Source: Candidatus Saccharimonadales bacterium
GTDB taxonomy: Bacteria > Patescibacteriota > Saccharimonadia > Saccharimonadales > UBA10212
Assembly: GCA_035717985.1 (NCBI GenBank)
Contig: DASTHW010000014.1
Span: forward strand, 81,691-145,690
Direction: 5' to 3'
DNA length: 64,000 bases
Both the position numbers and the translations under genes were made by a program. Position 1 is the first letter of the stretch, and each line of letters opens with the position of its first letter. The notes beneath the pieces are model-generated. The model was not told the DNA's origin and searched no databases. It worked only from the letters and a program-made list of their open reading frames with translations. Shown in pieces: positions 1-64,000 of the stretch.

Positions 1-954
1 GAACTGTCTTGGGCGCGGGCTGAATATCTAAACCACCCGGCCTACGCTGTTTATAAAACTCGTCTAGAACATTTAATTGATAAGTCGGATGAGTATGCAT
101 GGGAGTTGGGTAGTATAGATTCTAGCGTAGACTCGACTAGTTTTGCGGCTATGAGCCCCGAAGAGCAGTTGGCTTTTTTCTTTATGGCCGGCCACCGCTT
201 GCAGGCGGAGCATAAGGTGGCAGTTCTATTGGCGGCTTTCAGCCGGGCAGTGCCCTGGCAAGACGTTCATACTCAGGCAATGCTGGCGCGCCAGACCAGC
301 GAGGAATATAAACATACCATCGGTGTTTACAATTTTTACAAAGACGTGATTGGCCTGGGCGACTTTGAACAGATGAAGCAAATGGCCGAGCAAAACGCCG
401 ACCAAGTCTCGACTAGCCTATACGGTCTACTCGAAAAATATATTAATGCACTCTCGGCTGAACCCAGCCTCCGCAATCTTATCGGTGCCTTTTTTGCTTA
501 CCACGTAGTGGCCGAGGGGGTAGTAGCGAGAGAATTCTCAAAGCTAACCGCCCAAAAGATGAGTCAAGATAACAAGTTCCCGGGCTTTTTGGATGGACAC
601 GCCAAAGTAGCACGCGACGAGAACCGGCATGTGGCCTTTGGCATGGCCTTTCTAAGGATGACTTATGAGATTTATCCGGAGCTGACCCGCCAGATTATTA
701 CCTCAGAGGCGCTAGAATTCAAGCAGGAAGTAGACCGGCAGTTGGTTAATGCCATAGAGGATAACCTTGGCGAGTTGACTCAGATCGGCTACGGCAAAAC
801 TCCCCAGGAAATTCACGCCTTAATTAATAAAGCCCTTGAGCGCAATCTCAGAGCTATCAGCCCAAAGCTGAGAGAAGAGTACCTGACGAGCCTTGATCCA
901 ATTGACCTAACCCAGAATGTTGACGGCCCGGGCAGTAACCAGCACGACCGTTAA
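1..954 (+). CDS. Ferritin-like di-iron carboxylate protein, ribonucleotide reductase R2 (beta subunit)-like; 5' end runs off the window
   Basis: Frame 1 is open from nt 1, with no stop upstream of the track start at 106, so the gene is cut by the window edge. R2-type ligand motifs are visible: SEEYKH (ExxH), AEGVVAREF, ARDENRHVAFG (ExxH). Confidence 0.7.
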   Translation, partial: ELSWARAEYLNHPAYAVYKTRLEHLIDKSDEYAWELGSIDSSVDSTSFAAMSPEEQLAFFFMAGHRLQAEHKVAVLLAAFSRAVPWQDVHTQAMLARQTSEEYKHTIGVYNFYKDVIGLGDFEQMKQMAEQNADQVSTSLYGLLEKYINALSAEPSLRNLIGAFFAYHVVAEGVVAREFSKLTAQKMSQDNKFPGFLDGHAKVARDENRHVAFGMAFLRMTYEIYPELTRQIITSEALEFKQEVDRQLVNAIEDNLGELTQIGYGKTPQEIHALINKALERNLRAISPKLREEYLTSLDPIDLTQNVDGPGSNQHDR

Positions 955-1548
955 CAGCGAAATCAAAGCCTGAACGCTCATTATGGCTTTAGTGAAATGG
1001 GTTAGCGGCATGGTATCAGTGGGGCTAAAGGCCGAGGCATTGGTAATCGAGAGATATAGATAATCAAAAAAAGTCGGCTCCCACTTTTCAATCCGCGTAA
1101 TCTCATCGGTCATGTTGGGAAACTGAAAGGCTGGTGCATGATCGTGCTTTTTAACCCCGGTTAGGCCAGGACTGTCCATCTCCCAATACCACAGCCCAAA
1201 AGCAATTATGTTGGTTATAAAAATGGCCATAGCCGCGGTAATTAACTGTTTGCCGGGCACCTGGCTACCGTTAAGCAGACCATCAATCACTAAAATTAAA
1301 GAGCTTAAATTGGCAATGGAGACGACTGCTATCAGTAAGATGGCGATACTGCGGTTAAAGCTTTTAAAGCTAATGTGGCGTTTGGGCGCCGTAATGCCGA
1401 TGCCGGCCACAAGGATAATTTCAATAACGGCCACCAGATATCGATTGGCTATTCTTAACTCTCCCGGGATAGTGAACTGCAAGATAATGGCCAGCAAAAA
1501 GACTAACTGAGCATGCCATAGTTCCTTGCGGCCAATCGGGTGAATCAT
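907..1548 (-). CDS. DUF1345-like integral membrane protein
   Basis: 213-aa ORF with multiple hydrophobic spans. The C-terminal FDYLYLSITNASAFSPTD-type motif is as I recall it for DUF1345. Its 3' end overlaps the convergent R2-like gene by 48 nt. Confidence 0.65.
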   Translation of the reverse strand: MIHPIGRKELWHAQLVFLLAIILQFTIPGELRIANRYLVAVIEIILVAGIGITAPKRHISFKSFNRSIAILLIAVVSIANLSSLILVIDGLLNGSQVPGKQLITAAMAIFITNIIAFGLWYWEMDSPGLTGVKKHDHAPAFQFPNMTDEITRIEKWEPTFFDYLYLSITNASAFSPTDTMPLTHFTKAIMSVQALISLLTVVLVTARAVNILG

Positions 1549-1762
1549 GACTTTCCTAAGTATAGCCGGCGTTGTTAATCAAAGCCAACGTTAGTATAAT
1601 TAACAGAGGTATTTAATAGAATTAAAAGTTTTTCAAACCAAGCAGTATGCTGTTTGAAAAACTTATGGAGGCGGGCCCGCGAAATTTTGCTGGAAGCAAA
1701 ATATTTGTGGGTCGAAATCCTTGGATTCGAACCTCGAGCACATTATAATTCGGGCGTTATAT

Positions 1763-1836
1763 TGGGGAATGGCCAAGCGGTAAGGCACTGGGTTCTGGTC
1801 CCAGGATCGGGGGTTCGAATCCCTCTTCCCCAGCCA
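1763..1836 (+). tRNA. tRNA-Gln (anticodon CUG), CCA encoded
   Basis: Cloverleaf built by hand. Acceptor TGGGGAA (1763-1769) pairs with TTCCCCA (1826-1832). D arm is GCC..GGC. Anticodon stem CTGGG/CCCAG carries loop TTCTGGT, with CTG at 1795-1797. T arm is GGGGG-TTCGAAT-CCCTC. Discriminator G is followed by CCA. Closely resembles E. coli tRNA-Gln. Confidence 0.92.
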
Positions 1837-1877
1837 AGCTGTTATAAATGATTAACAAAGTTGAGAAGGGGCTAGCT

Positions 1878-2321
1878 ATGAGCAGTGACAGCTACAGCCA
1901 GATTATTAAGACCAGCGCTGTGCCAAGCGTAGTAATTGACAGAATCAGCCAAGTATCAGAGTGGTGGGGAAGGAACTTTGAAGGCGAAGCCACGGAAGTG
2001 GGTAACGAGTTCACAGTTCGGTTCCAAAATGGAGATATGTACAAAATTAAGGTTGCCGAAATAGTGCCAAATAGAAAGGTTGTTTGGAATGTAATTACTG
2101 CTCACCAGACATGGGTAAAAGATCCAGCTGAGTGGGTCGGCACTAAAATAATTTGGGAAGTCAAAGAAGTGCCGGGAGGTACAGAAGTTCATTTTACTCA
2201 CGAGGGCTTAGTGCCTCAGTTGGAGTGTTTTGATCAGTGCGCCCAAGGCTGGGCTTATTTAATGAATCCAAGTTTCATGGAGTTACTTAACACCGGCAAA
2301 GGGCGGCCGCAGGCGGCTTAA
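1878..2321 (+). CDS. SRPBCC/AHSA1-like (START-fold) domain protein
   Basis: The ORF is open from 1848, but ATG 1878 follows a GAGAAGGGG ribosome-binding site and clears the tRNA. Sequence style (EWWGRNFEG...FTVRFQNGDMYKIKVAEIVPNRKVVW) is typical of the Aha1/SRPBCC family. Confidence 0.7.
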   Translation: MSSDSYSQIIKTSAVPSVVIDRISQVSEWWGRNFEGEATEVGNEFTVRFQNGDMYKIKVAEIVPNRKVVWNVITAHQTWVKDPAEWVGTKIIWEVKEVPGGTEVHFTHEGLVPQLECFDQCAQGWAYLMNPSFMELLNTGKGRPQAA

Positions 2322-2357
2322 AGCTAAAAGGTTCTAGACAGCGATACTAAAGCCGCT

Positions 2358-2954
2358 TTAATAGCTTTGGGCTTGTTTAAATAAAGCGGCCACTGCGTCG
2401 GGGTCTACCTTGGTCATAGACCATTCCAGCTGACAATTTTTAAGGTGATTTGCATAAATCTGCAGTATCTTACCGTTTGCCAAAGGCACACTGCCGCTCG
2501 GGATCTCACTAGGGTTATAGGGACTGGGCTTGGGTTCGAATTTAATCCGTATCACACTGCTACAGTCAAATTGGGTTTGAGACTGGGCGGCGCTTGCAGT
2601 CGAAAAAGTGCTGATAGACGCCTCGTCCAGCGGCCCATTGGGTTGTTTGTTAGTGCCGGCTACATAAGCGGTATCCGGGCTATAAACCAATGACGTACCC
2701 AAAGTGGTTAGGGGAAGCGATAAATTAATCTGCGGTAAATATATCTTTTTTTCGGAGGGTGATACGGTAACCGGCTGATAGGCTAAACCATTGTTGGCAG
2801 AAGTTATATTCTGGCTGAGGCTATCAATTTCTGAGTTATAGCGGGCGTCCATATTATTTTGACGGCCCCACAGCCAGCCGATTAAACCAAATTGCAGGGC
2901 CAGTATAATTACCAGCACTATAAGACCGCTGTTTTTTGTTACTACTTTTGCCAT
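2358..2954 (-). CDS. Hypothetical N-terminally membrane-anchored (probably exported) protein
   Basis: ORF on the minus strand. ATG at 2954 gives MAKVVTKNSGLIVLVIILALQFGLIGWLW, a single N-terminal TM/signal anchor, followed by a Ser/Thr/Pro-rich soluble part. No recognisable family. Confidence 0.55.
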   Translation of the reverse strand: MAKVVTKNSGLIVLVIILALQFGLIGWLWGRQNNMDARYNSEIDSLSQNITSANNGLAYQPVTVSPSEKKIYLPQINLSLPLTTLGTSLVYSPDTAYVAGTNKQPNGPLDEASISTFSTASAAQSQTQFDCSSVIRIKFEPKPSPYNPSEIPSGSVPLANGKILQIYANHLKNCQLEWSMTKVDPDAVAALFKQAQSY

Positions 2955-3053
2955 ATTTTTATTTGCTATTGACACCTGTATCTTAACACATTCGGTAGTT
3001 CGCAAAGAAAGAGAAGAGGCCTATTGACAAATTAAATTATTATTTCAATTATG

Positions 3054-3082
3054 TTGACTTAACACTAGTTATCAGCTATAAT
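3054..3082 (+). promoter_or_regulatory. Near-consensus sigma70-type promoter (TTGACT-N17-TATAAT)
   Basis: TTGACT at 3054-3059, a 17-nt spacer, TATAAT at 3077-3082. The first GTG codons of the downstream ORF are at 3086/3089, which implies a leaderless or nearly leaderless mRNA. Confidence 0.5.
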
Positions 3083-3085
3083 TTC

Positions 3086-3670
3086 GTGGTGACTTTTGAG
3101 CAAGAATTAAACGGTGGCGAGTCAATTACGGCCCGCAATAGCAGAATCAGGGCAGAGTTGGCCGGGGGCATGCTACCGGTTTTACCATTCGAGCTTATTT
3201 CTATCAACCATCAGCTGAGATTAGTCATGGCTGAACAAGATGAAATGGGCAAAGAGCTAGGAGAAGTAAACCATCAATCCTCTGAGACCTGGCATGATAA
3301 TTTTGCGGCTAATCAGATTGAGTGGCACTCCCGCGTAGTCAGTAACCGCGGGCGCCGGTTAGTGGATACTCTGGAGCGATCTATTGACGTTGGCTACCCT
3401 CCCGAGGGCGATGAAGTAACTATAGGTTCTCTCTTAGAATTTCGTATCACTGACGTAGTGGAGCGGGGAATACTGACTGGCTCGGTTCGCGAGGTAGATG
3501 AGACTCTCGAGCCGGTACTGCCTCAAGGTGTAGCTTTTATAACTATTCAAAGTCCGCTGGGCTCGGCCCTGCTAGGCGCAAAGGCTGGTGAAACGGTAGC
3601 CTACCAAGTAAATGGCAGGGAAAGAGCAGTAGATGTATTAACCGTAAGCCAGCTGGAATACCCAGACTAA
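3086..3670 (+). CDS. GreA/GreB-family transcript-cleavage factor homolog (Rnk-like)
   Basis: The C-terminal FKBP-like domain motif QSPLGSALLGAKAGETVAY matches SPLGKALLGKKVGD of GreA. The upstream helical part has an acidic tip, SETWHDNFAANQ. GTG start; the exact start is uncertain (see promoter). Confidence 0.75.
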   Translation: MVTFEQELNGGESITARNSRIRAELAGGMLPVLPFELISINHQLRLVMAEQDEMGKELGEVNHQSSETWHDNFAANQIEWHSRVVSNRGRRLVDTLERSIDVGYPPEGDEVTIGSLLEFRITDVVERGILTGSVREVDETLEPVLPQGVAFITIQSPLGSALLGAKAGETVAYQVNGRERAVDVLTVSQLEYPD

Positions 3671-3680
3671 TCTTTGGGCT

Positions 3681-4862
3681 CTAGATTTCTAATCTATCTT
3701 TAAAAAAATCCACCATGGATTCCTTCTCGGCCGCCCTAAAGGCTGATATCTCAGCCGGCAGGCCGCTAGCCAAAAAGTCGTCTAGCTCCATAACTAAGTC
3801 CATGCGCTGTATGCAGACGCCTACTAAATATTTGCCGTTTTGGTCAACGTAAAGCCTAAGGCCGTAAAAACCCTCTTCACATTTACCCTTAGCGTCGATT
3901 TCACATCCCGCGCAGACCGAATCAAACCTGGCAGGTCGGATTTGCTTGAATGATACTTTTGATCCGTCAGGAATCTGGTAGTCTATCCGAGCGTTAGAGC
4001 TACCGGCGGACAGTTTCGTTCTTAGCGGTTTGGCACCCAGACTGGCCAGTATTTCATAAATAGCGGCATAAGATTGCTCACCGTCGGCCAGAGAATTTAA
4101 TAGCCTGATGGACAGGTGTTCAAACTGATCCATTATTCCAGTCACCCTAGCTTCGTGGCCAAAGCCGGGCACTACGATATTAGCTACGGCCTCTATGCCG
4201 TGCTCGGCTATTTCGGCGATTGATTGATATAAAGAATCAATTTTTCGCTGAGCTAGATATGAGTTCTTGAATTTATCATGCTGAACTTTGCTTAAATCCG
4301 AGGCGGTAGTGCCAAAGACGCTAAAAATCACTTTGTCTAGACCGGCCTCAGCGCACCTTTCTAAAATCCGCGGATTCTCGCCATTGGAAGTCATTTTGAC
4401 GCTTAAGCCTAAATTCTTTGATGCCCGGATTATTTCCGGAAGCTTGGGGTGCAGAGTAGGCTCGCCGCCGGTAAGATGGAGCTCATCTAGGCCAATGACT
4501 GACTGTAGTTTGCTTAGAGCTGTTATAAAATCGGTGTCCGGTCCCATGCGGCCGGGGAGAAAGTTCACCCCGTTGGTAGCAGAGTATATTGACACTCGGC
4601 CAAGAGTGTTTTCAGGTGTTCTGCCGACCTCTGATAAGACCGGCGTACCCTCATTATGGCAAAACCAGCAGGTCATACCGCAGGCGTCAAGAATTTTGGG
4701 CCTCAGTGATCTATCTTCTGTAATAACAACTGGCACATCGTTCTCGGCCCGCCATAATTCTCTAGCAAAAGGGCTTAGTATTTCGGGATCTATCTTCCAG
4801 CTTTCCAGCGAGTAATCGATAGGCGGCGCCTGAGCGGCGGCCTCCATGCTAGACATGGCCAA
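3681..4862 (-). CDS. Radical SAM enzyme, MoaA-like architecture (N-terminal CX3CX2C plus C-terminal Cys cluster)
   Basis: CGMTCWFCHNEG is a CX3CX2C motif. LHLTGGEPTLHP and VKMTSNGE resemble MoaA GGEPLLR/TTNG. The C-terminal CAGCEIDAKGKC...GLRLYVDQNGKYLVGVC resembles the MoaA auxiliary-cluster/GTP-binding tail. ATG at 4856 (GAGG 6 nt upstream) is an alternative to TTG 4862. Either start overlaps the 3' end of the upstream kinase gene. Confidence 0.8.
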   Translation of the reverse strand: MAMSSMEAAAQAPPIDYSLESWKIDPEILSPFARELWRAENDVPVVITEDRSLRPKILDACGMTCWFCHNEGTPVLSEVGRTPENTLGRVSIYSATNGVNFLPGRMGPDTDFITALSKLQSVIGLDELHLTGGEPTLHPKLPEIIRASKNLGLSVKMTSNGENPRILERCAEAGLDKVIFSVFGTTASDLSKVQHDKFKNSYLAQRKIDSLYQSIAEIAEHGIEAVANIVVPGFGHEARVTGIMDQFEHLSIRLLNSLADGEQSYAAIYEILASLGAKPLRTKLSAGSSNARIDYQIPDGSKVSFKQIRPARFDSVCAGCEIDAKGKCEEGFYGLRLYVDQNGKYLVGVCIQRMDLVMELDDFLASGLPAEISAFRAAEKESMVDFFKDRLEI

Positions 4863-5439
4863 CCTCAGCTATCCTCAGGGCTTGATAAGTCGAGTAAATC
4901 TGTTCGGCAAATTCTTCCACTGTGCCCTCGTTACTGATAACTATATCTGCCATAGCCCGGATACCATCGATGTCTTGTTGACCGGGCGAGCCGCTATTTT
5001 CTCTGGCGTTAGCCCTCATAAAGTCAGCAAAACTTAAGCTTTCCGGTCTTGGCATAGCTTCTTGGCGCTCTAAATACCTGGCATACCGTACTAGCGGATC
5101 ATCACAGACTACCACCATTACAATTCCGCCGACGTTCTTTACTCTATGAGCCTCGGCCGGCGCATAAATCCCGCTTAAGGCTAATTTCTCAACCTCGCTG
5201 TGATTGGCCAAACAGTGATCAACCAGAAAGCTAGCACTCTTTTCCAGCCTCAGCTGGCTAGCAATCCTGGTCATAGTTTCTCGGTCCGGCAGGCCTAGAT
5301 TGTTGTCGGCTATGTATTTTCGGAGTTCGCTACTAACAGACACATGGGTGAACCCCAGCAGATTTTCAAAAATAGAGCCGGCTTTATCCTTGCCGCTAGC
5401 GGCGCCTCCAGCAATAGCGATCAGTTCCGAGGTAACCAT
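4849..5439 (-). CDS. P-loop nucleotide kinase, dNMP-kinase/dephospho-CoA-kinase-like
   Basis: Walker A at the N-terminus, IAIAGGAASGKDKAG (an SGKD-type P-loop as in phage-type dNMP kinases). Size is 196 aa. AAGGA ribosome-binding site 6 nt upstream of ATG 5439. The 3' end overlaps the radical SAM start. Confidence 0.65.
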   Translation of the reverse strand: MVTSELIAIAGGAASGKDKAGSIFENLLGFTHVSVSSELRKYIADNNLGLPDRETMTRIASQLRLEKSASFLVDHCLANHSEVEKLALSGIYAPAEAHRVKNVGGIVMVVVCDDPLVRYARYLERQEAMPRPESLSFADFMRANARENSGSPGQQDIDGIRAMADIVISNEGTVEEFAEQIYSTYQALRIAEVGHV

Positions 5440-5655
5440 TTTGCCATCCTTCTACGGGATACTAACCTCAACTTTTGCGGTCAGTATACCAGGGATTGCC
5501 TAGTTTAACAATAGTTATGTTTGTTTAGCAACTTTATGTTCTAAGAGAACCTAGCTAACTAGGTATAGGAGGGGCATTGTAGCATAGTTAATTTTAACAA
5601 TGCAAACTCTAGGGTATAACAATTACTTAAATGAAGCTGGTTTATACTTAGGACT

Positions 5656-6204
5656 ATGACAGCAAACGGCAAGCAGGCGCTTTTGGTCATGGACGTGCAG
5701 GTTGGCATTGTTGAGCGGATAGAAAATCAAAAGGCCTATCTAGCAAAACTTGAAGAGGTTACTAGCGCGGCCCGAAAGCGTCACATCACGGTCATTTGTG
5801 TAGTGGTGGGTTTTAGGCCAGGCTTTCCTGAAGTCAGCCCGGCTAATAAATCTTTTAGCGCGCTTAAGCAAAACATGTCTGGCCTGGTAGAGCCTAAGCC
5901 GGCTATCCAGCCTGCCAAGCAAGATATATTAGTTACCAAGCACCGGGTAAGTGCTTTTTCGGGCAGTGATTTAGATATGATTTTGCGGGCCCAGGGAATT
6001 GACAGTTTGATTTTATGCGGAATTGCTACCAGCGGGGTGGTGCTGTCGACCGTGCGAGAGGCGGCCGACAAGGATTTCCGGCTAACCGTTTTATCGGATC
6101 TTTGTGCTGATTTTGATGAGCAGGTTCATGATGTGCTGGTTACGAAAATTTTTCCGCGCCAAGCGGAGGTGCTCACCAGCCAGCAGTGGCTAGACCAAAA
6201 ATAG
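5656..6204 (+). CDS. Isochorismatase-family cysteine hydrolase
   Basis: LLVMDVQ near the N-terminus. VSAFSGSDLDMILRAQGIDSLILCGIATSGVVLSTVREA carries the catalytic Cys context typical of isochorismatase/nicotinamidase-like hydrolases. Confidence 0.85.
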   Translation: MTANGKQALLVMDVQVGIVERIENQKAYLAKLEEVTSAARKRHITVICVVVGFRPGFPEVSPANKSFSALKQNMSGLVEPKPAIQPAKQDILVTKHRVSAFSGSDLDMILRAQGIDSLILCGIATSGVVLSTVREAADKDFRLTVLSDLCADFDEQVHDVLVTKIFPRQAEVLTSQQWLDQK

Positions 6205-6263
6205 CCTAACATTGCTAAAAACCTTCTACGGTTGTACACTAGGCCAAAATAAGGAGTTAACCC

Positions 6264-7232
6264 GTGGCTCAAAAACCGGTCTTGGGAGTAGAAATCACGG
6301 GGTGGGGAAGTGCATTGCCAGAGAGAGCCGTCTCTAACGATGAGCTTATCAGCGAGTACGAGCTGGAATCTGATAATCAGTGGATACTAGAGCGGACTGG
6401 CATCGAAAGCCGCCACCTCTGCGGTCCGGATGAAAATGTAGTCACTCTGGGCGTATCGGCCGCGCGCCAAGCACTACAGTCTGCCAGCATAAATCCGCCG
6501 TATAAGCTAGATAAACTGTTTTTGGGTACGACTACTCCGTATTTGTCGGTGCCGGGAACTCACCCGTCAATTCAAGCCGGCTTAGGTGAGCAGGGTTGGG
6601 CGATTGCTAGCTCTAAAGAAAGCAATACCGCCTGCACCGGCTTCGTAACTTCGCTACTTGAGGCTTACCGCAACTTCCAGGTGGACGGCATTGAAAGCGC
6701 TGTGGTAATAGGCGCCGACACGCTGTGGGATATCACCGATGAAACCGACCGAAGTACGGCTATTTTATTTGCCGATGGTGCCGGCGCTGTGGTCATGGAA
6801 GGTACCGAACAGCAAAGCGGCCTGCTGGGTTGGCACGAGGAAACTGACGGCAATTTAGTAGACATTCTTTACTGCCGCCCTGGTGAAAAAATTCAAATGT
6901 ACGGCCGCGAAGTGTTCAAGCACGCCGTTCACGCTATGGAGCGGGCCGGTTCTATCGCTCTAGCGAATGCCGGCCTCGAGGCTAAAGAGCTGACGTTAAC
7001 CGTGCCGCACCAAGCCAACGTGCGGATTATTGAATCAGCCGCCAAAAGACTCGGTGTTGATATGGCAAACGTAGCAGTAACATTGCCACACCACGGCAAC
7101 ACATCCTCGGCATCGATACCGATGGCACTGGCCGAATCACTGGACGCAGGTAAGATCGAACGTGGCGAGAGATTACTGTTAGTCGGCTTTGGTGCCGGAA
7201 TGACGGCCGCCGCCGCCGTAATAGAATGGTAG
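6264..7232 (+). CDS. fabH: 3-oxoacyl-ACP synthase III (FabH-like KAS III)
   Basis: GTG start preceded by AAGGAG. Catalytic triad contexts are present: NTACTGF (Cys), PHQANVRII (His), GNTSSASIP (Asn). Confidence 0.85.
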   Translation: MAQKPVLGVEITGWGSALPERAVSNDELISEYELESDNQWILERTGIESRHLCGPDENVVTLGVSAARQALQSASINPPYKLDKLFLGTTTPYLSVPGTHPSIQAGLGEQGWAIASSKESNTACTGFVTSLLEAYRNFQVDGIESAVVIGADTLWDITDETDRSTAILFADGAGAVVMEGTEQQSGLLGWHEETDGNLVDILYCRPGEKIQMYGREVFKHAVHAMERAGSIALANAGLEAKELTLTVPHQANVRIIESAAKRLGVDMANVAVTLPHHGNTSSASIPMALAESLDAGKIERGERLLLVGFGAGMTAAAAVIEW

Positions 7233-7244
7233 GAGGAAAAAGCC

Positions 7245-8561
7245 ATGGCAGAGGTTGATCCGACTAAAAGAATCGTGATAACCGGCATGGGCATGGTCTC
7301 ACCGCTTGGTTTTGATGTGCAGTCCAGCTGGCAGGCGCTTACTGAAGGCCGGCATGGCCTGTGCGACATACGTGAAGTAGTTGAGGATTATCCCCAAACC
7401 AAACTAAAAACTAGAGCGGCCGCGCCAGTGGCGGAGTTTGACCTACTCAACAATCCGGCTTTTGCGGCCAACCGGCAGATTAGAAAGGATAGAACACAGT
7501 GGCACAAAAGTTCACAGTTAGCTCTGGAAGCCGCCCACCAAGCCCTGTGCCAAGCGGGCCTGACCAATGACATTAGAATTGACGGCCAGCAGGTAGACTT
7601 TGAACGTTTTGGCGTTAGTTTGGGCACCGGCATAGGCGGAGCCGCCAATCTAGCAAAAACCGGTCTGGAGCTAACCAAAGAAGACCCACGGGTTAGGCCT
7701 AGTGAAATTTTAGTATCCCTGCCGGCTCGGCCTGGTGAAGTTGTATCAATAGTCCTTGGCCCTGAGGGGCCGGAGACGCCAATTGCCTTCGAGGAAGCTA
7801 TATTTGAAGAATGTGCTACCGGCAATGCCAACATCGCCAACGCCGCCGACCAGATCCGTCTCGGCCGAGCGGATGTAGTGCTGGCGGGCGGGACAGAGTC
7901 GGCTCTAGAGCCGGCCACCATTGCTCAGTTTGAGGCTACCCGGGCGGTAGATTCATCTAATAATCCGGATCTGGCTAGCCGGCCGTTTGATCAGGAAGCT
8001 AAAGGCCTGATTTTTGGTGAAGGGGCCGCCGTTATGGTTATAGAATCATTAGAGCACGCCCGAAAAAGGGGCGCTGTAATTTTAGCCGAGCTGATTGGTT
8101 ACGGCAAATCGGCCGACGCTTACGGCGACACTGAACCCAGCGGTTTTGGGGCCGTACTGGCGCTTAAACGGGCGCTAGCTTCGGCCCGGATTGAGCCTCG
8201 CGAGATAGAGAATGGTTATGTTAACGCCCACGCCACAGCTACGCCTCTAGGTGATCCGGTAGAAATTAGAGCGCTAGCTCAAATATTCTTGCCGGAGCAG
8301 GTTAGCGTATCCTCGACTAAGGGCGCTACGGGCCATACTTTTGGCGCCGCCGGCGCTATTGAAGCCATATTTTCTATTATGGCCGTGCGTACCGGTATAT
8401 TGCCTCCAACCATTAAATTGCAAAATCCAATTGCCGAGGCTGAAAGCTGGAATTTAATTGCCAATGAAGCTCAGTCGCCAAGTGGCGGTGTTGATTTGGC
8501 CGTCAATAATTCATTTGGTTTTGGCGGCCCAAACTACGTAACTATTTGGACACGCGGCTAG
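7245..8561 (+). CDS. Beta-ketoacyl synthase, FabF/FabB-like (KAS I/II)
   Basis: RIVITGMGMVSPLG at the N-terminus. Active-site contexts present: ECATGNANIANAADQIRLGRADVVLAGGTES (Cys), NAHATATPLGD (His), STKGATGHTFGAAG (His). Confidence 0.85.
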   Translation: MAEVDPTKRIVITGMGMVSPLGFDVQSSWQALTEGRHGLCDIREVVEDYPQTKLKTRAAAPVAEFDLLNNPAFAANRQIRKDRTQWHKSSQLALEAAHQALCQAGLTNDIRIDGQQVDFERFGVSLGTGIGGAANLAKTGLELTKEDPRVRPSEILVSLPARPGEVVSIVLGPEGPETPIAFEEAIFEECATGNANIANAADQIRLGRADVVLAGGTESALEPATIAQFEATRAVDSSNNPDLASRPFDQEAKGLIFGEGAAVMVIESLEHARKRGAVILAELIGYGKSADAYGDTEPSGFGAVLALKRALASARIEPREIENGYVNAHATATPLGDPVEIRALAQIFLPEQVSVSSTKGATGHTFGAAGAIEAIFSIMAVRTGILPPTIKLQNPIAEAESWNLIANEAQSPSGGVDLAVNNSFGFGGPNYVTIWTRG

Positions 8562-8738
8562 GCCAGCTTACGATAACCCCTGTTTAAATAGCTATTTTAA
8601 ATTAGCCCTTTGTGGTATAGTAGTTCTACTAGCGAACTAGCCGCAGTTTATGTTCTAGTAAATAATTAGCGAAAGTGTTTCGAGGAGCGGCTACTGGATT
8701 TAGTTGCCAGATAACCTTGAACGAAAATAAGGAGAGAA

Positions 8739-9005
8739 ATGGCAATTAAATTATTTGTGGGCGGCCTGCCTTACGCCGTCAATGACGACGGCCTGGCCGA
8801 CTTCTTCGCCCAAGTGGGTACCGTGGAGTCCGCTAAGGTCATCATGGACCGGTTTTCCGGCAGATCTAAAGGCTTCGGCTTTGTAGAGATGAGCTCGGAC
8901 GAAGAGGCCCAAAAAGCCATTAAAGAATTAAACGGTAAGGAAATGGACGGACGGAGCATCGTGGTTAACGAAGCCCGCCCACGAGAAGACCGGCCTAACC
9001 GCTAA
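8739..9005 (+). CDS. RNA-binding protein with RRM domain (RNP-1/RNP-2)
   Basis: KLFVGGLPY (RNP-2) and KGFGFVEM (RNP-1). 88 aa. Strong AAGGAG ribosome-binding site. Confidence 0.9.
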   Translation: MAIKLFVGGLPYAVNDDGLADFFAQVGTVESAKVIMDRFSGRSKGFGFVEMSSDEEAQKAIKELNGKEMDGRSIVVNEARPREDRPNR

Positions 9006-9026
9006 GCTAAAAAAATAGCTTTAAAT

Positions 9027-9065
9027 AAAAACTTCGCGCTTTTAGACAGGCGCGAAGTTTTTAGT
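9027..9065. terminator. Bidirectional intrinsic terminator between convergent genes
   Basis: AAAACTTCGCGC...GCGCGAAGTTTT inverted repeat, with an A-run upstream and a T-run downstream. It lies between the RRM gene (+) and the methyltransferase gene (-). Confidence 0.8.
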
Positions 9066-9074
9066 TTTGCCGGC

Positions 9075-9587
9075 CTAAACGAACGGCCGGTAAAGATGGA
9101 TATGATCAATACTTTTGGCCAGCAGTAGATTAGGGAATTGAAAATAATTAGAGACTATCCGGCTGGTGGGCCTAGCCTCAGTTAGTATCTTTTTCTCAAG
9201 ACGCGACATGATGCTTGGCACCCCGTAAAGGACTATCAAGTCATAAGGTCCAAGATCGTGATTCCAGAAAGTAGCATTTAAAATACGCGCCCGCTCGCTT
9301 AAGCCGGCGGCCAAAATGGCTAATCTTGACTGTTCAGCCCGCTCTTTATCAATCTCGATGCCGATAGCCCGCGCTCCGGCCCTAGCCATAGCGACCACTA
9401 GTTTGCCCTCGCCGGCGCCCAGGTCAACCGCCTTTTCACCGGGTCGAATATTAGCTAGTTTTATCATTAGGCCGGTACTCTGGTCAGAGCTAGGCACGTA
9501 GGGGATGTCATAGTTAAGTGTTTTAGCTTTTGCCACAACTTTAGTTAAGCTCACGGCCTGCCCAAAAATCAGTAAGACAGCTAACAA
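9075..9587 (-). CDS. Class I SAM-dependent methyltransferase
   Basis: Motif I VDLGAGEGKLVVAMARAG followed by AIGIEID. TTG start, 2 nt after the stop of the upstream oxidoreductase. Confidence 0.8.
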   Translation of the reverse strand: MLAVLLIFGQAVSLTKVVAKAKTLNYDIPYVPSSDQSTGLMIKLANIRPGEKAVDLGAGEGKLVVAMARAGARAIGIEIDKERAEQSRLAILAAGLSERARILNATFWNHDLGPYDLIVLYGVPSIMSRLEKKILTEARPTSRIVSNYFQFPNLLLAKSIDHIHLYRPFV

Positions 9588-9589
9588 AT

Positions 9590-10804
9590 TTAGTGAAAAA
9601 TTGCTTTGGGGATAGAGGTTATCGGCCGCGACCTTAGGCTATTAAAAGTTAGCGCCCAAGGGTTTTTGTGGCCCAAAATTAAATCCCTAAGGATGATGGC
9701 CGAGGCGCTTGCGTTAGTTAAGCCCCATTTTTTAAATGCCGTGCCAACATAAAGGTGCTTAGACCACGGGTAGACCTGGCCGACTAGCGGCAGGCCGTCG
9801 TAGGCTAGGTAGTCTCTGGCTTTCCAACGGTAGCTGATTGAGCCAAAAGCTAAATTTTGCTCGGCAAAGCCGGCTAATTTGCGCCAGCGCTTACGAGACC
9901 GGCCTAGGCCGGGAATATGGTTCTCGCCGCCGATTAGAATAAAATCCTGGCCATCTTCGTGGACCGGCAAGATTGAATAGCCGCCTTTGTCTGGCGAGAT
10001 ATACATGCCAGCTAGCCTATGCTTAGTTTTGCCAGCAACGATATATGAGGTAGTTGGGTACTCCAGGGCGCAGTAGGCAAACCTGGCCAAAAACGGGGAG
10101 GTTGGCACATTGGTAGCCACGACTATATCTTTAGAAATAAGCTTGCCGTGGGCGGTTTTAACCACGCATGGCCGGCCGTCATGGATGCGCCGGGCCCGAG
10201 TATTTTCGAACACATAACTGCCGCCGCCGTCCACGGCTTTAGCCAGACCTAAGATATATTTCTGGGCAGACATTTTAGCTTGGCCGCTAAATTTTACGGC
10301 GCCTTTGACCTCAAAAGGCAGAGGCACACTGGTCTCATAACTAGCCGGCAGGCCCAGCCAGCTAGCGGCCCGGGCTTCTTTCTCAAGTTGGCGAAGTTTA
10401 TCAGCCCGCCGGGTATAGACATAGTTGTTTTCGCTCTGCCAGCCGCAATCAATCTTTTCATCTTTGATGATTTTCTCGATCAGCTTTAGGCCGGCCTGGT
10501 TGGCCTGGCCGTACGCCCGGGCGGTAGCGAAATTAATCCTTTGCCAAAGCTCGGCATAAAACAAATTATGCTGAGACGTGACTTTACCGGTAGTCCGGCC
10601 GGTGGTGCCGGCACCGATTTGGTCTTTTTCAATTACCGCCACTTTTTTACCGGCCTGCTTGAGTAGGTAGGCGGTGCTTAGGCCGCAAATACCACCGCCG
10701 ATTATAACTATATCTATCTCTAAGTTTTCTTTTAACTGTGGATAGCTAACAGGATCTACGGCGCTAAGCCAGAGTGAATTCTCCTGATCGGGCAGGGTTA
10801 ACAT
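9590..10804 (-). CDS. FAD-dependent oxidoreductase (DAO/glycine oxidase-like family)
   Basis: N-terminal dinucleotide-binding fold IVIIGGGICGLSTAYLLKQAGKKVAVIEK. 404 aa. Confidence 0.8.
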   Translation of the reverse strand: MLTLPDQENSLWLSAVDPVSYPQLKENLEIDIVIIGGGICGLSTAYLLKQAGKKVAVIEKDQIGAGTTGRTTGKVTSQHNLFYAELWQRINFATARAYGQANQAGLKLIEKIIKDEKIDCGWQSENNYVYTRRADKLRQLEKEARAASWLGLPASYETSVPLPFEVKGAVKFSGQAKMSAQKYILGLAKAVDGGGSYVFENTRARRIHDGRPCVVKTAHGKLISKDIVVATNVPTSPFLARFAYCALEYPTTSYIVAGKTKHRLAGMYISPDKGGYSILPVHEDGQDFILIGGENHIPGLGRSRKRWRKLAGFAEQNLAFGSISYRWKARDYLAYDGLPLVGQVYPWSKHLYVGTAFKKWGLTNASASAIILRDLILGHKNPWALTFNSLRSRPITSIPKAIFH

Positions 10805-10915
10805 CTCTTTAACTTAACTTTTTTGCGTCTAAAAAACCGTAAAACAGCTAACACTGCCTTTGGCCGCCCGGCGAGCGGTTTGGCCCCTGGTCTGCGTGCT
10901 AAAATATATTCACCG

Positions 10916-12124
10916 ATGAAAAACAAAAAGCGGGTAATCGCCATCGACTATTTTCGCGGCGCCTGCATGCTGGCGGTGGTCATCAATCACGCCAGCCTTT
11001 TTAATAACCCTTTGACTTATTTAGCCGGTGCCGGCCGGCTGTGGACGGGCGCCGCCGAGATGTTCTTTTTACTGTCCGGCATCACTTTTACACTAGTTAG
11101 GGGCAAGCTGGCACATAGTGATTTTAGGCAGGTGCTCTCTAAAAGCTGGCGCCGGGCGGCCCAGCTTTATGTACTAAATTTCTTAGTGATATTAGCCTCC
11201 TTGACGCTAGCTTTTTGGCTAGGCGCTAAAGGCCATAGCTATAACATGCCGGGTAGCCTGCCATCGGGCAGTTTTGGCCAGCTAATGGTTGGCGTTTTAA
11301 GCCTGCAGTACGGCTTTGGCTGGGCCAGCTTTTTAATGTACTACAGTATTTTTCTTCTTCTAGCGCCGTTTGCCCTAAAACTGCTTTATAGCCGGCTTTG
11401 GCTGGTTGTGCCGCTAATCTCAGCAGGTTTATTTGCCGCTAATTTCTTCCATCCGCTAGCCTCTACTTACTATTTCTTTTTTGTCTGGCAGATTTATTTC
11501 TTCTTGGGCATGAGCCTCAGCCGCTGGCGTAAACTAGCCTTAAACTGGTACCGGGCTTTGGCCAAATATCCCCGTAGGGGGCTTAATGCGGCCATTTTAA
11601 TATGTGCTGGCGCGACGGCAATTCTAGGCGGCCTGCTGGCATTTAAGCCAGGCGTGGTGGCCGCCCGGATCCCGCATTTTGGTTGGTTTTTGGCCCACCA
11701 GGCGGGCTTTAATCATTACTTCCAGGCTAGCCGGACGGGCTTGCTTAGGCCGCTGGCGGCCCTACTGGTGCTGGCTAGCGCCTACATTATTTATAAAAAA
11801 TACGAAAAATTTCTACTGGCTAAAACCGGTAAGTTGGTAAACTCGATTGGCCGGGCTTCGCTGACTGTTTTTACGGCTCAGGCTATTGCCATTCCGGTAG
11901 TCTCGGCCCTGCCTATGACGCATCGCTCGCCAGTCCTAAATACTCTGGTGACTGCAGGGCTCTGCTGTTTGATGTACTACGTCGCCCAGTACGCCCGCCT
12001 AGTTCACCATATTAATAAATCGATTGCCAGCCTGGCCACCAGCTTGATGAACTGGAGCTACCTTAGCGCCAGTGCCGTTAAAACTATTTTGGCCAAATTT
12101 GCTTCTTCGCCCGAAATCGACTAA
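10916..12124 (+). CDS. Acyltransferase-3/OpgC-family integral membrane protein
   Basis: The ORF is open from 10823. ATG 10916 gives MKNKKRVIAIDYFRGACMLAVVINH, the hallmark start of acyltransferase-3/OpgC proteins. About 10 TM segments. Confidence 0.7.
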   Translation: MKNKKRVIAIDYFRGACMLAVVINHASLFNNPLTYLAGAGRLWTGAAEMFFLLSGITFTLVRGKLAHSDFRQVLSKSWRRAAQLYVLNFLVILASLTLAFWLGAKGHSYNMPGSLPSGSFGQLMVGVLSLQYGFGWASFLMYYSIFLLLAPFALKLLYSRLWLVVPLISAGLFAANFFHPLASTYYFFFVWQIYFFLGMSLSRWRKLALNWYRALAKYPRRGLNAAILICAGATAILGGLLAFKPGVVAARIPHFGWFLAHQAGFNHYFQASRTGLLRPLAALLVLASAYIIYKKYEKFLLAKTGKLVNSIGRASLTVFTAQAIAIPVVSALPMTHRSPVLNTLVTAGLCCLMYYVAQYARLVHHINKSIASLATSLMNWSYLSASAVKTILAKFASSPEID

Positions 12125-12181
12125 CCGGCGGACCCAGTAAGGTCTCTACCGGCTGGACGGTGCTGGTATAATCATAGACGC

Positions 12182-12472
12182 ATGGGAAATGACAGAAAGA
12201 GCGCGGCTAACTCAAAAGGCAAGCCAGCACCGAGCAGTTCTAAAGGAAACTCGGCTATTTTTATGGTGGCTCTGCTGGATATGAGTTGGCGTTTGGCGCT
12301 GAGCGTACTGGTGCCTATCGTTGGCGGGTTTGAACTGGATCAGCACCTGGGCACAACGCCGGCTTTGACAATCATCGGCTTTTTAGTGGCAATGGCGGGC
12401 GTCTTTTTAATACTTAAGCGGACTGTGGCTCACGCCGATGAACGGTTTAGGCCGAATGGAGCTCATAAATGA
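12182..12472 (+). CDS. AtpZ/AtpI-like small membrane protein preceding the ATP synthase operon
   Basis: 96 aa with two hydrophobic spans. Sits immediately upstream of atpB and overlaps it by 4 nt. Confidence 0.6.
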   Translation: MGNDRKSAANSKGKPAPSSSKGNSAIFMVALLDMSWRLALSVLVPIVGGFELDQHLGTTPALTIIGFLVAMAGVFLILKRTVAHADERFRPNGAHK

Positions 12473-13266
12473 GCACTAGTCTAGCTACTAGCTTTGCATC
12501 CAGTGTGCCAGAAGTTCACATCGCACCGCAGACAGTTTTCCATCTAGGCCCGGTGGCCATCACTAACTCAATCCTATACGGCTGGATCTCGATTGTTATT
12601 ATGCTGGTTCTTTTCATAGTCGCGGCCCGGCGCATTAGCGTTCACCCCAAGGGCGGCTTTATTCAATTTATCGAGGTAATAGCCGACTACATGTCCGATA
12701 CCGTCAAGGACGCTTTTGCCAATAAAGAGCGGTCTTATAAGTACATCCTATACTTTGTCACGGTCTTCTTCTTCCTACTGGTGAATAATATGATGGGCAT
12801 AATCCCAGGTGTTGGCGAATCGTTTACCTCTCATGGGAGCTCCCTGCTAAGGCCGATGACGGCCGACTTCAACGCTACGCTAGCTATAGCGGTTATCACG
12901 ATGGGGCTAGTTTATATAAGCTCACTGCGGGAGGTTGGCCTGAAGGACTACCTCGGCCATTTCTTCATGGGCTCAATTAAAAATCCGCTCTATCTCTTCA
13001 TTGGTTTGATTGAGATAGTGACCGACCTAGTTCGGGTCGTCTCACTTTCGCTTCGTCTTTTTCTTAATGTGGCCATCGTTGAAGCCATAGTGGTAGTTTT
13101 TGCCTATTTGGGACATTTCATCGCGCCGCTGACGGCCACGCCGTTTTACTTCTTAGACATCTTTGACAATGTCTTGCAGGCCTTTATTTTTGCCTTGCTA
13201 GGTGTGATGTATCTGGCTACGGCCGTCAATCATGTCGACGAGCATGCCCAGGCTGAAAAAGCTTGA
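12469..13266 (+). CDS. atpB: F0F1 ATP synthase subunit a
   Basis: Polytopic membrane protein with the essential Arg motif LSLRLFLNV. Operon position supports the call. Confidence 0.9.
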   Translation: MSTSLATSFASSVPEVHIAPQTVFHLGPVAITNSILYGWISIVIMLVLFIVAARRISVHPKGGFIQFIEVIADYMSDTVKDAFANKERSYKYILYFVTVFFFLLVNNMMGIIPGVGESFTSHGSSLLRPMTADFNATLAIAVITMGLVYISSLREVGLKDYLGHFFMGSIKNPLYLFIGLIEIVTDLVRVVSLSLRLFLNVAIVEAIVVVFAYLGHFIAPLTATPFYFLDIFDNVLQAFIFALLGVMYLATAVNHVDEHAQAEKA

Positions 13267-13310
13267 CCGGCAAAGTTCTATCTGACAAAATTATAGCTAG
13301 CTTAGAGGTG

Positions 13311-13341
13311 ACTGTAGGGACCCTAAAACCACAGTTTTTTA
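13311..13341 (+). terminator. Intrinsic-terminator-like hairpin plus T6 inside the atp operon (atpB-atpE spacer)
   Basis: ACTGTaGG...CCACAGT stem (13311-13335) followed directly by TTTTTT (13335-13340). Confidence 0.5.
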
Positions 13342-13497
13342 AGCACGGCCTTTCCTCTGCAGTTTGTTCGCTGAAGCGGTAGCCGGACGCCAGGGTTTTA
13401 TAGAAGCGTCGGGCACTAATCTAGCTCTAGCGAGCAAAATGCAAAGGGTGGGTAGGGCCAACCTGTTAGCAAATTAATAAGGAGTAAATATAAACAA

Positions 13498-13743
13498 ATG
13501 ATTGCACCCGCAGATCTGTTAAGCATAGCGAGTACAACCAACGTAGACATAATCGGTAAGGGCCTGATGATCGGTGGCGGCTTTATTGGGCCGGGCATCG
13601 GCATGGGCATAGTCGGTGGTAGCTATATTCAGGCTACCGGTCGCAACCCCGAAGCAAAATTGCTGGGCCAGGCCCTAGTGTTCATAGCCATTATCGAGCT
13701 ATACGCGCTACTCGCCTTTGCGTCGGTTTTCATCATCAAATAG
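13498..13743 (+). CDS. atpE: F0F1 ATP synthase subunit c
   Basis: 81-aa hairpin proteolipid with a Gly-rich helix 1 (GGGFIGPGIGMGIVGG) and the ion-binding Glu in helix 2 (IAIIELYAL). Confidence 0.9.
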   Translation: MIAPADLLSIASTTNVDIIGKGLMIGGGFIGPGIGMGIVGGSYIQATGRNPEAKLLGQALVFIAIIELYALLAFASVFIIK

Positions 13744-13775
13744 CTCTTAATTAGTCGAGGGCAAAGTTAAATTAA

Positions 13776-14303
13776 ATGGTGAATGTAATAACTCAATTTG
13801 GAGATACCAGCTCCGGCATCGGGGCTCTAGGGCTGAATTTATCGTCGTTTTTGATTCAGCTAGGTACCTTTATTATTGCTTTTTTGGTGCTTAGAAGATG
13901 GGCCTTTAAACCGATACTTAAAGTGCTAAATGAGCGCCGCGAAACTATCGAGCAGGGTGTATCTTTGGGCGAAAAAATGAAGAAAGACCAAGAGCAGATG
14001 GAGCAAAAAGTTGCTGAGGTTCTTCATGAGGCTCGGCAGGAGGCCGATAAAATTATCGCTGACGCGTCAGACCGTGGCCGGGCAGTGGTAGCCGAAGCCG
14101 AAGCCAAAGCTAAGGAAAAGGCTGACAGTTTAATAGCCAGTGCGCAGGAACGTATAGACCAAGGTGTAAAGCTGGCCCGCACCAATCTAGAAAAAGAGCT
14201 AGCCGGCCTGGTGGCTGAAGCCACCGAGGTGATTATCGAGGAAAAAGTTGATACCAAAAAAGACGCCGCGCTGATAGATAAGGCACTGAAAGGCCGGGCA
14301 TGA
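13776..14303 (+). CDS. atpF: F0F1 ATP synthase subunit b
   Basis: Single N-terminal TM followed by a long charged coiled coil (KPILKVLNERRETIEQG...). Confidence 0.9.
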   Translation: MVNVITQFGDTSSGIGALGLNLSSFLIQLGTFIIAFLVLRRWAFKPILKVLNERRETIEQGVSLGEKMKKDQEQMEQKVAEVLHEARQEADKIIADASDRGRAVVAEAEAKAKEKADSLIASAQERIDQGVKLARTNLEKELAGLVAEATEVIIEEKVDTKKDAALIDKALKGRA

Positions 14304-14695
14304 GACTGCCTAGAAATGAGCTGGTAATGGTTCTATCTAAACTGTCTGGCGAGCTACCGACTAAAAAATTTGTGGCCGAAACAGCCAGTTATTTGCTAAG
14401 CGAAAGGCGGACCGGTGAGCTAGAAAGTCTGGCGCGGGACTTCGTTAACCTGCGCGCTGACGATGGCGTAGTCGAGGTAACGGCGGTTAGCGCCCATCGG
14501 CTAACGGAAACTGCGCTTAGCGAAGTAGAGGCTAAGATTAAGCAAATTTATCCCTCGGCGACGAGAGTTATCATTAACCAGCGAATTGACGAAACCCAGA
14601 TCGGCGGCGTCAGGCTGGAACTGCCAGACAAGCTACTCGATTTGTCGGTTCGCGGTAAAATAAATCAATTTAAACAGTTAACGGTAGGTGATTAA
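14300..14695 (+). CDS. atpH: F0F1 ATP synthase subunit delta (short, 131 aa)
   Basis: C-terminal motif QIGGVRLELPDKLLDLSVRGKINQ is typical of delta/OSCP. The N-terminal domain appears shortened. 4-nt overlap with atpF. Confidence 0.8.
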   Translation: MRLPRNELVMVLSKLSGELPTKKFVAETASYLLSERRTGELESLARDFVNLRADDGVVEVTAVSAHRLTETALSEVEAKIKQIYPSATRVIINQRIDETQIGGVRLELPDKLLDLSVRGKINQFKQLTVGD

Positions 14696-14697
14696 TC

Positions 14698-16264
14698 ATG
14701 GCAGAAAATTTCGCAGTTAAAGATTTATCTTCAGATATCCGGGCGGCGATCGCCGACCTTAAGCGGCGGCCCGAGGTTGAATCGGTAGGTGTTGTTACTC
14801 GCGCGGCCGACGGCATAGTCTGGATTTACGGTCTTCGTGCTTGCGGTTATAGCGAGATGATTGAGATTGACGCCGTAGACGGCGGAAAGGTAACGGCCTT
14901 TGCCCTAAACCTCGGCGAAGATGAAATTGGCGCCGTACTACTGGGCGAGGACGATAAGATTGAAGCTGGCGCTAAGGCCCGGCTGACCGGTAATGTTCTG
15001 GAAGTCCCGGTGGGCCCGGAACTAGTTGGGCGGGTGGTTAACCCGCTAGGCCAGCCGCTCGACGGTGGCGAGCCGATTAAAACCAAGCAAACTGCCAGAG
15101 TCGAGCGCCAGGCGCCCGGTGTGCTGGACCGCAAACACGTCCATGAGCCTCTGATGACAGGTTTAACCGCCATTGACGCGCTGGTGCCGATTGGCCGTGG
15201 TCAGAGAGAGCTGATTATTGGTGACCGCCAGACGGGTAAGACGGCGATTGCCGTCGACGCCATGGTCAACCAGGCGCGCACTAAATCCGGCGTTATCAAC
15301 GTTTATGTGGCCATCGGCCAAAAGCTGTCCAAAATTGCCGCCCTAACTGAACGACTCAAGCGCGAGAAAGTCATGGACCAGACCATTATCGTAGCCACCA
15401 GCCCGTCGGACCCGGCCGCCATGCTCTACATCGCTCCATACGCGGCTACCGCCATGGCCGAATATTTTCGTGATAATTCTGGCCACGCGCTGATTGTCTA
15501 TGACGACTTAAGTAAGCATGCCGTAGCCTACCGCCAGATGTCGCTTCTTTTGCGGCGCCCACCTGGACGTGAAGCCTATCCCGGTGATGTGTTTTATCTG
15601 CATTCGCGCCTGCTGGAACGCTCGGCCAAATTATCTGATGATTTGGGTGCCGGCTCACTTACGGCTCTACCCATAATCGAGACCCAGGCTGGTGACATTA
15701 GCGCCTACATTCCCACCAACGTCATATCAATTACCGACGGCCAAATCTTTTTGGAAACTAACCTGTTCTATCAGGGTATCCGGCCGGCTATCTCGGTAGG
15801 GCTCTCCGTCAGCCGCGTGGGTGGCGACGCCCAAACTCCGGCTATCAAATCAGCGGCTGGCGGTCTAAAACTCAGTCTGGCGCAGTTCCGTGAGCTGGCT
15901 AGCTTTAGCCAATTTTCAACTGACCTAGACGAAGAAACCCGCCATACCATCGAGCGTGGTCAGCGTCTGACGGAAGTTCTAAAGCAAGCCCAATACGCGC
16001 CTAAAACTATCTGGGAAATGTACTGCTCACTGCTGGCCGTCACGGGCGGCTGTTTTGACAGCGTGCCGATAGAAAAAATCAAGCTTGCCGAGGAGGCACT
16101 GCTGGCTGAGTTGAAGTCAAAACACGCTAAACTGACTAACGAAATCAACAAAGGCGCCAAGCCAACCGAGGCGCAAAACGAGCAAGTACTCAAAGTGGCT
16201 CAGGCGGTGGCTAAAGGCTACTCATCTACCGACCAGCCAAAAGTCAAAGCCAAGGAGACGGCCG

Positions 16265-16272
<8 letters not shown>
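14698..16272 (+). CDS. atpA: F0F1 ATP synthase subunit alpha
   Basis: Walker A GDRQTGKTAIA. Conserved blocks PGREAYPGDVFYLHSRLLERSAK and ITDGQIFLE. Confidence 0.97.
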
Positions 16273-18567
<2,295 letters not shown>

Positions 18568-18993
18568 ATGTTTCACCTTCTGCTGGTCACACTGACTGGT
18601 ATAAAATTTGAGGGCGACGTTTATGAGGTTATTTTGCCAACCCTGGATGGGGAGATTGGCATTTTACGTAATCACATGCCGCTTATCAGCGTAGCGACCT
18701 CGGGAGTGGTGGCCGTTAAAAAAAACCGCACCGACTCTGAAAATCAACGCGAATTTTTTGCCATCAGCGGCGGTGTGATTGAGGTTGAGCACAATCAGCT
18801 TAAAGTAATCGTCGATGAAGCTGACCATGCCGACAATATCAACGAAGCCGAAGCCGAGGCGGCCCACGAGCGCGCCCGGACGATGAAGGCTGAAGCCAAA
18901 GATCAGGTTAGCCTGGAGCACGCTCAAGCTATGGTCGACCGCACCGGCGCCCGCTTGGAAGTTGCTAAGCTCAAGCGCCGCCACCAACGCTAG
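18568..18993 (+). CDS. atpC: F0F1 ATP synthase subunit epsilon
   Basis: 141 aa immediately after atpD. Beta-sandwich N-terminal style (ILPTLDGEIGILRNHMPLIS) with a helical C-terminus. Confidence 0.9.
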   Translation: MFHLLLVTLTGIKFEGDVYEVILPTLDGEIGILRNHMPLISVATSGVVAVKKNRTDSENQREFFAISGGVIEVEHNQLKVIVDEADHADNINEAEAEAAHERARTMKAEAKDQVSLEHAQAMVDRTGARLEVAKLKRRHQR

Positions 18994-19069
18994 CCGGCGC
19001 TAATTTACCCTGGACTTACTCGAATATAAGTGCGCTGAATCTTATAAGGCTGTACTATTAAAAGCGATA

Positions 19070-20407
19070 ATGAAAAGTGATTTGCCCTCAACCGTGCTTG
19101 TAATTTTTGGAGTGACCGGCGATTTATCGCATCGCTATTTATTGCCGGCGCTGAGCCAAATATGCCGGGCTGGGCGCTTGCCGGAAGACTTTAAAATTTT
19201 GGGGGTTTCACGTCAAGCCGGGATTACGCGGGAGAAGATTTTTGGCGGCGAGCTAGAACCGCTTAGAGCTTTTAGCGATATTCTTCAGATGGATCTTGCT
19301 GACCAGAAGGCCTATGATGGCCTCGAAGATAAATTAAAAAAGGTAGCCGCCGGCATGTCCGCTCAGCCGCAAATAATCTTCTATTTAGTGGTGCCACCGG
19401 CCGGCGTTTTGCCAATTATAGAAAAGCTGGGCCAAGCCGGCTTGAATGGTCCGCGGGCAAAACTACTTTTAGAAAAGCCGTTTGGCGTTGATTTGTATTC
19501 GGCTCGCGAGCTAATAAGCGCCACCGAAAAGTATTTTTCAGAAAATCAGGTTTACCGCATTGATCACTATCTAGCCAAAGAAATGGCCCAGAATATCGCC
19601 GTATTTCTAGGTAGTAACAATATCCTGCAGGGCCTCTGGAATAAAGATTATATAAAAAGCATCGATGTTATCGCCGCTGAAAAAATTGATATAGAAGGCC
19701 GAGCTGGCTTTTATGAAAGTACCGGTGCCCTGCGCGACGTCGGCCAAAGCCACCTTTTGCAGTTGGCGGCTCTGACCCTAATGGAACCGTGCTCGGACAT
19801 TTTTGATTTTGAAGAAATTCCCCGCCGGCGGCTGGCGGCGCTGGAGCGCCTGCGGCCGCCGGCGCCAGACCAATTGCCGGCTAAAGTTACCCGCGCCCAA
19901 TATAAAGGCTACGGCCAAGAGGTAAAAAATCCTGGCAGTCAAACCGAAACCTGGTTTGATATTTGCCTTGATTCTACCGATCCGCGCTGGCAAGGCGTAC
20001 CTATCCGGCTGGTGGCCGGCAAGGCTTTTGATCAAAAGCTGACCGAAATTAGAGTCAACTTTAAAGAGGGCAAGGGCTCACCCAACCAGCTAATTCTGCG
20101 CATCCAGCCTCAGGAAGGGATTGAGCTTTACCTATGGATTAAACAACCTGGTTATGAAAGGGCTCTGCAAAAACTGCCTCTAAGCTTTAACTACGGCCAG
20201 CATTTTGACAGACTGCCAGACGCTTACGAGCAAGTTCTGCTAGACGCCATGAATTCTAATCATAGCTTGTTTGCCGGGAGCCGTGAGGTGCTGGAGAGCT
20301 GGCGGATTTTACAGCCAATTTTGGAGCACTGGTCAGTCGGTGGCGGACAGTTAATACAATATAAAAAAGGCGAGAGCCTAGAACAAGCCCTGGCCGGTTT
20401 TGTATAA
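19070..20407 (+). CDS. zwf: Glucose-6-phosphate dehydrogenase
   Basis: FGVTGDLSHRYLLPAL (NADP-binding site), RIDHYLAKE active-site motif, and EKPFG. Confidence 0.93.
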   Translation: MKSDLPSTVLVIFGVTGDLSHRYLLPALSQICRAGRLPEDFKILGVSRQAGITREKIFGGELEPLRAFSDILQMDLADQKAYDGLEDKLKKVAAGMSAQPQIIFYLVVPPAGVLPIIEKLGQAGLNGPRAKLLLEKPFGVDLYSARELISATEKYFSENQVYRIDHYLAKEMAQNIAVFLGSNNILQGLWNKDYIKSIDVIAAEKIDIEGRAGFYESTGALRDVGQSHLLQLAALTLMEPCSDIFDFEEIPRRRLAALERLRPPAPDQLPAKVTRAQYKGYGQEVKNPGSQTETWFDICLDSTDPRWQGVPIRLVAGKAFDQKLTEIRVNFKEGKGSPNQLILRIQPQEGIELYLWIKQPGYERALQKLPLSFNYGQHFDRLPDAYEQVLLDAMNSNHSLFAGSREVLESWRILQPILEHWSVGGGQLIQYKKGESLEQALAGFV

Positions 20408-20416
20408 TAGCCATTA

Positions 20417-21223
20417 ATGCCAAAATCTGTAATCTCTGCTTACAACGTGGTTAAACGTTTTGGACCGGTGACGGCCGTAGACGGTATTAGCTTTGATGTT
20501 AAAGCCGGCGAGATATTTGCTTTTTTAGGTCCTAACGGCGCTGGTAAATCCACCACCATCAGCATGCTGACAACTATGCTGAGGCCCACCAGCGGCCGGT
20601 TACTGCTAAACGGCCATGATGTAACGCGCGAGCAGGATTCGGCGCGTAAAAGTTTTGGCATAGTTTTTCAGGACCCGGCGCTGGAGGAAGAACTGAGCGC
20701 TTACGAGAACATGCAGATTCACGCCGTACTTTACCATGTGCCAAAAGCCGAGCAGGCCCGCCGAATTGAAGAGTTAATGCGCCTTGTCGACCTTTGGGAG
20801 CGCAAAGACAGCATGGTTAAAACCTATTCTGGCGGTATGCGCCGGCGGCTGGAGATTGCCCGCGGTCTTTTGCATCATCCAAAAATTTTATTTTTAGACG
20901 AGCCCACCCTTGGTCTAGATACTCAAACCAGAAATCTGCTTTGGGAGTATGTAGAAAAGCTAAATAAGGCCGAAGGCATGACTATTTTCTTTACTACACA
21001 CTACCTGGATGAAGCCGAGGCCGTCGCCAGCAGGATTGCCACCATTGATCACGGTAAAATTATTGCCACCGGCTCGGTTAAACAACTGGCCAGCCAGACT
21101 GGTACCAAAAGCTTAGAGCAAGCCTACCTAAAGCTAACGGGTACTGGTGTGCGCGATGAAACTAGCCTGTCTAACAATGGTCTAAACGTTCGCACCGCTC
21201 AAAGAAATCAGAGGTTAAGGTAA
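20417..21223 (+). CDS. ABC transporter ATP-binding protein (DrrA/ABC-2 type)
   Basis: Walker A GPNGAGKST, signature YSGGMRRRL, Walker B ILFLDEPT. Confidence 0.92.
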   Translation: MPKSVISAYNVVKRFGPVTAVDGISFDVKAGEIFAFLGPNGAGKSTTISMLTTMLRPTSGRLLLNGHDVTREQDSARKSFGIVFQDPALEEELSAYENMQIHAVLYHVPKAEQARRIEELMRLVDLWERKDSMVKTYSGGMRRRLEIARGLLHHPKILFLDEPTLGLDTQTRNLLWEYVEKLNKAEGMTIFFTTHYLDEAEAVASRIATIDHGKIIATGSVKQLASQTGTKSLEQAYLKLTGTGVRDETSLSNNGLNVRTAQRNQRLR

Positions 21224-21975
21224 TGTACGCTTCGGTAACCTATATCCTATGGCTCAGGCAAATGAAGCGCTATGTACGGACTCGTTCCCGCGTGGCCGGC
21301 GCCATCGGTCAGCCCATCTTATTTCTGCTGGCGCTAGGTTATGGTATTGGCTCGGTCTATAAAAGAGCCGGCCAGGGCAACTACTTGGAATTTTTAGTGC
21401 CGGGGATAATCATCCAGACCTTGTTATTTTCCGGCGTCTTTTGGGGGATACAAATTTTGTTTGACAAGCGCTTTGGTTTTTTGAAAGAAATGCTGGTAGC
21501 CCCCGTTAGCCGCTTCCGTGTTCTACTCGGCAATGCTGTTGGTGGCGCTACTATCTGCATGTTCCAGGCCGTACTGGTATTTGTCATTGCAGTGATTTTA
21601 GGCTTCAGGCCGCACGACTGGCCACTTGTAGCGCTAGCTTTCTTGGTAGCCTTGGCTCTGAGCATAACTTTAACTAGCTTTGGCGCGGGCCTGGCTAGTA
21701 TGGTGGAAGATTTTCAGGGCTTTCAGGGTATTAACAACTTTCTGATTTTCCCGTTATTTTTCCTATCTGGCTCGCTTTATCCGCTAAATCATGTGCCGGA
21801 TTGGCTGAGGATTTTAAGCGAAATTAACCCGCTCAGCTATGCAGTTGACGGCTTGCGCTGGGCGCTCATAAATCAAAATCACTTTAGTCTTTGGATAGAT
21901 TTTTCGGTAATTATCGCCACGCTGGTGGTAAGCGTAACTTTTGCCGTATACCGCTTTAACCGCCTACAGGTTTAA
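21223..21975 (+). CDS. ABC-2 type transporter permease
   Basis: 250-aa protein with 6 TM segments. Its start overlaps the ATPase stop (TAATG). The EINPLSY region is typical of ABC-2 permeases. Confidence 0.85.
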   Translation: MYASVTYILWLRQMKRYVRTRSRVAGAIGQPILFLLALGYGIGSVYKRAGQGNYLEFLVPGIIIQTLLFSGVFWGIQILFDKRFGFLKEMLVAPVSRFRVLLGNAVGGATICMFQAVLVFVIAVILGFRPHDWPLVALAFLVALALSITLTSFGAGLASMVEDFQGFQGINNFLIFPLFFLSGSLYPLNHVPDWLRILSEINPLSYAVDGLRWALINQNHFSLWIDFSVIIATLVVSVTFAVYRFNRLQV

Positions 21976-22008
21976 CAAAAGCGGACCTGCTGTTTATACT
22001 TAAGGGGA

Positions 22009-22908
22009 ATGCCTGATACTGTTATTTCTTTGGATAAGCTGACTAAACGCTATAACAAAAATGCGCTGCCGGCTCTCGATAAGCTGACGCTTTCAATTAA
22101 CCGCGGCGAGGTCTACGGCTTTTTAGGCCCCAACGGCGCCGGCAAAAGCACTACCATCCGGATATTAATGAACTTTATCCAGCCTTCGCGCGGTACTGCC
22201 CGCATCCTGGGCCAAGACGTGGTGGCTGACAGCGTTAGACTTAAAAAATCAATCGGCTATTTAGCGGGCGAGGTCGCCCTGTACGACAAGATGACTGGCC
22301 GTGACTTTCTAGCTTACATGGCGGCACTCCAGCCCACCCGCCACCGCGGCCGCGCCGGCGAGCTGGCTAAGCGCTTGCAAGCTAATTTAGATAAACCAAT
22401 TCGCGATTTATCAAAGGGCAACCGTCAAAAAATTGGTCTAATCCAGGCTTTTATGCATGAACCGGAAGTCTTAATCCTAGATGAGCCGACTAGCGGCCTG
22501 GACCCATTGATGCAGGAAGAATTCTTCGCCCTAGTAAGAGAATCTAGCGCTAGCGGCGCCACACTTTTTATCAGCAGTCACAACTTATCTGAAGTCCAAA
22601 AAATGTGCGACCGAGTTGGTTTTATCCGCGAGGGTAAGTTGGTCGGCGAGCAAAATATCGCCGAGGCTGTAGCCGACGCCGCCCGCAGTTTTGATATCAA
22701 CTTTGACGGCAAAGTGCCGATTGGCGAGCTAAAAGACATCCCCGGCGCTAGCCTAAGCGCTGGCACCCGAAACGGTATCACTGTGCATATGCGCGGCGAG
22801 TTAGCGCCGCTTTTTAGGGTGCTAGCCCGTCATAAAGTAACTAGCATTAACCAACGCGAGCTTGATTTAGAAAATGAGTTCTTAAAATTTTACGGAGACC
22901 GCGGATGA
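22009..22908 (+). CDS. ABC transporter ATP-binding protein (second pair)
   Basis: Walker A GPNGAGKST, signature LSKGNRQKI, Walker B LILDEPTSGLD. Confidence 0.92.
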   Translation: MPDTVISLDKLTKRYNKNALPALDKLTLSINRGEVYGFLGPNGAGKSTTIRILMNFIQPSRGTARILGQDVVADSVRLKKSIGYLAGEVALYDKMTGRDFLAYMAALQPTRHRGRAGELAKRLQANLDKPIRDLSKGNRQKIGLIQAFMHEPEVLILDEPTSGLDPLMQEEFFALVRESSASGATLFISSHNLSEVQKMCDRVGFIREGKLVGEQNIAEAVADAARSFDINFDGKVPIGELKDIPGASLSAGTRNGITVHMRGELAPLFRVLARHKVTSINQRELDLENEFLKFYGDRG

Positions 22909-23705
22909 GGCCAGTCATCGCTCAGGAGTTCAAACAGCGCCGGCTGGGCATTTTGTTTTGGTGCCTCGGCAGTGTTATTTACACTTTGCTGGTCACGGCC
23001 GTTTATAAAAGTTTTGTCACCAACCAGACCGTAAACTTGGGCCAAACTATCCAAAAACTGCCGGATACAGTTAAATCTTTTACTAGCATTACTTCCAGCT
23101 TTAATACACCGTCCGGTTTTTTGAGCTCGGAGCCTTACTACGTAGTTCTGCCGATAATCTTTTTAGTTTTAGCAATTAGCCTAGCCAGTGGCCTGCTGGC
23201 CCGCGAAGAAGCCGGCAAGACCCTGGAGCTTTTACTGGCTAGGCCGCTAGGCCGGGGCCGTTTGCTAGCCGCCAAGGCGCTAGCCGGCATTTTAATTTTG
23301 GCTGTCGTTAATATTGTGGCCGGCCTAGCCATGACCATTTTAACCAGGGTGTTTGGCATACATATCGGCGTAGGCCTACTCTGGGAAGCACAGGCCATGC
23401 TGTATCTTTTGGCACTTTTATTTGGAGCGCTGGCTTTTATGATTACGGCTATCGGCCGGGCGGGGCACTCGGCGGCGCTAGGCATTGCTATGTTACTGGC
23501 TATCGGTGGCTACGTGCTGACTTCACTAGAGGGCGCCGTACATTGGTTACATACACCGGCGCGGCTCTTGCCTTATCACTATTACCAGCCGGCCAAAATC
23601 TTAAACGGTACCTTCACTACTAGGCCGGCAATTGGCTTTGCTATAATTGCGCTCATTTTTGGCATTATTGCCTGGCTAGCATTCCGCCGCCGCGACATTG
23701 CTTAA
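22905..23705 (+). CDS. ABC-2 family transporter permease subunit
   Basis: 266-aa polytopic membrane protein with a 4-nt overlap onto the preceding ATPase gene. Confidence 0.8.
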   Translation: MRPVIAQEFKQRRLGILFWCLGSVIYTLLVTAVYKSFVTNQTVNLGQTIQKLPDTVKSFTSITSSFNTPSGFLSSEPYYVVLPIIFLVLAISLASGLLAREEAGKTLELLLARPLGRGRLLAAKALAGILILAVVNIVAGLAMTILTRVFGIHIGVGLLWEAQAMLYLLALLFGALAFMITAIGRAGHSAALGIAMLLAIGGYVLTSLEGAVHWLHTPARLLPYHYYQPAKILNGTFTTRPAIGFAIIALIFGIIAWLAFRRRDIA

Positions 23706-23727
23706 CCCCTGAAGTATACTTATACCT

Positions 23728-25083
23728 ATGGAACAGCCATTGGCGGAGCGCATGCGCCCGCGAAAGCTATCAGAGGTGGTTGGCCAAGCCCATTTAATTG
23801 GCGAGGGCAAGCTAATCTCGCAATTAGTATCAGCTGGCCAGCCGTTTAGTTTAATTTTTTGGGGACCGCCGGGGAGCGGTAAAACTACGCTAGCCAGAAT
23901 TATAGCTAGCGAGATGAAGGCTGATTTTATTGAAATCAGCGCCGTAACTGCCGGCAAAGCCGATGTTATGAAGGTAGTTGAGCGGGCCAGGCAGAATGCC
24001 GGAGTTGATAGCTCACAATCCTCACAGCGGTCTGGCTTGGATGCGTCGCAAGGCGCCGGCGAAGCGCAAACCGAACTGTATAAGGTATACAGAGAGGGCG
24101 CACTGGAGCCGGCAACGCGGCGAGGCGCCAAGAGCGGGGGCGGAGTTAGCGGCTCAGCCGCTAAGCAGGCCCACGCGCCCAGATCGACTGTGCTCTTCGT
24201 GGATGAGATTCATCGATTTAATAAAGCCCAGCAAGATGCCTTTTTACCACATGTAGAATCTGGACTAATCACTTTAATTGGTGCCACCACAGAAAATCCC
24301 AGCTTTGAAGTTATTACGCCCCTACTTAGCCGTAGCCGGGTAGTGATACTGGAGCCCCTGTCAAAAGCCGATATTATTAAGATTCTAAAGCGGGCGGCTA
24401 AGGCTGAAAAACTGCCAGCAAGGCGTCTGCCGGCTGACGGGCTGGATATGCTGGCAGAATTATCAGGGGGCGACGCCCGGATAGCGTTATCTAATCTGGA
24501 GCTGGCTATAAACTTAACTAAGGGAGTTATCACGCCCGAAATTGCTCAAAATGCCGCCCAAAGGCGGGTGCCGGGTTACGACAAAGCCGGCGAGAATCAC
24601 TACAACCTAATTAGTGCCTTTATAAAATCTATGCGTGGCGGGGACGCCAGCGCCGCGCTTTACTATATGGCCCGCATGCTACAGGCTGGGGAAGACCCTA
24701 AGTTCGTCGCCCGGAGGATGGTGGTTTTTGCTAGCGAGGACATTGGATTAGCCGCTCCGGCGGCGCTTAATCTAGCCGTTTCAACTTTTCTAGCCGTAGA
24801 GCGCATTGGTATGCCGGAGTGCCAGTATAATCTGTTCCACTGCGCCTCGGTGATGGCTAAGGCCCCCAAATCCAGGCAGGTTACCAACGCCATGAACAGC
24901 GCCCTAAAAGCCGCGCGGGACTACCCGGATCTGCCGGTGCCGCTCCACCTGCGCAACGCCCCAACCAAACTAATGAAAGACCTCGGTTATAACGAGGGCT
25001 ACAAATGGGACGCCGGCTTTAAAGACAAACGCGGCTTCCTCCCCGACGAACTATCCGGAACCGACTTTCTTCAAAAGCCCTAA
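23728..25083 (+). CDS. rarA: Replication-associated recombination protein A (RarA/MgsA AAA+ ATPase) carrying an in-frame insertion of about 55 aa
   Basis: WGPPGSGKTTLARIIA (Walker A), VLFVDEIHRFNKAQQDAFLPHVESG (Walker B/sensor), LIGATTENPSF, and a C-terminal MgsA domain (ALYYMARMLQAGEDPKFVARRM). The low-complexity insertion lies between ERARQN and TVLFVDE. Confidence 0.93.
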   Translation: MEQPLAERMRPRKLSEVVGQAHLIGEGKLISQLVSAGQPFSLIFWGPPGSGKTTLARIIASEMKADFIEISAVTAGKADVMKVVERARQNAGVDSSQSSQRSGLDASQGAGEAQTELYKVYREGALEPATRRGAKSGGGVSGSAAKQAHAPRSTVLFVDEIHRFNKAQQDAFLPHVESGLITLIGATTENPSFEVITPLLSRSRVVILEPLSKADIIKILKRAAKAEKLPARRLPADGLDMLAELSGGDARIALSNLELAINLTKGVITPEIAQNAAQRRVPGYDKAGENHYNLISAFIKSMRGGDASAALYYMARMLQAGEDPKFVARRMVVFASEDIGLAAPAALNLAVSTFLAVERIGMPECQYNLFHCASVMAKAPKSRQVTNAMNSALKAARDYPDLPVPLHLRNAPTKLMKDLGYNEGYKWDAGFKDKRGFLPDELSGTDFLQKP

Positions 25084-25160
25084 ACTTACCACTTGGATCA
25101 TATAAAACCAAGCGGCGGTTAGACCTTGGACGGCTTTTTCTAGTTAGAAAAGGCGGTTGG

Positions 25161-25466
25161 TTAGCCCGCTCTAGCCACAACCCCGAGGGCGTTTCCGCCG
25201 ATGTGGCCGATAACGCTAGTCGGGCAGTTATCCCTATAGATTTTGTTTAGGCACTCTAACGCCAGGTAGGCGTCGTCCTCATCGGTATCGTGATCATCCA
25301 CTAGTATTTCGGGCAGGTCGCTAAGCTCAAGCCTGACTTCGTCATAATAAATTTCTGCAGTCTTCTCTCTGAGGTTGGCCAATGCTAACACGCCAAGCTC
25401 ACTACAGCTTTCTCTTAGCGGGCAGTAGTCACATAAAGGGGCAATCTCACTCATTGGTAAAAGCAA
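25161..25466 (-). CDS. Hypothetical small acidic Cys-containing protein
   Basis: 101-aa ORF (TTG 25466 or ATG 25454) starting 1 nt after the stop of the upstream 76-aa ORF. Acidic stretch DDHDTDEDDAY. No recognisable family. Confidence 0.5.
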   Translation of the reverse strand: MLLPMSEIAPLCDYCPLRESCSELGVLALANLREKTAEIYYDEVRLELSDLPEILVDDHDTDEDDAYLALECLNKIYRDNCPTSVIGHIGGNALGVVARAG

Positions 25467-25467
25467 T

Positions 25468-25698
25468 TCAGTTTAAGGACGGTAGGATCGCCTTCGGCAG
25501 TGCGGCCACGACATCTTCAACCTCTAGGTTTCCAGATTCGTCAAATGGCAGTTCATCTAAATCTTCATAACGGAATATCACTGCTCGCTCGTTTCCGGCC
25601 TCATCGTAGATAAAAGTGTGATAGTTCTCAATAAATCTACAAACCATACGTCCAACCTTGGCTACGTCTTTATAGCCCCTGTCCGGCCCTTTCTCCAT
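25468..25698 (-). CDS. Hypothetical small acidic protein
   Basis: 76-aa ORF with an ATG start, in tandem with the next ORF. Acidic C-terminal half (YEDLDELPFDESGNLEVEDV). No recognisable family. Confidence 0.5.
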   Translation of the reverse strand: MEKGPDRGYKDVAKVGRMVCRFIENYHTFIYDEAGNERAVIFRYEDLDELPFDESGNLEVEDVVAALPKAILPSLN

Positions 25699-25767
25699 AA
25701 TTAGATTATACGCGCTCTAATCAGACCAAAGGCTGAGAAAGGCGATCTTTAAAACTTTTAAAAACTA

Positions 25768-25796
25768 TTGACGATGGGGGTCAGTACGGTTATGCT
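25768..25796 (+). promoter_or_regulatory. Candidate sigma70-type promoter TTGACG-N17-TATGCT in a noncoding gap
   Basis: TTGACG at 25768-25773, a 17-nt spacer, TATGCT at 25791-25796. There is no ORF downstream, only hairpins. Confidence 0.4.
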
Positions 25797-25802
25797 TAAA
25801 GC

Positions 25803-25870
25803 GGCTATACAAAAAGCCAAAAGTACACCTCACTAAAGGAGACGGGCCAAAAGCCCGTCTCCACTCTTTT
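25803..25870 (+). ncRNA. Candidate small RNA (promoter plus GC-rich hairpin/U-tract), function unknown
   Basis: Lies downstream of the candidate promoter. A perfect 10-bp hairpin, GGAGACGGGC-caaaa-GCCCGTCTCC (25838-25862), is followed by ACTCTTTT. No start codon or ORF. Confidence 0.3.
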
Positions 25871-25920
25871 ATCCCAATTTTTATCAAAGCAGGGTGGCCA
25901 GCCTATAGTCCGGGAAAAAC

Positions 25921-25946
25921 AAAAAAGACCCCGAGGGGTCTTTTTT
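25921..25946. terminator. Bidirectional intrinsic terminator
   Basis: AAAAAAGACCC-cgag-GGGTCTTTTTT: a GC core with an A-tract on one side and a T-tract on the other. Confidence 0.75.
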
Positions 25947-26157
25947 GTTTGGAAGTCCTCTCCGAGGAGAGCACTCCCTCAACCTAAGTCATTTCTGGCT
26001 TTTGGTTGCCGCCACCTCACAGTGGCTAACTACCAATATAGACCTGCCCCAAATACGCGTCAACCTAAATTGGATGCGGTAACAGTCCGACATATGCACA
26101 TTTTTTGGCTAACAAATACCAAACTGTGTCTAAGTATGTGTAAAAAGCTGTGGCTAA

Positions 26158-26721
26158 CTAGCTCGGCCGCTCTGTTTTCAAAACCTCAAGGTTATTTAGC
26201 AAGATACCGCTAAAGGCCAGCTGGAATATCACTTGCCCCTGCAGTAAAAAACCTTGATCAAGTTTGAGATAAATCAGAGCTATCACGCCGCCGGCGACCT
26301 GAATGGCTAGCAAGAGTACATCTCGCCAATGCCAGCCGCCTTTTTTAATAATCCAAAAGGCTACGATTAGCTGAATGACAAACAGGCAAGTGCCAATGGC
26401 GGTATGTAGATAGTCAAACCAGCTACTAATACTATAAGGTGTTAGCACTACGCCTATCATCAAAAGAGCTACCACCTGCAGAGCCCGCCGAACCGGCTTA
26501 TGAAGATTTGCCTGCCAGCGGCCCAACGCCGAAAAGATAAGATAAGCCGAAATTATCAGGCCGGCCCCAAAAGGGATAGCGGTTAGCGGGTGGACACCAA
26601 AATAGCTTAGCCCGTTATTGGCCGCCAGGCTGGCCGGTGCTATCAGTACGCACAGCAAAAATGAGCCATAAAGCACCGCCTGGCTGATAAATATGCTCTG
26701 CCGCAAGTTGAATTTATCCAT
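26158..26721 (-). CDS. Hypothetical polytopic membrane protein
   Basis: 187 aa with about 6 hydrophobic spans. No recognisable motif. Confidence 0.6.
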   Translation of the reverse strand: MDKFNLRQSIFISQAVLYGSFLLCVLIAPASLAANNGLSYFGVHPLTAIPFGAGLIISAYLIFSALGRWQANLHKPVRRALQVVALLMIGVVLTPYSISSWFDYLHTAIGTCLFVIQLIVAFWIIKKGGWHWRDVLLLAIQVAGGVIALIYLKLDQGFLLQGQVIFQLAFSGILLNNLEVLKTERPS

Positions 26722-26756
26722 CTAGCGACCATTAAAAAACAATTGCTAAGGCTAAA

Positions 26757-27503
26757 TCAGTCTAAATTTTCATGCAGAAAGACTAAGGACTTTGTCCAGG
26801 CGTCTTTGGCGGCGAGCCCGTTATAGGCTAGAGGGTTGGTATCGTTAAAGAAGGCATGGCCGGCGCCGGGGTAGACCTCGTATCTAAATTGCTTGCCGGC
26901 GGACTGCATTGCTTTTTCTATCTCCGGAATGTGAGCATTTAGCGTTTCATCCTTCTGGCCGTAAAAAGCCATTACCGGGCAGTTGATATCTTTAAATCCA
27001 TCCATCCACTGCTCGCCGTGGCCATAAAAAGGCAGGGCGGCTGATAAACCTTGCTCTCTAGTAGCTAGGCCAAAGCCGTAAGTGCCGCCAAAGCAAAAGC
27101 CAATCACGCCAATTTTAGTGACCGCAGGTTGGTCTTTTAGATATTTAAAAACGGCCTCCAGCTTTTCCATTGTTTCTTCTGAGAACCCGGGCGCGCCCAG
27201 CGGCGCCATCATGGCCCTAATTTCTACTTGGTGTTTGAGCCTCTCCTCGGGGTCAAACAGGGCTTTTTGCAGTTCGGGCGTGGCGTATTTAGATACATCA
27301 GTGTCAGCAAGCAGGTCCGGCGCTATCACCTCAAAGCCCTCGGCACACAGCCGGTTGGCTACGTCTTTAATGTGGCCGCTTAGGCCCCAAACCTCATGGA
27401 TTAATATCAAAGCCGGGTGAGGCTCCCCCTCCTCTTTACAGGTTCTATATACAGGGATGCCTTTATCTTTATAAGTGATAGAAATCATAGCCTGAGAGAC
27501 CAT
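26757..27503 (-). CDS. Dienelactone hydrolase family protein
   Basis: LILIHEVWGLSGHIKDVANRLCAEGFEVIAPDL, the nucleophile elbow GVIGFCFGG, and C-terminal GAGHAF. Confidence 0.85.
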   Translation of the reverse strand: MVSQAMISITYKDKGIPVYRTCKEEGEPHPALILIHEVWGLSGHIKDVANRLCAEGFEVIAPDLLADTDVSKYATPELQKALFDPEERLKHQVEIRAMMAPLGAPGFSEETMEKLEAVFKYLKDQPAVTKIGVIGFCFGGTYGFGLATREQGLSAALPFYGHGEQWMDGFKDINCPVMAFYGQKDETLNAHIPEIEKAMQSAGKQFRYEVYPGAGHAFFNDTNPLAYNGLAAKDAWTKSLVFLHENLD

Positions 27504-27532
27504 AGGCTTTTTCCTCCTTAACTTAAGTCTAA

Positions 27533-28744
27533 TTATATAACTTGGCTAGCTGGTATGTCTTTGGCCTGGCCGGCACAGATTAGGCAGGTTTCTTCTTCGC
27601 CGGCTTCGGCCAGCCAGTGGTCGGCCGCTTTCCAAATCGGCTCTAAATCGTGATAAGCCACAAAATCGGCGGCCGAGCGCATAACCCAGCCCAGCCAGCC
27701 GTATAGATGAACACCTTTCCACATTAGCGCCGCCCAGCCGGTGCCGGCTGGCGTGACGTAAGCTGGCTTGGCGGCCTGGTAAGGCTTGGGTTTGGCGCCC
27801 CTTGCCAGTCTTTCTAGGTTGGCGGCCACCGATTCAGCATCATGCAGTGCGGTTTGGGCCATGCCGGAGTAAGGTGTGTTGGCGTTATCACCAATTACAT
27901 AAATGTCGTCCTCGGCGGCCAAAAATTCATCAACCGCCACTTTGCCGTGGTCAGTTATGTTAAATTCGTTGGCGGCAAAAAAAGGATGATTGGTAACACC
28001 GGCCGTCCAGACCACAGTTCTACTTTTAAGGGTGCCGCCGCTAAATTCCAGGCCGTCAACCGTTTCGGAGCGCACCGTTTCACCCAAGTATAGTTTTACG
28101 CCCAGTTTACGCAGGCGCTTGGCGATAGCCCGGGAATAGGGCTTGGGCATACGCGGCATGAGCCTGGGCGCGGCCTCGACAAGGTCAACGTGAATCCGGC
28201 TTTTCTTAAGTCCGTGAGCCTCCATGATGTGCTTTACGTAATGGGGCAGGGCGCCGGCCAGCTCGACACCGGTAGGGCCACCGCCAATGACTACATAGTT
28301 AAGATCTGGTTTTCTATCTTCCACCAATTGCTTATGGATGTGGTCGCGCAGGCGCTTAGCTTCATCAATCGTTTTAATGCCGTAGGCGTATTCTTTTAAA
28401 CCCTTAATACCAAAAAAGTTAGTAATGACGCCAAGGGCCAAAATCAGCACATCATAATGATATTTTTTATCGGCGCTGGCGACGACTTTAGCGGAGCGGT
28501 CCAGCGATTTAATAGTGTCATTAATAATGCTAATATTTTTGTCTTCAAAAATTTCGCTCAAGGGAATGGTAGAAGCCGTTAGCTTGCCGCCGGTGGCCGC
28601 TCGGTACAGGCTGGGATAATATCTAAAATCGTCGCGCTCGGACACTAGGCTGACGTCAAAGGCCGGATTGCGCTCCAGCAATAGCGCCGCTTTAATGCCT
28701 CCAAAACCGCCGCCAACAATGATAACTTTTTGTTTTTTGGCCAT
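27533..28744 (-). CDS. ndh: Type II NADH dehydrogenase (NDH-2)-like FAD-dependent pyridine nucleotide-disulfide oxidoreductase
   Basis: Two Rossmann motifs, KVIIVGGGFGGIKAAL and VVIGGGPTGVELAG, plus the IYVIGDNA motif. Confidence 0.85.
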   Translation of the reverse strand: MAKKQKVIIVGGGFGGIKAALLLERNPAFDVSLVSERDDFRYYPSLYRAATGGKLTASTIPLSEIFEDKNISIINDTIKSLDRSAKVVASADKKYHYDVLILALGVITNFFGIKGLKEYAYGIKTIDEAKRLRDHIHKQLVEDRKPDLNYVVIGGGPTGVELAGALPHYVKHIMEAHGLKKSRIHVDLVEAAPRLMPRMPKPYSRAIAKRLRKLGVKLYLGETVRSETVDGLEFSGGTLKSRTVVWTAGVTNHPFFAANEFNITDHGKVAVDEFLAAEDDIYVIGDNANTPYSGMAQTALHDAESVAANLERLARGAKPKPYQAAKPAYVTPAGTGWAALMWKGVHLYGWLGWVMRSAADFVAYHDLEPIWKAADHWLAEAGEEETCLICAGQAKDIPASQVI

Positions 28745-28858
28745 TTCAATTGCATTATAACCAAAAGCGCTTTAGATTGCGAATTTAGCCTGTTGTAAGC
28801 CTCAACCAGTTCGCGTATGATTAGCGGATAACAATTTCTGAGCAAGAGAGGGTAAGCC

Positions 28859-30313
28859 GTGGCCAAAGCCAAGCGCCAACTGTCAAAACATGCTGAAAAT
28901 AAATGGGCCATTTTGGCACTGTTAGCCATGGCTCAGTTCATGGTGGTACTGGATGTAACCATCGTCAATGTGGCCCTGCCCAGCATGGCCCGCAGTTTGC
29001 ACTTTACACCTAGTAATCTGCAGTGGGTGGTCACAGCTTATACCCTTACTTTTGGCGGATTTTTACTCCTAGGCGGCCGGGCGGCTGATATCTATGGCCG
29101 GCGCAATATCTTTATCTGGGCGGTATCGGCTTTTGCCCTGATGTCACTGCTTTGCGGCCTGGCCCAAAATGATACCTGGGTGATACTAGCCCGGGCGGCT
29201 CAAGGCCTAGCCGGCGCTATTATGTCGCCGGCGGCACTATCTATCGTTCTGACCGAGTTTTCTGAGGGTAAAGAGCGAAATACGGCACTGGGTGTATGGG
29301 CGGCCGTAGCCGCCGGCGGCTCGGCGGTGGGCATTTTGCTAGGCGGTTTCCTGACCCAGTATCTTAGCTGGCGTTGGAACTTCTTTGTTAACGTGCCGGT
29401 GGGTGTGCTGGTGGTTTTGGCTAGCTTTCGGCTATTACCCCATCACATCGGGGAAGAAAATAAGAAAATTAAGCTAGATCTGCCAGGGGCAATCTCGGTG
29501 ACTGCTGGCCTAATGGCACTAGTTTATGGCCTAGCTGAAGCTCCTCAGCACGGCTGGGGCTCCGGCCGGGTAATCGGCTTCTTGATTGCTAGCGGCGTCT
29601 TACTGCTGGCCTTCCTAGCAAACGAGCGGCGAGCCGACCAGCCTTTAATGCCGCTGGCTCTGTTTAAAATTCGTAATGTTTTGGGTGGCAATCTTACAGC
29701 CTTAGGCATCGCTTGCACGCTGTTCTCGATGTTTTTCTTCATGACCCTTTATGTCCAGACAGTGCTGGGCTACTCGCCACTCAAATCGGGCGTTTCATTC
29801 TTACCGGTGACTATCGTAATCGCCGTTACCTCGGCTATCGTTTCTAAAACGGTTGGCAGAGCCGGCTATAAGCCGTTTTTGGTAGCTGGTCCGTTGGCCC
29901 TAGCGATTGGACTTTATACTCTCAGCGCCACCATGAAGGTCGGCGGCAGTTATTGGCAGAATGTATTCCCGGGTTTGGTAATCATCGCACTTGGCATGGG
30001 TTTATCATTTATTTCCATGACCTTAGCCTCCACCAGCGGTGTACCGAAACATTTTTCGGGCTTGGCTTCCGGAATGCTAAATACCTCCCAGCAGGTCGGC
30101 GAGGCCATTGGCCTGGCTATTTTGTCAGCCATTTATGCCAGCACCTTTAAGTCTGATGTGGCAAAAACACACATTGCCAATATCTCTAAGATTCACGGCT
30201 ACCAGGCTGGCTTACATGTGGGCGTGGGCCTGGCCGCCGCCGCGGCTGTTTTGGCGCTTTTGGTAGTTAAGAATCATAAAGTTAGCACGAAAGAGGCTAT
30301 GCCCGCCGCCTAA
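28859..30313 (+). CDS. MFS transporter, DHA2 (EmrB/QacA, 14-TM) family
   Basis: GTG start. LDVTIVNVALPSM and GGRAADIYGRRNIF (motif A). 484 aa with about 14 TM segments. Confidence 0.88.
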   Translation: MAKAKRQLSKHAENKWAILALLAMAQFMVVLDVTIVNVALPSMARSLHFTPSNLQWVVTAYTLTFGGFLLLGGRAADIYGRRNIFIWAVSAFALMSLLCGLAQNDTWVILARAAQGLAGAIMSPAALSIVLTEFSEGKERNTALGVWAAVAAGGSAVGILLGGFLTQYLSWRWNFFVNVPVGVLVVLASFRLLPHHIGEENKKIKLDLPGAISVTAGLMALVYGLAEAPQHGWGSGRVIGFLIASGVLLLAFLANERRADQPLMPLALFKIRNVLGGNLTALGIACTLFSMFFFMTLYVQTVLGYSPLKSGVSFLPVTIVIAVTSAIVSKTVGRAGYKPFLVAGPLALAIGLYTLSATMKVGGSYWQNVFPGLVIIALGMGLSFISMTLASTSGVPKHFSGLASGMLNTSQQVGEAIGLAILSAIYASTFKSDVAKTHIANISKIHGYQAGLHVGVGLAAAAAVLALLVVKNHKVSTKEAMPAA

Positions 30314-30355
30314 AAAGCCGGGCCGGTTAACTTTAAAAGAATCTATAATTAAACC

Positions 30356-31081
30356 ATGCTAGCCGTTATCTTATCTGTCCTTACCTTTTTCTCTACCTTG
30401 GCCGGCGGCCTAACGACTCTAAAGAATCAAAAATGGCTGTACCGGATTATGGGCTGGACGGCGGGAGTGCTTTTAGGCGTAGTTGCCTTTGATCTCTTGC
30501 CGGAGATAGCCCATGAGGTAAATCACTCAGGCAGTTCTTTCACTCGGCCGATGATTGCGTTGGTGGTTGGTTTTCTAGCTTTTCACGTTTTGGAAAAAAC
30601 CATTCTCTTACACCACGCTCATGAGAGCGAGTACGGCAGGCATGTTCATCCTCAGGTTGGTATTGCCAGCGCACTGGCCCTGGCCGGCCACAGCTTTTTA
30701 GACGGCGTGGGTATTGGCCTTGGTTTTCAGGCCGGCAATGCCGTTGGCATTACTGTGGCCATAGCCGTTATCGCCCACGATTTTACTGATGGCATGAATA
30801 CGGTTATTTTGATGCTGACCAATAAAAATACTTCATCCCGAGCTCGCGTGATGTTACTGGTGGATGCTATCGCGCCGGTTTTGGGAGCGGCCTCAACCCT
30901 TTTATATAGTCTGAGCGATAAGTGGCTAGTGCTTTATCTTGGCTTTTTTGCCGGCTTTTTGCTCTACATCGGCGCCAGCGATATTTTGCCCCAGGCACAC
31001 AGCAAGGAATCATCGCGCGTCACCATTAGCCTAACTGTGCTTGGTGCGCTGTTTATGTTTATCATCACCAGATTTATCTAA
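30356..31081 (+). CDS. ZIP family metal cation transporter
   Basis: His/Asp-containing TM motifs GHSFLDGVGIG and IAHDFTDGMN. 241 aa with about 8 TM segments. Confidence 0.75.
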   Translation: MLAVILSVLTFFSTLAGGLTTLKNQKWLYRIMGWTAGVLLGVVAFDLLPEIAHEVNHSGSSFTRPMIALVVGFLAFHVLEKTILLHHAHESEYGRHVHPQVGIASALALAGHSFLDGVGIGLGFQAGNAVGITVAIAVIAHDFTDGMNTVILMLTNKNTSSRARVMLLVDAIAPVLGAASTLLYSLSDKWLVLYLGFFAGFLLYIGASDILPQAHSKESSRVTISLTVLGALFMFIITRFI

Positions 31082-31104
31082 ACCGGCAGAGTATAATAAA
31101 GAAG

Positions 31105-31725
31105 ATGTTAAAGATAAAAATATTGATCTTGATTTTAGTCTTGGCGGCCGGCGGATTGTACCTGCACCAGCACCATGAAACTTCTGTGAAGCAGGCCGCC
31201 CAAGCCGCTGTAGCTACTGCTAAGCAAAAGGCTCAAAAAGTCGCCGCTGATGAGCTGGCCAGCCACTGCAAGCTTAATACTTCAGATAAAGAAATCGTGG
31301 TCAGTATCAGCAAACAGCACCTGTGGGCCTGTGCGGGGCCAACTACAGCCTATGACTCAGCCGTAATTACCGGTATGCAGATGTACCCATCTGAGTTAAC
31401 ACCGGTGGGCACTTATCACATCTATAGCAAACTGACGGATCAAACCCTTAGCGGTTCGGATTTCACCGGCCACTGGAGCGACTATGTCAATTATTGGATG
31501 CCGTTTTTGGATAACCAGTACGGCACCTATGGTTTCCACGATTTGACCCAAGCTAGTAACGGGACTAACGGCCGAGCCGACAGCGATTTTGGCCATGTTG
31601 ATATCAATGCACCTTTTACTGCCGCCAAGCACGGCTCGCACGGTTGTGTAGAGCTACCGCTAGCCACCGCTAAGTGGCTTTATAACTGGTCTTCTGTAGG
31701 CACGACAGTAGTAGTCCAAAGCTAG
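31105..31725 (+). CDS. L,D-transpeptidase (YkuD domain), membrane-anchored
   Basis: N-terminal anchor. Catalytic region YGFHD...HGSHGCVELP matches the HxxxxxxxxSHGC motif. Confidence 0.8.
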   Translation: MLKIKILILILVLAAGGLYLHQHHETSVKQAAQAAVATAKQKAQKVAADELASHCKLNTSDKEIVVSISKQHLWACAGPTTAYDSAVITGMQMYPSELTPVGTYHIYSKLTDQTLSGSDFTGHWSDYVNYWMPFLDNQYGTYGFHDLTQASNGTNGRADSDFGHVDINAPFTAAKHGSHGCVELPLATAKWLYNWSSVGTTVVVQS

Positions 31726-31746
31726 GTTACAGGATACAATATATAT

Positions 31747-32814
31747 ATGATTGCGGCGGTGATTATTCTAGCGGTGCTGACGGCCGGGTTGATTAGCTAT
31801 ATTTTTTTCAGTACTATTCAAAAAACCAAAAAGCCGGCTGAATCTGAAGCTAGCCTGCTGTTAAAGGCTGACATGCAGGAGCTGACTAAGGGTATGGGCG
31901 CCCTTAAGGACAGCCTGCAAAAACAACTAACTGAGCAAATGGGGGCTAGCAATAAGCAAATGCAGGCCCAGTTTGCGGCCAGTGCCAAAATTATTGCCGA
32001 TGTCACCCAAAAGCTAACGGAGCTGGACCGCACCAATAAATCAGTTGGCGACGTGGCCAACGAGCTTAAAACCCTACAAAGCGTCCTGCAAAACCCTAAA
32101 CAGCGCGGCGTGCTGGGTGAGTATTATCTGGACCAAATTTTAAAGAACCTGCTCCCGCCGGGAGCCTATGAACTGCAGTACAAAATGGGCCCGGGCATGA
32201 TGGTAGACGCCGTAGTCAAGCTGGATGATAAATTACTGCCTATCGACAGCAAGTTCTCTTTAGAGAATTACAACCGCATCTTGGACTGCAAGCCGGAGGA
32301 TAAGCCGGCGCTGGAGCGGGCCTTTAAAGAAGACTTAAAGCGGCGGATTGACGAGACGGCTAAATATATCCAGCCGAGTAAGGGCACACTGGACCAAGCC
32401 TTGATGTTCATTCCTTCTGAAGCTATTTATTATGATTTACTGGCCAACAAAGTGGGCACCGCCGGTGTATCGGGCCGAAACCTGATGCAGTATGCCGCCA
32501 AGGATAAAAAGGTGACTATCGTCGGACCTAGCACTTTGTCCGCCATGCTACAGGTTATTGTCCAGGGTCTGCGCTCCATTGAAATCCAAAAAGACACTGA
32601 CAAAATTAGGAAAAATATCGAGCAGTTAAGCCGGCATCTGGTAGCCCATAACGGCTACATGCAAAAACTTGGTGCGTCCTTAGGGACCACCGTTGGCCAC
32701 TTTAACACTACCTATAAAGAGCTAGGCAAAATCGATAAAGATATTGTCAAAATTGCTGAGACCGAGCCCACCGTTGAGCCGGTACTGCTAGATAGACCCA
32801 GCCTGGAAGAATAA
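31747..32814 (+). CDS. rmuC: DNA recombination protein RmuC
   Basis: N-terminal TM, coiled coil, then the conserved RmuC core (PKQRGVLGEYYLDQIL...DAVVKL...LPIDSKF...MFIPSEAIY). Confidence 0.88.
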   Translation: MIAAVIILAVLTAGLISYIFFSTIQKTKKPAESEASLLLKADMQELTKGMGALKDSLQKQLTEQMGASNKQMQAQFAASAKIIADVTQKLTELDRTNKSVGDVANELKTLQSVLQNPKQRGVLGEYYLDQILKNLLPPGAYELQYKMGPGMMVDAVVKLDDKLLPIDSKFSLENYNRILDCKPEDKPALERAFKEDLKRRIDETAKYIQPSKGTLDQALMFIPSEAIYYDLLANKVGTAGVSGRNLMQYAAKDKKVTIVGPSTLSAMLQVIVQGLRSIEIQKDTDKIRKNIEQLSRHLVAHNGYMQKLGASLGTTVGHFNTTYKELGKIDKDIVKIAETEPTVEPVLLDRPSLEE

Positions 32815-33392
32815 TGCTGGCTGTTTTTGCGGCGCTGTCGGTGATCTTTACGGTTTTAGCCGCGCCGCCGTACATAATTGACGTTTTGCGAAGACGCACT
32901 AAGCCCCAGCGGGCCACCTGGTTTATCTTAAGCGTGCTGGGGTTAATCGGCTTTATTTCACAGGCTAAAATTGGCATAAACTGGTCGCTAGTTTTCTTAG
33001 GGCTAGATACGGCCGGCAGTATTTTGGTCTTTTTGCTGTCGATCCCTTACGGGGTGGGCGGCTGGTACCTACTGGATAAATATGCTCTGGCGGTGGCGGC
33101 CATTGGCGTGGCAATATCAATTGCTGAAGACCAGCCGGTTATAGCCATAGCCGGCATAATTTTAGCCGACCTAGCTGGCACCGCTTTAACTATTAAGAAG
33201 GTATTTACCCATCCATCCAGCGAGACGACTGTTAGCTGGCTGTCTGTCGGTGTGGCCGCTGTTTTTGGCGTTTTGGCCGTGGGCAAGCTGGAGACCCAGC
33301 TTTTGATCTGGCCGATTTATTTAGTGATTGCCAATTTTGCAGTGCCGCTAGCCCAGTACGCCGGCCGGTCGCGAAGTACCGCTAAGGCTTAA
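32814..33392 (+). CDS. Hypothetical polytopic membrane protein
   Basis: 192 aa with about 6 hydrophobic spans. Its start overlaps the rmuC stop (TAATG). Confidence 0.6.
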   Translation: MLAVFAALSVIFTVLAAPPYIIDVLRRRTKPQRATWFILSVLGLIGFISQAKIGINWSLVFLGLDTAGSILVFLLSIPYGVGGWYLLDKYALAVAAIGVAISIAEDQPVIAIAGIILADLAGTALTIKKVFTHPSSETTVSWLSVGVAAVFGVLAVGKLETQLLIWPIYLVIANFAVPLAQYAGRSRSTAKA

Positions 33393-33952
33393 AGTATAAT
33401 CTGGTGGTTACCGTTACGGAGCTCTTCACGCACCTGAGCTTCCATCTCCCAAGGAAAGTCAATCCAAACTCCGCCTACGTATTTACCATAAAAATCAACT
33501 TCTTTAGTAGTCTGGGGATGCGGTTTTTTGGTATAGGCTACGGCGATGGCGGCTTCGGGCCAATTCTCTCTAATATATCCAGCAGTTAAGCCACTATCTA
33601 AGACGTCGTCGGCAAACAGCGCTCCTTTACCGTCTTTTGGCAGTTTGGGCTTACGGTAAACCTTTATATTGCCGCTAGGAACCTCTGGATTTCCCGCTTC
33701 TTCCTGGCTTTCCTCGTAAACTTCAACCGCTAAAGTCTGAATATCCTTAATGCCCATAGCCCTAGATATGCAGTCAGTTATTGATAGGCCGCCTCGAGTC
33801 ACGCCCACCAGATACTTAATTTCAAAACTAGAGCGGCTAACCATACTGCCTAGATTCCAGGCCAACCCGCGGACCTCCTCCATAGGCGGACGATAATGTA
33901 AAACATCGTCTATCTCCACCACCGGGGACAGATTCTCCGGAATCCGATTCAT
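33389..33952 (-). CDS. Phosphoribosyltransferase (purine PRTase-like)
   Basis: PRPP-binding motif ALFADDVLDSGLTAGYI. 187 aa. Confidence 0.7.
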   Translation of the reverse strand: MNRIPENLSPVVEIDDVLHYRPPMEEVRGLAWNLGSMVSRSSFEIKYLVGVTRGGLSITDCISRAMGIKDIQTLAVEVYEESQEEAGNPEVPSGNIKVYRKPKLPKDGKGALFADDVLDSGLTAGYIRENWPEAAIAVAYTKKPHPQTTKEVDFYGKYVGGVWIDFPWEMEAQVREELRNGNHQIIL

Positions 33953-33991
33953 TTACCCTAACTATACAAATGTGCAGGCGCGGATTGCAAA

Positions 33992-35308
33992 CTAATGATG
34001 CAGTAAATCAATCGTTAGGGCCGCCGTCCAGCTAAAACTTTTGGCGCCGGCCGGTGAGCCGTCCAGTGGACTGAAATACTCATACGAGCCGCTTTTTTCT
34101 ACCAGCTCAATGGTCTTTTCCCGCAAGACTTTAGACTCGTCCTTATAGCCATAGCGGGTTAAGCCTTCAATTATCAGCCAGTTGGTGTTTATCCAGGTCG
34201 GGCCCTGCCAATATTTGTGTTCATCAAAGTAGTTAGAATTTATCGGCACCGAGGGCACTGGCCAGCGGGTGCCAAATGTCCGCTTGCGTCCCAGTTTTTT
34301 AACTAACTGCTCGGCCCGTTCCTTACTGACGGCACCGGCGTACAGTGGCAAGAAGCCGGCAATAGTCGACTCCTCAATTAGCTTGTGGCTGATAAAACTG
34401 CGGCTAAAATACTCATTCTGGCGCTCGTCCCACAACTGCTCCAGCACCGCCCGGCTTTTTTTAATATTTTCCTTCAGGTCGGTCGGCAAGTCTTGGCCGA
34501 TATCTTCAGCAATTTGCGCCAGCAATTCATTAGCCCGGATGAATACGCAGTTAAAGGCCAAATCTTCTACCAAAAATAGCGAGCGGCTTAAAATGGCCTC
34601 GGAATTATAGGCTTTACGGCGCAGGCGCCGCATGGCCGACCAGTAAGCCATGGCCTCTATATTGCTCATCCGCTGGCCGGGCGGCACATGCTTGGTGTCG
34701 CGGCGGATTAGATTAACGACTTTGTCTAAATGCAGACGCTCTATGGCAGAAATCCAAAGCGGCATGCTGTGCTTGCGCAGTTCACTGATCCAGGGCGGCG
34801 TGTTATCCAGCCCGCATTCATAAGGGTGCAAAAGCACGATTAAACCCTCGCCGTGAGGGTTTCGCTCCCTATAGAGCCACTCATGGTGAGCTAAAAGGCG
34901 CGGATAGGTTTGCCGATACCAAGTGCGGCGCTCCGCCGGGCTCAGTTTTTGGCCGATTTTGGTAACCGCCTCAGCCAGCATGGGCGGCTGGGTAATACCG
35001 CTGGTATCTACACCGTCTGGCGAGTAGGGGCTTAAATAGCCGCGCTCAATCTGGCGGTCACGGCTGTCTTTACTCAAAATCATGTGTGGCACCATGCCGT
35101 TAGACCATTGGCCGCTAAGCAGGCGGTTAATTTCAGCTTTGGCTCTATCAATGCTCAGGTGCCTCAGACCAATGGCAATAAAACAGCTGTCCCACAGCCA
35201 TTGATGCGGGTAAAGCCCCTCCGCCGGCACGGTCCATTTACCCTTGTCATTTTGCTTTAAGACACGGGCCAGCTGGCGGATGAATTTATCTTCGGGCTCT
35301 TTAAACAT
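33992..35308 (-). CDS. (alpha/alpha)6-barrel glycoside hydrolase, GH63/glucosyl- or mannosylglycerate hydrolase-like
   Basis: LYPHQWLWDSCFIAIG near the N-terminus. WQGPTWINTNWLIIEGL and SFSWTAAL near the C-terminus, as in GH63/MGH-type enzymes. Confidence 0.6.
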   Translation of the reverse strand: MFKEPEDKFIRQLARVLKQNDKGKWTVPAEGLYPHQWLWDSCFIAIGLRHLSIDRAKAEINRLLSGQWSNGMVPHMILSKDSRDRQIERGYLSPYSPDGVDTSGITQPPMLAEAVTKIGQKLSPAERRTWYRQTYPRLLAHHEWLYRERNPHGEGLIVLLHPYECGLDNTPPWISELRKHSMPLWISAIERLHLDKVVNLIRRDTKHVPPGQRMSNIEAMAYWSAMRRLRRKAYNSEAILSRSLFLVEDLAFNCVFIRANELLAQIAEDIGQDLPTDLKENIKKSRAVLEQLWDERQNEYFSRSFISHKLIEESTIAGFLPLYAGAVSKERAEQLVKKLGRKRTFGTRWPVPSVPINSNYFDEHKYWQGPTWINTNWLIIEGLTRYGYKDESKVLREKTIELVEKSGSYEYFSPLDGSPAGAKSFSWTAALTIDLLHH

Positions 35309-35389
35309 TAGCTTAAGTATAACCCGCCTGGCGCCGCTAGGTGCGCCTACCTGGCCGGATAGAGGTAGTCATTGCTATAATGTCAAACA

Positions 35390-36427
35390 GTGGAATACCA
35401 GGATAAAGAGGTAGCTAAGGCCGCTGAGATATTGAAAAAGCGGCTGGCTGAGATTGAAGATAAGCGGTCTATTTTGCGTGCGCCGGAAATGACCGCCCTT
35501 TTCGATAGACTCAAGACCTTGCCACCAGCTCAGCGGGCTGGCTTTGGCAAGCAGGTTAATGCACTGAGAGAAGAGCTTGAAAAGTTAATCGCTGACTACC
35601 AGCTACCAACTACCGACTACCAACCCATCGATGTCACGGCACCGTTTGACGTCAACATCCCAGCCGGTCAGCGGCCGGCCCTTTTGCCGGCTGAGCTAGG
35701 TAGTAAGCACCCCATTACGGCCGAGCTGGAGCGTATTTTAGATATATTTTCTCGCATGGGCTTTACGGCCGTAGAGTCGCGCGAGCTGGATGATGATTAC
35801 CATATGTTTTCCAGCCTTAATTTCCCGCCGGACCACCCGGCGCGTGATGAATATGACACTTTTATCACGGACGAAGGCCTAATCGCGCCGGCACATACTT
35901 CTACCATGCAAAATCGCGTACTAAGAAGCCGCGGCAAAAACCTGGCTAGCGGCCAGCCGATTGCCACTGTCATTCCTGGCCGGGTCTTTAGAAATGAAGA
36001 TTTAGATGCCCGACATGAGCATACTTTTTACCAACTAGAGGGAATTTATGTAGACGAGGGCATTAACGCCGGTCACCTAATCGCCACTTTAAAGACTTTT
36101 CTGGAGGCATATTATGGCCAAGATTTAGAGGTTAAAACCCAGCCGTTTTATTTTCCATTTACCGAGCCGTCTTTTGAGTTTGCAGTATCTTGCCCGTTTT
36201 GCGCTAAGGCCGGGTGCCATATTTGTAGCCAGACCGGCTGGATAGAGCTACTAGGGTGTGGCATGATCCACCCCAATGTTCTACGCGAGGGCGGCATAAA
36301 CCCCGATAAATACACTGGCTTTGCCTGGGGTATGGGCATTGAGCGGCTGGTCATGATGAAATATGGCATAGAAGACATCCGCCATTTTGAAAGTGCAAAT
36401 CTTAAATTCCTAAGGCAATTCTCATGA
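35390..36427 (+). CDS. pheS: Phenylalanine--tRNA ligase alpha subunit
   Basis: GTG start. Class II motifs present: FPPDHPARDEYDTF, GRVFRNEDLDARHEHTFYQLEG, GFAWGMGIERLVM. Confidence 0.96.
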   Translation: MEYQDKEVAKAAEILKKRLAEIEDKRSILRAPEMTALFDRLKTLPPAQRAGFGKQVNALREELEKLIADYQLPTTDYQPIDVTAPFDVNIPAGQRPALLPAELGSKHPITAELERILDIFSRMGFTAVESRELDDDYHMFSSLNFPPDHPARDEYDTFITDEGLIAPAHTSTMQNRVLRSRGKNLASGQPIATVIPGRVFRNEDLDARHEHTFYQLEGIYVDEGINAGHLIATLKTFLEAYYGQDLEVKTQPFYFPFTEPSFEFAVSCPFCAKAGCHICSQTGWIELLGCGMIHPNVLREGGINPDKYTGFAWGMGIERLVMMKYGIEDIRHFESANLKFLRQFS

Positions 36428-36768
36428 AGATAATTAAGCGCTTAGCCTCAGATATTAAAAAAGAGGCCGCCCACAGCGCCAGCGGGGCAAGGAAGGTACT
36501 GGCTGATAGTGCACAGATTAAAAGTGCTAAGTTCGAGGCTATGACGCATGGTTTTTTGCCGGCCGGCCGAACGTTTGACTGGCATGAACATGAAGACACT
36601 GAGGAAATTATGATGGTTTTAAAGGGCGAAGGCACGGTTAGCGACCAAGACGGCCAGTATGATTACGCCCCCGGCGATGTATTTGTTTTCCCGGCCAATA
36701 CTACGCATAAAATCCACAATCCGTCCGTCACCGAACATGAAATGATTTTTGTGAGGATTAAATTGTGA
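36424..36768 (+). CDS. Cupin domain protein
   Basis: 114 aa. FDWHEHEDTEEIMMVLKGEG...GDVFVFPANTTHKIHN corresponds to cupin motifs 1 and 2. ATGA overlap with pheS. Confidence 0.8.
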   Translation: MKIIKRLASDIKKEAAHSASGARKVLADSAQIKSAKFEAMTHGFLPAGRTFDWHEHEDTEEIMMVLKGEGTVSDQDGQYDYAPGDVFVFPANTTHKIHNPSVTEHEMIFVRIKL

Positions 36769-37349
36769 TTGAAGTGACGCAAAAAATTCATCGTATTTTA
36801 GCGCCAAGACTAGTGGTCATGATCGGCACTACCTCGGAGGACGGTCGAAAAAACATCATACCGATTAATAACATCACATCAATCAGCACCGACCCCGGCC
36901 TGTGCCTAATTGCTGTTCACTATCCGTGGATTACAACCAAAAGTCTTAAAACCGCCAAAGGGTTTACGGTATCCGTACCGGCCAAAGATCAGCTAGATTT
37001 AATATGGAAACTCGGCCAAAAATATTCCGGCTATCAATCTAGTCAAGAAAAGATTGAGGAATTTGCCGGCCAGCTGGATATGAGTTTTTCGGCCTACGGA
37101 CCGGTCCTCAAAAATGCCTTGGGCTGGATAGAATGCGGGATCGTCGACAGGCCAAAAGATGTAGGCGGCAACCACCTAATGGTTATTGGCAAATACATCA
37201 AAGCCGCAATTAATGACCAGTACTTTACGCAAGAAATCAGCCCCAAAAATAACCCTGAGCCGATAATGCAATGGGAGGGCAATAACTTTTCAGCCGCGGG
37301 AGAAGTGTTTAGCATTGATTACTTCAAGGATCCGGAGACCGCCAAATGA
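36765..37349 (+). CDS. Flavin reductase-like (FMN-binding split-barrel) protein
   Basis: PRLVVMIGTTSEDGRKNIIPINNITSIS is typical of the flavin reductase-like domain. GTGA overlap with the cupin gene. Confidence 0.7.
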   Translation: MIEVTQKIHRILAPRLVVMIGTTSEDGRKNIIPINNITSISTDPGLCLIAVHYPWITTKSLKTAKGFTVSVPAKDQLDLIWKLGQKYSGYQSSQEKIEEFAGQLDMSFSAYGPVLKNALGWIECGIVDRPKDVGGNHLMVIGKYIKAAINDQYFTQEISPKNNPEPIMQWEGNNFSAAGEVFSIDYFKDPETAK

Positions 37350-37798
37350 CCGCTCCGGAAATAATCCAAAAAATTATCTATATGACTTTGGCTACAGCTA
37401 ATGCCGAGGGTCAGCCCTGGAATACGCCTGTTTTTTGCGCCTACGACCAAGACTTCAATTTTTATTGGGGTTCAAGTAAAACCAGCCGGCACTCCAAAAA
37501 TATCTCAGCCAACCCGCGGGTTTTTATCAGTATTTATGATTCCACGGTGCCGGCCGGCGAAGGCGAAGGAGTCTACATCAAAGCCAAAGCTCAGGAGCTA
37601 TCCAGCCCAGCAGATAGGCGATTTGCGCATAATCTTTTGCAGGCTCGCCGGATCATACCTTTCTGGAAAGAAGAATATTTTAGCGACGAATCGCCGATAG
37701 CGCTGTATAAAGCCGTGCCGGAAAAAGTGTGGGTGAACGACGGCCAAAAAATAAACGGTGTCTATGAAGACATCCGAAAAGAGGTCCGCTTGCCATGA
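37346..37798 (+). CDS. Pyridoxamine 5'-phosphate oxidase family (split-barrel) protein
   Basis: MTLATANAEGQPWNTPVFCAYDQDFNFYWGSSKTSRHSKNISANPRVFISIYD matches the general PNPOx-like pattern. ATGA overlap on both sides. Confidence 0.7.
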   Translation: MTAPEIIQKIIYMTLATANAEGQPWNTPVFCAYDQDFNFYWGSSKTSRHSKNISANPRVFISIYDSTVPAGEGEGVYIKAKAQELSSPADRRFAHNLLQARRIIPFWKEEYFSDESPIALYKAVPEKVWVNDGQKINGVYEDIRKEVRLP

Positions 37799-38346
37799 AG
37801 GCCATTATTTTTCATGGAACGGATGACAGGCCGGGCGCCTACTGGCAGACCTGGCTGGCCGAAGAGTTGAAAAAAGCCGGTCTCAATGTGGAAACGCCCG
37901 CCTACCCGGAAATTAACCATGAGGCGATAGAAACGTTTTTGCCCAAAGTTTTAATCGCCCACAGCTTTGATGAAAATACTGTTTTAGTTGGCCATTCGGC
38001 CGGCGGGCCGCTGATTTTAAGTATTTTAGAGAATATTGATACTAAAATCCGGCTGGCTGTGTTGGTGGCTGGCTACAGTATGCGGGTGCCAGGCGAGGCT
38101 AAAGATCCGGTTCTGCAAGATAGTTATGATTGGGCCAAAATAAAAGCCCACTGCCAAGATTTTGTATTCATCAACTCCATTAATGACCCGTGGGGCTGTG
38201 ACGATAAGCAAGGGAGGGTGATGTTTGATAAGCTTGGCGGCACTCTAATTATCCGCGACGAAGGCCACTTTGGCTCCGGCAAGTATAACCAGCCGTACCC
38301 GCAGTTGCCGCTGGTCCGAGACTTAATTTTGGAGGCCGCAAAATGA
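37795..38346 (+). CDS. Alpha/beta serine hydrolase, YdeN/RBBP9-like
   Basis: 183 aa. Nucleophile elbow LVGHSAGG, later NDPWG/DEGHF (Asp and His candidates). ATGA overlaps with both neighbours. Confidence 0.7.
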   Translation: MKAIIFHGTDDRPGAYWQTWLAEELKKAGLNVETPAYPEINHEAIETFLPKVLIAHSFDENTVLVGHSAGGPLILSILENIDTKIRLAVLVAGYSMRVPGEAKDPVLQDSYDWAKIKAHCQDFVFINSINDPWGCDDKQGRVMFDKLGGTLIIRDEGHFGSGKYNQPYPQLPLVRDLILEAAK

Positions 38347-40856
38347 AGGTCAGTGTTAATTGGGTTCGTACAATGAACCAAAACTACGGCTGTAGTGACA
38401 GCTCGGAGCTCAAGGATATCAATAAATTGGTTGAGAAAATTGGCGCCCAGCTGGGAGCGGTAGAGGAAGTAATAAATCTAGGCGAACGTTACCAGGGGAT
38501 TGTTGTAGCCAAAGTAGTGGAATGCGTTAAACACCCTAACGCCGACAAACTGAGCCTTTGCTTAATTGATGATAATAATGTCGTGAAGGACGTTAAGAGA
38601 AACGAAAATGGCCTGGTGCAAGTAGTTTGCGGCGCCCCCAATGTTAGGGCGGGGATTAGCGCAGCCTGGATCCCGCCCGGCGCTGTCGTGCCGAGCACTT
38701 TTGACAAAGACCCGTTTGTCATTTCGGCCAGACCCATAAGGAATAAAACTAGCCATGGGATGCTAGCTAGCGCCCGCGAGCTGGCCCTTGGCGACGACCA
38801 CGAAGGTATACTGATTTTGGACGGGGATACTAAGCCGGGCACACCCCTAACCCAGGCACTGAACCTAGACGACTACATAATCGATATTGAGAATAAGATG
38901 TTTACCCACCGGCCGGATTTATTCGGCATTCTGGGCATTGCCCGCGAGATTGCCGGCATTTATGGCAAGCCATTTAAGAGCCCGGCTTGGTATGACGAGT
39001 ACGCTGATGTTTTGGCTGACGGCCGCAAAAACGTACTGAAACTGACCGTTAAAAATGAGGTGCCAAAATTGGTGCCGCGCTTTTGTGCCATCGCTATCAA
39101 AGATGTAAAAGTGGCCGACAGCCCGGCCTGGCTGAAGGCCTGGTTGGCTCGCGTCGGTATCCGGCCGATTAACAATATCGTGGATGCTACTAACTTTTTT
39201 ATGTATGAGACGGCCCAGCCCTTGCACGCCTATGACTACGACAAAGTTAAGACCGGCACCTTAGGCGTGAGCCTTAGCAAGAAGGGCGAAAAGCTAAAGC
39301 TACTGGGCGGCAAAGAAGTAACTTTAAACGACGGCGCGGTGGTAATTACTGATGGAGATAAGCCGGTCGGCCTGGGCGGTGTGATGGGCGGCGCCGACAC
39401 CGAAGTGGATAAGACTACTAAAAATATTATTTTAGAGGTAGCCAATTTTGATATGAATACTACGCGGCGCACGGCTATGGCCTACGGCCTTTTCACCGAC
39501 GCCGCTACCCGTTTTACTAAAAATCAAAGCCCGCGCCAAAACCGGGCAGTGCTGGTTAAAGCCGTCAGCGATATTCGGGCACTGGCCGGCGGGCGGGCAG
39601 CCAGCCCGATAGTTGACATTAATTATGCCGAGGCTCGATCCAAGACCGTAGAGGTATCGGCTGATTTTATAAACGCCAGGCTTGGTCTAAAACTAACCAT
39701 CGCCGAAATCAAACATTTGTTGGAAAATGTGGAGTTTGGGGTAAGCGCAGAGAGGACTGGTCTGCTCCGAATCACAGCTCCGTTTTGGCGCACAGATATA
39801 GAAATCCCTGAAGATATAGTCGAAGAAGTAGGTCGCCTGTATGGCTACGACCACCTGCCGCAAGTTGTGCCAAACCGGCCCTTATCGCCGGCCCAGCCGG
39901 ACAAACTACTAGTCCTTAAAGCCCGCTTGCGCGATATCTTAGCCAGCGCCGGCGCTAATGAGGTGCTGACCTATAGTTTCGTTAACGAGAGACTACTTAG
40001 GACTGTCGGCCAGGAACCAAAAGAGGCCTACCACATCAAAAACGCGCTGAGCCCGGACCTGCAGTATTACCGGTTGAGCTTGACGCCTAGCTTGCTGGAA
40101 AAGGTCAATCCTAATATTCGTGCTGGTTTTGAGCAATTCGTCATATTTGAAATAGGTAAGGCTCACGGTAAAAGTGAGACTGAAAACAGCTTGCCCAAAG
40201 AATTTGAAAGACTGGCATTGGTGCTTGCTAGTAAACCCGCTCAGCCGGGGGCCGCCTTTTTTTGGGCCAAAGCCTATGTGGAATATCTAGCAGAAAAACT
40301 TAATTTAGAGCTGGGATACGAACCGCTGGAAGAGACTAAATTCGCCTTCAAGGACCATAAATTGTTTACTCAAATGCTGGCGCCTTATGAACCCAAGCGG
40401 ACCGCCTTAATTTTTGCCGGTGACAGGCTGGCTGGGGCGGTAGGCGAATTTAAGGTTGGCCCAAAATCTGCTCTGAAACTTCCGCAGGTATGCGCCGGCG
40501 CGGAGCTATTTTTATCAACTTTGGGCCCTGCGCGCGGGGATGTTTACCGACCGCTGAACAAGTATCCGTCTACGGAACAAGATATTTGCTTTAGAACGGC
40601 AGTTAAATTTAGCTGGGGAGAATTAACTGATTTTATAAGTGGCTCGCTAGGTAAATTAGCCCAATCGTACGGCTATGACCGGGCTATCGAGCCGCTAGAC
40701 ATTTACCAGCGAGCCGGGGATAGGGGGCATAAGCAGACTACTTGGCGAATAACTTTAAGCCACCCGGAGCGCACGCTAACAACCGAGGAAGTGAATAAGC
40801 TTTTTGATAAACTAGAATCATTAGTTAAAAAAGAATTTAAAGCGGAAAGGATTTAG
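38343..40856 (+). CDS. pheT: Phenylalanine--tRNA ligase beta subunit
   Basis: N-terminal tRNA-binding domain (VVAKVVECVKHPNADKLSLCLIDD), B3/4 and B5 regions, and a C-terminal anticodon-binding-like domain. 837 aa. Confidence 0.96.
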   Translation: MKVSVNWVRTMNQNYGCSDSSELKDINKLVEKIGAQLGAVEEVINLGERYQGIVVAKVVECVKHPNADKLSLCLIDDNNVVKDVKRNENGLVQVVCGAPNVRAGISAAWIPPGAVVPSTFDKDPFVISARPIRNKTSHGMLASARELALGDDHEGILILDGDTKPGTPLTQALNLDDYIIDIENKMFTHRPDLFGILGIAREIAGIYGKPFKSPAWYDEYADVLADGRKNVLKLTVKNEVPKLVPRFCAIAIKDVKVADSPAWLKAWLARVGIRPINNIVDATNFFMYETAQPLHAYDYDKVKTGTLGVSLSKKGEKLKLLGGKEVTLNDGAVVITDGDKPVGLGGVMGGADTEVDKTTKNIILEVANFDMNTTRRTAMAYGLFTDAATRFTKNQSPRQNRAVLVKAVSDIRALAGGRAASPIVDINYAEARSKTVEVSADFINARLGLKLTIAEIKHLLENVEFGVSAERTGLLRITAPFWRTDIEIPEDIVEEVGRLYGYDHLPQVVPNRPLSPAQPDKLLVLKARLRDILASAGANEVLTYSFVNERLLRTVGQEPKEAYHIKNALSPDLQYYRLSLTPSLLEKVNPNIRAGFEQFVIFEIGKAHGKSETENSLPKEFERLALVLASKPAQPGAAFFWAKAYVEYLAEKLNLELGYEPLEETKFAFKDHKLFTQMLAPYEPKRTALIFAGDRLAGAVGEFKVGPKSALKLPQVCAGAELFLSTLGPARGDVYRPLNKYPSTEQDICFRTAVKFSWGELTDFISGSLGKLAQSYGYDRAIEPLDIYQRAGDRGHKQTTWRITLSHPERTLTTEEVNKLFDKLESLVKKEFKAERI

Positions 40857-40858
40857 TC

Positions 40859-41401
40859 TTGAGAAGTAAAGCGCGCCGCGCCGGCTGGCTGTTTTTAACG
40901 GCACTATTTGTTTTTACGGCCATTGGCCTGGGGGTTTGGGCCTTTTGGGCGGATACGCACCCGAGTAAGCAAAATCAAGACAACAACTCTCAAAACGCCA
41001 GCGCCAGTTGCACCTTTAGTGCGAACACTCCAGCTAAAACCCTGCCGGCACCAGCGGCCTATAAGCCCGGTCCGTCTAGCAAACTGCAGATTACTGACTT
41101 AACAAAAGGTAGCGGCCGGACGGTGCAGGCTGGCGACTGTCTAACTGTCAAATACTACGGCACCCTAGCCGATAATGGCACCGTTTTTGACCAAGATTTT
41201 TCTTCACCGCTAGCCCTGCAGTTTCCGGTGGGCACCGGCCAGGTGATACCGGGCTGGGATGAGGGGCTAATCGGCATGAAGGTAGGCGGCATGCGTCGGC
41301 TGGTAATTCCGCCAAGTCTAGCCTACGGCTCCCAGGCCCAAGGGGCAATTCCGCCTAATTCTACTTTGGTATTTTGGGTTAAGCTGATTTCGATTAAGTA
41401 G
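40859..41401 (+). CDS. FKBP-type peptidyl-prolyl cis-trans isomerase, membrane-anchored/exported
   Basis: TTG start. N-terminal TM, then VKYYGTLADNGTVFDQDF...FPVGTGQVIPGWDEGLIGMKVGGMRRLVIPPSLAYG. Confidence 0.9.
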   Translation: MRSKARRAGWLFLTALFVFTAIGLGVWAFWADTHPSKQNQDNNSQNASASCTFSANTPAKTLPAPAAYKPGPSSKLQITDLTKGSGRTVQAGDCLTVKYYGTLADNGTVFDQDFSSPLALQFPVGTGQVIPGWDEGLIGMKVGGMRRLVIPPSLAYGSQAQGAIPPNSTLVFWVKLISIK

Positions 41402-41404
41402 AGT

Positions 41405-41572
41405 CATCGCCCACGCACCGACAGTACCTGCTTGACGGCAGAGCCGCCAACTCCGTACGGTCTTTTGGCAGTCAGCGTTGTCGTCTAGCTCCGTGGCGCA
41501 CTCGTCGTATTTCAATACGCCTCGTTTGCTACTCGCTGACTCCTAGCATACTGCTCAAATGCGTGAGCGATG
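41405..41572. repeat. Structured element A: about 168 nt closed by a 13-nt imperfect inverted repeat, with nested hairpins
   Basis: CATCGCcCACGCA (41405-41417) pairs with TGCGTGaGCGATG (41560-41572). Inner 8-bp stem AGTCAGCG (41470-41477) / CGCTGACT (41534-41541). Apical hairpin CGTAT-ttca-ATACG (41506-41519). Confidence 0.6.
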
Positions 41573-41598
41573 GGGTAAAAAACACAATATATAGCGTC

Positions 41599-41627
41599 TT
41601 GCCAAAAACCCAGGCACTAATTAAACT
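41599..41627 (+). promoter_or_regulatory. Candidate promoter for the glutaredoxin-like gene (TTGCCA-N17-TAAACT)
   Basis: Hexamers at 41599-41604 and 41622-41627 with a 17-nt spacer, about 55 nt upstream of ATG 41681. Confidence 0.35.
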
Positions 41628-41680
41628 ATTAGCAGTTAGCCTTAAAAGCAAACAAAAATAACAAAAAAGGAGGGGCTCAA

Positions 41681-41929
41681 ATGGCTAAGAATATTACTGT
41701 CTTTACAACCAACACCTGCTCGTACTGTGTGATGGTGAAGCGCTTTTTGGATATGAAGGGGCAAAAATACGAGGTCGTAAATCTAGACGACAGCCCGGAG
41801 CGCCAGCAGGAAGTTTTAGCCATTTCTGGTGCGCTGACGGTGCCCGTCACGGTGGTGACTAAGGACGACGATTCGCAGGAAGTGGTGGTGGGTTACAACC
41901 TTTCCCGCCTCGCCCCCGCCGTCGCGTAA
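41681..41929 (+). CDS. Glutaredoxin-like protein (NrdH/YruB-type thioredoxin fold)
   Basis: 82 aa with redox motif CSYC in VFTTNTCSYCVMVKRFL, and TVPV (cis-Pro loop). GGAGGGG ribosome-binding site. Confidence 0.88.
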   Translation: MAKNITVFTTNTCSYCVMVKRFLDMKGQKYEVVNLDDSPERQQEVLAISGALTVPVTVVTKDDDSQEVVVGYNLSRLAPAVA

Positions 41930-42044
41930 CATTTTCGTGGCACTATGCGGCGTCATGGCCTCCATGTGCCGCGAGCAGTATTATTCCATACAGCTCGCTT
42001 GCATACTCGGTCATTCCTTGCCTAGCGCTCACGAAAGATGTTAC
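41926..42044. repeat. Structured element B: about 119 nt closed by an imperfect inverted repeat of about 15 nt; related to element A
   Basis: GTAACATTTTCGTG (41926-41939) pairs with CACGAAAGATGTTAC (42030-42044) with one bulged base. Inner hairpin GCGAGCaGTAT-tattcc-ATACaGCTCGC (41971-41998). Shares the CTCC(g/a)TG..GC.C, GTAT..ATAC, CTCG.TTGC and ATACT blocks with element A. Confidence 0.6.
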
Positions 42045-42131
42045 TAAAAGCTCAATTACAAGTGGCTTCCTTGTATTTTGTTAGCAAATTACGCTACGGC
42101 TAAACGCAGAAAAACTGTAGAATAGGAGTTT

Positions 42132-43112
42132 ATGGAAGAACAAGATAAAAAGGTCCTAGATTTAGCCATCGTGGGGGCAGGGCCGGCGGCCCTCTCCGCC
42201 GCCATTTACACCAGCCGCGAAGATATTGACACTACTTTATTTGAAAAAGGCGTGATTGGCGGCCTGGCGGCCGTGACCGATCAAGTGGATAATTACCCCG
42301 GTTTTGCCGACGGCGTGGAGGGGCTAAAACTGGCTGATGCCATGCGTGCCCAAGCCGAGCGCTTTGGCGCTCGTATTGAGCTGGGTGAAGTTATGAGCAT
42401 TAAAAAAGCCGGCGACCTGATAAAAATGGATACCACTAGCGGGCCGCTGTCAGCCAAAGCTGTGCTGATTGCTACTGGTAGCGACTATCGCAAGATTGGT
42501 GTACCTGGTGAGATGGAATATTACGCCCGCGGCGTGCACTACTGCGCCACCTGCGACGGCGCCTTTTACCGCGACAAAAAACTAGTAGTGGTCGGTGGCG
42601 GCAATTCAGCCGTGCAGGAGTCAATTTTCTTAACCCGTTTTGCCAGCCATATCGACATGCTGGTACGGGCCGATAAGTTTCGGGCCAGCGACGTGCTCCA
42701 GCACGAGCTTGATAAGCATAAAGATAAAATCACCGTACACTTTAATACCGCCACTGATGAGATAGTTGGCCAAGACGGTAAAGTAATAAAAGTAGTTGGC
42801 ACAGATAAAACTGCCGGTAAAAAGGTAGATTTCCCAACCGACGGCGTGTTTGTGTTTGTAGGATTAGACCCCAACACTAAATTCTTGGACGGTTCTGGTG
42901 TGGACTTGGATGAGCGGCGCTTTATAAAAAGCGATGAGCGGCTAATGACCAGCGTGCCCGGCATCTTTGTAGCTGGCGACGTTCGCTCTGGGGCCACCAT
43001 GCAGATAGCCAGCGCCACTGGCGAGGGTGCTACGGCCGCTCTGATGATCCGTGAATACTTAGATAATCATCAAAAGACCTCAACCGCCACAGTAGCCACG
43101 CTTTACGGCTAA
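42132..43112 (+). CDS. trxB: Thioredoxin-disulfide reductase
   Basis: IVGAGPAALSAAIY (FAD-binding site), redox-active CATCDG, and VVGGGNSAVQES (NADPH-binding site). Confidence 0.95.
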   Translation: MEEQDKKVLDLAIVGAGPAALSAAIYTSREDIDTTLFEKGVIGGLAAVTDQVDNYPGFADGVEGLKLADAMRAQAERFGARIELGEVMSIKKAGDLIKMDTTSGPLSAKAVLIATGSDYRKIGVPGEMEYYARGVHYCATCDGAFYRDKKLVVVGGGNSAVQESIFLTRFASHIDMLVRADKFRASDVLQHELDKHKDKITVHFNTATDEIVGQDGKVIKVVGTDKTAGKKVDFPTDGVFVFVGLDPNTKFLDGSGVDLDERRFIKSDERLMTSVPGIFVAGDVRSGATMQIASATGEGATAALMIREYLDNHQKTSTATVATLYG

Positions 43113-43166
43113 GCCGTCCCTAAACTTTGCTAAAATAGCAGTTAAAGACAACCGAAGGAGGAAGTA

Positions 43167-43697
43167 GTGGCTGATTTTAATCAAGTTCTGGAACCGGGCG
43201 ATTACCAAAATGGGATCGTCAATACTGTTATTGAAATACCCAAAGGCTCGACCAACAAAATCGAATGGGACCGGCAGAGAGCGGCCTTTATGCTAGACCG
43301 GGTAGAACCAGCCATTTTTGCTAAACCGGTAAACTACGGCTTTATCCCGCAAACTCTAGATGAGGACGGCGACGAACTGGATACACTGGTAGTAACCGAC
43401 GAGCCATTGCCGACCGGCGTCTGGCTAGAGGCTCGGATTATCGGCATTTTTAATTTCGAGGATCAGGGCGAGGCCGACCACAAAGTGGTGGTAGTGCCAG
43501 CCGACGATCGTCACACCGACAACCGGATTAAGTCTTTGGACGATCTTGGTGAGCGCTGGAAACAGGAAATTGAACACCACTTTGCCCACTATAAAGACCT
43601 TTATAAGCCCGGCAGTACCAAAGTACTGGGCTGGGGCGATGCCGAGGCGGCCAAACAGGTTGTCAAAGAGTCCATCGACCGCCATAGCACAAAATGA
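43167..43697 (+). CDS. ppa: Inorganic pyrophosphatase (family I)
   Basis: GTG start after AAGGAGG. Motifs YGFIPQTLDEDGDELDTLVV and DHKVVVVPADD. Confidence 0.93.
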   Translation: MADFNQVLEPGDYQNGIVNTVIEIPKGSTNKIEWDRQRAAFMLDRVEPAIFAKPVNYGFIPQTLDEDGDELDTLVVTDEPLPTGVWLEARIIGIFNFEDQGEADHKVVVVPADDRHTDNRIKSLDDLGERWKQEIEHHFAHYKDLYKPGSTKVLGWGDAEAAKQVVKESIDRHSTK

Positions 43698-44473
43698 ACT
43701 ACACCTCCGGCTGGTTTGAGTCTGCGCAAAAGGTAATCATGGGCGTGCTGGCTGAAGCGCGGCCGGAGCTATTAAAATTCCACGGTAATATCACTCATGA
43801 GCTGAAGGCTGACCGTTCCATTGTCACCCGGCTTGATAAAGAACTAGAAATAAAAATTAAAGACGCTCTTAAAAAATATGACGGCGGCGTTGGCTTTTTG
43901 GGCGAGGAGTACGGCCGGGAAGGTAATGAAAAAAGCTACTGGCTGGTTGACCCGATTGACGGCACTGAGCACTTTACTCGCGGCCTGCCTGGCGCCCGCA
44001 ATTTGCTGACTTTTATTGATAAGAATCAGCCGCAGTATGCGCTAGCCTACCGCTTTCCGACTGATGATTTATTTACGGCTATCGCCGGCCGGGGCACAAC
44101 TAAAAACGGCCAAAAAGTAACTTTAAGCCAGCGCCCGCTTGATAGAGCCTGGCTGGAATTCTCGGTCAATATGCGCTTGTCCGACGGCTACGCAATTTAT
44201 CAAAAGCTCCGGCCCAAGATTGCCGGCATTACGATTCATCGGGATTTTCTAGAGATTCTAGAAGGTGCGTTAGAAGGAATTGTAGTATATAAAAGCGCCG
44301 GGCAGGTCTGGGACTATGCACCCAGGGCCCTATTAATAAAAGAAGCTGGCGGGAAGGTTACTAACTTTGGTAAACCAGACTACGATATCAATGATCTGAG
44401 CCTTGTGGCAGTCGCCCCGAGCATTTACGAAGACCTAGTTTCACTGCTAGAAACCGTCAAAGTTGAAGCTTAA
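43694..44473 (+). CDS. Inositol monophosphatase family protein
   Basis: Metal-binding motif WLVDPIDGTEHF and a later WDYAP motif. 4-nt overlap with ppa. Confidence 0.85.
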   Translation: MNYTSGWFESAQKVIMGVLAEARPELLKFHGNITHELKADRSIVTRLDKELEIKIKDALKKYDGGVGFLGEEYGREGNEKSYWLVDPIDGTEHFTRGLPGARNLLTFIDKNQPQYALAYRFPTDDLFTAIAGRGTTKNGQKVTLSQRPLDRAWLEFSVNMRLSDGYAIYQKLRPKIAGITIHRDFLEILEGALEGIVVYKSAGQVWDYAPRALLIKEAGGKVTNFGKPDYDINDLSLVAVAPSIYEDLVSLLETVKVEA

Positions 44474-44544
44474 GCATAAAAAGCCTACAATTTAGATATA
44501 AAGGCAAAAACATTTAGCTTTAAAGATAGGATGGGCACTAATTT

Positions 44545-45816
44545 ATGAAAACAAAAATCGCTATTAACGGCTTTGGGCGGATTGGCCGCAACGCTTTTAA
44601 AATCGCTTTTGAAAGGCCGGATCTGGAAGTAGCGGCCGTTAACGATTTAACTGACACCAAAACTCTGGCGCACCTGCTCAAGCATGACAGCAATTACGGT
44701 ACTTACCAGCACGACGTTAGCTTTGACGAAGAAAATATCATCGTCGACGGCCAAAAAATAAAGGTTTTAGCCGAAAAAGACCCCACTAATTTACCTTGGG
44801 GCGACATGGGTGTCGGGGTGGTCATAGAAGCTACTGGTTTATTTACCCACCATGACGACCTTAAAAAGCATCTTCAGGCTGGCGCTAAAAAAGTTATTTT
44901 ATCGGCGCCCGAAAAAGACGATAACGACCATGATACTTTTGTACTGGGCGTTAACGAGAAGGACATCAAGCCCGAGCACGAGATATTTTCCAATGCTTCG
45001 TGTACTACCAACTGCATTACGCCGGTGATGGCCATACTGGAGCAAGAATTTGGTATCGAAAAAGCCTTTATGACCACCATTCACAGCTACACAGCTAGCC
45101 AGCGCCTGCAAGATGCGCCGGCTAAGGACCTGCGCGAGGCCCGAAACGCGGCCGAGAACATCGTGCCAACTACGACTGGAGCTAGTATTGCCGCCGCTAA
45201 AGCCCTGCCGGCACTAGATGGCATTTTTGGCGGCATGAGCGTACGAGTACCCACACCGGTAGTTTCTTTGAGCGACTTTGCGGTAATCCTTAAAAAAGAT
45301 GTTACGGTTGAGCAGGTTAACGAGGCCTTTAAAAAGGCCGCCGCCGACCCTTACTACCAGGGCATTTTAGACGTAGCTGAAGAGCCGCTAGTTAGCAGTG
45401 ATTACATCGGCAATAGCCATTCGGCGATTGTTGATTTGGCCCTGACGGCCGTCGTTGGCGGTAATTTTGTGAAAGTGGTGGCCTGGTATGACAATGAATG
45501 GGGCTACTCCAACCGGCTGGTAGAATTAACGGCCGACGTCGCTAAACTGCTAAACCCCTCAGCCGAAGACAAAGAGTCTAAAGATGAGCCGGACGCCGAT
45601 AAGCATGAGGACTCTGGCAAGGAAGACGCCTCCCCCGGCCCGACGCCAGACGAAATCCCCGGCCTAGTCCAGGAGGCTGAGCCGGCCCTACCTGCACCGC
45701 ACGAGCTCTTAGAAGGCCATGAATCGCTGGCACACGGCCAAGCACCATCTGGCGAAGACAAACCAGAGCACCCGCACGAAGAACATAAAGAAGGCGAGCA
45801 TCATCACCATAGTTAA
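44545..45816 (+). CDS. gap: Glyceraldehyde-3-phosphate dehydrogenase (type I) with a C-terminal acidic/His-rich extension of about 85 aa
   Basis: INGFGRIGR (NAD-binding site), the catalytic SNASCTTNC, and WYDNEWGYSNRLVEL marking the normal C-terminus. This is followed by PSAEDKESKDEPDADKHEDSGKED...EHPHEEHKEGEHHHHS. Confidence 0.95.
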   Translation: MKTKIAINGFGRIGRNAFKIAFERPDLEVAAVNDLTDTKTLAHLLKHDSNYGTYQHDVSFDEENIIVDGQKIKVLAEKDPTNLPWGDMGVGVVIEATGLFTHHDDLKKHLQAGAKKVILSAPEKDDNDHDTFVLGVNEKDIKPEHEIFSNASCTTNCITPVMAILEQEFGIEKAFMTTIHSYTASQRLQDAPAKDLREARNAAENIVPTTTGASIAAAKALPALDGIFGGMSVRVPTPVVSLSDFAVILKKDVTVEQVNEAFKKAAADPYYQGILDVAEEPLVSSDYIGNSHSAIVDLALTAVVGGNFVKVVAWYDNEWGYSNRLVELTADVAKLLNPSAEDKESKDEPDADKHEDSGKEDASPGPTPDEIPGLVQEAEPALPAPHELLEGHESLAHGQAPSGEDKPEHPHEEHKEGEHHHHS

Positions 45817-45833
45817 AGAGGCCGCGGATGAAT

Positions 45834-45942
45834 CCCGTTAGACTTTACCCTCCAGCAATCAAGCTATATAGCGCGGCGGTCGCCAAATCTGACGTCCAAC
45901 GCATAGTTTTATTACGGTAATTAGGGGCTAAAGTCTAACGGG
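45834..45942. repeat. Perfect 14-bp inverted repeat spanning the gap-rpiB spacer; the right arm abuts the rpiB start codon
   Basis: CCCGTTAGACTTTA (45834-45847) and TAAAGTCTAACGGG (45929-45942). Both arms are next to the direct repeat GGATGAAT. The rpiB ATG is at 45943. Confidence 0.8.
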
Positions 45943-46437
45943 ATGAATATAGCGCTAGCGACCGATCACGCCGGGTTTGAACAGTTAAAAGAATTAGCTG
46001 TTTTCTTGGAGTCGCTAGGCCATACTTGTACCGATTTTGGCCCCAAGCAGTTAGACCCGAGCGATGATTATCCCGATTTTATTTTTCCGGCGGCTAGAGC
46101 CGTAGCTGACGGTCAGTGCCAGGCCGGCATAATTTTGGGCCGGAGCGGGCAAGGCGAAGCTATGGCCGCAAACCGGGTTAGTGGAGCCCGATGTGCTGTT
46201 TTTTACGGCCCGGCGGTAGCTAAAAACATGGTTGACGCTAGCGGCGAGGTTAGCCACGATCCCTATGAAATTATCAAAAAAAGCCGCCAGCATAATCATG
46301 CCAACATGTTAAGTCTGGCGGCCGTTTACTTAACCCTTGAGGACATGAAAAACGCTATTAAACTATGGCTGGATACGCCGTATTCTGACGAAGAACGTCA
46401 CACTCGGCGGGTTGAGAAGCTTGATGCTCAAGCTTAG
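45943..46437 (+). CDS. rpiB: Ribose-5-phosphate isomerase B (RpiB/LacA/LacB family)
   Basis: MNIALATDHAGFEQLKEL... and the GILGRSGQGEAMAANR region typical of RpiB. 164 aa. Confidence 0.88.
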   Translation: MNIALATDHAGFEQLKELAVFLESLGHTCTDFGPKQLDPSDDYPDFIFPAARAVADGQCQAGIILGRSGQGEAMAANRVSGARCAVFYGPAVAKNMVDASGEVSHDPYEIIKKSRQHNHANMLSLAAVYLTLEDMKNAIKLWLDTPYSDEERHTRRVEKLDAQA

Positions 46438-46906
46438 ATCTCAGCCAAGAGTAGTTAAAATTTTGCTATTTTACGCGCTAGTTGTTTCTGTCTTAGTTGG
46501 CCTTGGTTTGATGAATGATGCTAGTGCAGAGAATGCTTATACTTCATCGACTTATGGGTGGGCGGGGGAGGGCACCTCTTTTATAACTGGATTTGTAGTA
46601 GCCGTTTTTGCTTATGCAGTTAGGCTGAGCCTGCTTTTAGCACCGCTGGGCAAAAATAAACCTAGCGCTAGGGGCTGGTTAACCGGCGGTATACTGGCGT
46701 CTTTGATCCCCGAGCTGATAATTATAGGAGTCTCATTTTCATTTTTGACCGAACAAAGCGGCACATGTAGTACCGGCGGTGACTTCAGTAATTGTGGCTG
46801 GGGCTGGCTGGTTCTAATCTTGTTATTTATTATTGCCGGCATAGCCCAATTGATCGGAATGCTTATTGGCCGGCTAGTCGGCCGCCTCAGGGGTGCTACA
46901 GCATGA
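46412..46906 (+). CDS. Hypothetical membrane protein (4 TM)
   Basis: 164-aa ORF with hydrophobic spans. It overlaps the rpiB 3' end (an alternative ATG at 46424 is available) and is coupled by ATGA to the next gene. Confidence 0.55.
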   Translation: MRSLMLKLRSQPRVVKILLFYALVVSVLVGLGLMNDASAENAYTSSTYGWAGEGTSFITGFVVAVFAYAVRLSLLLAPLGKNKPSARGWLTGGILASLIPELIIIGVSFSFLTEQSGTCSTGGDFSNCGWGWLVLILLFIIAGIAQLIGMLIGRLVGRLRGATA

Positions 46907-47547
46907 GCCTGATTTGCCCGACGGTTCTTGCTGATACGCCAGAGAAATATACTCAACAAATTAAAAAAATTGATGGCCTGGGCCGCCGGGTACAAATTGA
47001 TTTGACCGACGGCAGATTTGCTCCGGCTAAAACGATTAGCCCAGCTGAGGCCTGGTGGCCGGCTGGGCGCTTGGCTGATTTTCATCTAATGTTTAAAAGT
47101 CCAGCTCCAGCTATAGCCGATGTGCTGGCTCACCAGCCCAATTTGATTATCGTTCATGCCGAAGCCGATTTTGACTTTGAGCAGGTTTATACCGCCTGCC
47201 GGGATCACGCCGTTAAACTGGGTATGGCCTTGCTGGCTGACACCGGCCCGGAAGTTATCGAAAATAGACTAAACCAGCTAGATCACGCCTTAATTTTTAG
47301 CGGCCAGCTGGGTAGTTACGGCGGCCATGCCGATCTTAGCCTGCTGGATAAAGTGAAATTTTTGAAATCAAAGAAAGCGGATCTGGAAGTCGGCTGGGAC
47401 GGGGGCATCAATAACCTTAATATTGCCCAATTGGTGGAGGGCGGGGTAGACGTATTAAATGTCGGCGGATTTATTCAGGGTGCCGATGATCCGGCTAAAG
47501 CCTACACGGATTTGGCCCGCATTGCCGAAGAGACGGGTACGACTTGA
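46903..47547 (+). CDS. Ribulose-phosphate 3-epimerase family TIM-barrel protein (divergent)
   Basis: The track ORF starts at 46792 inside the upstream gene, so I chose ATG 46903 (MSLICPTVLAD). Rpe-like blocks are present: QIDLTDGRFAP, DFHLMF, IIVHAEA, GWDGGIN, NVGGFI. The usual HxD is QxD here. Confidence 0.65.
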   Translation: MSLICPTVLADTPEKYTQQIKKIDGLGRRVQIDLTDGRFAPAKTISPAEAWWPAGRLADFHLMFKSPAPAIADVLAHQPNLIIVHAEADFDFEQVYTACRDHAVKLGMALLADTGPEVIENRLNQLDHALIFSGQLGSYGGHADLSLLDKVKFLKSKKADLEVGWDGGINNLNIAQLVEGGVDVLNVGGFIQGADDPAKAYTDLARIAEETGTT

Positions 47548-47590
47548 AGGGATTGAAGGACAGCTACTAGGAGGTATAATCATAAGAGGA

Positions 47591-48454
47591 ATGGCTAAAA
47601 ATAAAAACTATTCAATAGAGGATTTACAGAAAATCGCCAATGATATCAGGGAAGATATTATTAAAATGCTGGAGTACGCCGGGAGCGGCCACTCGGCCGG
47701 CTCGCTGGGCCAAACCGATGTTTTTACGGCTCTTTATTTTCACATTTTAAAACACGACCCCAAAAACCCGGATTGGCCGGACCGCGATATCTTGATTCAA
47801 AGTAACGGCCACACTGTGCCGGTGCGCTACGCCGCCATGGCGCGGGCCGGCTATTTTGATAGAAAAGAGATTATGACCCTGCGTCAATTTGGTACCCGCC
47901 TGCAAGGTCACCCCGAAAGACGGCGCCTGCCGGGCCTAGAAACCACTAGCGGGCCGCTAGGTAGCGGGCTAAGCCAGGCCTGCGGTATGGCTCTGGCTCT
48001 AAGAATGGATAAAGCCCAGCACCGTTTTGTCTACGTCACTATGGGCGACGGCGAGCTGGATGAGGGCAACATCTGGGAGGCCGCCATGCTGGCCGGCAAA
48101 TACAAGCTTAATAACATCATCGGCATAGTTGATAGAAACAATATCCAAATTGACGGACCAACCGAATCTGTCATGCCGCTAGAGGACTTAAAGGCCAAGT
48201 GGGAGAGCTTTGGCTGGCATGTTATTGAGATAAACGGCAATGATATTGAAGCGGTGATTGACGCCTGCGCCATGGCCAAGGCCATGACCGAAAAACCGGT
48301 TGTAATTTTAAGCTACACTGTGCCGGGCAAGGGCGTAGATTTTATGGAGTACGATTTTCATTGGCACGGCGTAGCGCCCAACCACGAGCAAGCCGTTAAA
48401 GCCTTGAAAGAACTGCGCACTCTTGGCGGCAAAATTCGGAGCGAACATGAGTGA
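47591..48454 (+). CDS. Transketolase, N-terminal (TPP-binding) subunit
   Basis: ATG 47591 after AGGAGG; the track ORF extension overlaps the rpe-like gene. Motifs GSGHSAGSLG and GDGELDEGNIWEA (TPP motif). Confidence 0.92.
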   Translation: MAKNKNYSIEDLQKIANDIREDIIKMLEYAGSGHSAGSLGQTDVFTALYFHILKHDPKNPDWPDRDILIQSNGHTVPVRYAAMARAGYFDRKEIMTLRQFGTRLQGHPERRRLPGLETTSGPLGSGLSQACGMALALRMDKAQHRFVYVTMGDGELDEGNIWEAAMLAGKYKLNNIIGIVDRNNIQIDGPTESVMPLEDLKAKWESFGWHVIEINGNDIEAVIDACAMAKAMTEKPVVILSYTVPGKGVDFMEYDFHWHGVAPNHEQAVKALKELRTLGGKIRSEHE

Positions 48455-48791
48455 GCTTCAAAAATTCCTACTTATTTCCTTGGTCCTTGGAGTTGTCATT
48501 ACGTTCTTGACCTATCCTATTAAAGGGACAAACTACATAACTAAATGTATTGGTATTGAGAATTATAAGCAGACAATGCATGGCATTCCGCTACCGTTCT
48601 ACTATCAGAAATATAGCCAGAATTGCTTATTTGTTAACGCCAATAATCTGGGAAAGAGTAATTTTAGCCCCTTTGAAGGACCGCCCCAGGGCATAAATAA
48701 AATTCACTTGGTTTTTGATGCCTTTGCCTGGGGCGTGGTAGCTTTTGCGGTTACTGCAGTTTTTGCAAACAGAATGAGCTTTAAGAAATGA
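48447..48791 (+). CDS. Hypothetical small membrane protein inserted between the transketolase halves
   Basis: ATG 48447 overlaps the tktN stop by 8 nt, and its stop overlaps the tktC start (ATGA). Two hydrophobic spans. About 37% GC by hand count (66/180 over 48481-48660). Confidence 0.55.
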   Translation: MSELQKFLLISLVLGVVITFLTYPIKGTNYITKCIGIENYKQTMHGIPLPFYYQKYSQNCLFVNANNLGKSNFSPFEGPPQGINKIHLVFDAFAWGVVAFAVTAVFANRMSFKK

Positions 48792-49768
48792 GCGAGATGT
48801 ATCTAGTCAGTCATATCGAAAAACAAGAACCTACCCGCAAGGGCTTTGGCCGCGGGTTACTGGTGGCCGGCCAGGCTAACTCTAATGTGGTGGCGGCCTG
48901 CGCTGACTTAACCGAGTCAACCCAAATGCATTTGTTTGCTGAGGCTTTTCCTCAGCGCTTTATCGAAATTGGCGTGGCCGAGCAGAATCTGGTAACCGTA
49001 GGCTCAGGCCTGGCGGCCCTGGGCAAGATTCCGTTTGTCTCTAGTTATGCCGCTTTTAGCCCGGGGCGAAACTGGGAGCAGATCCGTACCACTATCGCTC
49101 TTAACGACCAACCAGTAAAGATTATCGGTTCGCACGCCGGCGTTAGCGTTGGCCCGGACGGCGCCACCCACCAAATGCTGGAAGACCTGGCCATTATGCG
49201 GGCTATGCCCAATATGTTGGTGCTAGCTCCCTGCGACAGTATTGAAGCCCAAAAAGCGACGCTGGCTCTAGCTGATACGCCGCATCCAGCCTATATGCGC
49301 TTGGCCCGAGAGGCTACGCCGATTATCACCAGCGAGCATACGCCATTTACCATTGGTAAAGCTCAGCTTTTTCATGAGGGCGTAGACATCACTATCGTCA
49401 GTACCGGCACTATGACGCCGCAGGCCTTACTGGCCGCCAGGGCGCTATATAAGGACGGCGTGCAGGCTGATGTACTGCATATGCCGACCATTAAGCCGCT
49501 AGATGTTGAGGCGATTATTGAAAGCGCCGGAAAGACCCGCCACGTTATCGCTGTTGAGGAGGCTCAAATTAACGGCGGCCTAGGCTCGGCGGTAGCTGAA
49601 GCTTTAGGCGAGAACTTACCGACGCCGCTAAAGCGTATGGGCATGAAAGATCATTTCGGTGAGAGCGGTAAGCCCGAAGAACTGCTGGAGCATTTTGGTT
49701 TGACGGCTAAGCATATTGTTTTAGCCTCACATCATATGCTGATGGATCATTCTAATCATAAACATTAA
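48788..49768 (+). CDS. Transketolase, C-terminal (pyrimidine-binding) subunit
   Basis: FIEIGVAEQNLVTVGSGLA, GSHAGVSVGPDGATHQMLEDLAIMRAMPN. Confidence 0.92.
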   Translation: MSEMYLVSHIEKQEPTRKGFGRGLLVAGQANSNVVAACADLTESTQMHLFAEAFPQRFIEIGVAEQNLVTVGSGLAALGKIPFVSSYAAFSPGRNWEQIRTTIALNDQPVKIIGSHAGVSVGPDGATHQMLEDLAIMRAMPNMLVLAPCDSIEAQKATLALADTPHPAYMRLAREATPIITSEHTPFTIGKAQLFHEGVDITIVSTGTMTPQALLAARALYKDGVQADVLHMPTIKPLDVEAIIESAGKTRHVIAVEEAQINGGLGSAVAEALGENLPTPLKRMGMKDHFGESGKPEELLEHFGLTAKHIVLASHHMLMDHSNHKH

Positions 49769-49776
49769 GGAGAAAA

Positions 49777-50691
49777 ATGCCTTTAACACTAAGACAGATA
49801 CGTCAAAATTGTCAAAACGCTAGAGCCCGTATGGCTGAGGCCCGGGCAGAGCACTGGGCCTTTGGGGCCTTTAACCTGGACGATGAGCCGACTCTGAAGG
49901 CCGTAGTCCAGGCGGCAGTCAACAAACAATCACCGGTACTGGTAGAGGTCAGCCAGGGAGAAGTGGATGATATTGGCCTCGATAACGTCCGCGACATGGT
50001 TGATAACTTTAAGGCTGAATATGGGGTTGAAATTTACATTAATCTAGACCATAGCCCCAGCGTAGAGGCGGCCATAGCCGGCATTGAAGCTGGTTTTGAA
50101 TTCATCCATATCGATATTTCGCAGGCTAATCACGACGCCTCGCTGGAGGAAATTATCGCCAAAACTAAACAAGTGGTTGATTATGCTAAATTTACCGGCG
50201 CAATGGTAGAAGCCGAAGAGCGATATTTCTTTGGTTCATCAACACTGCACACTGAGAACATTGATTATGAAGAAGTTAAAAAGTTTAACTCTAAACCGGA
50301 AGACATTGTCGAGTTTGTAAAGCAAACCGGCATAGATACCTGCGCCGTCCAAGTGGGCAATTTGCACGGCAAATATCCGGTGCCTAAGGAGCTTGATCTG
50401 GAGCTTTTGCAAAGAATCCGTGCGGCCGTTGACTGCAATATATCTCTGCACGGCGGAAGCGATACGCCCGGCAGTTATTTTATAGAAGCCGTTAAGATAG
50501 GCGTTAGTAAAGTAAATATAAACAGCGACATGCGCTATGCCTACCGCCAAGCGCTAGAGAAAGTCTTAGCCGAAAACCCCAATGAAATATCTGTGGCTAA
50601 ACTAGTTAGTAAAGAAGTTATTTCAGCAGTGCAGGCGGTTGTTGAATCTAAAATAGACGACTTTAACAGCGCCGGCAAAGCCAAGTCTTAA
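49777..50691 (+). CDS. fba: Class II fructose-bisphosphate aldolase family protein
   Basis: INLDHS (Zn ligand region), GNLHG and SLHGGSDTP motifs. Confidence 0.88.
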   Translation: MPLTLRQIRQNCQNARARMAEARAEHWAFGAFNLDDEPTLKAVVQAAVNKQSPVLVEVSQGEVDDIGLDNVRDMVDNFKAEYGVEIYINLDHSPSVEAAIAGIEAGFEFIHIDISQANHDASLEEIIAKTKQVVDYAKFTGAMVEAEERYFFGSSTLHTENIDYEEVKKFNSKPEDIVEFVKQTGIDTCAVQVGNLHGKYPVPKELDLELLQRIRAAVDCNISLHGGSDTPGSYFIEAVKIGVSKVNINSDMRYAYRQALEKVLAENPNEISVAKLVSKEVISAVQAVVESKIDDFNSAGKAKS

Positions 50692-50778
50692 CCTCTGTTG
50701 ACCTGAAATTGGTTGTGCTATTTGGTACAATGGGCTTAAACATGAGCATGTTAAGAAAAACAAAGGTGTAAGAGGGCT

Positions 50779-51783
50779 ATGCAAAAACAACTCGATGTTC
50801 TAAGTGTGGGCGATGTTGTTATTGATGACTTTATTCGCCTACTTGATAAAGAAGAAAAGGTAGAACACCAAAAGGATGGTAGCGAGTGGCTGGCCGTCCC
50901 GTTTGGAACCAAAATCCCATTCGATCATAACGAGGTGGTGCCGGCGGTGGGCAACTCTTCCAATGCCTCGGTGGCCTTCGCTAAACTAGGTCTACGCTCT
51001 GGGCTAGTTGCTAATATTGGCAATGATGACCGCGGCCGGACCATCTTAGCCCGGCTGGAAGAAGAAAAGGTGGATACCCGATTTGTCCACGCCAACCCAG
51101 GGAAGAAGAGTAATTATCACTACGTGCTTTGGTATAAAGACGAGCGGACCATCTTAATTAAGCACGAAGAGTACGATTATCACTGGCCGCGTTTTAGGGT
51201 TATCGATATTCCGCGCTGGATATATTTCAGTAGCGTTAGCGAGCATGCCCTGGAGTACCACGACCAAATTGCCGAGTGGTTAGAAGCCCACCCGAACGTG
51301 AAGCTAGCGTTTCAGCCCGGCACTTTTCAGATTGAGGCCGGTGCCGAGCGTCTGGCCCGGATTTATAGATGTAGCCAAATTTTAGCGGTTAACCGCGAAG
51401 AGGCCACCACTATTTCCGGTGGCGATCATGGCGATATTAACGATTTATTCGACCGCCTGCATAAACTTGGACCAAAAGTCGTCTTAATTAGCGACGGCCA
51501 CGCTGGGGCTTATGCGTCTGACGGCGCTAGCCGCTGGAAAATGCCAATTTACCCCGACCCCAAGCCGCCGTACGACCGTACCGGCGCCGGCGACGCTTTT
51601 ACTAGCACCTTTGTAGCCGCCATCATGAAAGGGGCCGATATTCCGGGGGCGTTACTTTGGGCGCCGATAAATTCTATGAGCGTCGTGCAAAAAGTTGGTG
51701 CCCAAGCCGGCCTGCTTACCGAATCGCAATTAGAGCACTACCTGCGGCAGGCGCCGTCTGGCTACCATCCGGAGAAGTTTTAA
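50779..51783 (+). CDS. PfkB-family carbohydrate kinase (ribokinase-like)
   Basis: C-terminal signature DRTGAGDAFTSTFVAAI, and the N-terminal GD..ID pattern VGDVVIDDF. Confidence 0.88.
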   Translation: MQKQLDVLSVGDVVIDDFIRLLDKEEKVEHQKDGSEWLAVPFGTKIPFDHNEVVPAVGNSSNASVAFAKLGLRSGLVANIGNDDRGRTILARLEEEKVDTRFVHANPGKKSNYHYVLWYKDERTILIKHEEYDYHWPRFRVIDIPRWIYFSSVSEHALEYHDQIAEWLEAHPNVKLAFQPGTFQIEAGAERLARIYRCSQILAVNREEATTISGGDHGDINDLFDRLHKLGPKVVLISDGHAGAYASDGASRWKMPIYPDPKPPYDRTGAGDAFTSTFVAAIMKGADIPGALLWAPINSMSVVQKVGAQAGLLTESQLEHYLRQAPSGYHPEKF

Positions 51784-52940
51784 TGAGCCGCTTAGCCCAA
51801 CTATTAAACGAGCCGGAGTCTAAAATCCAAAACGCCATCGAAAAACTGGAGAGTCTGAGCGGCTATAACAGTGAAGATGTGCGTTTGATTTCGGAGATCA
51901 ACCAGCAAACCGCCAGAAAAATTGCCTCTTTAGGCCTCGATCCAGCGGATACCACCGGCGAGGAGCTTTTTCAGACGCTCCAGGTAAAACTAAAGGCCGA
52001 CAGCCGGCACCTGGCCCGAGCTTTTGGCTTTAAGCCGGATGATACTGCTGATCAGACCGCGCAAAAGCTAGTGGCCCTGGCCGAGCGGTGCGCCGAGCTA
52101 CCAAAGATACTGGCTCTAAAAAATTCGGCTATCAAGGTTATTCTACGGAATCATCCGCCCAAAAAACTAATGAAGAAATTAGGCTACCGGAGCTTGGAGT
52201 CCATGCTTAAGCGTCAAAATCCGCGGGTTCTGCTAGCCTCGGCGCCGGCTACCGAGACGTCCGGCTGGTCAAAGGCGCTAGCTAAAGATTTAGCAAAGCT
52301 GACTGCCGCGGATTATGAATATTGCACGCCGGTAGTGACGGCCATGACTCCGCCGGCTATGGGTAAGGCCGCAGATCGGGCGGTTACTTACGAGCCGCTT
52401 AGCGGCGTGATAGCAGTGTGGCCGGCGCATGAGCTTAAAAAAGAATCGGCAGTATATGATTTTTTGTTGGTTCTGCAGGCCGTAGAGATTTTAGAGGCAG
52501 AGAGCTTTTATCTTAGCCATCATCAATTTCAGGCTGATTTTGGTAAAAAGGCGGCCAGTCTTTTTGCTGACAGTGCCCGCTTGCCGCTAGCTGACGAGCT
52601 TGATAAATTTGACTTTCAGAATCTGTGGCGGGCGAGCAAGAGCGGCCCAACGGCATTTGAAAAGCTGGCTAGCACCCACCCGCTATTAAGCTGGTGGCGG
52701 GACAGTGGGCACTTACTGCAGGCGGGGGCAGAGAGTGTTTCGTTGAATTTAGCCGATAACTTAGCCTGCTTGCGCCAGGGGCTAGCCTATAAAGAGAGAG
52801 TTACGGCTAACGCCATTCATCAGCTAAAGAGTGAAATATTAAAACGCTACGGCGCTTATCCTGGCGTGCAGGGCCACTTGGCTTTCGAGCCAGCCCCGGC
52901 TGAAGATTTAACTGGTGAGCTAGCGCTGGATTTGGTGTAA
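51783..52940 (+). CDS. Hypothetical protein (385 aa), no recognisable domain
   Basis: ATG 51783 overlaps the kinase stop (TAATG); the track ORF start at 51657 lies inside the upstream gene. Mostly helical-looking soluble sequence. Confidence 0.6.
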   Translation: MSRLAQLLNEPESKIQNAIEKLESLSGYNSEDVRLISEINQQTARKIASLGLDPADTTGEELFQTLQVKLKADSRHLARAFGFKPDDTADQTAQKLVALAERCAELPKILALKNSAIKVILRNHPPKKLMKKLGYRSLESMLKRQNPRVLLASAPATETSGWSKALAKDLAKLTAADYEYCTPVVTAMTPPAMGKAADRAVTYEPLSGVIAVWPAHELKKESAVYDFLLVLQAVEILEAESFYLSHHQFQADFGKKAASLFADSARLPLADELDKFDFQNLWRASKSGPTAFEKLASTHPLLSWWRDSGHLLQAGAESVSLNLADNLACLRQGLAYKERVTANAIHQLKSEILKRYGAYPGVQGHLAFEPAPAEDLTGELALDLV

Positions 52941-52962
52941 GTAGGGAGTAAGTAGAGCAAAG

Positions 52963-53529
52963 ATGTATCAATTCTGTGTTTCCGGTGCGGCCAAAGGCGA
53001 CAGTGTAGAAGAGGGCAAACAATTAGCTATTGAAGCCGGAGCGGCTATTGCTAAAGCTGGCCACAGCCTGATGACCGGTGCCACTACCGGCTTGCCTAAC
53101 TTTGCGGCTATCGGCTATAAAAAAGCCGGCGGTAAGATGAGCCTAGGGATTAGCCCCGGGGCCACCAAGGTGGAGCATGTTATCAAATATCGTCTGCCCA
53201 CCGAGAGTTATGACACCATTTTATATACCGGCTTGCACTACACCGGCCGCGACGCTCTTTTAATAACCTCTTCAGATGCTGTGGTTAGCATTGGCGGCCG
53301 GTTAGGGACTTTGCACGAATTTACCATCGCCATGGAAACCCGCACGCCGATAGGTTTTTTGCAAGGGGCCGGTGGTGTTAGCGAAGAAATATCCAAGCTG
53401 ATGGAAATCTTGCCTAATACTCATAAAGAGCTGGCCATTTTTGATACTGATGCTGACTCACTGGTTAAAAAGTTGACGGCCCTGCTAGATGAGATCAATA
53501 AGCCTTACCGCAAGGTTTATACAGGTTGA
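52963..53529 (+). CDS. LOG/TIGR00725-like Rossmann-fold protein (SLOG superfamily)
   Basis: CVSGAAKG at the N-terminus, LMTGATTGLP, and SIGGRLGTLHEF (compare the LOG PGGxGTxxE motif). Confidence 0.6.
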   Translation: MYQFCVSGAAKGDSVEEGKQLAIEAGAAIAKAGHSLMTGATTGLPNFAAIGYKKAGGKMSLGISPGATKVEHVIKYRLPTESYDTILYTGLHYTGRDALLITSSDAVVSIGGRLGTLHEFTIAMETRTPIGFLQGAGGVSEEISKLMEILPNTHKELAIFDTDADSLVKKLTALLDEINKPYRKVYTG

Positions 53530-53583
53530 TTTAAGCGGCATTTAGGTTATGCTTAAAGCTAAGATCTAAGCATAAGGAATATT

Positions 53584-54252
53584 GTGAAAAGACAATCTGG
53601 TTTTGCCGCATTAGAAGCGCTACTTATTCTAATTATCATTGCCATCATTGGTGGTACCGGCTATTACGTCTGGCACAGTAAAAATCAGACTGACAAGATC
53701 CTAAATTCGACTACTAATACTTCTTCCAGCCGGACGGCAACTAAATCGACAGTAGCCGAACCTCCGGCGGATCCTTATAAAGGCTGGAGCACCTACACCA
53801 CCAAGGGCGAAAAAATAAGTTTTAGATATCCTGAAAACTGGTCGTTGTCTGATACTTCTCTAAGTTCGAGAGATATTGTTAGTCTATCGGACGGCTCGGG
53901 CGCCACAGTATTTATCAACGCTGGCGCTGTACCTGGAGACGATACATCAGCTTCCACTAAAGCCAATACGCAGAATGTCATCTTTTTAGGACAACCATCA
54001 GAACTGATATTTTGGACTTCTCCCGGCCAAACCGATACCAGCGAGGCATCCGAAGTAGACTTAGCGTCCAGCCAACACACTAAAAATATAGAGTTGCCTT
54101 CGGAGGGACAAAGCGACCAAGGTAATTTTGATATAGCGCTGGACTTTGGTGACAATAGTGATGGTAGCCCGATTTCAGAATCCGTAAACACCATAAAGGA
54201 AAGTTCGAGTTATCGGAACTTCGTCAAATTAGTAGAATCGATCAAATACTAA
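53584..54252 (+). CDS. Prepilin-type N-terminal cleavage/methylation domain protein (type IV pilin-like)
   Basis: GTG start. MKRQSG|FAALEALLILIIIAIIGG fits the class III signal, G/F-x-x-x-E plus a hydrophobic helix. The remainder is Ser/Thr-rich. The gene and its 3' flank are visibly AT-rich. Confidence 0.7.
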   Translation: MKRQSGFAALEALLILIIIAIIGGTGYYVWHSKNQTDKILNSTTNTSSSRTATKSTVAEPPADPYKGWSTYTTKGEKISFRYPENWSLSDTSLSSRDIVSLSDGSGATVFINAGAVPGDDTSASTKANTQNVIFLGQPSELIFWTSPGQTDTSEASEVDLASSQHTKNIELPSEGQSDQGNFDIALDFGDNSDGSPISESVNTIKESSSYRNFVKLVESIKY

Positions 54253-54454
54253 TTTTTTTTGGAGTATTCAAACAATAAAGTAATCGCCACCGATCTGGGG
54301 GCTCCTTAACATACTATTTATCTAACGGCCACTATGTCATTAAATGGTTCGGGGATAGCGTAATGAGTTCATTCAAGTACAATTAATTACTCAAAAATCC
54401 GAATGAGAAACAGCCTTAAAAGCATCTCTTTCTAATTTTTGTTACTATTTTTAG

Positions 54455-56428
54455 ATGGCTAAGTTCCATCTTAAGAGTGACTATAAGCCGCAGGGCGACC
54501 AGCCGGCGGCCATTGAAAAGCTGTCTGCCGGCCTAGATAAAGGCGAGAAGAACCAGGTTCTGCTAGGGGTTACCGGCTCTGGCAAGACTTTTACCATGGC
54601 CAATGTTATTGCCGGTGCCGGCAAGCCAACACTGGTGCTAAGCCATAACAAAACCCTGGCCGCCCAGCTTTATAATGAATTCCGCCAATTTTTTCCGGAC
54701 AATGCTGTACATTATTTTGTCAGTTACTTTGATTATTACCAGCCGGAAGCCTATATTCCGCGCAGTGATACCTATATTGAAAAAGACAGCGACATAAATG
54801 AAGAAATAGATCGTCTGCGCCATGCCGCGACCAGCGCGCTACTCTCGCGGCGTGACGTTATCATTGTGGCCAGCGTGTCCTGCATTTACGGCATAGGCTC
54901 GGTCGAGGATTACGGCAATATGGCCGTCCGCCTAAAAACCGGCGAGCGGCGCCTGCGTGATAAACTGCTGAGACTACTAACCGACATTCAATATCGGCGG
55001 AACGACATGGATTTTCACCGTAGCACCTTCCGGGTGCGCGGCGACGTGGTGGATATTTTCCCGGCGGGCGAAGAGGCCGCTTACCGTGTAGAATTTTTTG
55101 GCGACGAGCTGGAGCGGATTACCCAGATCAACCCATTGACCGGCGAAATTGAAGCTCAACTGAAGGAAAAGATTATTTTCCCAGGGAGTCACTACGTAAC
55201 GCCTAACGAAAAACTGCAAAGAGCGCTGGTAAAAATCAAGGAGGAGACCGAGGAGCGTCTAGCTTGGTTTAAAAAGCAGGGTAAACTACTGGAAGCCCAA
55301 AGGCTGGAACAGAGAGTTAACTTTGATGTCGAAATGCTAGAGCAAACCGGCTTCGTTAAAGGTATTGAAAACTACAGCCGCTATTTAACAAACCGTGAAG
55401 CCGGGGAGCAACCAGCTACACTACTGGATTATTTTCCAGATGATTATCTGATGTTTGTCGATGAAAGCCACATGACCATTCCGCAGGTACGCGGCATGTA
55501 CCACGGTGACCGCTCGCGTAAAGAAGTGCTGGTAGAGCACGGCTTCCGCCTGCCGTCAGCGCTGGATAACCGTCCGCTGACTTTTTCTGAATTTGAACGG
55601 CATATGAATAAAGTCATTTACGTCAGCGCTACGCCGGCGGAATTTGAGCTTGCTAGGAGTCCGAAACCTGTCCAGCAGGTGATTCGCCCCACCGGCCTGC
55701 TTGACCCAGTCATTGAAGTCCGGCCGGTAGACGGCCAAATTGACGATTTGATAGCCGAAATCCGTATCACTGTCGAGAAACATCAGCGGGTGCTGGTAAC
55801 TACCCTGACTAAACGAATGGCCGAAGACTTGAGCGAATACCTACGCGATTTAGACATCAAAGTGGCCTATATTCACAGTGAAATTGACACCCTGGAGCGG
55901 ACCGACATTTTGCGTGACCTGCGATTAGGAGTTTATGACGTGCTGGTGGGCATTAACTTACTGCGTGAGGGGCTGGACTTGCCGGAAGTCAGCCTAGTAG
56001 CGATTTTAGACGCCGATAAAGAAGGTTTTTTACGTAGCGAGCAAGCCCTGATTCAAACCGTTGGTCGGGCCGCCCGGCACGAAGAGGGCCGAGTCATTAT
56101 GTATGCCGACCATATTACCGGTAGCATGCAGAGGACTATAGATGAGACCGAAAGACGCCGAGGGGTTCAGGATAAATATAATAAAGAGCACGGCGTAACA
56201 CCTAAAGGTATTAGCCGCGAAGTGGGTGAGATGTTACCGCGCTCAGCCGAGGCTGAGGTAAGCGCCAGCCAGCGGGCCAAGCTGGATCTGCGTAAGATCC
56301 CTAAGGACGAATATAAACATTTAGTAAAGGACCTAACGTCGCAGATGGATCTGGCGGCCGCTAACCTGCAGTTTGAAAAGGCCGCCGACCTGCGGGATTT
56401 AATTGGCGAAATCAGAAGTAAGCTTTAG
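54455..56428 (+). CDS. uvrB: Excinuclease ABC subunit B
   Basis: [15 protein letters not shown] (Walker A), [14 protein letters not shown], helicase motifs, and a C-terminal UVR domain ([11 protein letters not shown]). Confidence 0.97.
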
Positions 56429-56479
56429 CACCGCAAAGATAGATAGACATATATAACTTAATATGTTATAGTATAGATA

Positions 56480-57559
56480 ATGTCAGAATTTAACAGCGGA
56501 CTTGTCTTCGACAGGCTGTATCGAAAAAGAGAAATAGCGGCCTTTTTAGCCGGCCTAGCGGTCTTAGGCGGATCGGGCAAGGTCTTGGCTGGGCAAGCCT
56601 CGGCCGCGTCCGTAAAAACAGCGGGCCTGGAGCGCTGTTACGATCAACCCGACTCTTCCTACCCGTCAATACCTAAAGTTCCTAAAAAAATCTCTGCTTA
56701 CATGGCATGGGATAAAAAATGGGGCAAGCTACTTGACCGTTCGACCAACGAAATGCTTGCCAATAATGAGCAGATAAATTTACGAGCGGGGAGCCATGGC
56801 TTAGTGGGGGATCCTGGCAATCTCCAGCCCGCCATAGACTGGCAAGTAGAAAGTGCCGCGGTACGGATAGACGGTCCTGTTTACGAAGGAAGCGGCTTTC
56901 TGACATATGATGCAGAAGGAGACGAGGTCGCCATAACGGCCGCTCACGTTATAGCTGATGAACCGATTAAAAAAGTAATCGTTAGGGACTCGGTCGGCGA
57001 AGGTAGCCACATTACAGGTGGGTGTTATATGTTTGAGTCCAATCACCGTTTCCGAGCCTTAGGTGCAAAAATTAATATGACCAATCATTATATAGATGTA
57101 GCGGTACTGCGGCTAAGTAAGAACATTGGTCTAAGTACGCTCAAGCTAGCCGCAAAGGAGCCAAAGAGGGGAGACTGGGTCTTCTTTAAAAACTTCCAGG
57201 AGTTAGCTAAACCTAAAACGCCAGTAACATATGCCGGCCTGGTGTCTTCGTACGAATCCTACCCGCCAAGGATGGAAGTAACAACGGGTCTTCAATATTG
57301 GCGCAGGGGCTCTGATACCATTGAGGCTGGCGCCAGCGGCGGGCCCGTAGTAAACCGGTTAGGCGAAGTTGTAGGCACCTCAGTTGGCGGCGAATATCCC
57401 TTCGGCCTGCCGTATGATAGCCCTGGCGTATTGGAGGCTCTAGACTCTATAAGAATCAAAGGTATAAAAACGAGTCATAAAACAAAACTTACCCCAGTTG
57501 ACGCGCTTGTCATGCCGAACGCGCTAATAAGGGAGGCGCTTGCCTCACCGAGAGCCTAA
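56480..57559 (+). CDS. Trypsin-like (S1 family) serine protease, exported/anchored
   Basis: N-terminal hydrophobic anchor. ITAAHVIAD (His), IDVAVLRL (Asp) and EAGASGGPVVN (Ser) form a chymotrypsin-fold triad. Confidence 0.8.
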   Translation: MSEFNSGLVFDRLYRKREIAAFLAGLAVLGGSGKVLAGQASAASVKTAGLERCYDQPDSSYPSIPKVPKKISAYMAWDKKWGKLLDRSTNEMLANNEQINLRAGSHGLVGDPGNLQPAIDWQVESAAVRIDGPVYEGSGFLTYDAEGDEVAITAAHVIADEPIKKVIVRDSVGEGSHITGGCYMFESNHRFRALGAKINMTNHYIDVAVLRLSKNIGLSTLKLAAKEPKRGDWVFFKNFQELAKPKTPVTYAGLVSSYESYPPRMEVTTGLQYWRRGSDTIEAGASGGPVVNRLGEVVGTSVGGEYPFGLPYDSPGVLEALDSIRIKGIKTSHKTKLTPVDALVMPNALIREALASPRA

Positions 57560-57618
57560 AGCAAAAAGCTAAATTACAACTTAAGGATTTTAACTTGAGG
57601 AGCGGCGCTTTAAGATGC

Positions 57619-57655
57619 AAGGGGCGGAGCTGGACGGCTCGCTCAAACGCCCCTT
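57619..57655 (-). terminator. GC-rich stem-loop downstream of the island operon (no U-tract)
   Basis: AAGGGGCG (57619-57626) pairs with CGCCCCTT (57648-57655), with a nested GAGC-tggacg-GCTC. It lies 17 nt after the minus-strand stop at 57672. Confidence 0.45.
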
Positions 57656-57671
57656 TCTGCCATGCAGGCGG

Positions 57672-57938
57672 CTACCTGGTCGTGTCGTGGAAGTACATCG
57701 CCATAGCGATCAGGACGGCGATGACGCACATCACGACTCCAAGAACGGCCTCGTCGAAGTTGTTGATGTGGCCGCCGTGATTCGGTATGCCGGTGAAGAA
57801 GCAGTATGCACCGGCCACGAACAGGCACAGGGTGCCGATGGTGACACCGCCGCCCTCGACGTCTGCGTCTGTCAGCTCATCCGACGGTTCGTCGGTAGAG
57901 ATTTCAGCCTGGGCGACTTCCATTTCGTTCACGTTCAT
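57672..57938 (-). CDS. Small membrane protein (88 aa; acidic N-terminus, two TM helices), high-GC codon usage
   Basis: ATG preceded by AGGAG. Strong G/C bias at codon position 3. TM candidates VTIGTLCLFVAGAYCFFTGI and AVLGVVMCVIAVLIAMAMYF. Confidence 0.6.
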   Translation of the reverse strand: MNVNEMEVAQAEISTDEPSDELTDADVEGGGVTIGTLCLFVAGAYCFFTGIPNHGGHINNFDEAVLGVVMCVIAVLIAMAMYFHDTTR

Positions 57939-57971
57939 CTCCTATCGAGGGTGCATCAGCTGGCCTGGCGC

Positions 57972-58109
57972 TTAGGCCAGCCAGCTGAAGAACCGGACCA
58001 GGCCGTAGACGGTGCCGCCGAAGGCGGCCAGTACGGCCACCACAGCGAAGAAGATGTCTCCGGTACCGGCCAGAGGCACGGGCTGTGCCTCCGTTTTCAC
58101 TTCGGTCAT
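57972..58109 (-). CDS. 45-aa single-TM peptide (not in ORF track), high-GC codon usage
   Basis: Translated by hand: MTEVKTEAQPVPLAGTGDIFFAVVAVLAAFGGTVYGLVRFFSWLA. GGAGG lies 6 nt upstream of ATG 58109. Third codon positions are almost all G/C. TAA stop at 57972-57974. Confidence 0.55.
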   Translation of the reverse strand: MTEVKTEAQPVPLAGTGDIFFAVVAVLAAFGGTVYGLVRFFSWLA

Positions 58110-58266
58110 GCTTGCCTCCGGGTTCGAAAGTTTCGCTCCTCAAGTTCTTCGGCTCCAAGCGGAGCCAGAATGAACTCCGCGAGCACGACGCCCAAATTGT
58201 TATCAAAAATACCGCTGTTGTCAAGAATGGTATAGAGGTCTGACAGGCGGTATAATTGCTATAAAT

Positions 58267-58557
58267 ATGCCAAAACTTAGCCGCGACGACGTCTTAAAGT
58301 TGGCCGGGTTATCCCGCCTAAGGCTGACTGAAGAAGAAATTGAAAAATTTAGAGCCGAACTTTCTGAAATATTGGAATATGTTGAGCAGTTAAACCAAGC
58401 CGATACCGCCAATCTATCGCCAACTTATCAAGTCACTGGCCTAAAAAATGTCACTCGGCCTGATGAAATCGTTGATTATGGCTACGCCGCTAAAGACCTT
58501 TTAAAAAACGCGCCGGCTATAGAAAAAAATCAGTTTAAGGTTAAACGAGTTTTATAA
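58267..58557 (+). CDS. gatC: Asp-tRNA(Asn)/Glu-tRNA(Gln) amidotransferase subunit C
   Basis: 96 aa. VLKLAGLSRLRLTEEEIEKFRAELSEILEYVEQL is typical of GatC. Confidence 0.93.
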   Translation: MPKLSRDDVLKLAGLSRLRLTEEEIEKFRAELSEILEYVEQLNQADTANLSPTYQVTGLKNVTRPDEIVDYGYAAKDLLKNAPAIEKNQFKVKRVL

Positions 58558-58648
58558 TGCATTTCGTCCTAAGGGAAAAGATTAGCACCGCTTCAGCTTT
58601 AGCTGAATTTGGATTCATTCCAAAAGGTGCGTTGAGGAAAACCGGGGC

Positions 58649-58672
58649 CCCCACAAAATTAATTTTGTGGGG
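58649..58672. repeat. Perfect 24-nt palindrome in the gatC-gatA spacer
   Basis: CCCCACAAAATTAATTTTGTGGGG. It is preceded by further small hairpins (TTCAGC-ttta-GCTGAA, TGGA-ttcat-TCCA) enclosed by GCACC/GGTGC. Confidence 0.8.
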
Positions 58673-58714
58673 TATAGGTACCGCAGGTTGTCCTCAAAAG
58701 CCGGAGGCGCAGTA

Positions 58715-60121
58715 ATGGATTGGCCAAAAATTGCCGGTATTGCTAGCGCTGTCCAAAAAGGCCAGCTCAAAGCTGTTGATTTAGTTAAAAGGTCTCTCAC
58801 AGCTGTAGCTGAAAATAAGGAGTATGGCGCCATAATCTCAACCTTAGAGGAAAGAGCTTTAGCCCGGGCGGCTGAGATCGACAAAAAGCCGGCTGGCCGC
58901 CTGGCCGGTGTACCGTTTATTGCTAAAGATAATTTTCTAACACTGGATGGTAAAACCACTGCCGCTAGTAATATTTTGAAACCGTTTGAGGCGCCATATC
59001 AGGCCACGGCTATCGAGCGTCTGGAAGCAGAAGGCGCCATCTGCGTGGCCAAAGCCAATTTGGACGCCTTTGCCCACGGCTCATCGACTGAAAATAGCGA
59101 TTTTTTTGTTACCAAAAACCCGCATGATAAAACCAGGGTGCCGGGCGGCTCATCCGGCGGCTCGGCGGCGGCTGTAGCTCTTAGCATTGCCCCATTTGCT
59201 CTGGGTACCGACACTGGCGGCTCGGTGCGCTTGCCGGCCGGCTTTTGCGGCGTGGTTGGATATAAGCCCAGCTACGGGCTGGTTAGCCGTAGCGGCGTAG
59301 TGGCTATGGCCAGCAGTACGGATGTTATCGGCCCGCTAGCGGCTTCGGTAGAAGATGCGGCATTGGTTCTGGATGTAATGAGCGGCGAGGACGAGCTGGA
59401 TTCTACGACGATTGAGCGCGACTCTAAGCCATATACCGAGCTTGGCTTTGATATTAAGGGTAAAAAAATTGGTCTGGTTCACGAATATTTTAGTGAAGGC
59501 TTAGACGCCGGCGTGCGGGCACAAATAGACGCCGCAGTAGATAAGCTAAAGGCCGCCGGCGCCGTAGTTAGCGAAGTTAGCTTGCCCAGTGTGCCGCTGG
59601 CCTTAGCCGTTTATTACATAATCTGCCCGGCGGAAGTCTCCTCGAACCTAGCCCGTTATGACGGCCAGCGCTATGGTCATTTTGCGCCCGAGGCTAAAGA
59701 TTTAACCGAAAGCTATGAGCTGGCGCGGGAGCAGGGGTTTGGCGCCGAAGCCAAGCGGCGGATTATGATCGGCGCTCACGTGCTGTCCAGCGGCTACTAT
59801 GACGCTTACTATAAAAAAGCCTTGCTGGTGCGGACTAAAATCCGCGCCGAACTAGCTGAGGCTTTTAAAAATGTCGATTTTCTAGCTGGCCCCACCTCGC
59901 CAACTACAGCTTTTAAGATTGGTGCTAAGACGGCCGACCCCCTGCAGATGTACATGACAGACATAATGACAGTAGCCGCTAATGTGACTGGCAATCCGGC
60001 AATTAGTGTGCCGGCAGGGCAAGCCGCCGGCTTGCCGGTGGGCCTGCAGATAATTGGCGACTACGGGGACGACCGCCAGCTGTTGGCGCTAGCAAAAACA
60101 TATGAGGATTTGAATAAATGA
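58715..60121 (+). CDS. gatA: Asp-tRNA(Asn)/Glu-tRNA(Gln) amidotransferase subunit A
   Basis: ATG 58715 after GGAGG; the track ORF extension from 58667 crosses the palindrome. Amidase signature GGSSGGSAAAVA and GTDTGGSVRLPA. Confidence 0.95.
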   Translation: MDWPKIAGIASAVQKGQLKAVDLVKRSLTAVAENKEYGAIISTLEERALARAAEIDKKPAGRLAGVPFIAKDNFLTLDGKTTAASNILKPFEAPYQATAIERLEAEGAICVAKANLDAFAHGSSTENSDFFVTKNPHDKTRVPGGSSGGSAAAVALSIAPFALGTDTGGSVRLPAGFCGVVGYKPSYGLVSRSGVVAMASSTDVIGPLAASVEDAALVLDVMSGEDELDSTTIERDSKPYTELGFDIKGKKIGLVHEYFSEGLDAGVRAQIDAAVDKLKAAGAVVSEVSLPSVPLALAVYYIICPAEVSSNLARYDGQRYGHFAPEAKDLTESYELAREQGFGAEAKRRIMIGAHVLSSGYYDAYYKKALLVRTKIRAELAEAFKNVDFLAGPTSPTTAFKIGAKTADPLQMYMTDIMTVAANVTGNPAISVPAGQAAGLPVGLQIIGDYGDDRQLLALAKTYEDLNK

Positions 60122-60534
60122 TAATCTTCCTAATCGCTATCATTGCCTTTGGCATTTTGGTGTTGGCCATGCTTGCCCGGCTAGCACCACGCCTAGGCTG
60201 GATACCGGAGAGGGGCCTTAACCAGCAGTATTTTTATGACAAATGGCTGGAACTACTGGCGCGGGTTAAGACGCCAGAGGGCATGGTGCTAGCCGTCATT
60301 GACGCCGATAAACTATTGGACGAAGCCTTAAGGAAAAAGCGCTTCCGCGGTAAAACCATGGGCGAGCGGCTGGTTAGTGCCCAGCGGTCACTGTCTGACA
60401 ACGACGCCGTTTGGTATGCCCATAAGCTACGCAATCGGCTGGTGCATGAGCCTAATGTCAAGCTCAGAAAAACTGAGGCTCAAAACGCCCTAGCTGGTTT
60501 TAAGCGAGGTCTGCATGACCTGGGGGCTCTATGA
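60118..60534 (+). CDS. Membrane-anchored helical protein with an R-N-x3-H (HEPN/DUF4145-like) motif, embedded in gatCAB
   Basis: N-terminal TM MIIFLIAIIAFGILVLAMLA. The helical domain ends in AVWYAHKLRNRLVHEPN. ATGA overlaps with both the gatA stop and the gatB start. Confidence 0.6.
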   Translation: MIIFLIAIIAFGILVLAMLARLAPRLGWIPERGLNQQYFYDKWLELLARVKTPEGMVLAVIDADKLLDEALRKKRFRGKTMGERLVSAQRSLSDNDAVWYAHKLRNRLVHEPNVKLRKTEAQNALAGFKRGLHDLGAL

Positions 60535-61949
60535 CGGCAAGAGATAAATACCTACCGACTATTGGTATTGAGACACATGTTCAGCTGAAGACTAAGACCA
60601 AATTATTTTCAGCTGTTGGCAATGATGCCCGCGCCGCCGAACCCAATAGCCTGATAAGCCATATTGATGTTGGTCTGCCTGGAGCCCTGCCGGTACTTAA
60701 CCGGGCCGCTATTGAGCTATCCGCCCGGGCGGCGCTGGCCCTAAACACGGCACCGCAAAAGTTTTCTCGCTTTGAGCGCAAGCATTATTTTTATCCTGAC
60801 CTACCCAAGGGCTACCAAATTACCCAGTTGGAAGACTCAATTATTAAAGGCGGCTATGTTGACGTACCGCTAGCCGGCGAACTAAAACGCGTTAACATTG
60901 AGCGGGCTAACCTGGAAGAAGACGCCGGTAAAAACACTCACCCGGCCGGTGCTGATTACTCTCTAGTCGATCTTAACCGGGCCGGCACGCCACTGCTTGA
61001 AATTGTCAGTAAGCCCGATATGCATAGTCCGGCCGAGGCTAAAGCCTACGCCCGCGAGCTATGGCTGATCATGAAATACGCCGGCGTTACGGAGGGTGAC
61101 CTCTACCAGGGCCAAGTCCGCTTTGATGTTAACGTCAGCGTTAGTAATGACCCTGGCAAACTGGGCACCAGAAGTGAAATTAAGAATCTAAACAGCTTTC
61201 GTAGTGTAGAAAACGCTGTAAATTACGAGATTAAACGTCAAATAGAACTTTTAGAAAAAGGCGAAGTGGTAGTTCAAGAAACTCGTGGCTGGGACGATGC
61301 CAAGCAAAAATCAATTAGCCAGCGCAGTAAGGAAGAGGCCCAAGATTACCGGTATATGCCCGAGCCGGACATCCCGCCAATAGAGCTTGATGATGACTTT
61401 ACGGAGACAATCGAAGAAAATCTGCCGCTACTGCCGCCGGCTATTCGTAAAATTCTTGGCCAAATGGGCCTAGAGCTAAATGTGATTGAAGACATTTTAG
61501 ATAGCCCGCAGGCCTGCCAAAAAGTAGTTTTGGCGGCCGGCACGGGCGCGCCCAAAGAAAATATCCGGCGACTGGCTTTTGACAGCTTGGAGGAGCCTGC
61601 CAGTACCGTGGTTGATTTAGAGGAGCACCTAAAGTTAGTAGAACTTTGGCGGTCAAAAACGGTTAGCTCAACCGCCGCTAAAGAAATCTTAAAGGCTAAA
61701 ATAGCAAACCCGGCTAAGACTATTGAAGAGCTGGCGGCCGGCAAAAGCCAAGTGTCAGGCGAGGCCGAGATTGAAAAAATTGTAGATGAAGTTTTAGCCG
61801 AGAATCAAAAGGCCGCCGAGGATGTCAAGCGCGGCGAGGCCAAAGCAATCGGCTTTTTGGTGGGCCAGGTTATGGCCAAAAGCAAAGGCCAAGCCAACCC
61901 GCAGGTAGCCCAAGCCATTATAAAAAAACAGCTGGGAATTAAGGAGTAA
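60531..61949 (+). CDS. gatB: Asp-tRNA(Asn)/Glu-tRNA(Gln) amidotransferase subunit B
   Basis: IGIETHVQL, FERKHYFYPDLPKGYQITQ, DLNRAGTPLLEIVSKPD, and a C-terminal YqeY-like tail. Confidence 0.96.
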   Translation: MTARDKYLPTIGIETHVQLKTKTKLFSAVGNDARAAEPNSLISHIDVGLPGALPVLNRAAIELSARAALALNTAPQKFSRFERKHYFYPDLPKGYQITQLEDSIIKGGYVDVPLAGELKRVNIERANLEEDAGKNTHPAGADYSLVDLNRAGTPLLEIVSKPDMHSPAEAKAYARELWLIMKYAGVTEGDLYQGQVRFDVNVSVSNDPGKLGTRSEIKNLNSFRSVENAVNYEIKRQIELLEKGEVVVQETRGWDDAKQKSISQRSKEEAQDYRYMPEPDIPPIELDDDFTETIEENLPLLPPAIRKILGQMGLELNVIEDILDSPQACQKVVLAAGTGAPKENIRRLAFDSLEEPASTVVDLEEHLKLVELWRSKTVSSTAAKEILKAKIANPAKTIEELAAGKSQVSGEAEIEKIVDEVLAENQKAAEDVKRGEAKAIGFLVGQVMAKSKGQANPQVAQAIIKKQLGIKE

Positions 61950-61951
61950 GC

Positions 61952-62848
61952 ATGCAAAAACAACCAGTCCGTAAAGCCGTAGTGGCGGCCGCCGGTTTTG
62001 GCACCCGCTTCTTACCTCAGACCAAAGCTATGCCCAAAGAGATGCTCCCCTTAGTCGATAAACCGATAATCCAATATATCGTTGAGGAGCTGGTAGATGC
62101 CGGTATTGAGGATGTAATAATCCAAGTCCGGAACACTAAGCGCGCTATAGAAGATCATTTTGATCTACCCAGCAGTGAGCTAATTGCAAATCTTAGGTCC
62201 GGCGGCCCCAGCAAAGAGCAATTGATAAAAGAGATAAAGGCCATCCCGCATATGGCAAACTTTATTTTTGTTCGAGCTAGGGCTCCGTATGGAAATGCCG
62301 CACCGGTTTCAGACGCTTCGCATTTAATCGGCGGCGAGCCTTTTATCTATACTTTTGCCGACGATTTCTTCTTTGCCCAGCCAAGCCGCTTTAAGCAGAT
62401 GATTAGCCTGTACCAAGAACGGGGAGGCTCTGTTATATCTTGCATCGAAGCCCAGGATGAAAAGGATTTTAGCCGTTATGGCTTTATTGGCGGAGAGCAG
62501 GTGGAAGACGGGCTATTTAAAGCTGTAAAGATTGTAGAGAAGCCCGGTAAGGATAAGGCGCCGTCGAACCTAGCGAGCGTAAGTAGCTATTTGTTTGAGC
62601 CCAAAATACTTAACTATATTGAGAAGGAGAAATCTCGGCTGGAGCCGGACCGCGAGTTTTATATTCAGCCGGCTATGCAGGCAATGATAAATGATGGTAA
62701 CGCTTTTTGGGGATTAAAAATAAAAAACAGCACTTATTATGACACCGGTGATAAGCTGGAATATCTAAAGACAGTGGTTGATTTTGGTATTAAACACGCC
62801 GAGTTGGGTGAAGATTTTAAATCATATTTGCGGACTTTGCGATTTTAG
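61952..62848 (+). CDS. galU: UTP--glucose-1-phosphate uridylyltransferase
   Basis: KAVVAAAGFGTRFLPQTKAMPKEMLPLVDKPIIQYIVEE and a later VEKP motif. Confidence 0.93.
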   Translation: MQKQPVRKAVVAAAGFGTRFLPQTKAMPKEMLPLVDKPIIQYIVEELVDAGIEDVIIQVRNTKRAIEDHFDLPSSELIANLRSGGPSKEQLIKEIKAIPHMANFIFVRARAPYGNAAPVSDASHLIGGEPFIYTFADDFFFAQPSRFKQMISLYQERGGSVISCIEAQDEKDFSRYGFIGGEQVEDGLFKAVKIVEKPGKDKAPSNLASVSSYLFEPKILNYIEKEKSRLEPDREFYIQPAMQAMINDGNAFWGLKIKNSTYYDTGDKLEYLKTVVDFGIKHAELGEDFKSYLRTLRF

Positions 62849-62863
62849 GTTTATACTAACTTT

Positions 62864-63124
62864 ATGGATACAGCTTCAGAAATTTTAGTAATTATTGTCA
62901 GTGCTGTGCTTGCGGTATTTTTAATAGTTTTAATTGTCGCCGGCCTGTACATTATTAAATTAGCCAAGCAGATTCGCATGGTAGCCCAGCGGGCCGAGAA
63001 TGTGGCGGACTCGGTAGAGTCGGCGGCCAATGTTTTTGAACGGTCAGCCTCGCCAATAATGTTTTTAAAGCTCATCAGCAATATCGTCGAGCACGCTGGA
63101 AAAGCTAAGCGTAGGAGGGGTTAA
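62864..63124 (+). CDS. Small membrane-anchored protein (DUF948-like)
   Basis: 86 aa. N-terminal TM followed by a helical segment (AQRAENVADSVESAANVFE). Pairing with a YtxH gene is typical. Confidence 0.5.
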   Translation: MDTASEILVIIVSAVLAVFLIVLIVAGLYIIKLAKQIRMVAQRAENVADSVESAANVFERSASPIMFLKLISNIVEHAGKAKRRRG

Positions 63125-63125
63125 G

Positions 63126-63539
63126 ATGTTAAGACGGAAGCAAAACACCGGTAAGAAACTAGCGGCCGGGGCCGCCCTTGGCGGCATCGCCGGTTATCTA
63201 GCCGGCCTGCTAACCGCGCCCAAAAGCGGCGCCCAGACGCGACAGGATTTAGGAGTTAAAGCCGGTGGCGTAAAGTCTGAAGCCGAAAATCAGCTTCAAT
63301 CTGTAGCCGACGAGCTAGCTCAGGCCCTGAAGAGCGCCAAAACTAAAACCGCTACCGGCGGCGCCAAAGCCCGCGCCGACTTAAACGAAGCAGTTATCAA
63401 AGCCAAAGATGCTCAAAATAAAGCTAGCGAAGTGCTAAAAGCTGTAAGAGCCGGCGAGGCCGCTAACCCAGAGCTAAACCGCGCCGTCAAGCAAGGCCGG
63501 CAAGCACTGCGCAACTTGAGCAAATACCTAAAAAGCTAA
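63126..63539 (+). CDS. YtxH domain-containing protein
   Basis: LAAGAALGGIAGYLAGLLTAPKSGAQTRQDL is the YtxH signature. The remainder is an Ala/Lys-rich helix. Confidence 0.8.
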   Translation: MLRRKQNTGKKLAAGAALGGIAGYLAGLLTAPKSGAQTRQDLGVKAGGVKSEAENQLQSVADELAQALKSAKTKTATGGAKARADLNEAVIKAKDAQNKASEVLKAVRAGEAANPELNRAVKQGRQALRNLSKYLKS

Positions 63540-63612
63540 ACCCCAAGCCATTCGTTGTAAAGAAAGCTGGCCTAGAGCGCTTGGGGACGAGCCTGCTTTA
63601 TAATGGTTATAA

Positions 63613-64000
63613 ATGGGTGAAAAGCCAAAGCTAAAAGCTAGCGATTTTGTGCATTTGCACAACCATACTCAGTACAGCCTTTTGGATGGTTTAACTAAAG
63701 TGCCGGCGCTGGTAAAAAAAGTAAAAGAAATGCAGATGGAGGCCGTCTCTATAACCGACCACGGCACTATGAGCGGCGCTATTGAATTTTATAAAGCGGC
63801 CAAAAACGCCGGCATTAAACCTATTGTCGGCATGGAAGCCTACGTAGCCCCCCGAGCTCACACCGACAAAGATCCCGAGCACGACCGCACTTATTATCAT
63901 CTAACACTGCTAGCCATGAACTTTGCTGGCTATCAAAATTTAATGCGGCTAAGCTCGATTGCCAATCTGGACGGCTTTTATTACCGCCCTCGGGTTGACC
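63613..64000 (+). CDS. dnaE: DNA polymerase III alpha subunit (DnaE), N-terminal PHP domain; 3' end off the window
   Basis: Not in the ORF track because no stop falls within the window. Hand translation from ATG 63613: MGEKPKLKASDFVHLHNHTQYSLLDGLTKVPALVKKVKEMQMEAVSITDHGTMSGAIEFYKAAKNAGIKPIVGMEAY...YYHLTLLAMNFAGYQNLMRLSS. Confidence 0.9.
   Translation, partial: MGEKPKLKASDFVHLHNHTQYSLLDGLTKVPALVKKVKEMQMEAVSITDHGTMSGAIEFYKAAKNAGIKPIVGMEAYVAPRAHTDKDPEHDRTYYHLTLLAMNFAGYQNLMRLSSIANLDGFYYRPRVD

Follow-up and report, generated by a model that had tools for sequence, protein, structure and literature searches.

The window, that is, the whole 64,000-nt stretch of DNA analysed here, derives from a Candidatus Saccharimonadales MAG, in agreement with the Saccharibacteria-type genome that had been supposed from the sequence. 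Its GC content is 50.06%, close to the ~50% estimated earlier by eye, and it carries a short high-GC island whose neighbours are uvrB, a gene for a trypsin-like protease and gatCAB. Positions 57661-58140 contain 292 G+C in 480 nt (60.8%), matching an earlier hand count, as do the 23 and 24 G+C in the 60-mers beside the island. The peak 480-nt GC in the window is 62.1%, in the segment starting at 57621 (480-nt mean 50.1, sd 3.5). Two small minus-strand ORFs, ORF45 (58109..57972) and ORF88 (57938..57672), are present as originally described. Both have a GC3 of 0.80 against 0.533±0.044 (maximum 0.62) in 63 host ORFs, and they are the only ORFs of at least 40 aa in the window with a GC3 of 0.8 or higher. 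The original prediction was right that they differ from the neighbouring genes, being ~6-sd outliers, but "nearly saturated" overstates a GC3 of 0.80. GC by codon position in ORF45 is 0.65/0.46/0.80. RNA structure within the coding sequence was rejected as the cause of the high GC3, coding-only z-scores being ordinary (-2.1 and -1.7).

From the gatC side to the uvrB side, the island and its borders comprise the following features:

58196..58224, minus strand: sigma-70-like cassette promoter (TTGACA, 17 nt, AACAAT; 10/12 matches in a promoter scan)
58149..58188, minus strand: predicted 5'-terminal leader stem-loop with the hairpin GGCUCC-GCUU-GGAGCC at 58151-58166 (MFE and centroid structures of the putative transcript)
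58134..58146, minus strand: 5' arm of a putative closing helix, RNA AACUUGAGGAGCG, exact complement of 57592-57604 and right arm of the repeat reported in the original prediction
58119..58115 (element 58115..58130), minus strand: ribosome-binding site GGAGG, 5 nt 5' of the ORF45 ATG, read from the sequence
57972..58109, minus strand: ORF45, 45 aa, with an acidic N-terminus, a single predicted transmembrane helix, and Arg and aromatic residues at the C-terminus
57950..57994, minus strand: predicted intercistronic stem-loop over the ORF45 stop codon (inverted repeat I5, 15 nt, 87% complementary; forms in the MFE structure)
57672..57938, minus strand: ORF88, with an acidic N-terminal tail and two predicted transmembrane helices, GC3 0.80
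57621..57653, minus strand: GC-rich 3' hairpin GGGGCG...CGCCCC (sequence and MFE)
57592..57604, minus strand: 3' arm of the putative closing helix, RNA CGCUCCUCAAGUU, left arm of the reported repeat
57565..57579, no strand assigned: AAAGCTAAATTACAA, probably left over from the 3' end of a foreign uvrB; the genuine uvrB termini of loci L100 and L104 read AAAGCTAAATTGTAA

The cassette promoter is divergent and stands back-to-back with the gatC promoter (TATAAT at 58251-58256, plus strand); transcription of the cassette would start near 58189. In the MFE structure GGAGG pairs locally with CUUUCG (58130..58125) in a small predicted hairpin; its unpaired probability is 0.39. The GC-rich stem that had been noticed past the last stop, lacking a U-tract, is found at 57621-57653 as described, and no clear terminator occurs 3' of the 3' arm in the window. 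An Rfam covariance-model search returned best matches with E values of 0.7-3, far under the gathering scores. A third micro-ORF had been suspected in the leader (58195..58106). The open frame exists and overlaps the ORF45 start in ATGA, but it does not hold up as a gene, as it starts at or before the predicted transcription start, has no ribosome-binding site, has a GC3 of 0.57 and is unconserved in the homologous locus described below. A plus-strand ORF of 206 codons (57615-58235) was likewise set aside as an antisense shadow of ORF45 and ORF88, its codon position 1 being their position 3; it has no conserved counterpart in that locus.

The view of both products as small membrane peptides is borne out by AlphaFold2 models, which predict only helices, one for ORF45 (residues 16-44, pLDDT 83) and two for ORF88 (34-50 and 61-87, pLDDT 64). 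ORF45 has gene calls in NCBI and Logan. ORF88 is a real ORF, but the AGGAG said to lead its 88 codons abuts the ATG, while the GTG at 57932 has a 6-nt spacing, and the Logan gene call starts there; the product is thus probably 86 aa. In a word-indexed search of ~5.8 billion protein clusters, the island proteins matched sequences of their own genome only, and ORF45 had no homologue. No match to PDB sequences, Pfam, PHROGs, NCBIfam or PADLOC reached a cut-off, and for ORF45 all four profile collections stayed below their curated cut-offs. For ORF88, HMMER run exhaustively against 1.84 billion representatives yielded a single homologue, P0010 (37% identity, E 2.7e-5; 33% over 70 residues and E 4e-13 by pairwise BLASTP), and a three-way alignment reveals a conserved loop motif in ORF88, G-x-Y-C-F...G-I...G-G-H-I-x-N...E.

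Several identities were considered for ORF45. It carries LAGTG followed by a hydrophobic helix and Arg, but was rejected as an LPXTG/LAXTG sortase substrate, since only 13 residues precede the motif and there is no signal peptide; its match to Pfam Gram_pos_anchor reached 11.1 bits (cut-off 20, E 0.41). Likeness to a Pf3-type inovirus coat protein, which had been suggested from the layout of the peptide, found no backing in filamentous-phage genes nearby, PHROG matches or phage DNA or protein matches. The suggestion of a holin fared no better, with no lysis gene nearby and no holin match in Pfam or PHROG.

The 13-bp inverted repeat said to bracket the island is exact: AACTTGAGGAGCG at 57592-57604 and CGCTCCTCAAGTT at 58134-58146 are reverse complements, and the repeat extends to 20 nt at 85% complementarity. 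A 12-mer of the repeat has no other copy in the 64-kb window, where 0.16 matches are expected by chance. The flanks of the repeat (TTTT and CTTC) show no target-site duplication. Judging from the sequence, the inserted DNA does not end at the repeat: the promoter and the 5' leader, both conserved, fall beyond it. A transposon or MITE was rejected on the same conserved outer sequence, the missing target-site duplication and the single copy of the repeat in 64 kb.

The gene for P0010 lies between gatC and uvrB in another Saccharimonadales (loci L087-L089), bracketed by AACTTGAGGAGC and GCTCCTCAAGTT, the same repeat as in the window. The 5' arm of the window is identical in L087 and L089, and the 3' arm is identical in L087, where the UTR around it is just ~72% identical. 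Promoter (TTGACA-17-GACAAT in L087), leader hairpin and 3' hairpin align between L087 and the window at 72-75% identity, against ~35% for the proteins. The leader hairpin is alignable to a hairpin in L087, and the 3' hairpin has an aligned 6-bp stem there, GGGGCA...UGCCCC, with one pair changed on both strands and a partly conserved loop (CCAGCUC). The L087 cassette has no counterpart of ORF45. It encodes two two-helix proteins, and its 90-aa ORF is weakly related to ORF88 and P0010.

The island constitutes an accessory gene cassette, complete in itself, and belongs to a family found at a uvrB|gatC hotspot of soil Saccharimonadales. Synteny was anchored on GatA and GatC. In ~18 relatives the gap between uvrB and gatC is 29-66 bp, and since close relatives join the two genes so compactly, the island is accessory; these junctions are the empty sites that the original prediction had proposed to look for. 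Other relatives carry inserts of 0.3-4.6 kb at this position. The protease beside the cassette has no close relative in GTDB genomes, and its distant homologues (at most 43% identity) occur in unrelated contexts. A literature search for a described Saccharibacteria hotspot found nothing relevant.

Besides the window's cassette, at least 14 further high-GC3 cassettes occur at the hotspot in relatives. They share a layout of divergent sigma-70-like promoter, 5' arm, strong ribosome-binding site, orphan ORF(s), GC-rich hairpin and 3' arm. A perfect inverted repeat of 9-14 bp brackets 15 cassettes and four more; it is found in none of the 22 other inserts at the hotspot, all of which have host-like GC3. 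The promoter, TTGA[CA]N-16/18-[TAG]AnnnT, is present in 15/15 cassettes; where gatC is the neighbour, as for 14 of them, it starts 31-46 nt from the gatC ATG. In these same 14 of the 15, the gatC-side arm ends 111-136 nt from gatC. Every family cassette has a GC-rich hairpin at the matching place, and homology between cassettes continues through the arms on both sides. The cargo of ~13 cassettes consists of soluble proteins of 90-156 aa. Among the cassettes, related cargo is restricted to ORF88 and P0010 (with the 90-aa ORF of L087, weakly) and to the L096 and L109 proteins. Both the membrane peptides and the soluble, Ala-tailed cargo proteins are candidate carriers of strain-specific functions.

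Accessory hotspots and phage morons offer a parallel, as they too combine an own promoter and 3' structure, deviant composition, a position between conserved genes, empty sites and diverse orphan cargo. The cassettes differ in their chromosomal CPR setting, which has no phage context, and in the closing repeat, which every cassette has and morons lack.

The arms are under selection for complementarity. At least seven distinct arm sequences occur in the family, and all are complementary within their cassette. The longest duplex between cognate 5' and 3' regions averages 11.5 nt, against 6.8 for non-cognate regions and ~6 for shuffles, although the arms were located by complementarity and such pairing statistics are partly circular. 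Positional regularity, the real-sequence negative control and covariation beside the conserved core are independent of this circularity. In an anchored alignment (A4), both sides had changed in 13 of 18 pairs, and the covariation score was 0.359, compared with 0.176 for shuffles (0/500 as high) and 0.05-0.125 for slid controls. Within the arm class of the window there is no covariation, as the arms are identical in both of its instances.

The promoter lies 29-61 nt 5' of the 5' arm in 15/15 cassettes, and both arms fall within the predicted transcript. MFE folds pair the arms in all 15 putative transcripts, with a probability of at least 0.93 in 14; for the window, 13/13 positions are paired with a pair probability of 0.98. 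Whole-transcript folding z-scores range from -3.2 to -9.8, against -1.1±1.5 for 20 host genes, and the arms are predicted to form extended imperfect duplexes of 14-32 bp. Pairs in the helix are almost all of the Watson-Crick type. In the core, G·U and A·C are equally frequent (2 vs 2), and the arm duplex energies are the same in sense and antisense, so that the usual wobble signature of a strand-specific RNA helix is absent. Accessibility of the ribosome-binding site is not consistently low across the family, and thus translational silencing is not a general property; sequestration of this site as a family-wide feature was rejected as inconsistent across cassettes.

On balance, we believe that the island is a self-contained hotspot cassette whose mRNA is closed by a long-range 5'-3' helix. 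From its own promoter, a bicistronic minus-strand mRNA of ~600 nt for ORF45 and ORF88 would be made. The arm in the 5' leader, ~45 nt past the start and ~25 nt ahead of the first start codon, would pair with the arm in the 3' trailer beyond the GC-rich hairpin, and the entire coding region would be enclosed as one loop. We infer that the pairing acts in RNA and that its effect is post-transcriptional: the helix may shield the mRNA from decay, or provide a double-stranded RNase III-type processing site, or both, and tuning of translation is a possible further effect.

More tentatively, and stopping somewhat short of conviction, we suggest that the family is an undescribed class of interchangeable, compositionally distinct uvrB|gatC cassettes with their own strong promoter and orphan cargo, in which the co-varying helix between the UTRs governs message lifetime, processing or translation, and of which the window holds a membrane-peptide variant. 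Homologous recombination within the core genes on either side may pass the cassettes between Saccharimonadales lineages. Between L087 and L088 there are eight differing sites, all in gatC, and none in 1,070 nt of island sequence. The Saccharimonadales-type match to a uvrB end, with the protease stop codon on one side and the 3' arm on the other, differs from the window's own uvrB terminus (AGAAGTAAGCTTTAG at 56428); as it is short and A/T-rich, it is only suggestive of foreign uvrB sequence left over beside the cassette. The hotspot shows trading of orphan genes between ultra-small epibiont lineages without mobile-element machinery.

To our knowledge, whole-message 5'-3' closure in bacteria has so far been known from a few single genes, and gene regulation in this candidate-phyla lineage is, as far as we know, almost unstudied. 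If the pairing acts in RNA, the family would be a natural replicated set of such closure, with at least 19 instances and at least seven arm sequences, and the co-varying arms make the RNA-closure hypothesis directly testable by compensatory mutants.

Pairing between 5' and 3' UTRs is established for icaR of Staphylococcus aureus (PMC3868564), in which a pyrimidine-rich 3'-UTR pairs with a purine-rich 5'-UTR, as predicted for CUCCUC and GAGGAG in the cassette. The likeness extends to a duplex that is a plausible RNase III substrate and to a long structured 3' UTR. The icaR 3' motif pairs with a functional Shine-Dalgarno sequence, while ~15 nt separate the 5' arm of the cassette from the true ribosome-binding site downstream. 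Unlike icaR, the cassettes form a whole interchangeable family with co-varying arms at one hotspot of a CPR lineage, and they are known from sequence alone. The stalks cleaved by RNase III in rRNA precursors and T7 early mRNAs also arise from flanking sequences that pair around a long RNA, comparable to the 14-32 bp imperfect duplexes predicted here, but the RNA enclosed by the cassette helix is a protein-coding message, and its cleavage is hypothetical.

The same kind of UTR pairing is established for type I toxin mRNAs (PMC8594479), and the original prediction had named type I toxins as one possible identity for ORF45. The cassette could accordingly be type I toxin-antitoxin-like, with ORF45 as a small membrane toxin whose full-length mRNA would stay translationally inert until processed, held back by the 5'-3' pairing and by the hairpin at the ribosome-binding site, and with an antisense RNA as antitoxin. 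ORF45, with 45 aa and a single predicted helix, is below the ~60-aa size criterion, and the predicted long-distance interaction between the ends, the 5' stem-loop and the anti-SD hairpin over GGAGG are all mRNA descriptors in T1TAdb (PMC8594479). The open frame upstream terminates within ATGA, overlapping the start of ORF45, and a weak terminator-like hairpin occurs on the opposite strand (58073-58091). Hence there is a resemblance to hok/Sok and aapA1/IsoA1 (PMC8594479, PMC5416894) in the small hydrophobic ORF, the structured mRNA with its 5' stem-loop, the predicted end pairing and the anti-SD hairpin. We nevertheless consider this reading unlikely. In contrast to these systems, the cassette is bicistronic and has no detectable antisense RNA, the promoter scan finding no antisense-RNA promoter on the opposite strand within the cassette. 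The homologous L087 cassette does without the 45-aa peptide and has two two-helix proteins instead, and the family carries mostly soluble cargo, the closing helix also surrounding the ~13 cassettes with soluble proteins of 90-156 aa. Furthermore, the ribosome-binding site, unpaired with a probability of 0.39, is not tightly sequestered and its accessibility varies in the family, the leader frame lacks a ribosome-binding site and is unconserved, and there are no tandem copies.

Alternatively, complementarity may be kept at the DNA level and be linked to cassette gain and loss, for example through a stem formed while the DNA is single-stranded in the course of uptake or replication. The strict association of the bracket repeats with compositionally distinct cassettes, and their absence from other inserts, would fit this, as would the lack of a G·U excess. 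On the other hand, duplex DNA is an implausible setting for a stem that would have to close a loop of 400-900 nt, the variable segments do not end at the arms, and no associated enzyme was found. A DNA-level role is quite improbable in our view.

The original prediction favoured a recent import from a high-GC donor, which for a Saccharibacteria-type epibiont would naturally be an actinobacterial host. On such a reading the repeat would either form the terminal inverted repeats of a little mobile element or be incidental. Saccharibacteria live on Actinobacteria, with 61% GC and GC3 0.80 the island stands out from a genome of 50% GC, and the closest relatives have empty sites in its place. The accessory nature and the composition foreign to host genes remain valid, but we think it very unlikely that the island came recently from a donor that was actinobacterial or otherwise rich in GC. 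No homologue outside Saccharimonadales was found among the called proteins of ~5.8 billion clusters or 1.84 billion representatives. The sole homologue occupies the corresponding site of a related genome and has the same arms. Phage and plasmid DNA, six-frame searches and viral contigs gave no match: blastn and tblastn against phage and plasmid sequences yielded only a 32-nt chance match, viral contigs contained neither the pattern of 3' hairpin and arm nor a 3' motif of a sister class, and the 5' leader-arm DNA pattern was absent from metagenome contigs, in a collection that does not include L087-L089. Against a mobile element stand the promoter and leader conserved outside the repeat, homology that runs past the arms, and the absence of target-site duplications and of a transposase. 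A probable uvrB-end relic of Saccharimonadales type flanks the cassette. High GC3 is common to all sister cassettes and is therefore a family property and not the mark of one recent transfer, meaning that a compositional island need not point to a donor from a foreign phylum.

An invertible DNA switch, in which an invertase flips the coding segment relative to a fixed external promoter and so turns expression on or off, would account for a promoter outside the repeats with the whole coding unit inside. GAGGAG occurs in both arms and would provide a ribosome-binding-site-like sequence in either orientation, and a purely Watson-Crick repeat without wobble fits a role at the DNA level. The arrangement recalls invertons, where short inverted repeats bracket a functional unit beside a fixed element. 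In contrast to invertons, the cassettes have one orientation, with the ORFs in promoter sense in every assembly (the window, L001, L087-L089 and 13 other loci), and the arms of 9-14 bp vary freely; their wide divergence even among closely related genomes would be incompatible with recognition by a sequence-specific recombinase. No gene for a recombinase occurs in the neighbourhood, and the antisense ORF206 is unconserved in L087; a switch of this kind is highly doubtful.

Lastly, we give practically no credence to the assembly chimera that the original prediction had cautioned about, with a high-GC fragment joined into the contig: composition does change abruptly at 57.6 and 58.2 kb, but the Logan assembly of SRR25158356, which may share reads with the MAG and is independent in assembler only, is 100% identical through both junctions, so the island is not a chimera, and the same architecture recurs at the same locus in many unrelated assemblies.

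Elsewhere in the window, a small GC3-rich ORF at 41816-41965 proved to be the shadow of a plus-strand glutaredoxin-like gene.

The high-GC island at 57592-58200 lies in a window with an overall GC content of 50.06%. All countable statements of the original prediction were borne out on recount: 292 G+C in the 480 nt at 57661-58140 (60.8%), 23 and 24 G+C in the 60-mers outside, and a 13-bp repeat in which AACTTGAGGAGCG (57592-57604) is the exact reverse complement of CGCTCCTCAAGTT (58134-58146). The 480-nt GC maximum of the 64 kb, 62.1%, starts at 57621 (mean 50.1%, sd 3.5%), and a 12-mer of the repeat arm has no second copy in the window (0.16 expected by chance). The island contains two small ORFs, recorded on a 238-kb contig under the name "MAG TPA: Candidatus Saccharimonadales bacterium":

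58109..57972, minus strand: ORF45, annotated as hypothetical protein VFP35_03285
57938..57672, minus strand: ORF88, annotated as hypothetical protein VFP35_03280

Both have a GC3 of 0.80, versus 0.533±0.044 (maximum 0.62) in 63 host ORFs, and they are the only window ORFs of at least 40 aa at that level. Their GC by codon position (0.58-0.65, 0.37-0.46 and 0.80) is that of genuine coding sequence. The likelier start of ORF88 is the GTG at 57932, giving 86 aa with an AGGAG spacing of 6 nt; the Logan gene call chose this start as well. A plus-strand 206-codon frame across the island was rejected as a gene, being an antisense shadow of the two ORFs. The third micro-ORF proposed earlier was dropped; it lacks a ribosome-binding site, opens no later than the predicted transcription start, shows an ordinary GC3 (0.57) and is not kept in the homologous locus.

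Exhaustive HMMER searching of 1.84 billion representatives with ORF88 returned one protein, P0010 (76 aa, 37% identical, E 2.7e-5; by pairwise BLASTP 33% identity over 70 residues, E 4e-13); neither ORF had relatives among about 5.8 billion protein clusters. Three JGI contigs, L087-L089, carry P0010. There it lies between gatC and uvrB, is transcribed away from gatC and is followed by a 90-aa paralogue, the unit being bracketed by AACTTGAGGAGC and GCTCCTCAAGTT. Window and L087 share a promoter-like site (TTGACA-17-AACAAT and TTGACA-17-GACAAT, respectively). They can also be aligned at 72-75% identity over the GC-rich 3' hairpin and, at the other end, over the leader hairpin and the region of the ribosome-binding site. 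The 3' stems, GGGGCG...CGCCCC and GGGGCA...TGCCCC, respectively, differ by one base pair in which both strands have changed. Both arms (26 nt) are identical, while the adjoining UTR is ~27% diverged. GC3 is 0.71-0.80 in the L087 cassette genes and 0.51-0.55 in the flanking uvrB and gatC. The Logan assembly of SRR25158356, in which the assembler alone is independent and reads are possibly shared, is 100% identical through both island junctions. Together with the homologous locus and its matching repeat, this removes the assembly chimera once suggested as an explanation, and the island feature is real and non-random.

The uvrB-gatC junction was surveyed in GTDB species genomes and JGI metagenomes, with GatA and GatC as anchors. 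The general arrangement in the clade is gatC directly after uvrB. In about 18 loci, including the closest GTDB relatives L009, L010 and L011 (GatA identity 74-75%), the two genes are no more than 29-66 bp (at most 89 bp) apart; in the remaining loci the gap is filled by inserts of 0.3-4.6 kb whose content varies. The island is thus accessory and the site a hotspot. In the window the gap holds the island and a trypsin-like protease gene of host-like composition (GC3 0.49). As a general insertion hotspot of the clade, the junction also receives unrelated cargo of host-like composition (L007-L025, L090-L169), such as a 1,478-aa repetitive surface-type protein in L023, a three-gene block in L018, 290-aa plus-strand genes in L111, L113 and L114, and 310-440-aa minus-strand genes in L012, L014, L097, L118, L124, L126 and L134.

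Many other inserts have a gene on the strand opposite uvrB and gatC with a GC3 of 0.60-0.86, and every one of these has a perfect 9-14 bp inverted repeat around its gene(s). As a real-sequence control, 22 further inserts from this hotspot with host-like GC3 were examined, and 22/22 lack a repeat at the bracket position. The first set comprised 15 cassettes, counting the window and two tandem ones in L087; L098, L107, L117 and L146 added four. The order of elements is constant (promoter, leader, 5' arm, spacer, ribosome-binding site, ORF(s), hairpin, 3' arm, uvrB terminator region):

Elements of the cassette
Promoter: TTGA[CA]N, 16-18 nt, [TAG]AnnnT; starts 31-46 nt from the gatC ATG in the 14 gatC-adjoining cassettes
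Leader, ahead of the 5' arm: 29-61 nt
Spacer, from the 5' arm to a strong ribosome-binding site: about 20-37 nt
Coding part: one or two ORFs
Hairpin ahead of the 3' arm: GC-rich, without a U-tract
End: 3' arm, then the uvrB terminator region

In 14/14 gatC-adjoining cassettes, 111-136 nt lie between the end of the gatC-side arm and the start of gatC. The perfect bracket repeat, the key visual cue of the original prediction, proves to be the signature of a wider, apparently undescribed cassette architecture; 5'-3' paired mRNAs and accessory hotspots are already known kinds. The cargo consists of orphan proteins that have no Pfam domains and are mostly unrelated to one another, and coding-sequence structure fails to account for the raised GC3 of the whole family. 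Many soluble cargo proteins (L007, L096, L102, L106, L108, L109, L142) end in Ala-rich tails (...EAAAA, ...MAAAS, ...IAAVA, ...ELVAA, ...IAAAA, ...DLIAA, ...KPAAA), reminiscent of C-terminal degradation tags, and may be short-lived.

There are at least seven arm classes (AACTTGAGGAGCG, TAGCAGTCAAGCG, GCGATAAAGCAGAG, GGTAGAGCAAT, GGGTAGGGCAAT, GCAGAGTAGTG, AGCAGAGTTAA and others), and in every class the arm and its partner have stayed complementary. Between cognate arms the longest duplex is 11.5 nt on average, versus 6.8 for non-cognate and about 6 for shuffled arms. When arms were aligned on the shared AGAG/CUCU core, both sides had changed in 13/18 pairs (e.g. C-G/U-A 8:4, U-A/C-G 7:4, A-U/G-C/U-A 4:4:1), with a covariation score of 0.359 versus 0.176±0.027 in shuffles (0/500 as high) and 0.05-0.125 in slid controls. 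For the 5' arm class of L007 (GCGATAAAGCAGAG), 12 complementary nt occur in the L109 3' UTR, and L109 is a member of a different class; this hints that classes arise through register shift of the pairing along related UTRs.

Both arms lie inside the predicted transcript. In thermodynamic folding they are paired in the minimum-energy structure of 15/15 putative transcripts, with a probability of at least 0.93 in 14; in the window 13/13 pairs form (probability 0.98). Folding z-scores of whole transcripts run from -3.2 to -9.8 (-5.0 to -6.5 for the window), compared with -1.1±1.5 (minimum -3.9) for 20 host genes. A long-range RNA helix closing the message is therefore the best-supported reading of the repeat, as predicted by folding. 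In the helix G·U does not outnumber A·C, and the sense and antisense duplex energies are equal, which calls for caution as to the RNA level and the strand of pairing. Pairing of 5' and 3' ends within one mRNA is a principle known from single cases, icaR (PMC3868564) and type I toxin mRNAs (PMC8594479). Any effect of closure we infer: it might protect the message, make a double-stranded processing site (extended imperfect duplexes of 14-32 bp are predicted) or control translation. Ribosome-binding-site accessibility is not consistently low throughout the family, so general translational silencing is unsupported.

Small membrane peptides had been predicted, and this held: ORF45 has one predicted transmembrane helix (residues 16-44, pLDDT 83), and ORF88 an acidic tail and two predicted helices (pLDDT 64), sharing with P0010 the loop motif G-x-Y-C-F...G-I...G-G-H-I-x-N...E. 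Assignment to type I toxins, Pf3 coat proteins or holins did not hold, none of these families passing its defining tests, and sortase substrates fared no better. ORF45 and the layout of the mRNA do resemble the type I toxin class, which leaves that idea a modest probability; against it, antisense RNA could not be detected, ORF45 is missing from the orthologous cassette, and the cargo of most sister cassettes is soluble protein. The sole candidate antisense-RNA end is a hairpin with a short T-run at 58073-58091 (+), opposite the ORF45 5' coding region, and no promoter for such an RNA was found. That the arms are invertase sites is unlikely, as all assemblies show one orientation only, the arms are short and freely variable in sequence, and no recombinase gene is near. 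Mobile-element ends were rejected, since promoter and leader are conserved outside the arms, inter-cassette homology runs through the arms on both sides, and target duplications and transposase are both absent.

The proposed actinobacterial high-GC donor is unsupported; nothing in the protein, phage, plasmid and viral-contig searches points to an actinobacterial or phage donor. Two observations support an exchange of cassettes among Saccharimonadales through recombination in the core genes on either side. The strain variants L087 and L088 have 8 differences, all in a 118-nt gatC stretch (L087 145-262) and none in 1,070 nt of island, as if recombination had broken off within gatC. The stretch from the protease stop to the 3' arm holds AAAGCTAAATTACAA (57565-57579), right behind the stop. 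It matches the 3' end of the true uvrB in L100 and L104 (AAAGCTAAATTGTAA), not the window's own uvrB end. The match is short and no more than suggestive of a relic of another lineage's uvrB end, in which case the cassette would once have abutted uvrB, as in relatives, and the protease gene would have arrived or rearranged separately.

Elsewhere in the window, an 82-aa glutaredoxin/NrdH-like ORF with a CSYC motif (41681-41929, plus strand) occupies part of the 730-nt gap that lies upstream of a thioredoxin-reductase-like gene; its shadow is the 49-codon minus-strand frame of high GC3 at 41816-41965. About 157 nt (58558-58714) separate gatC from the GatA-homologous start, a spacing of 2-13 nt in most close relatives and about 100-150 nt in L012, L015 and L018. 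The spacer holds a 52-codon ORF with a TAATG overlap with each neighbour and a perfect 24-nt palindrome, CCCCACAAAATTAATTTTGTGGGG (58649-58672). The gene at 60118-60534 lies between gatA and gatB and overlaps each of them by 4 nt. Its 138-aa product has a hydrophobic helix at the N-terminus and no Pfam domain. Nearly all of the Saccharimonadales relatives that were examined keep it at this position (identity 29-74%), and it may serve the amidotransferase operon as an additional, clade-specific partner.
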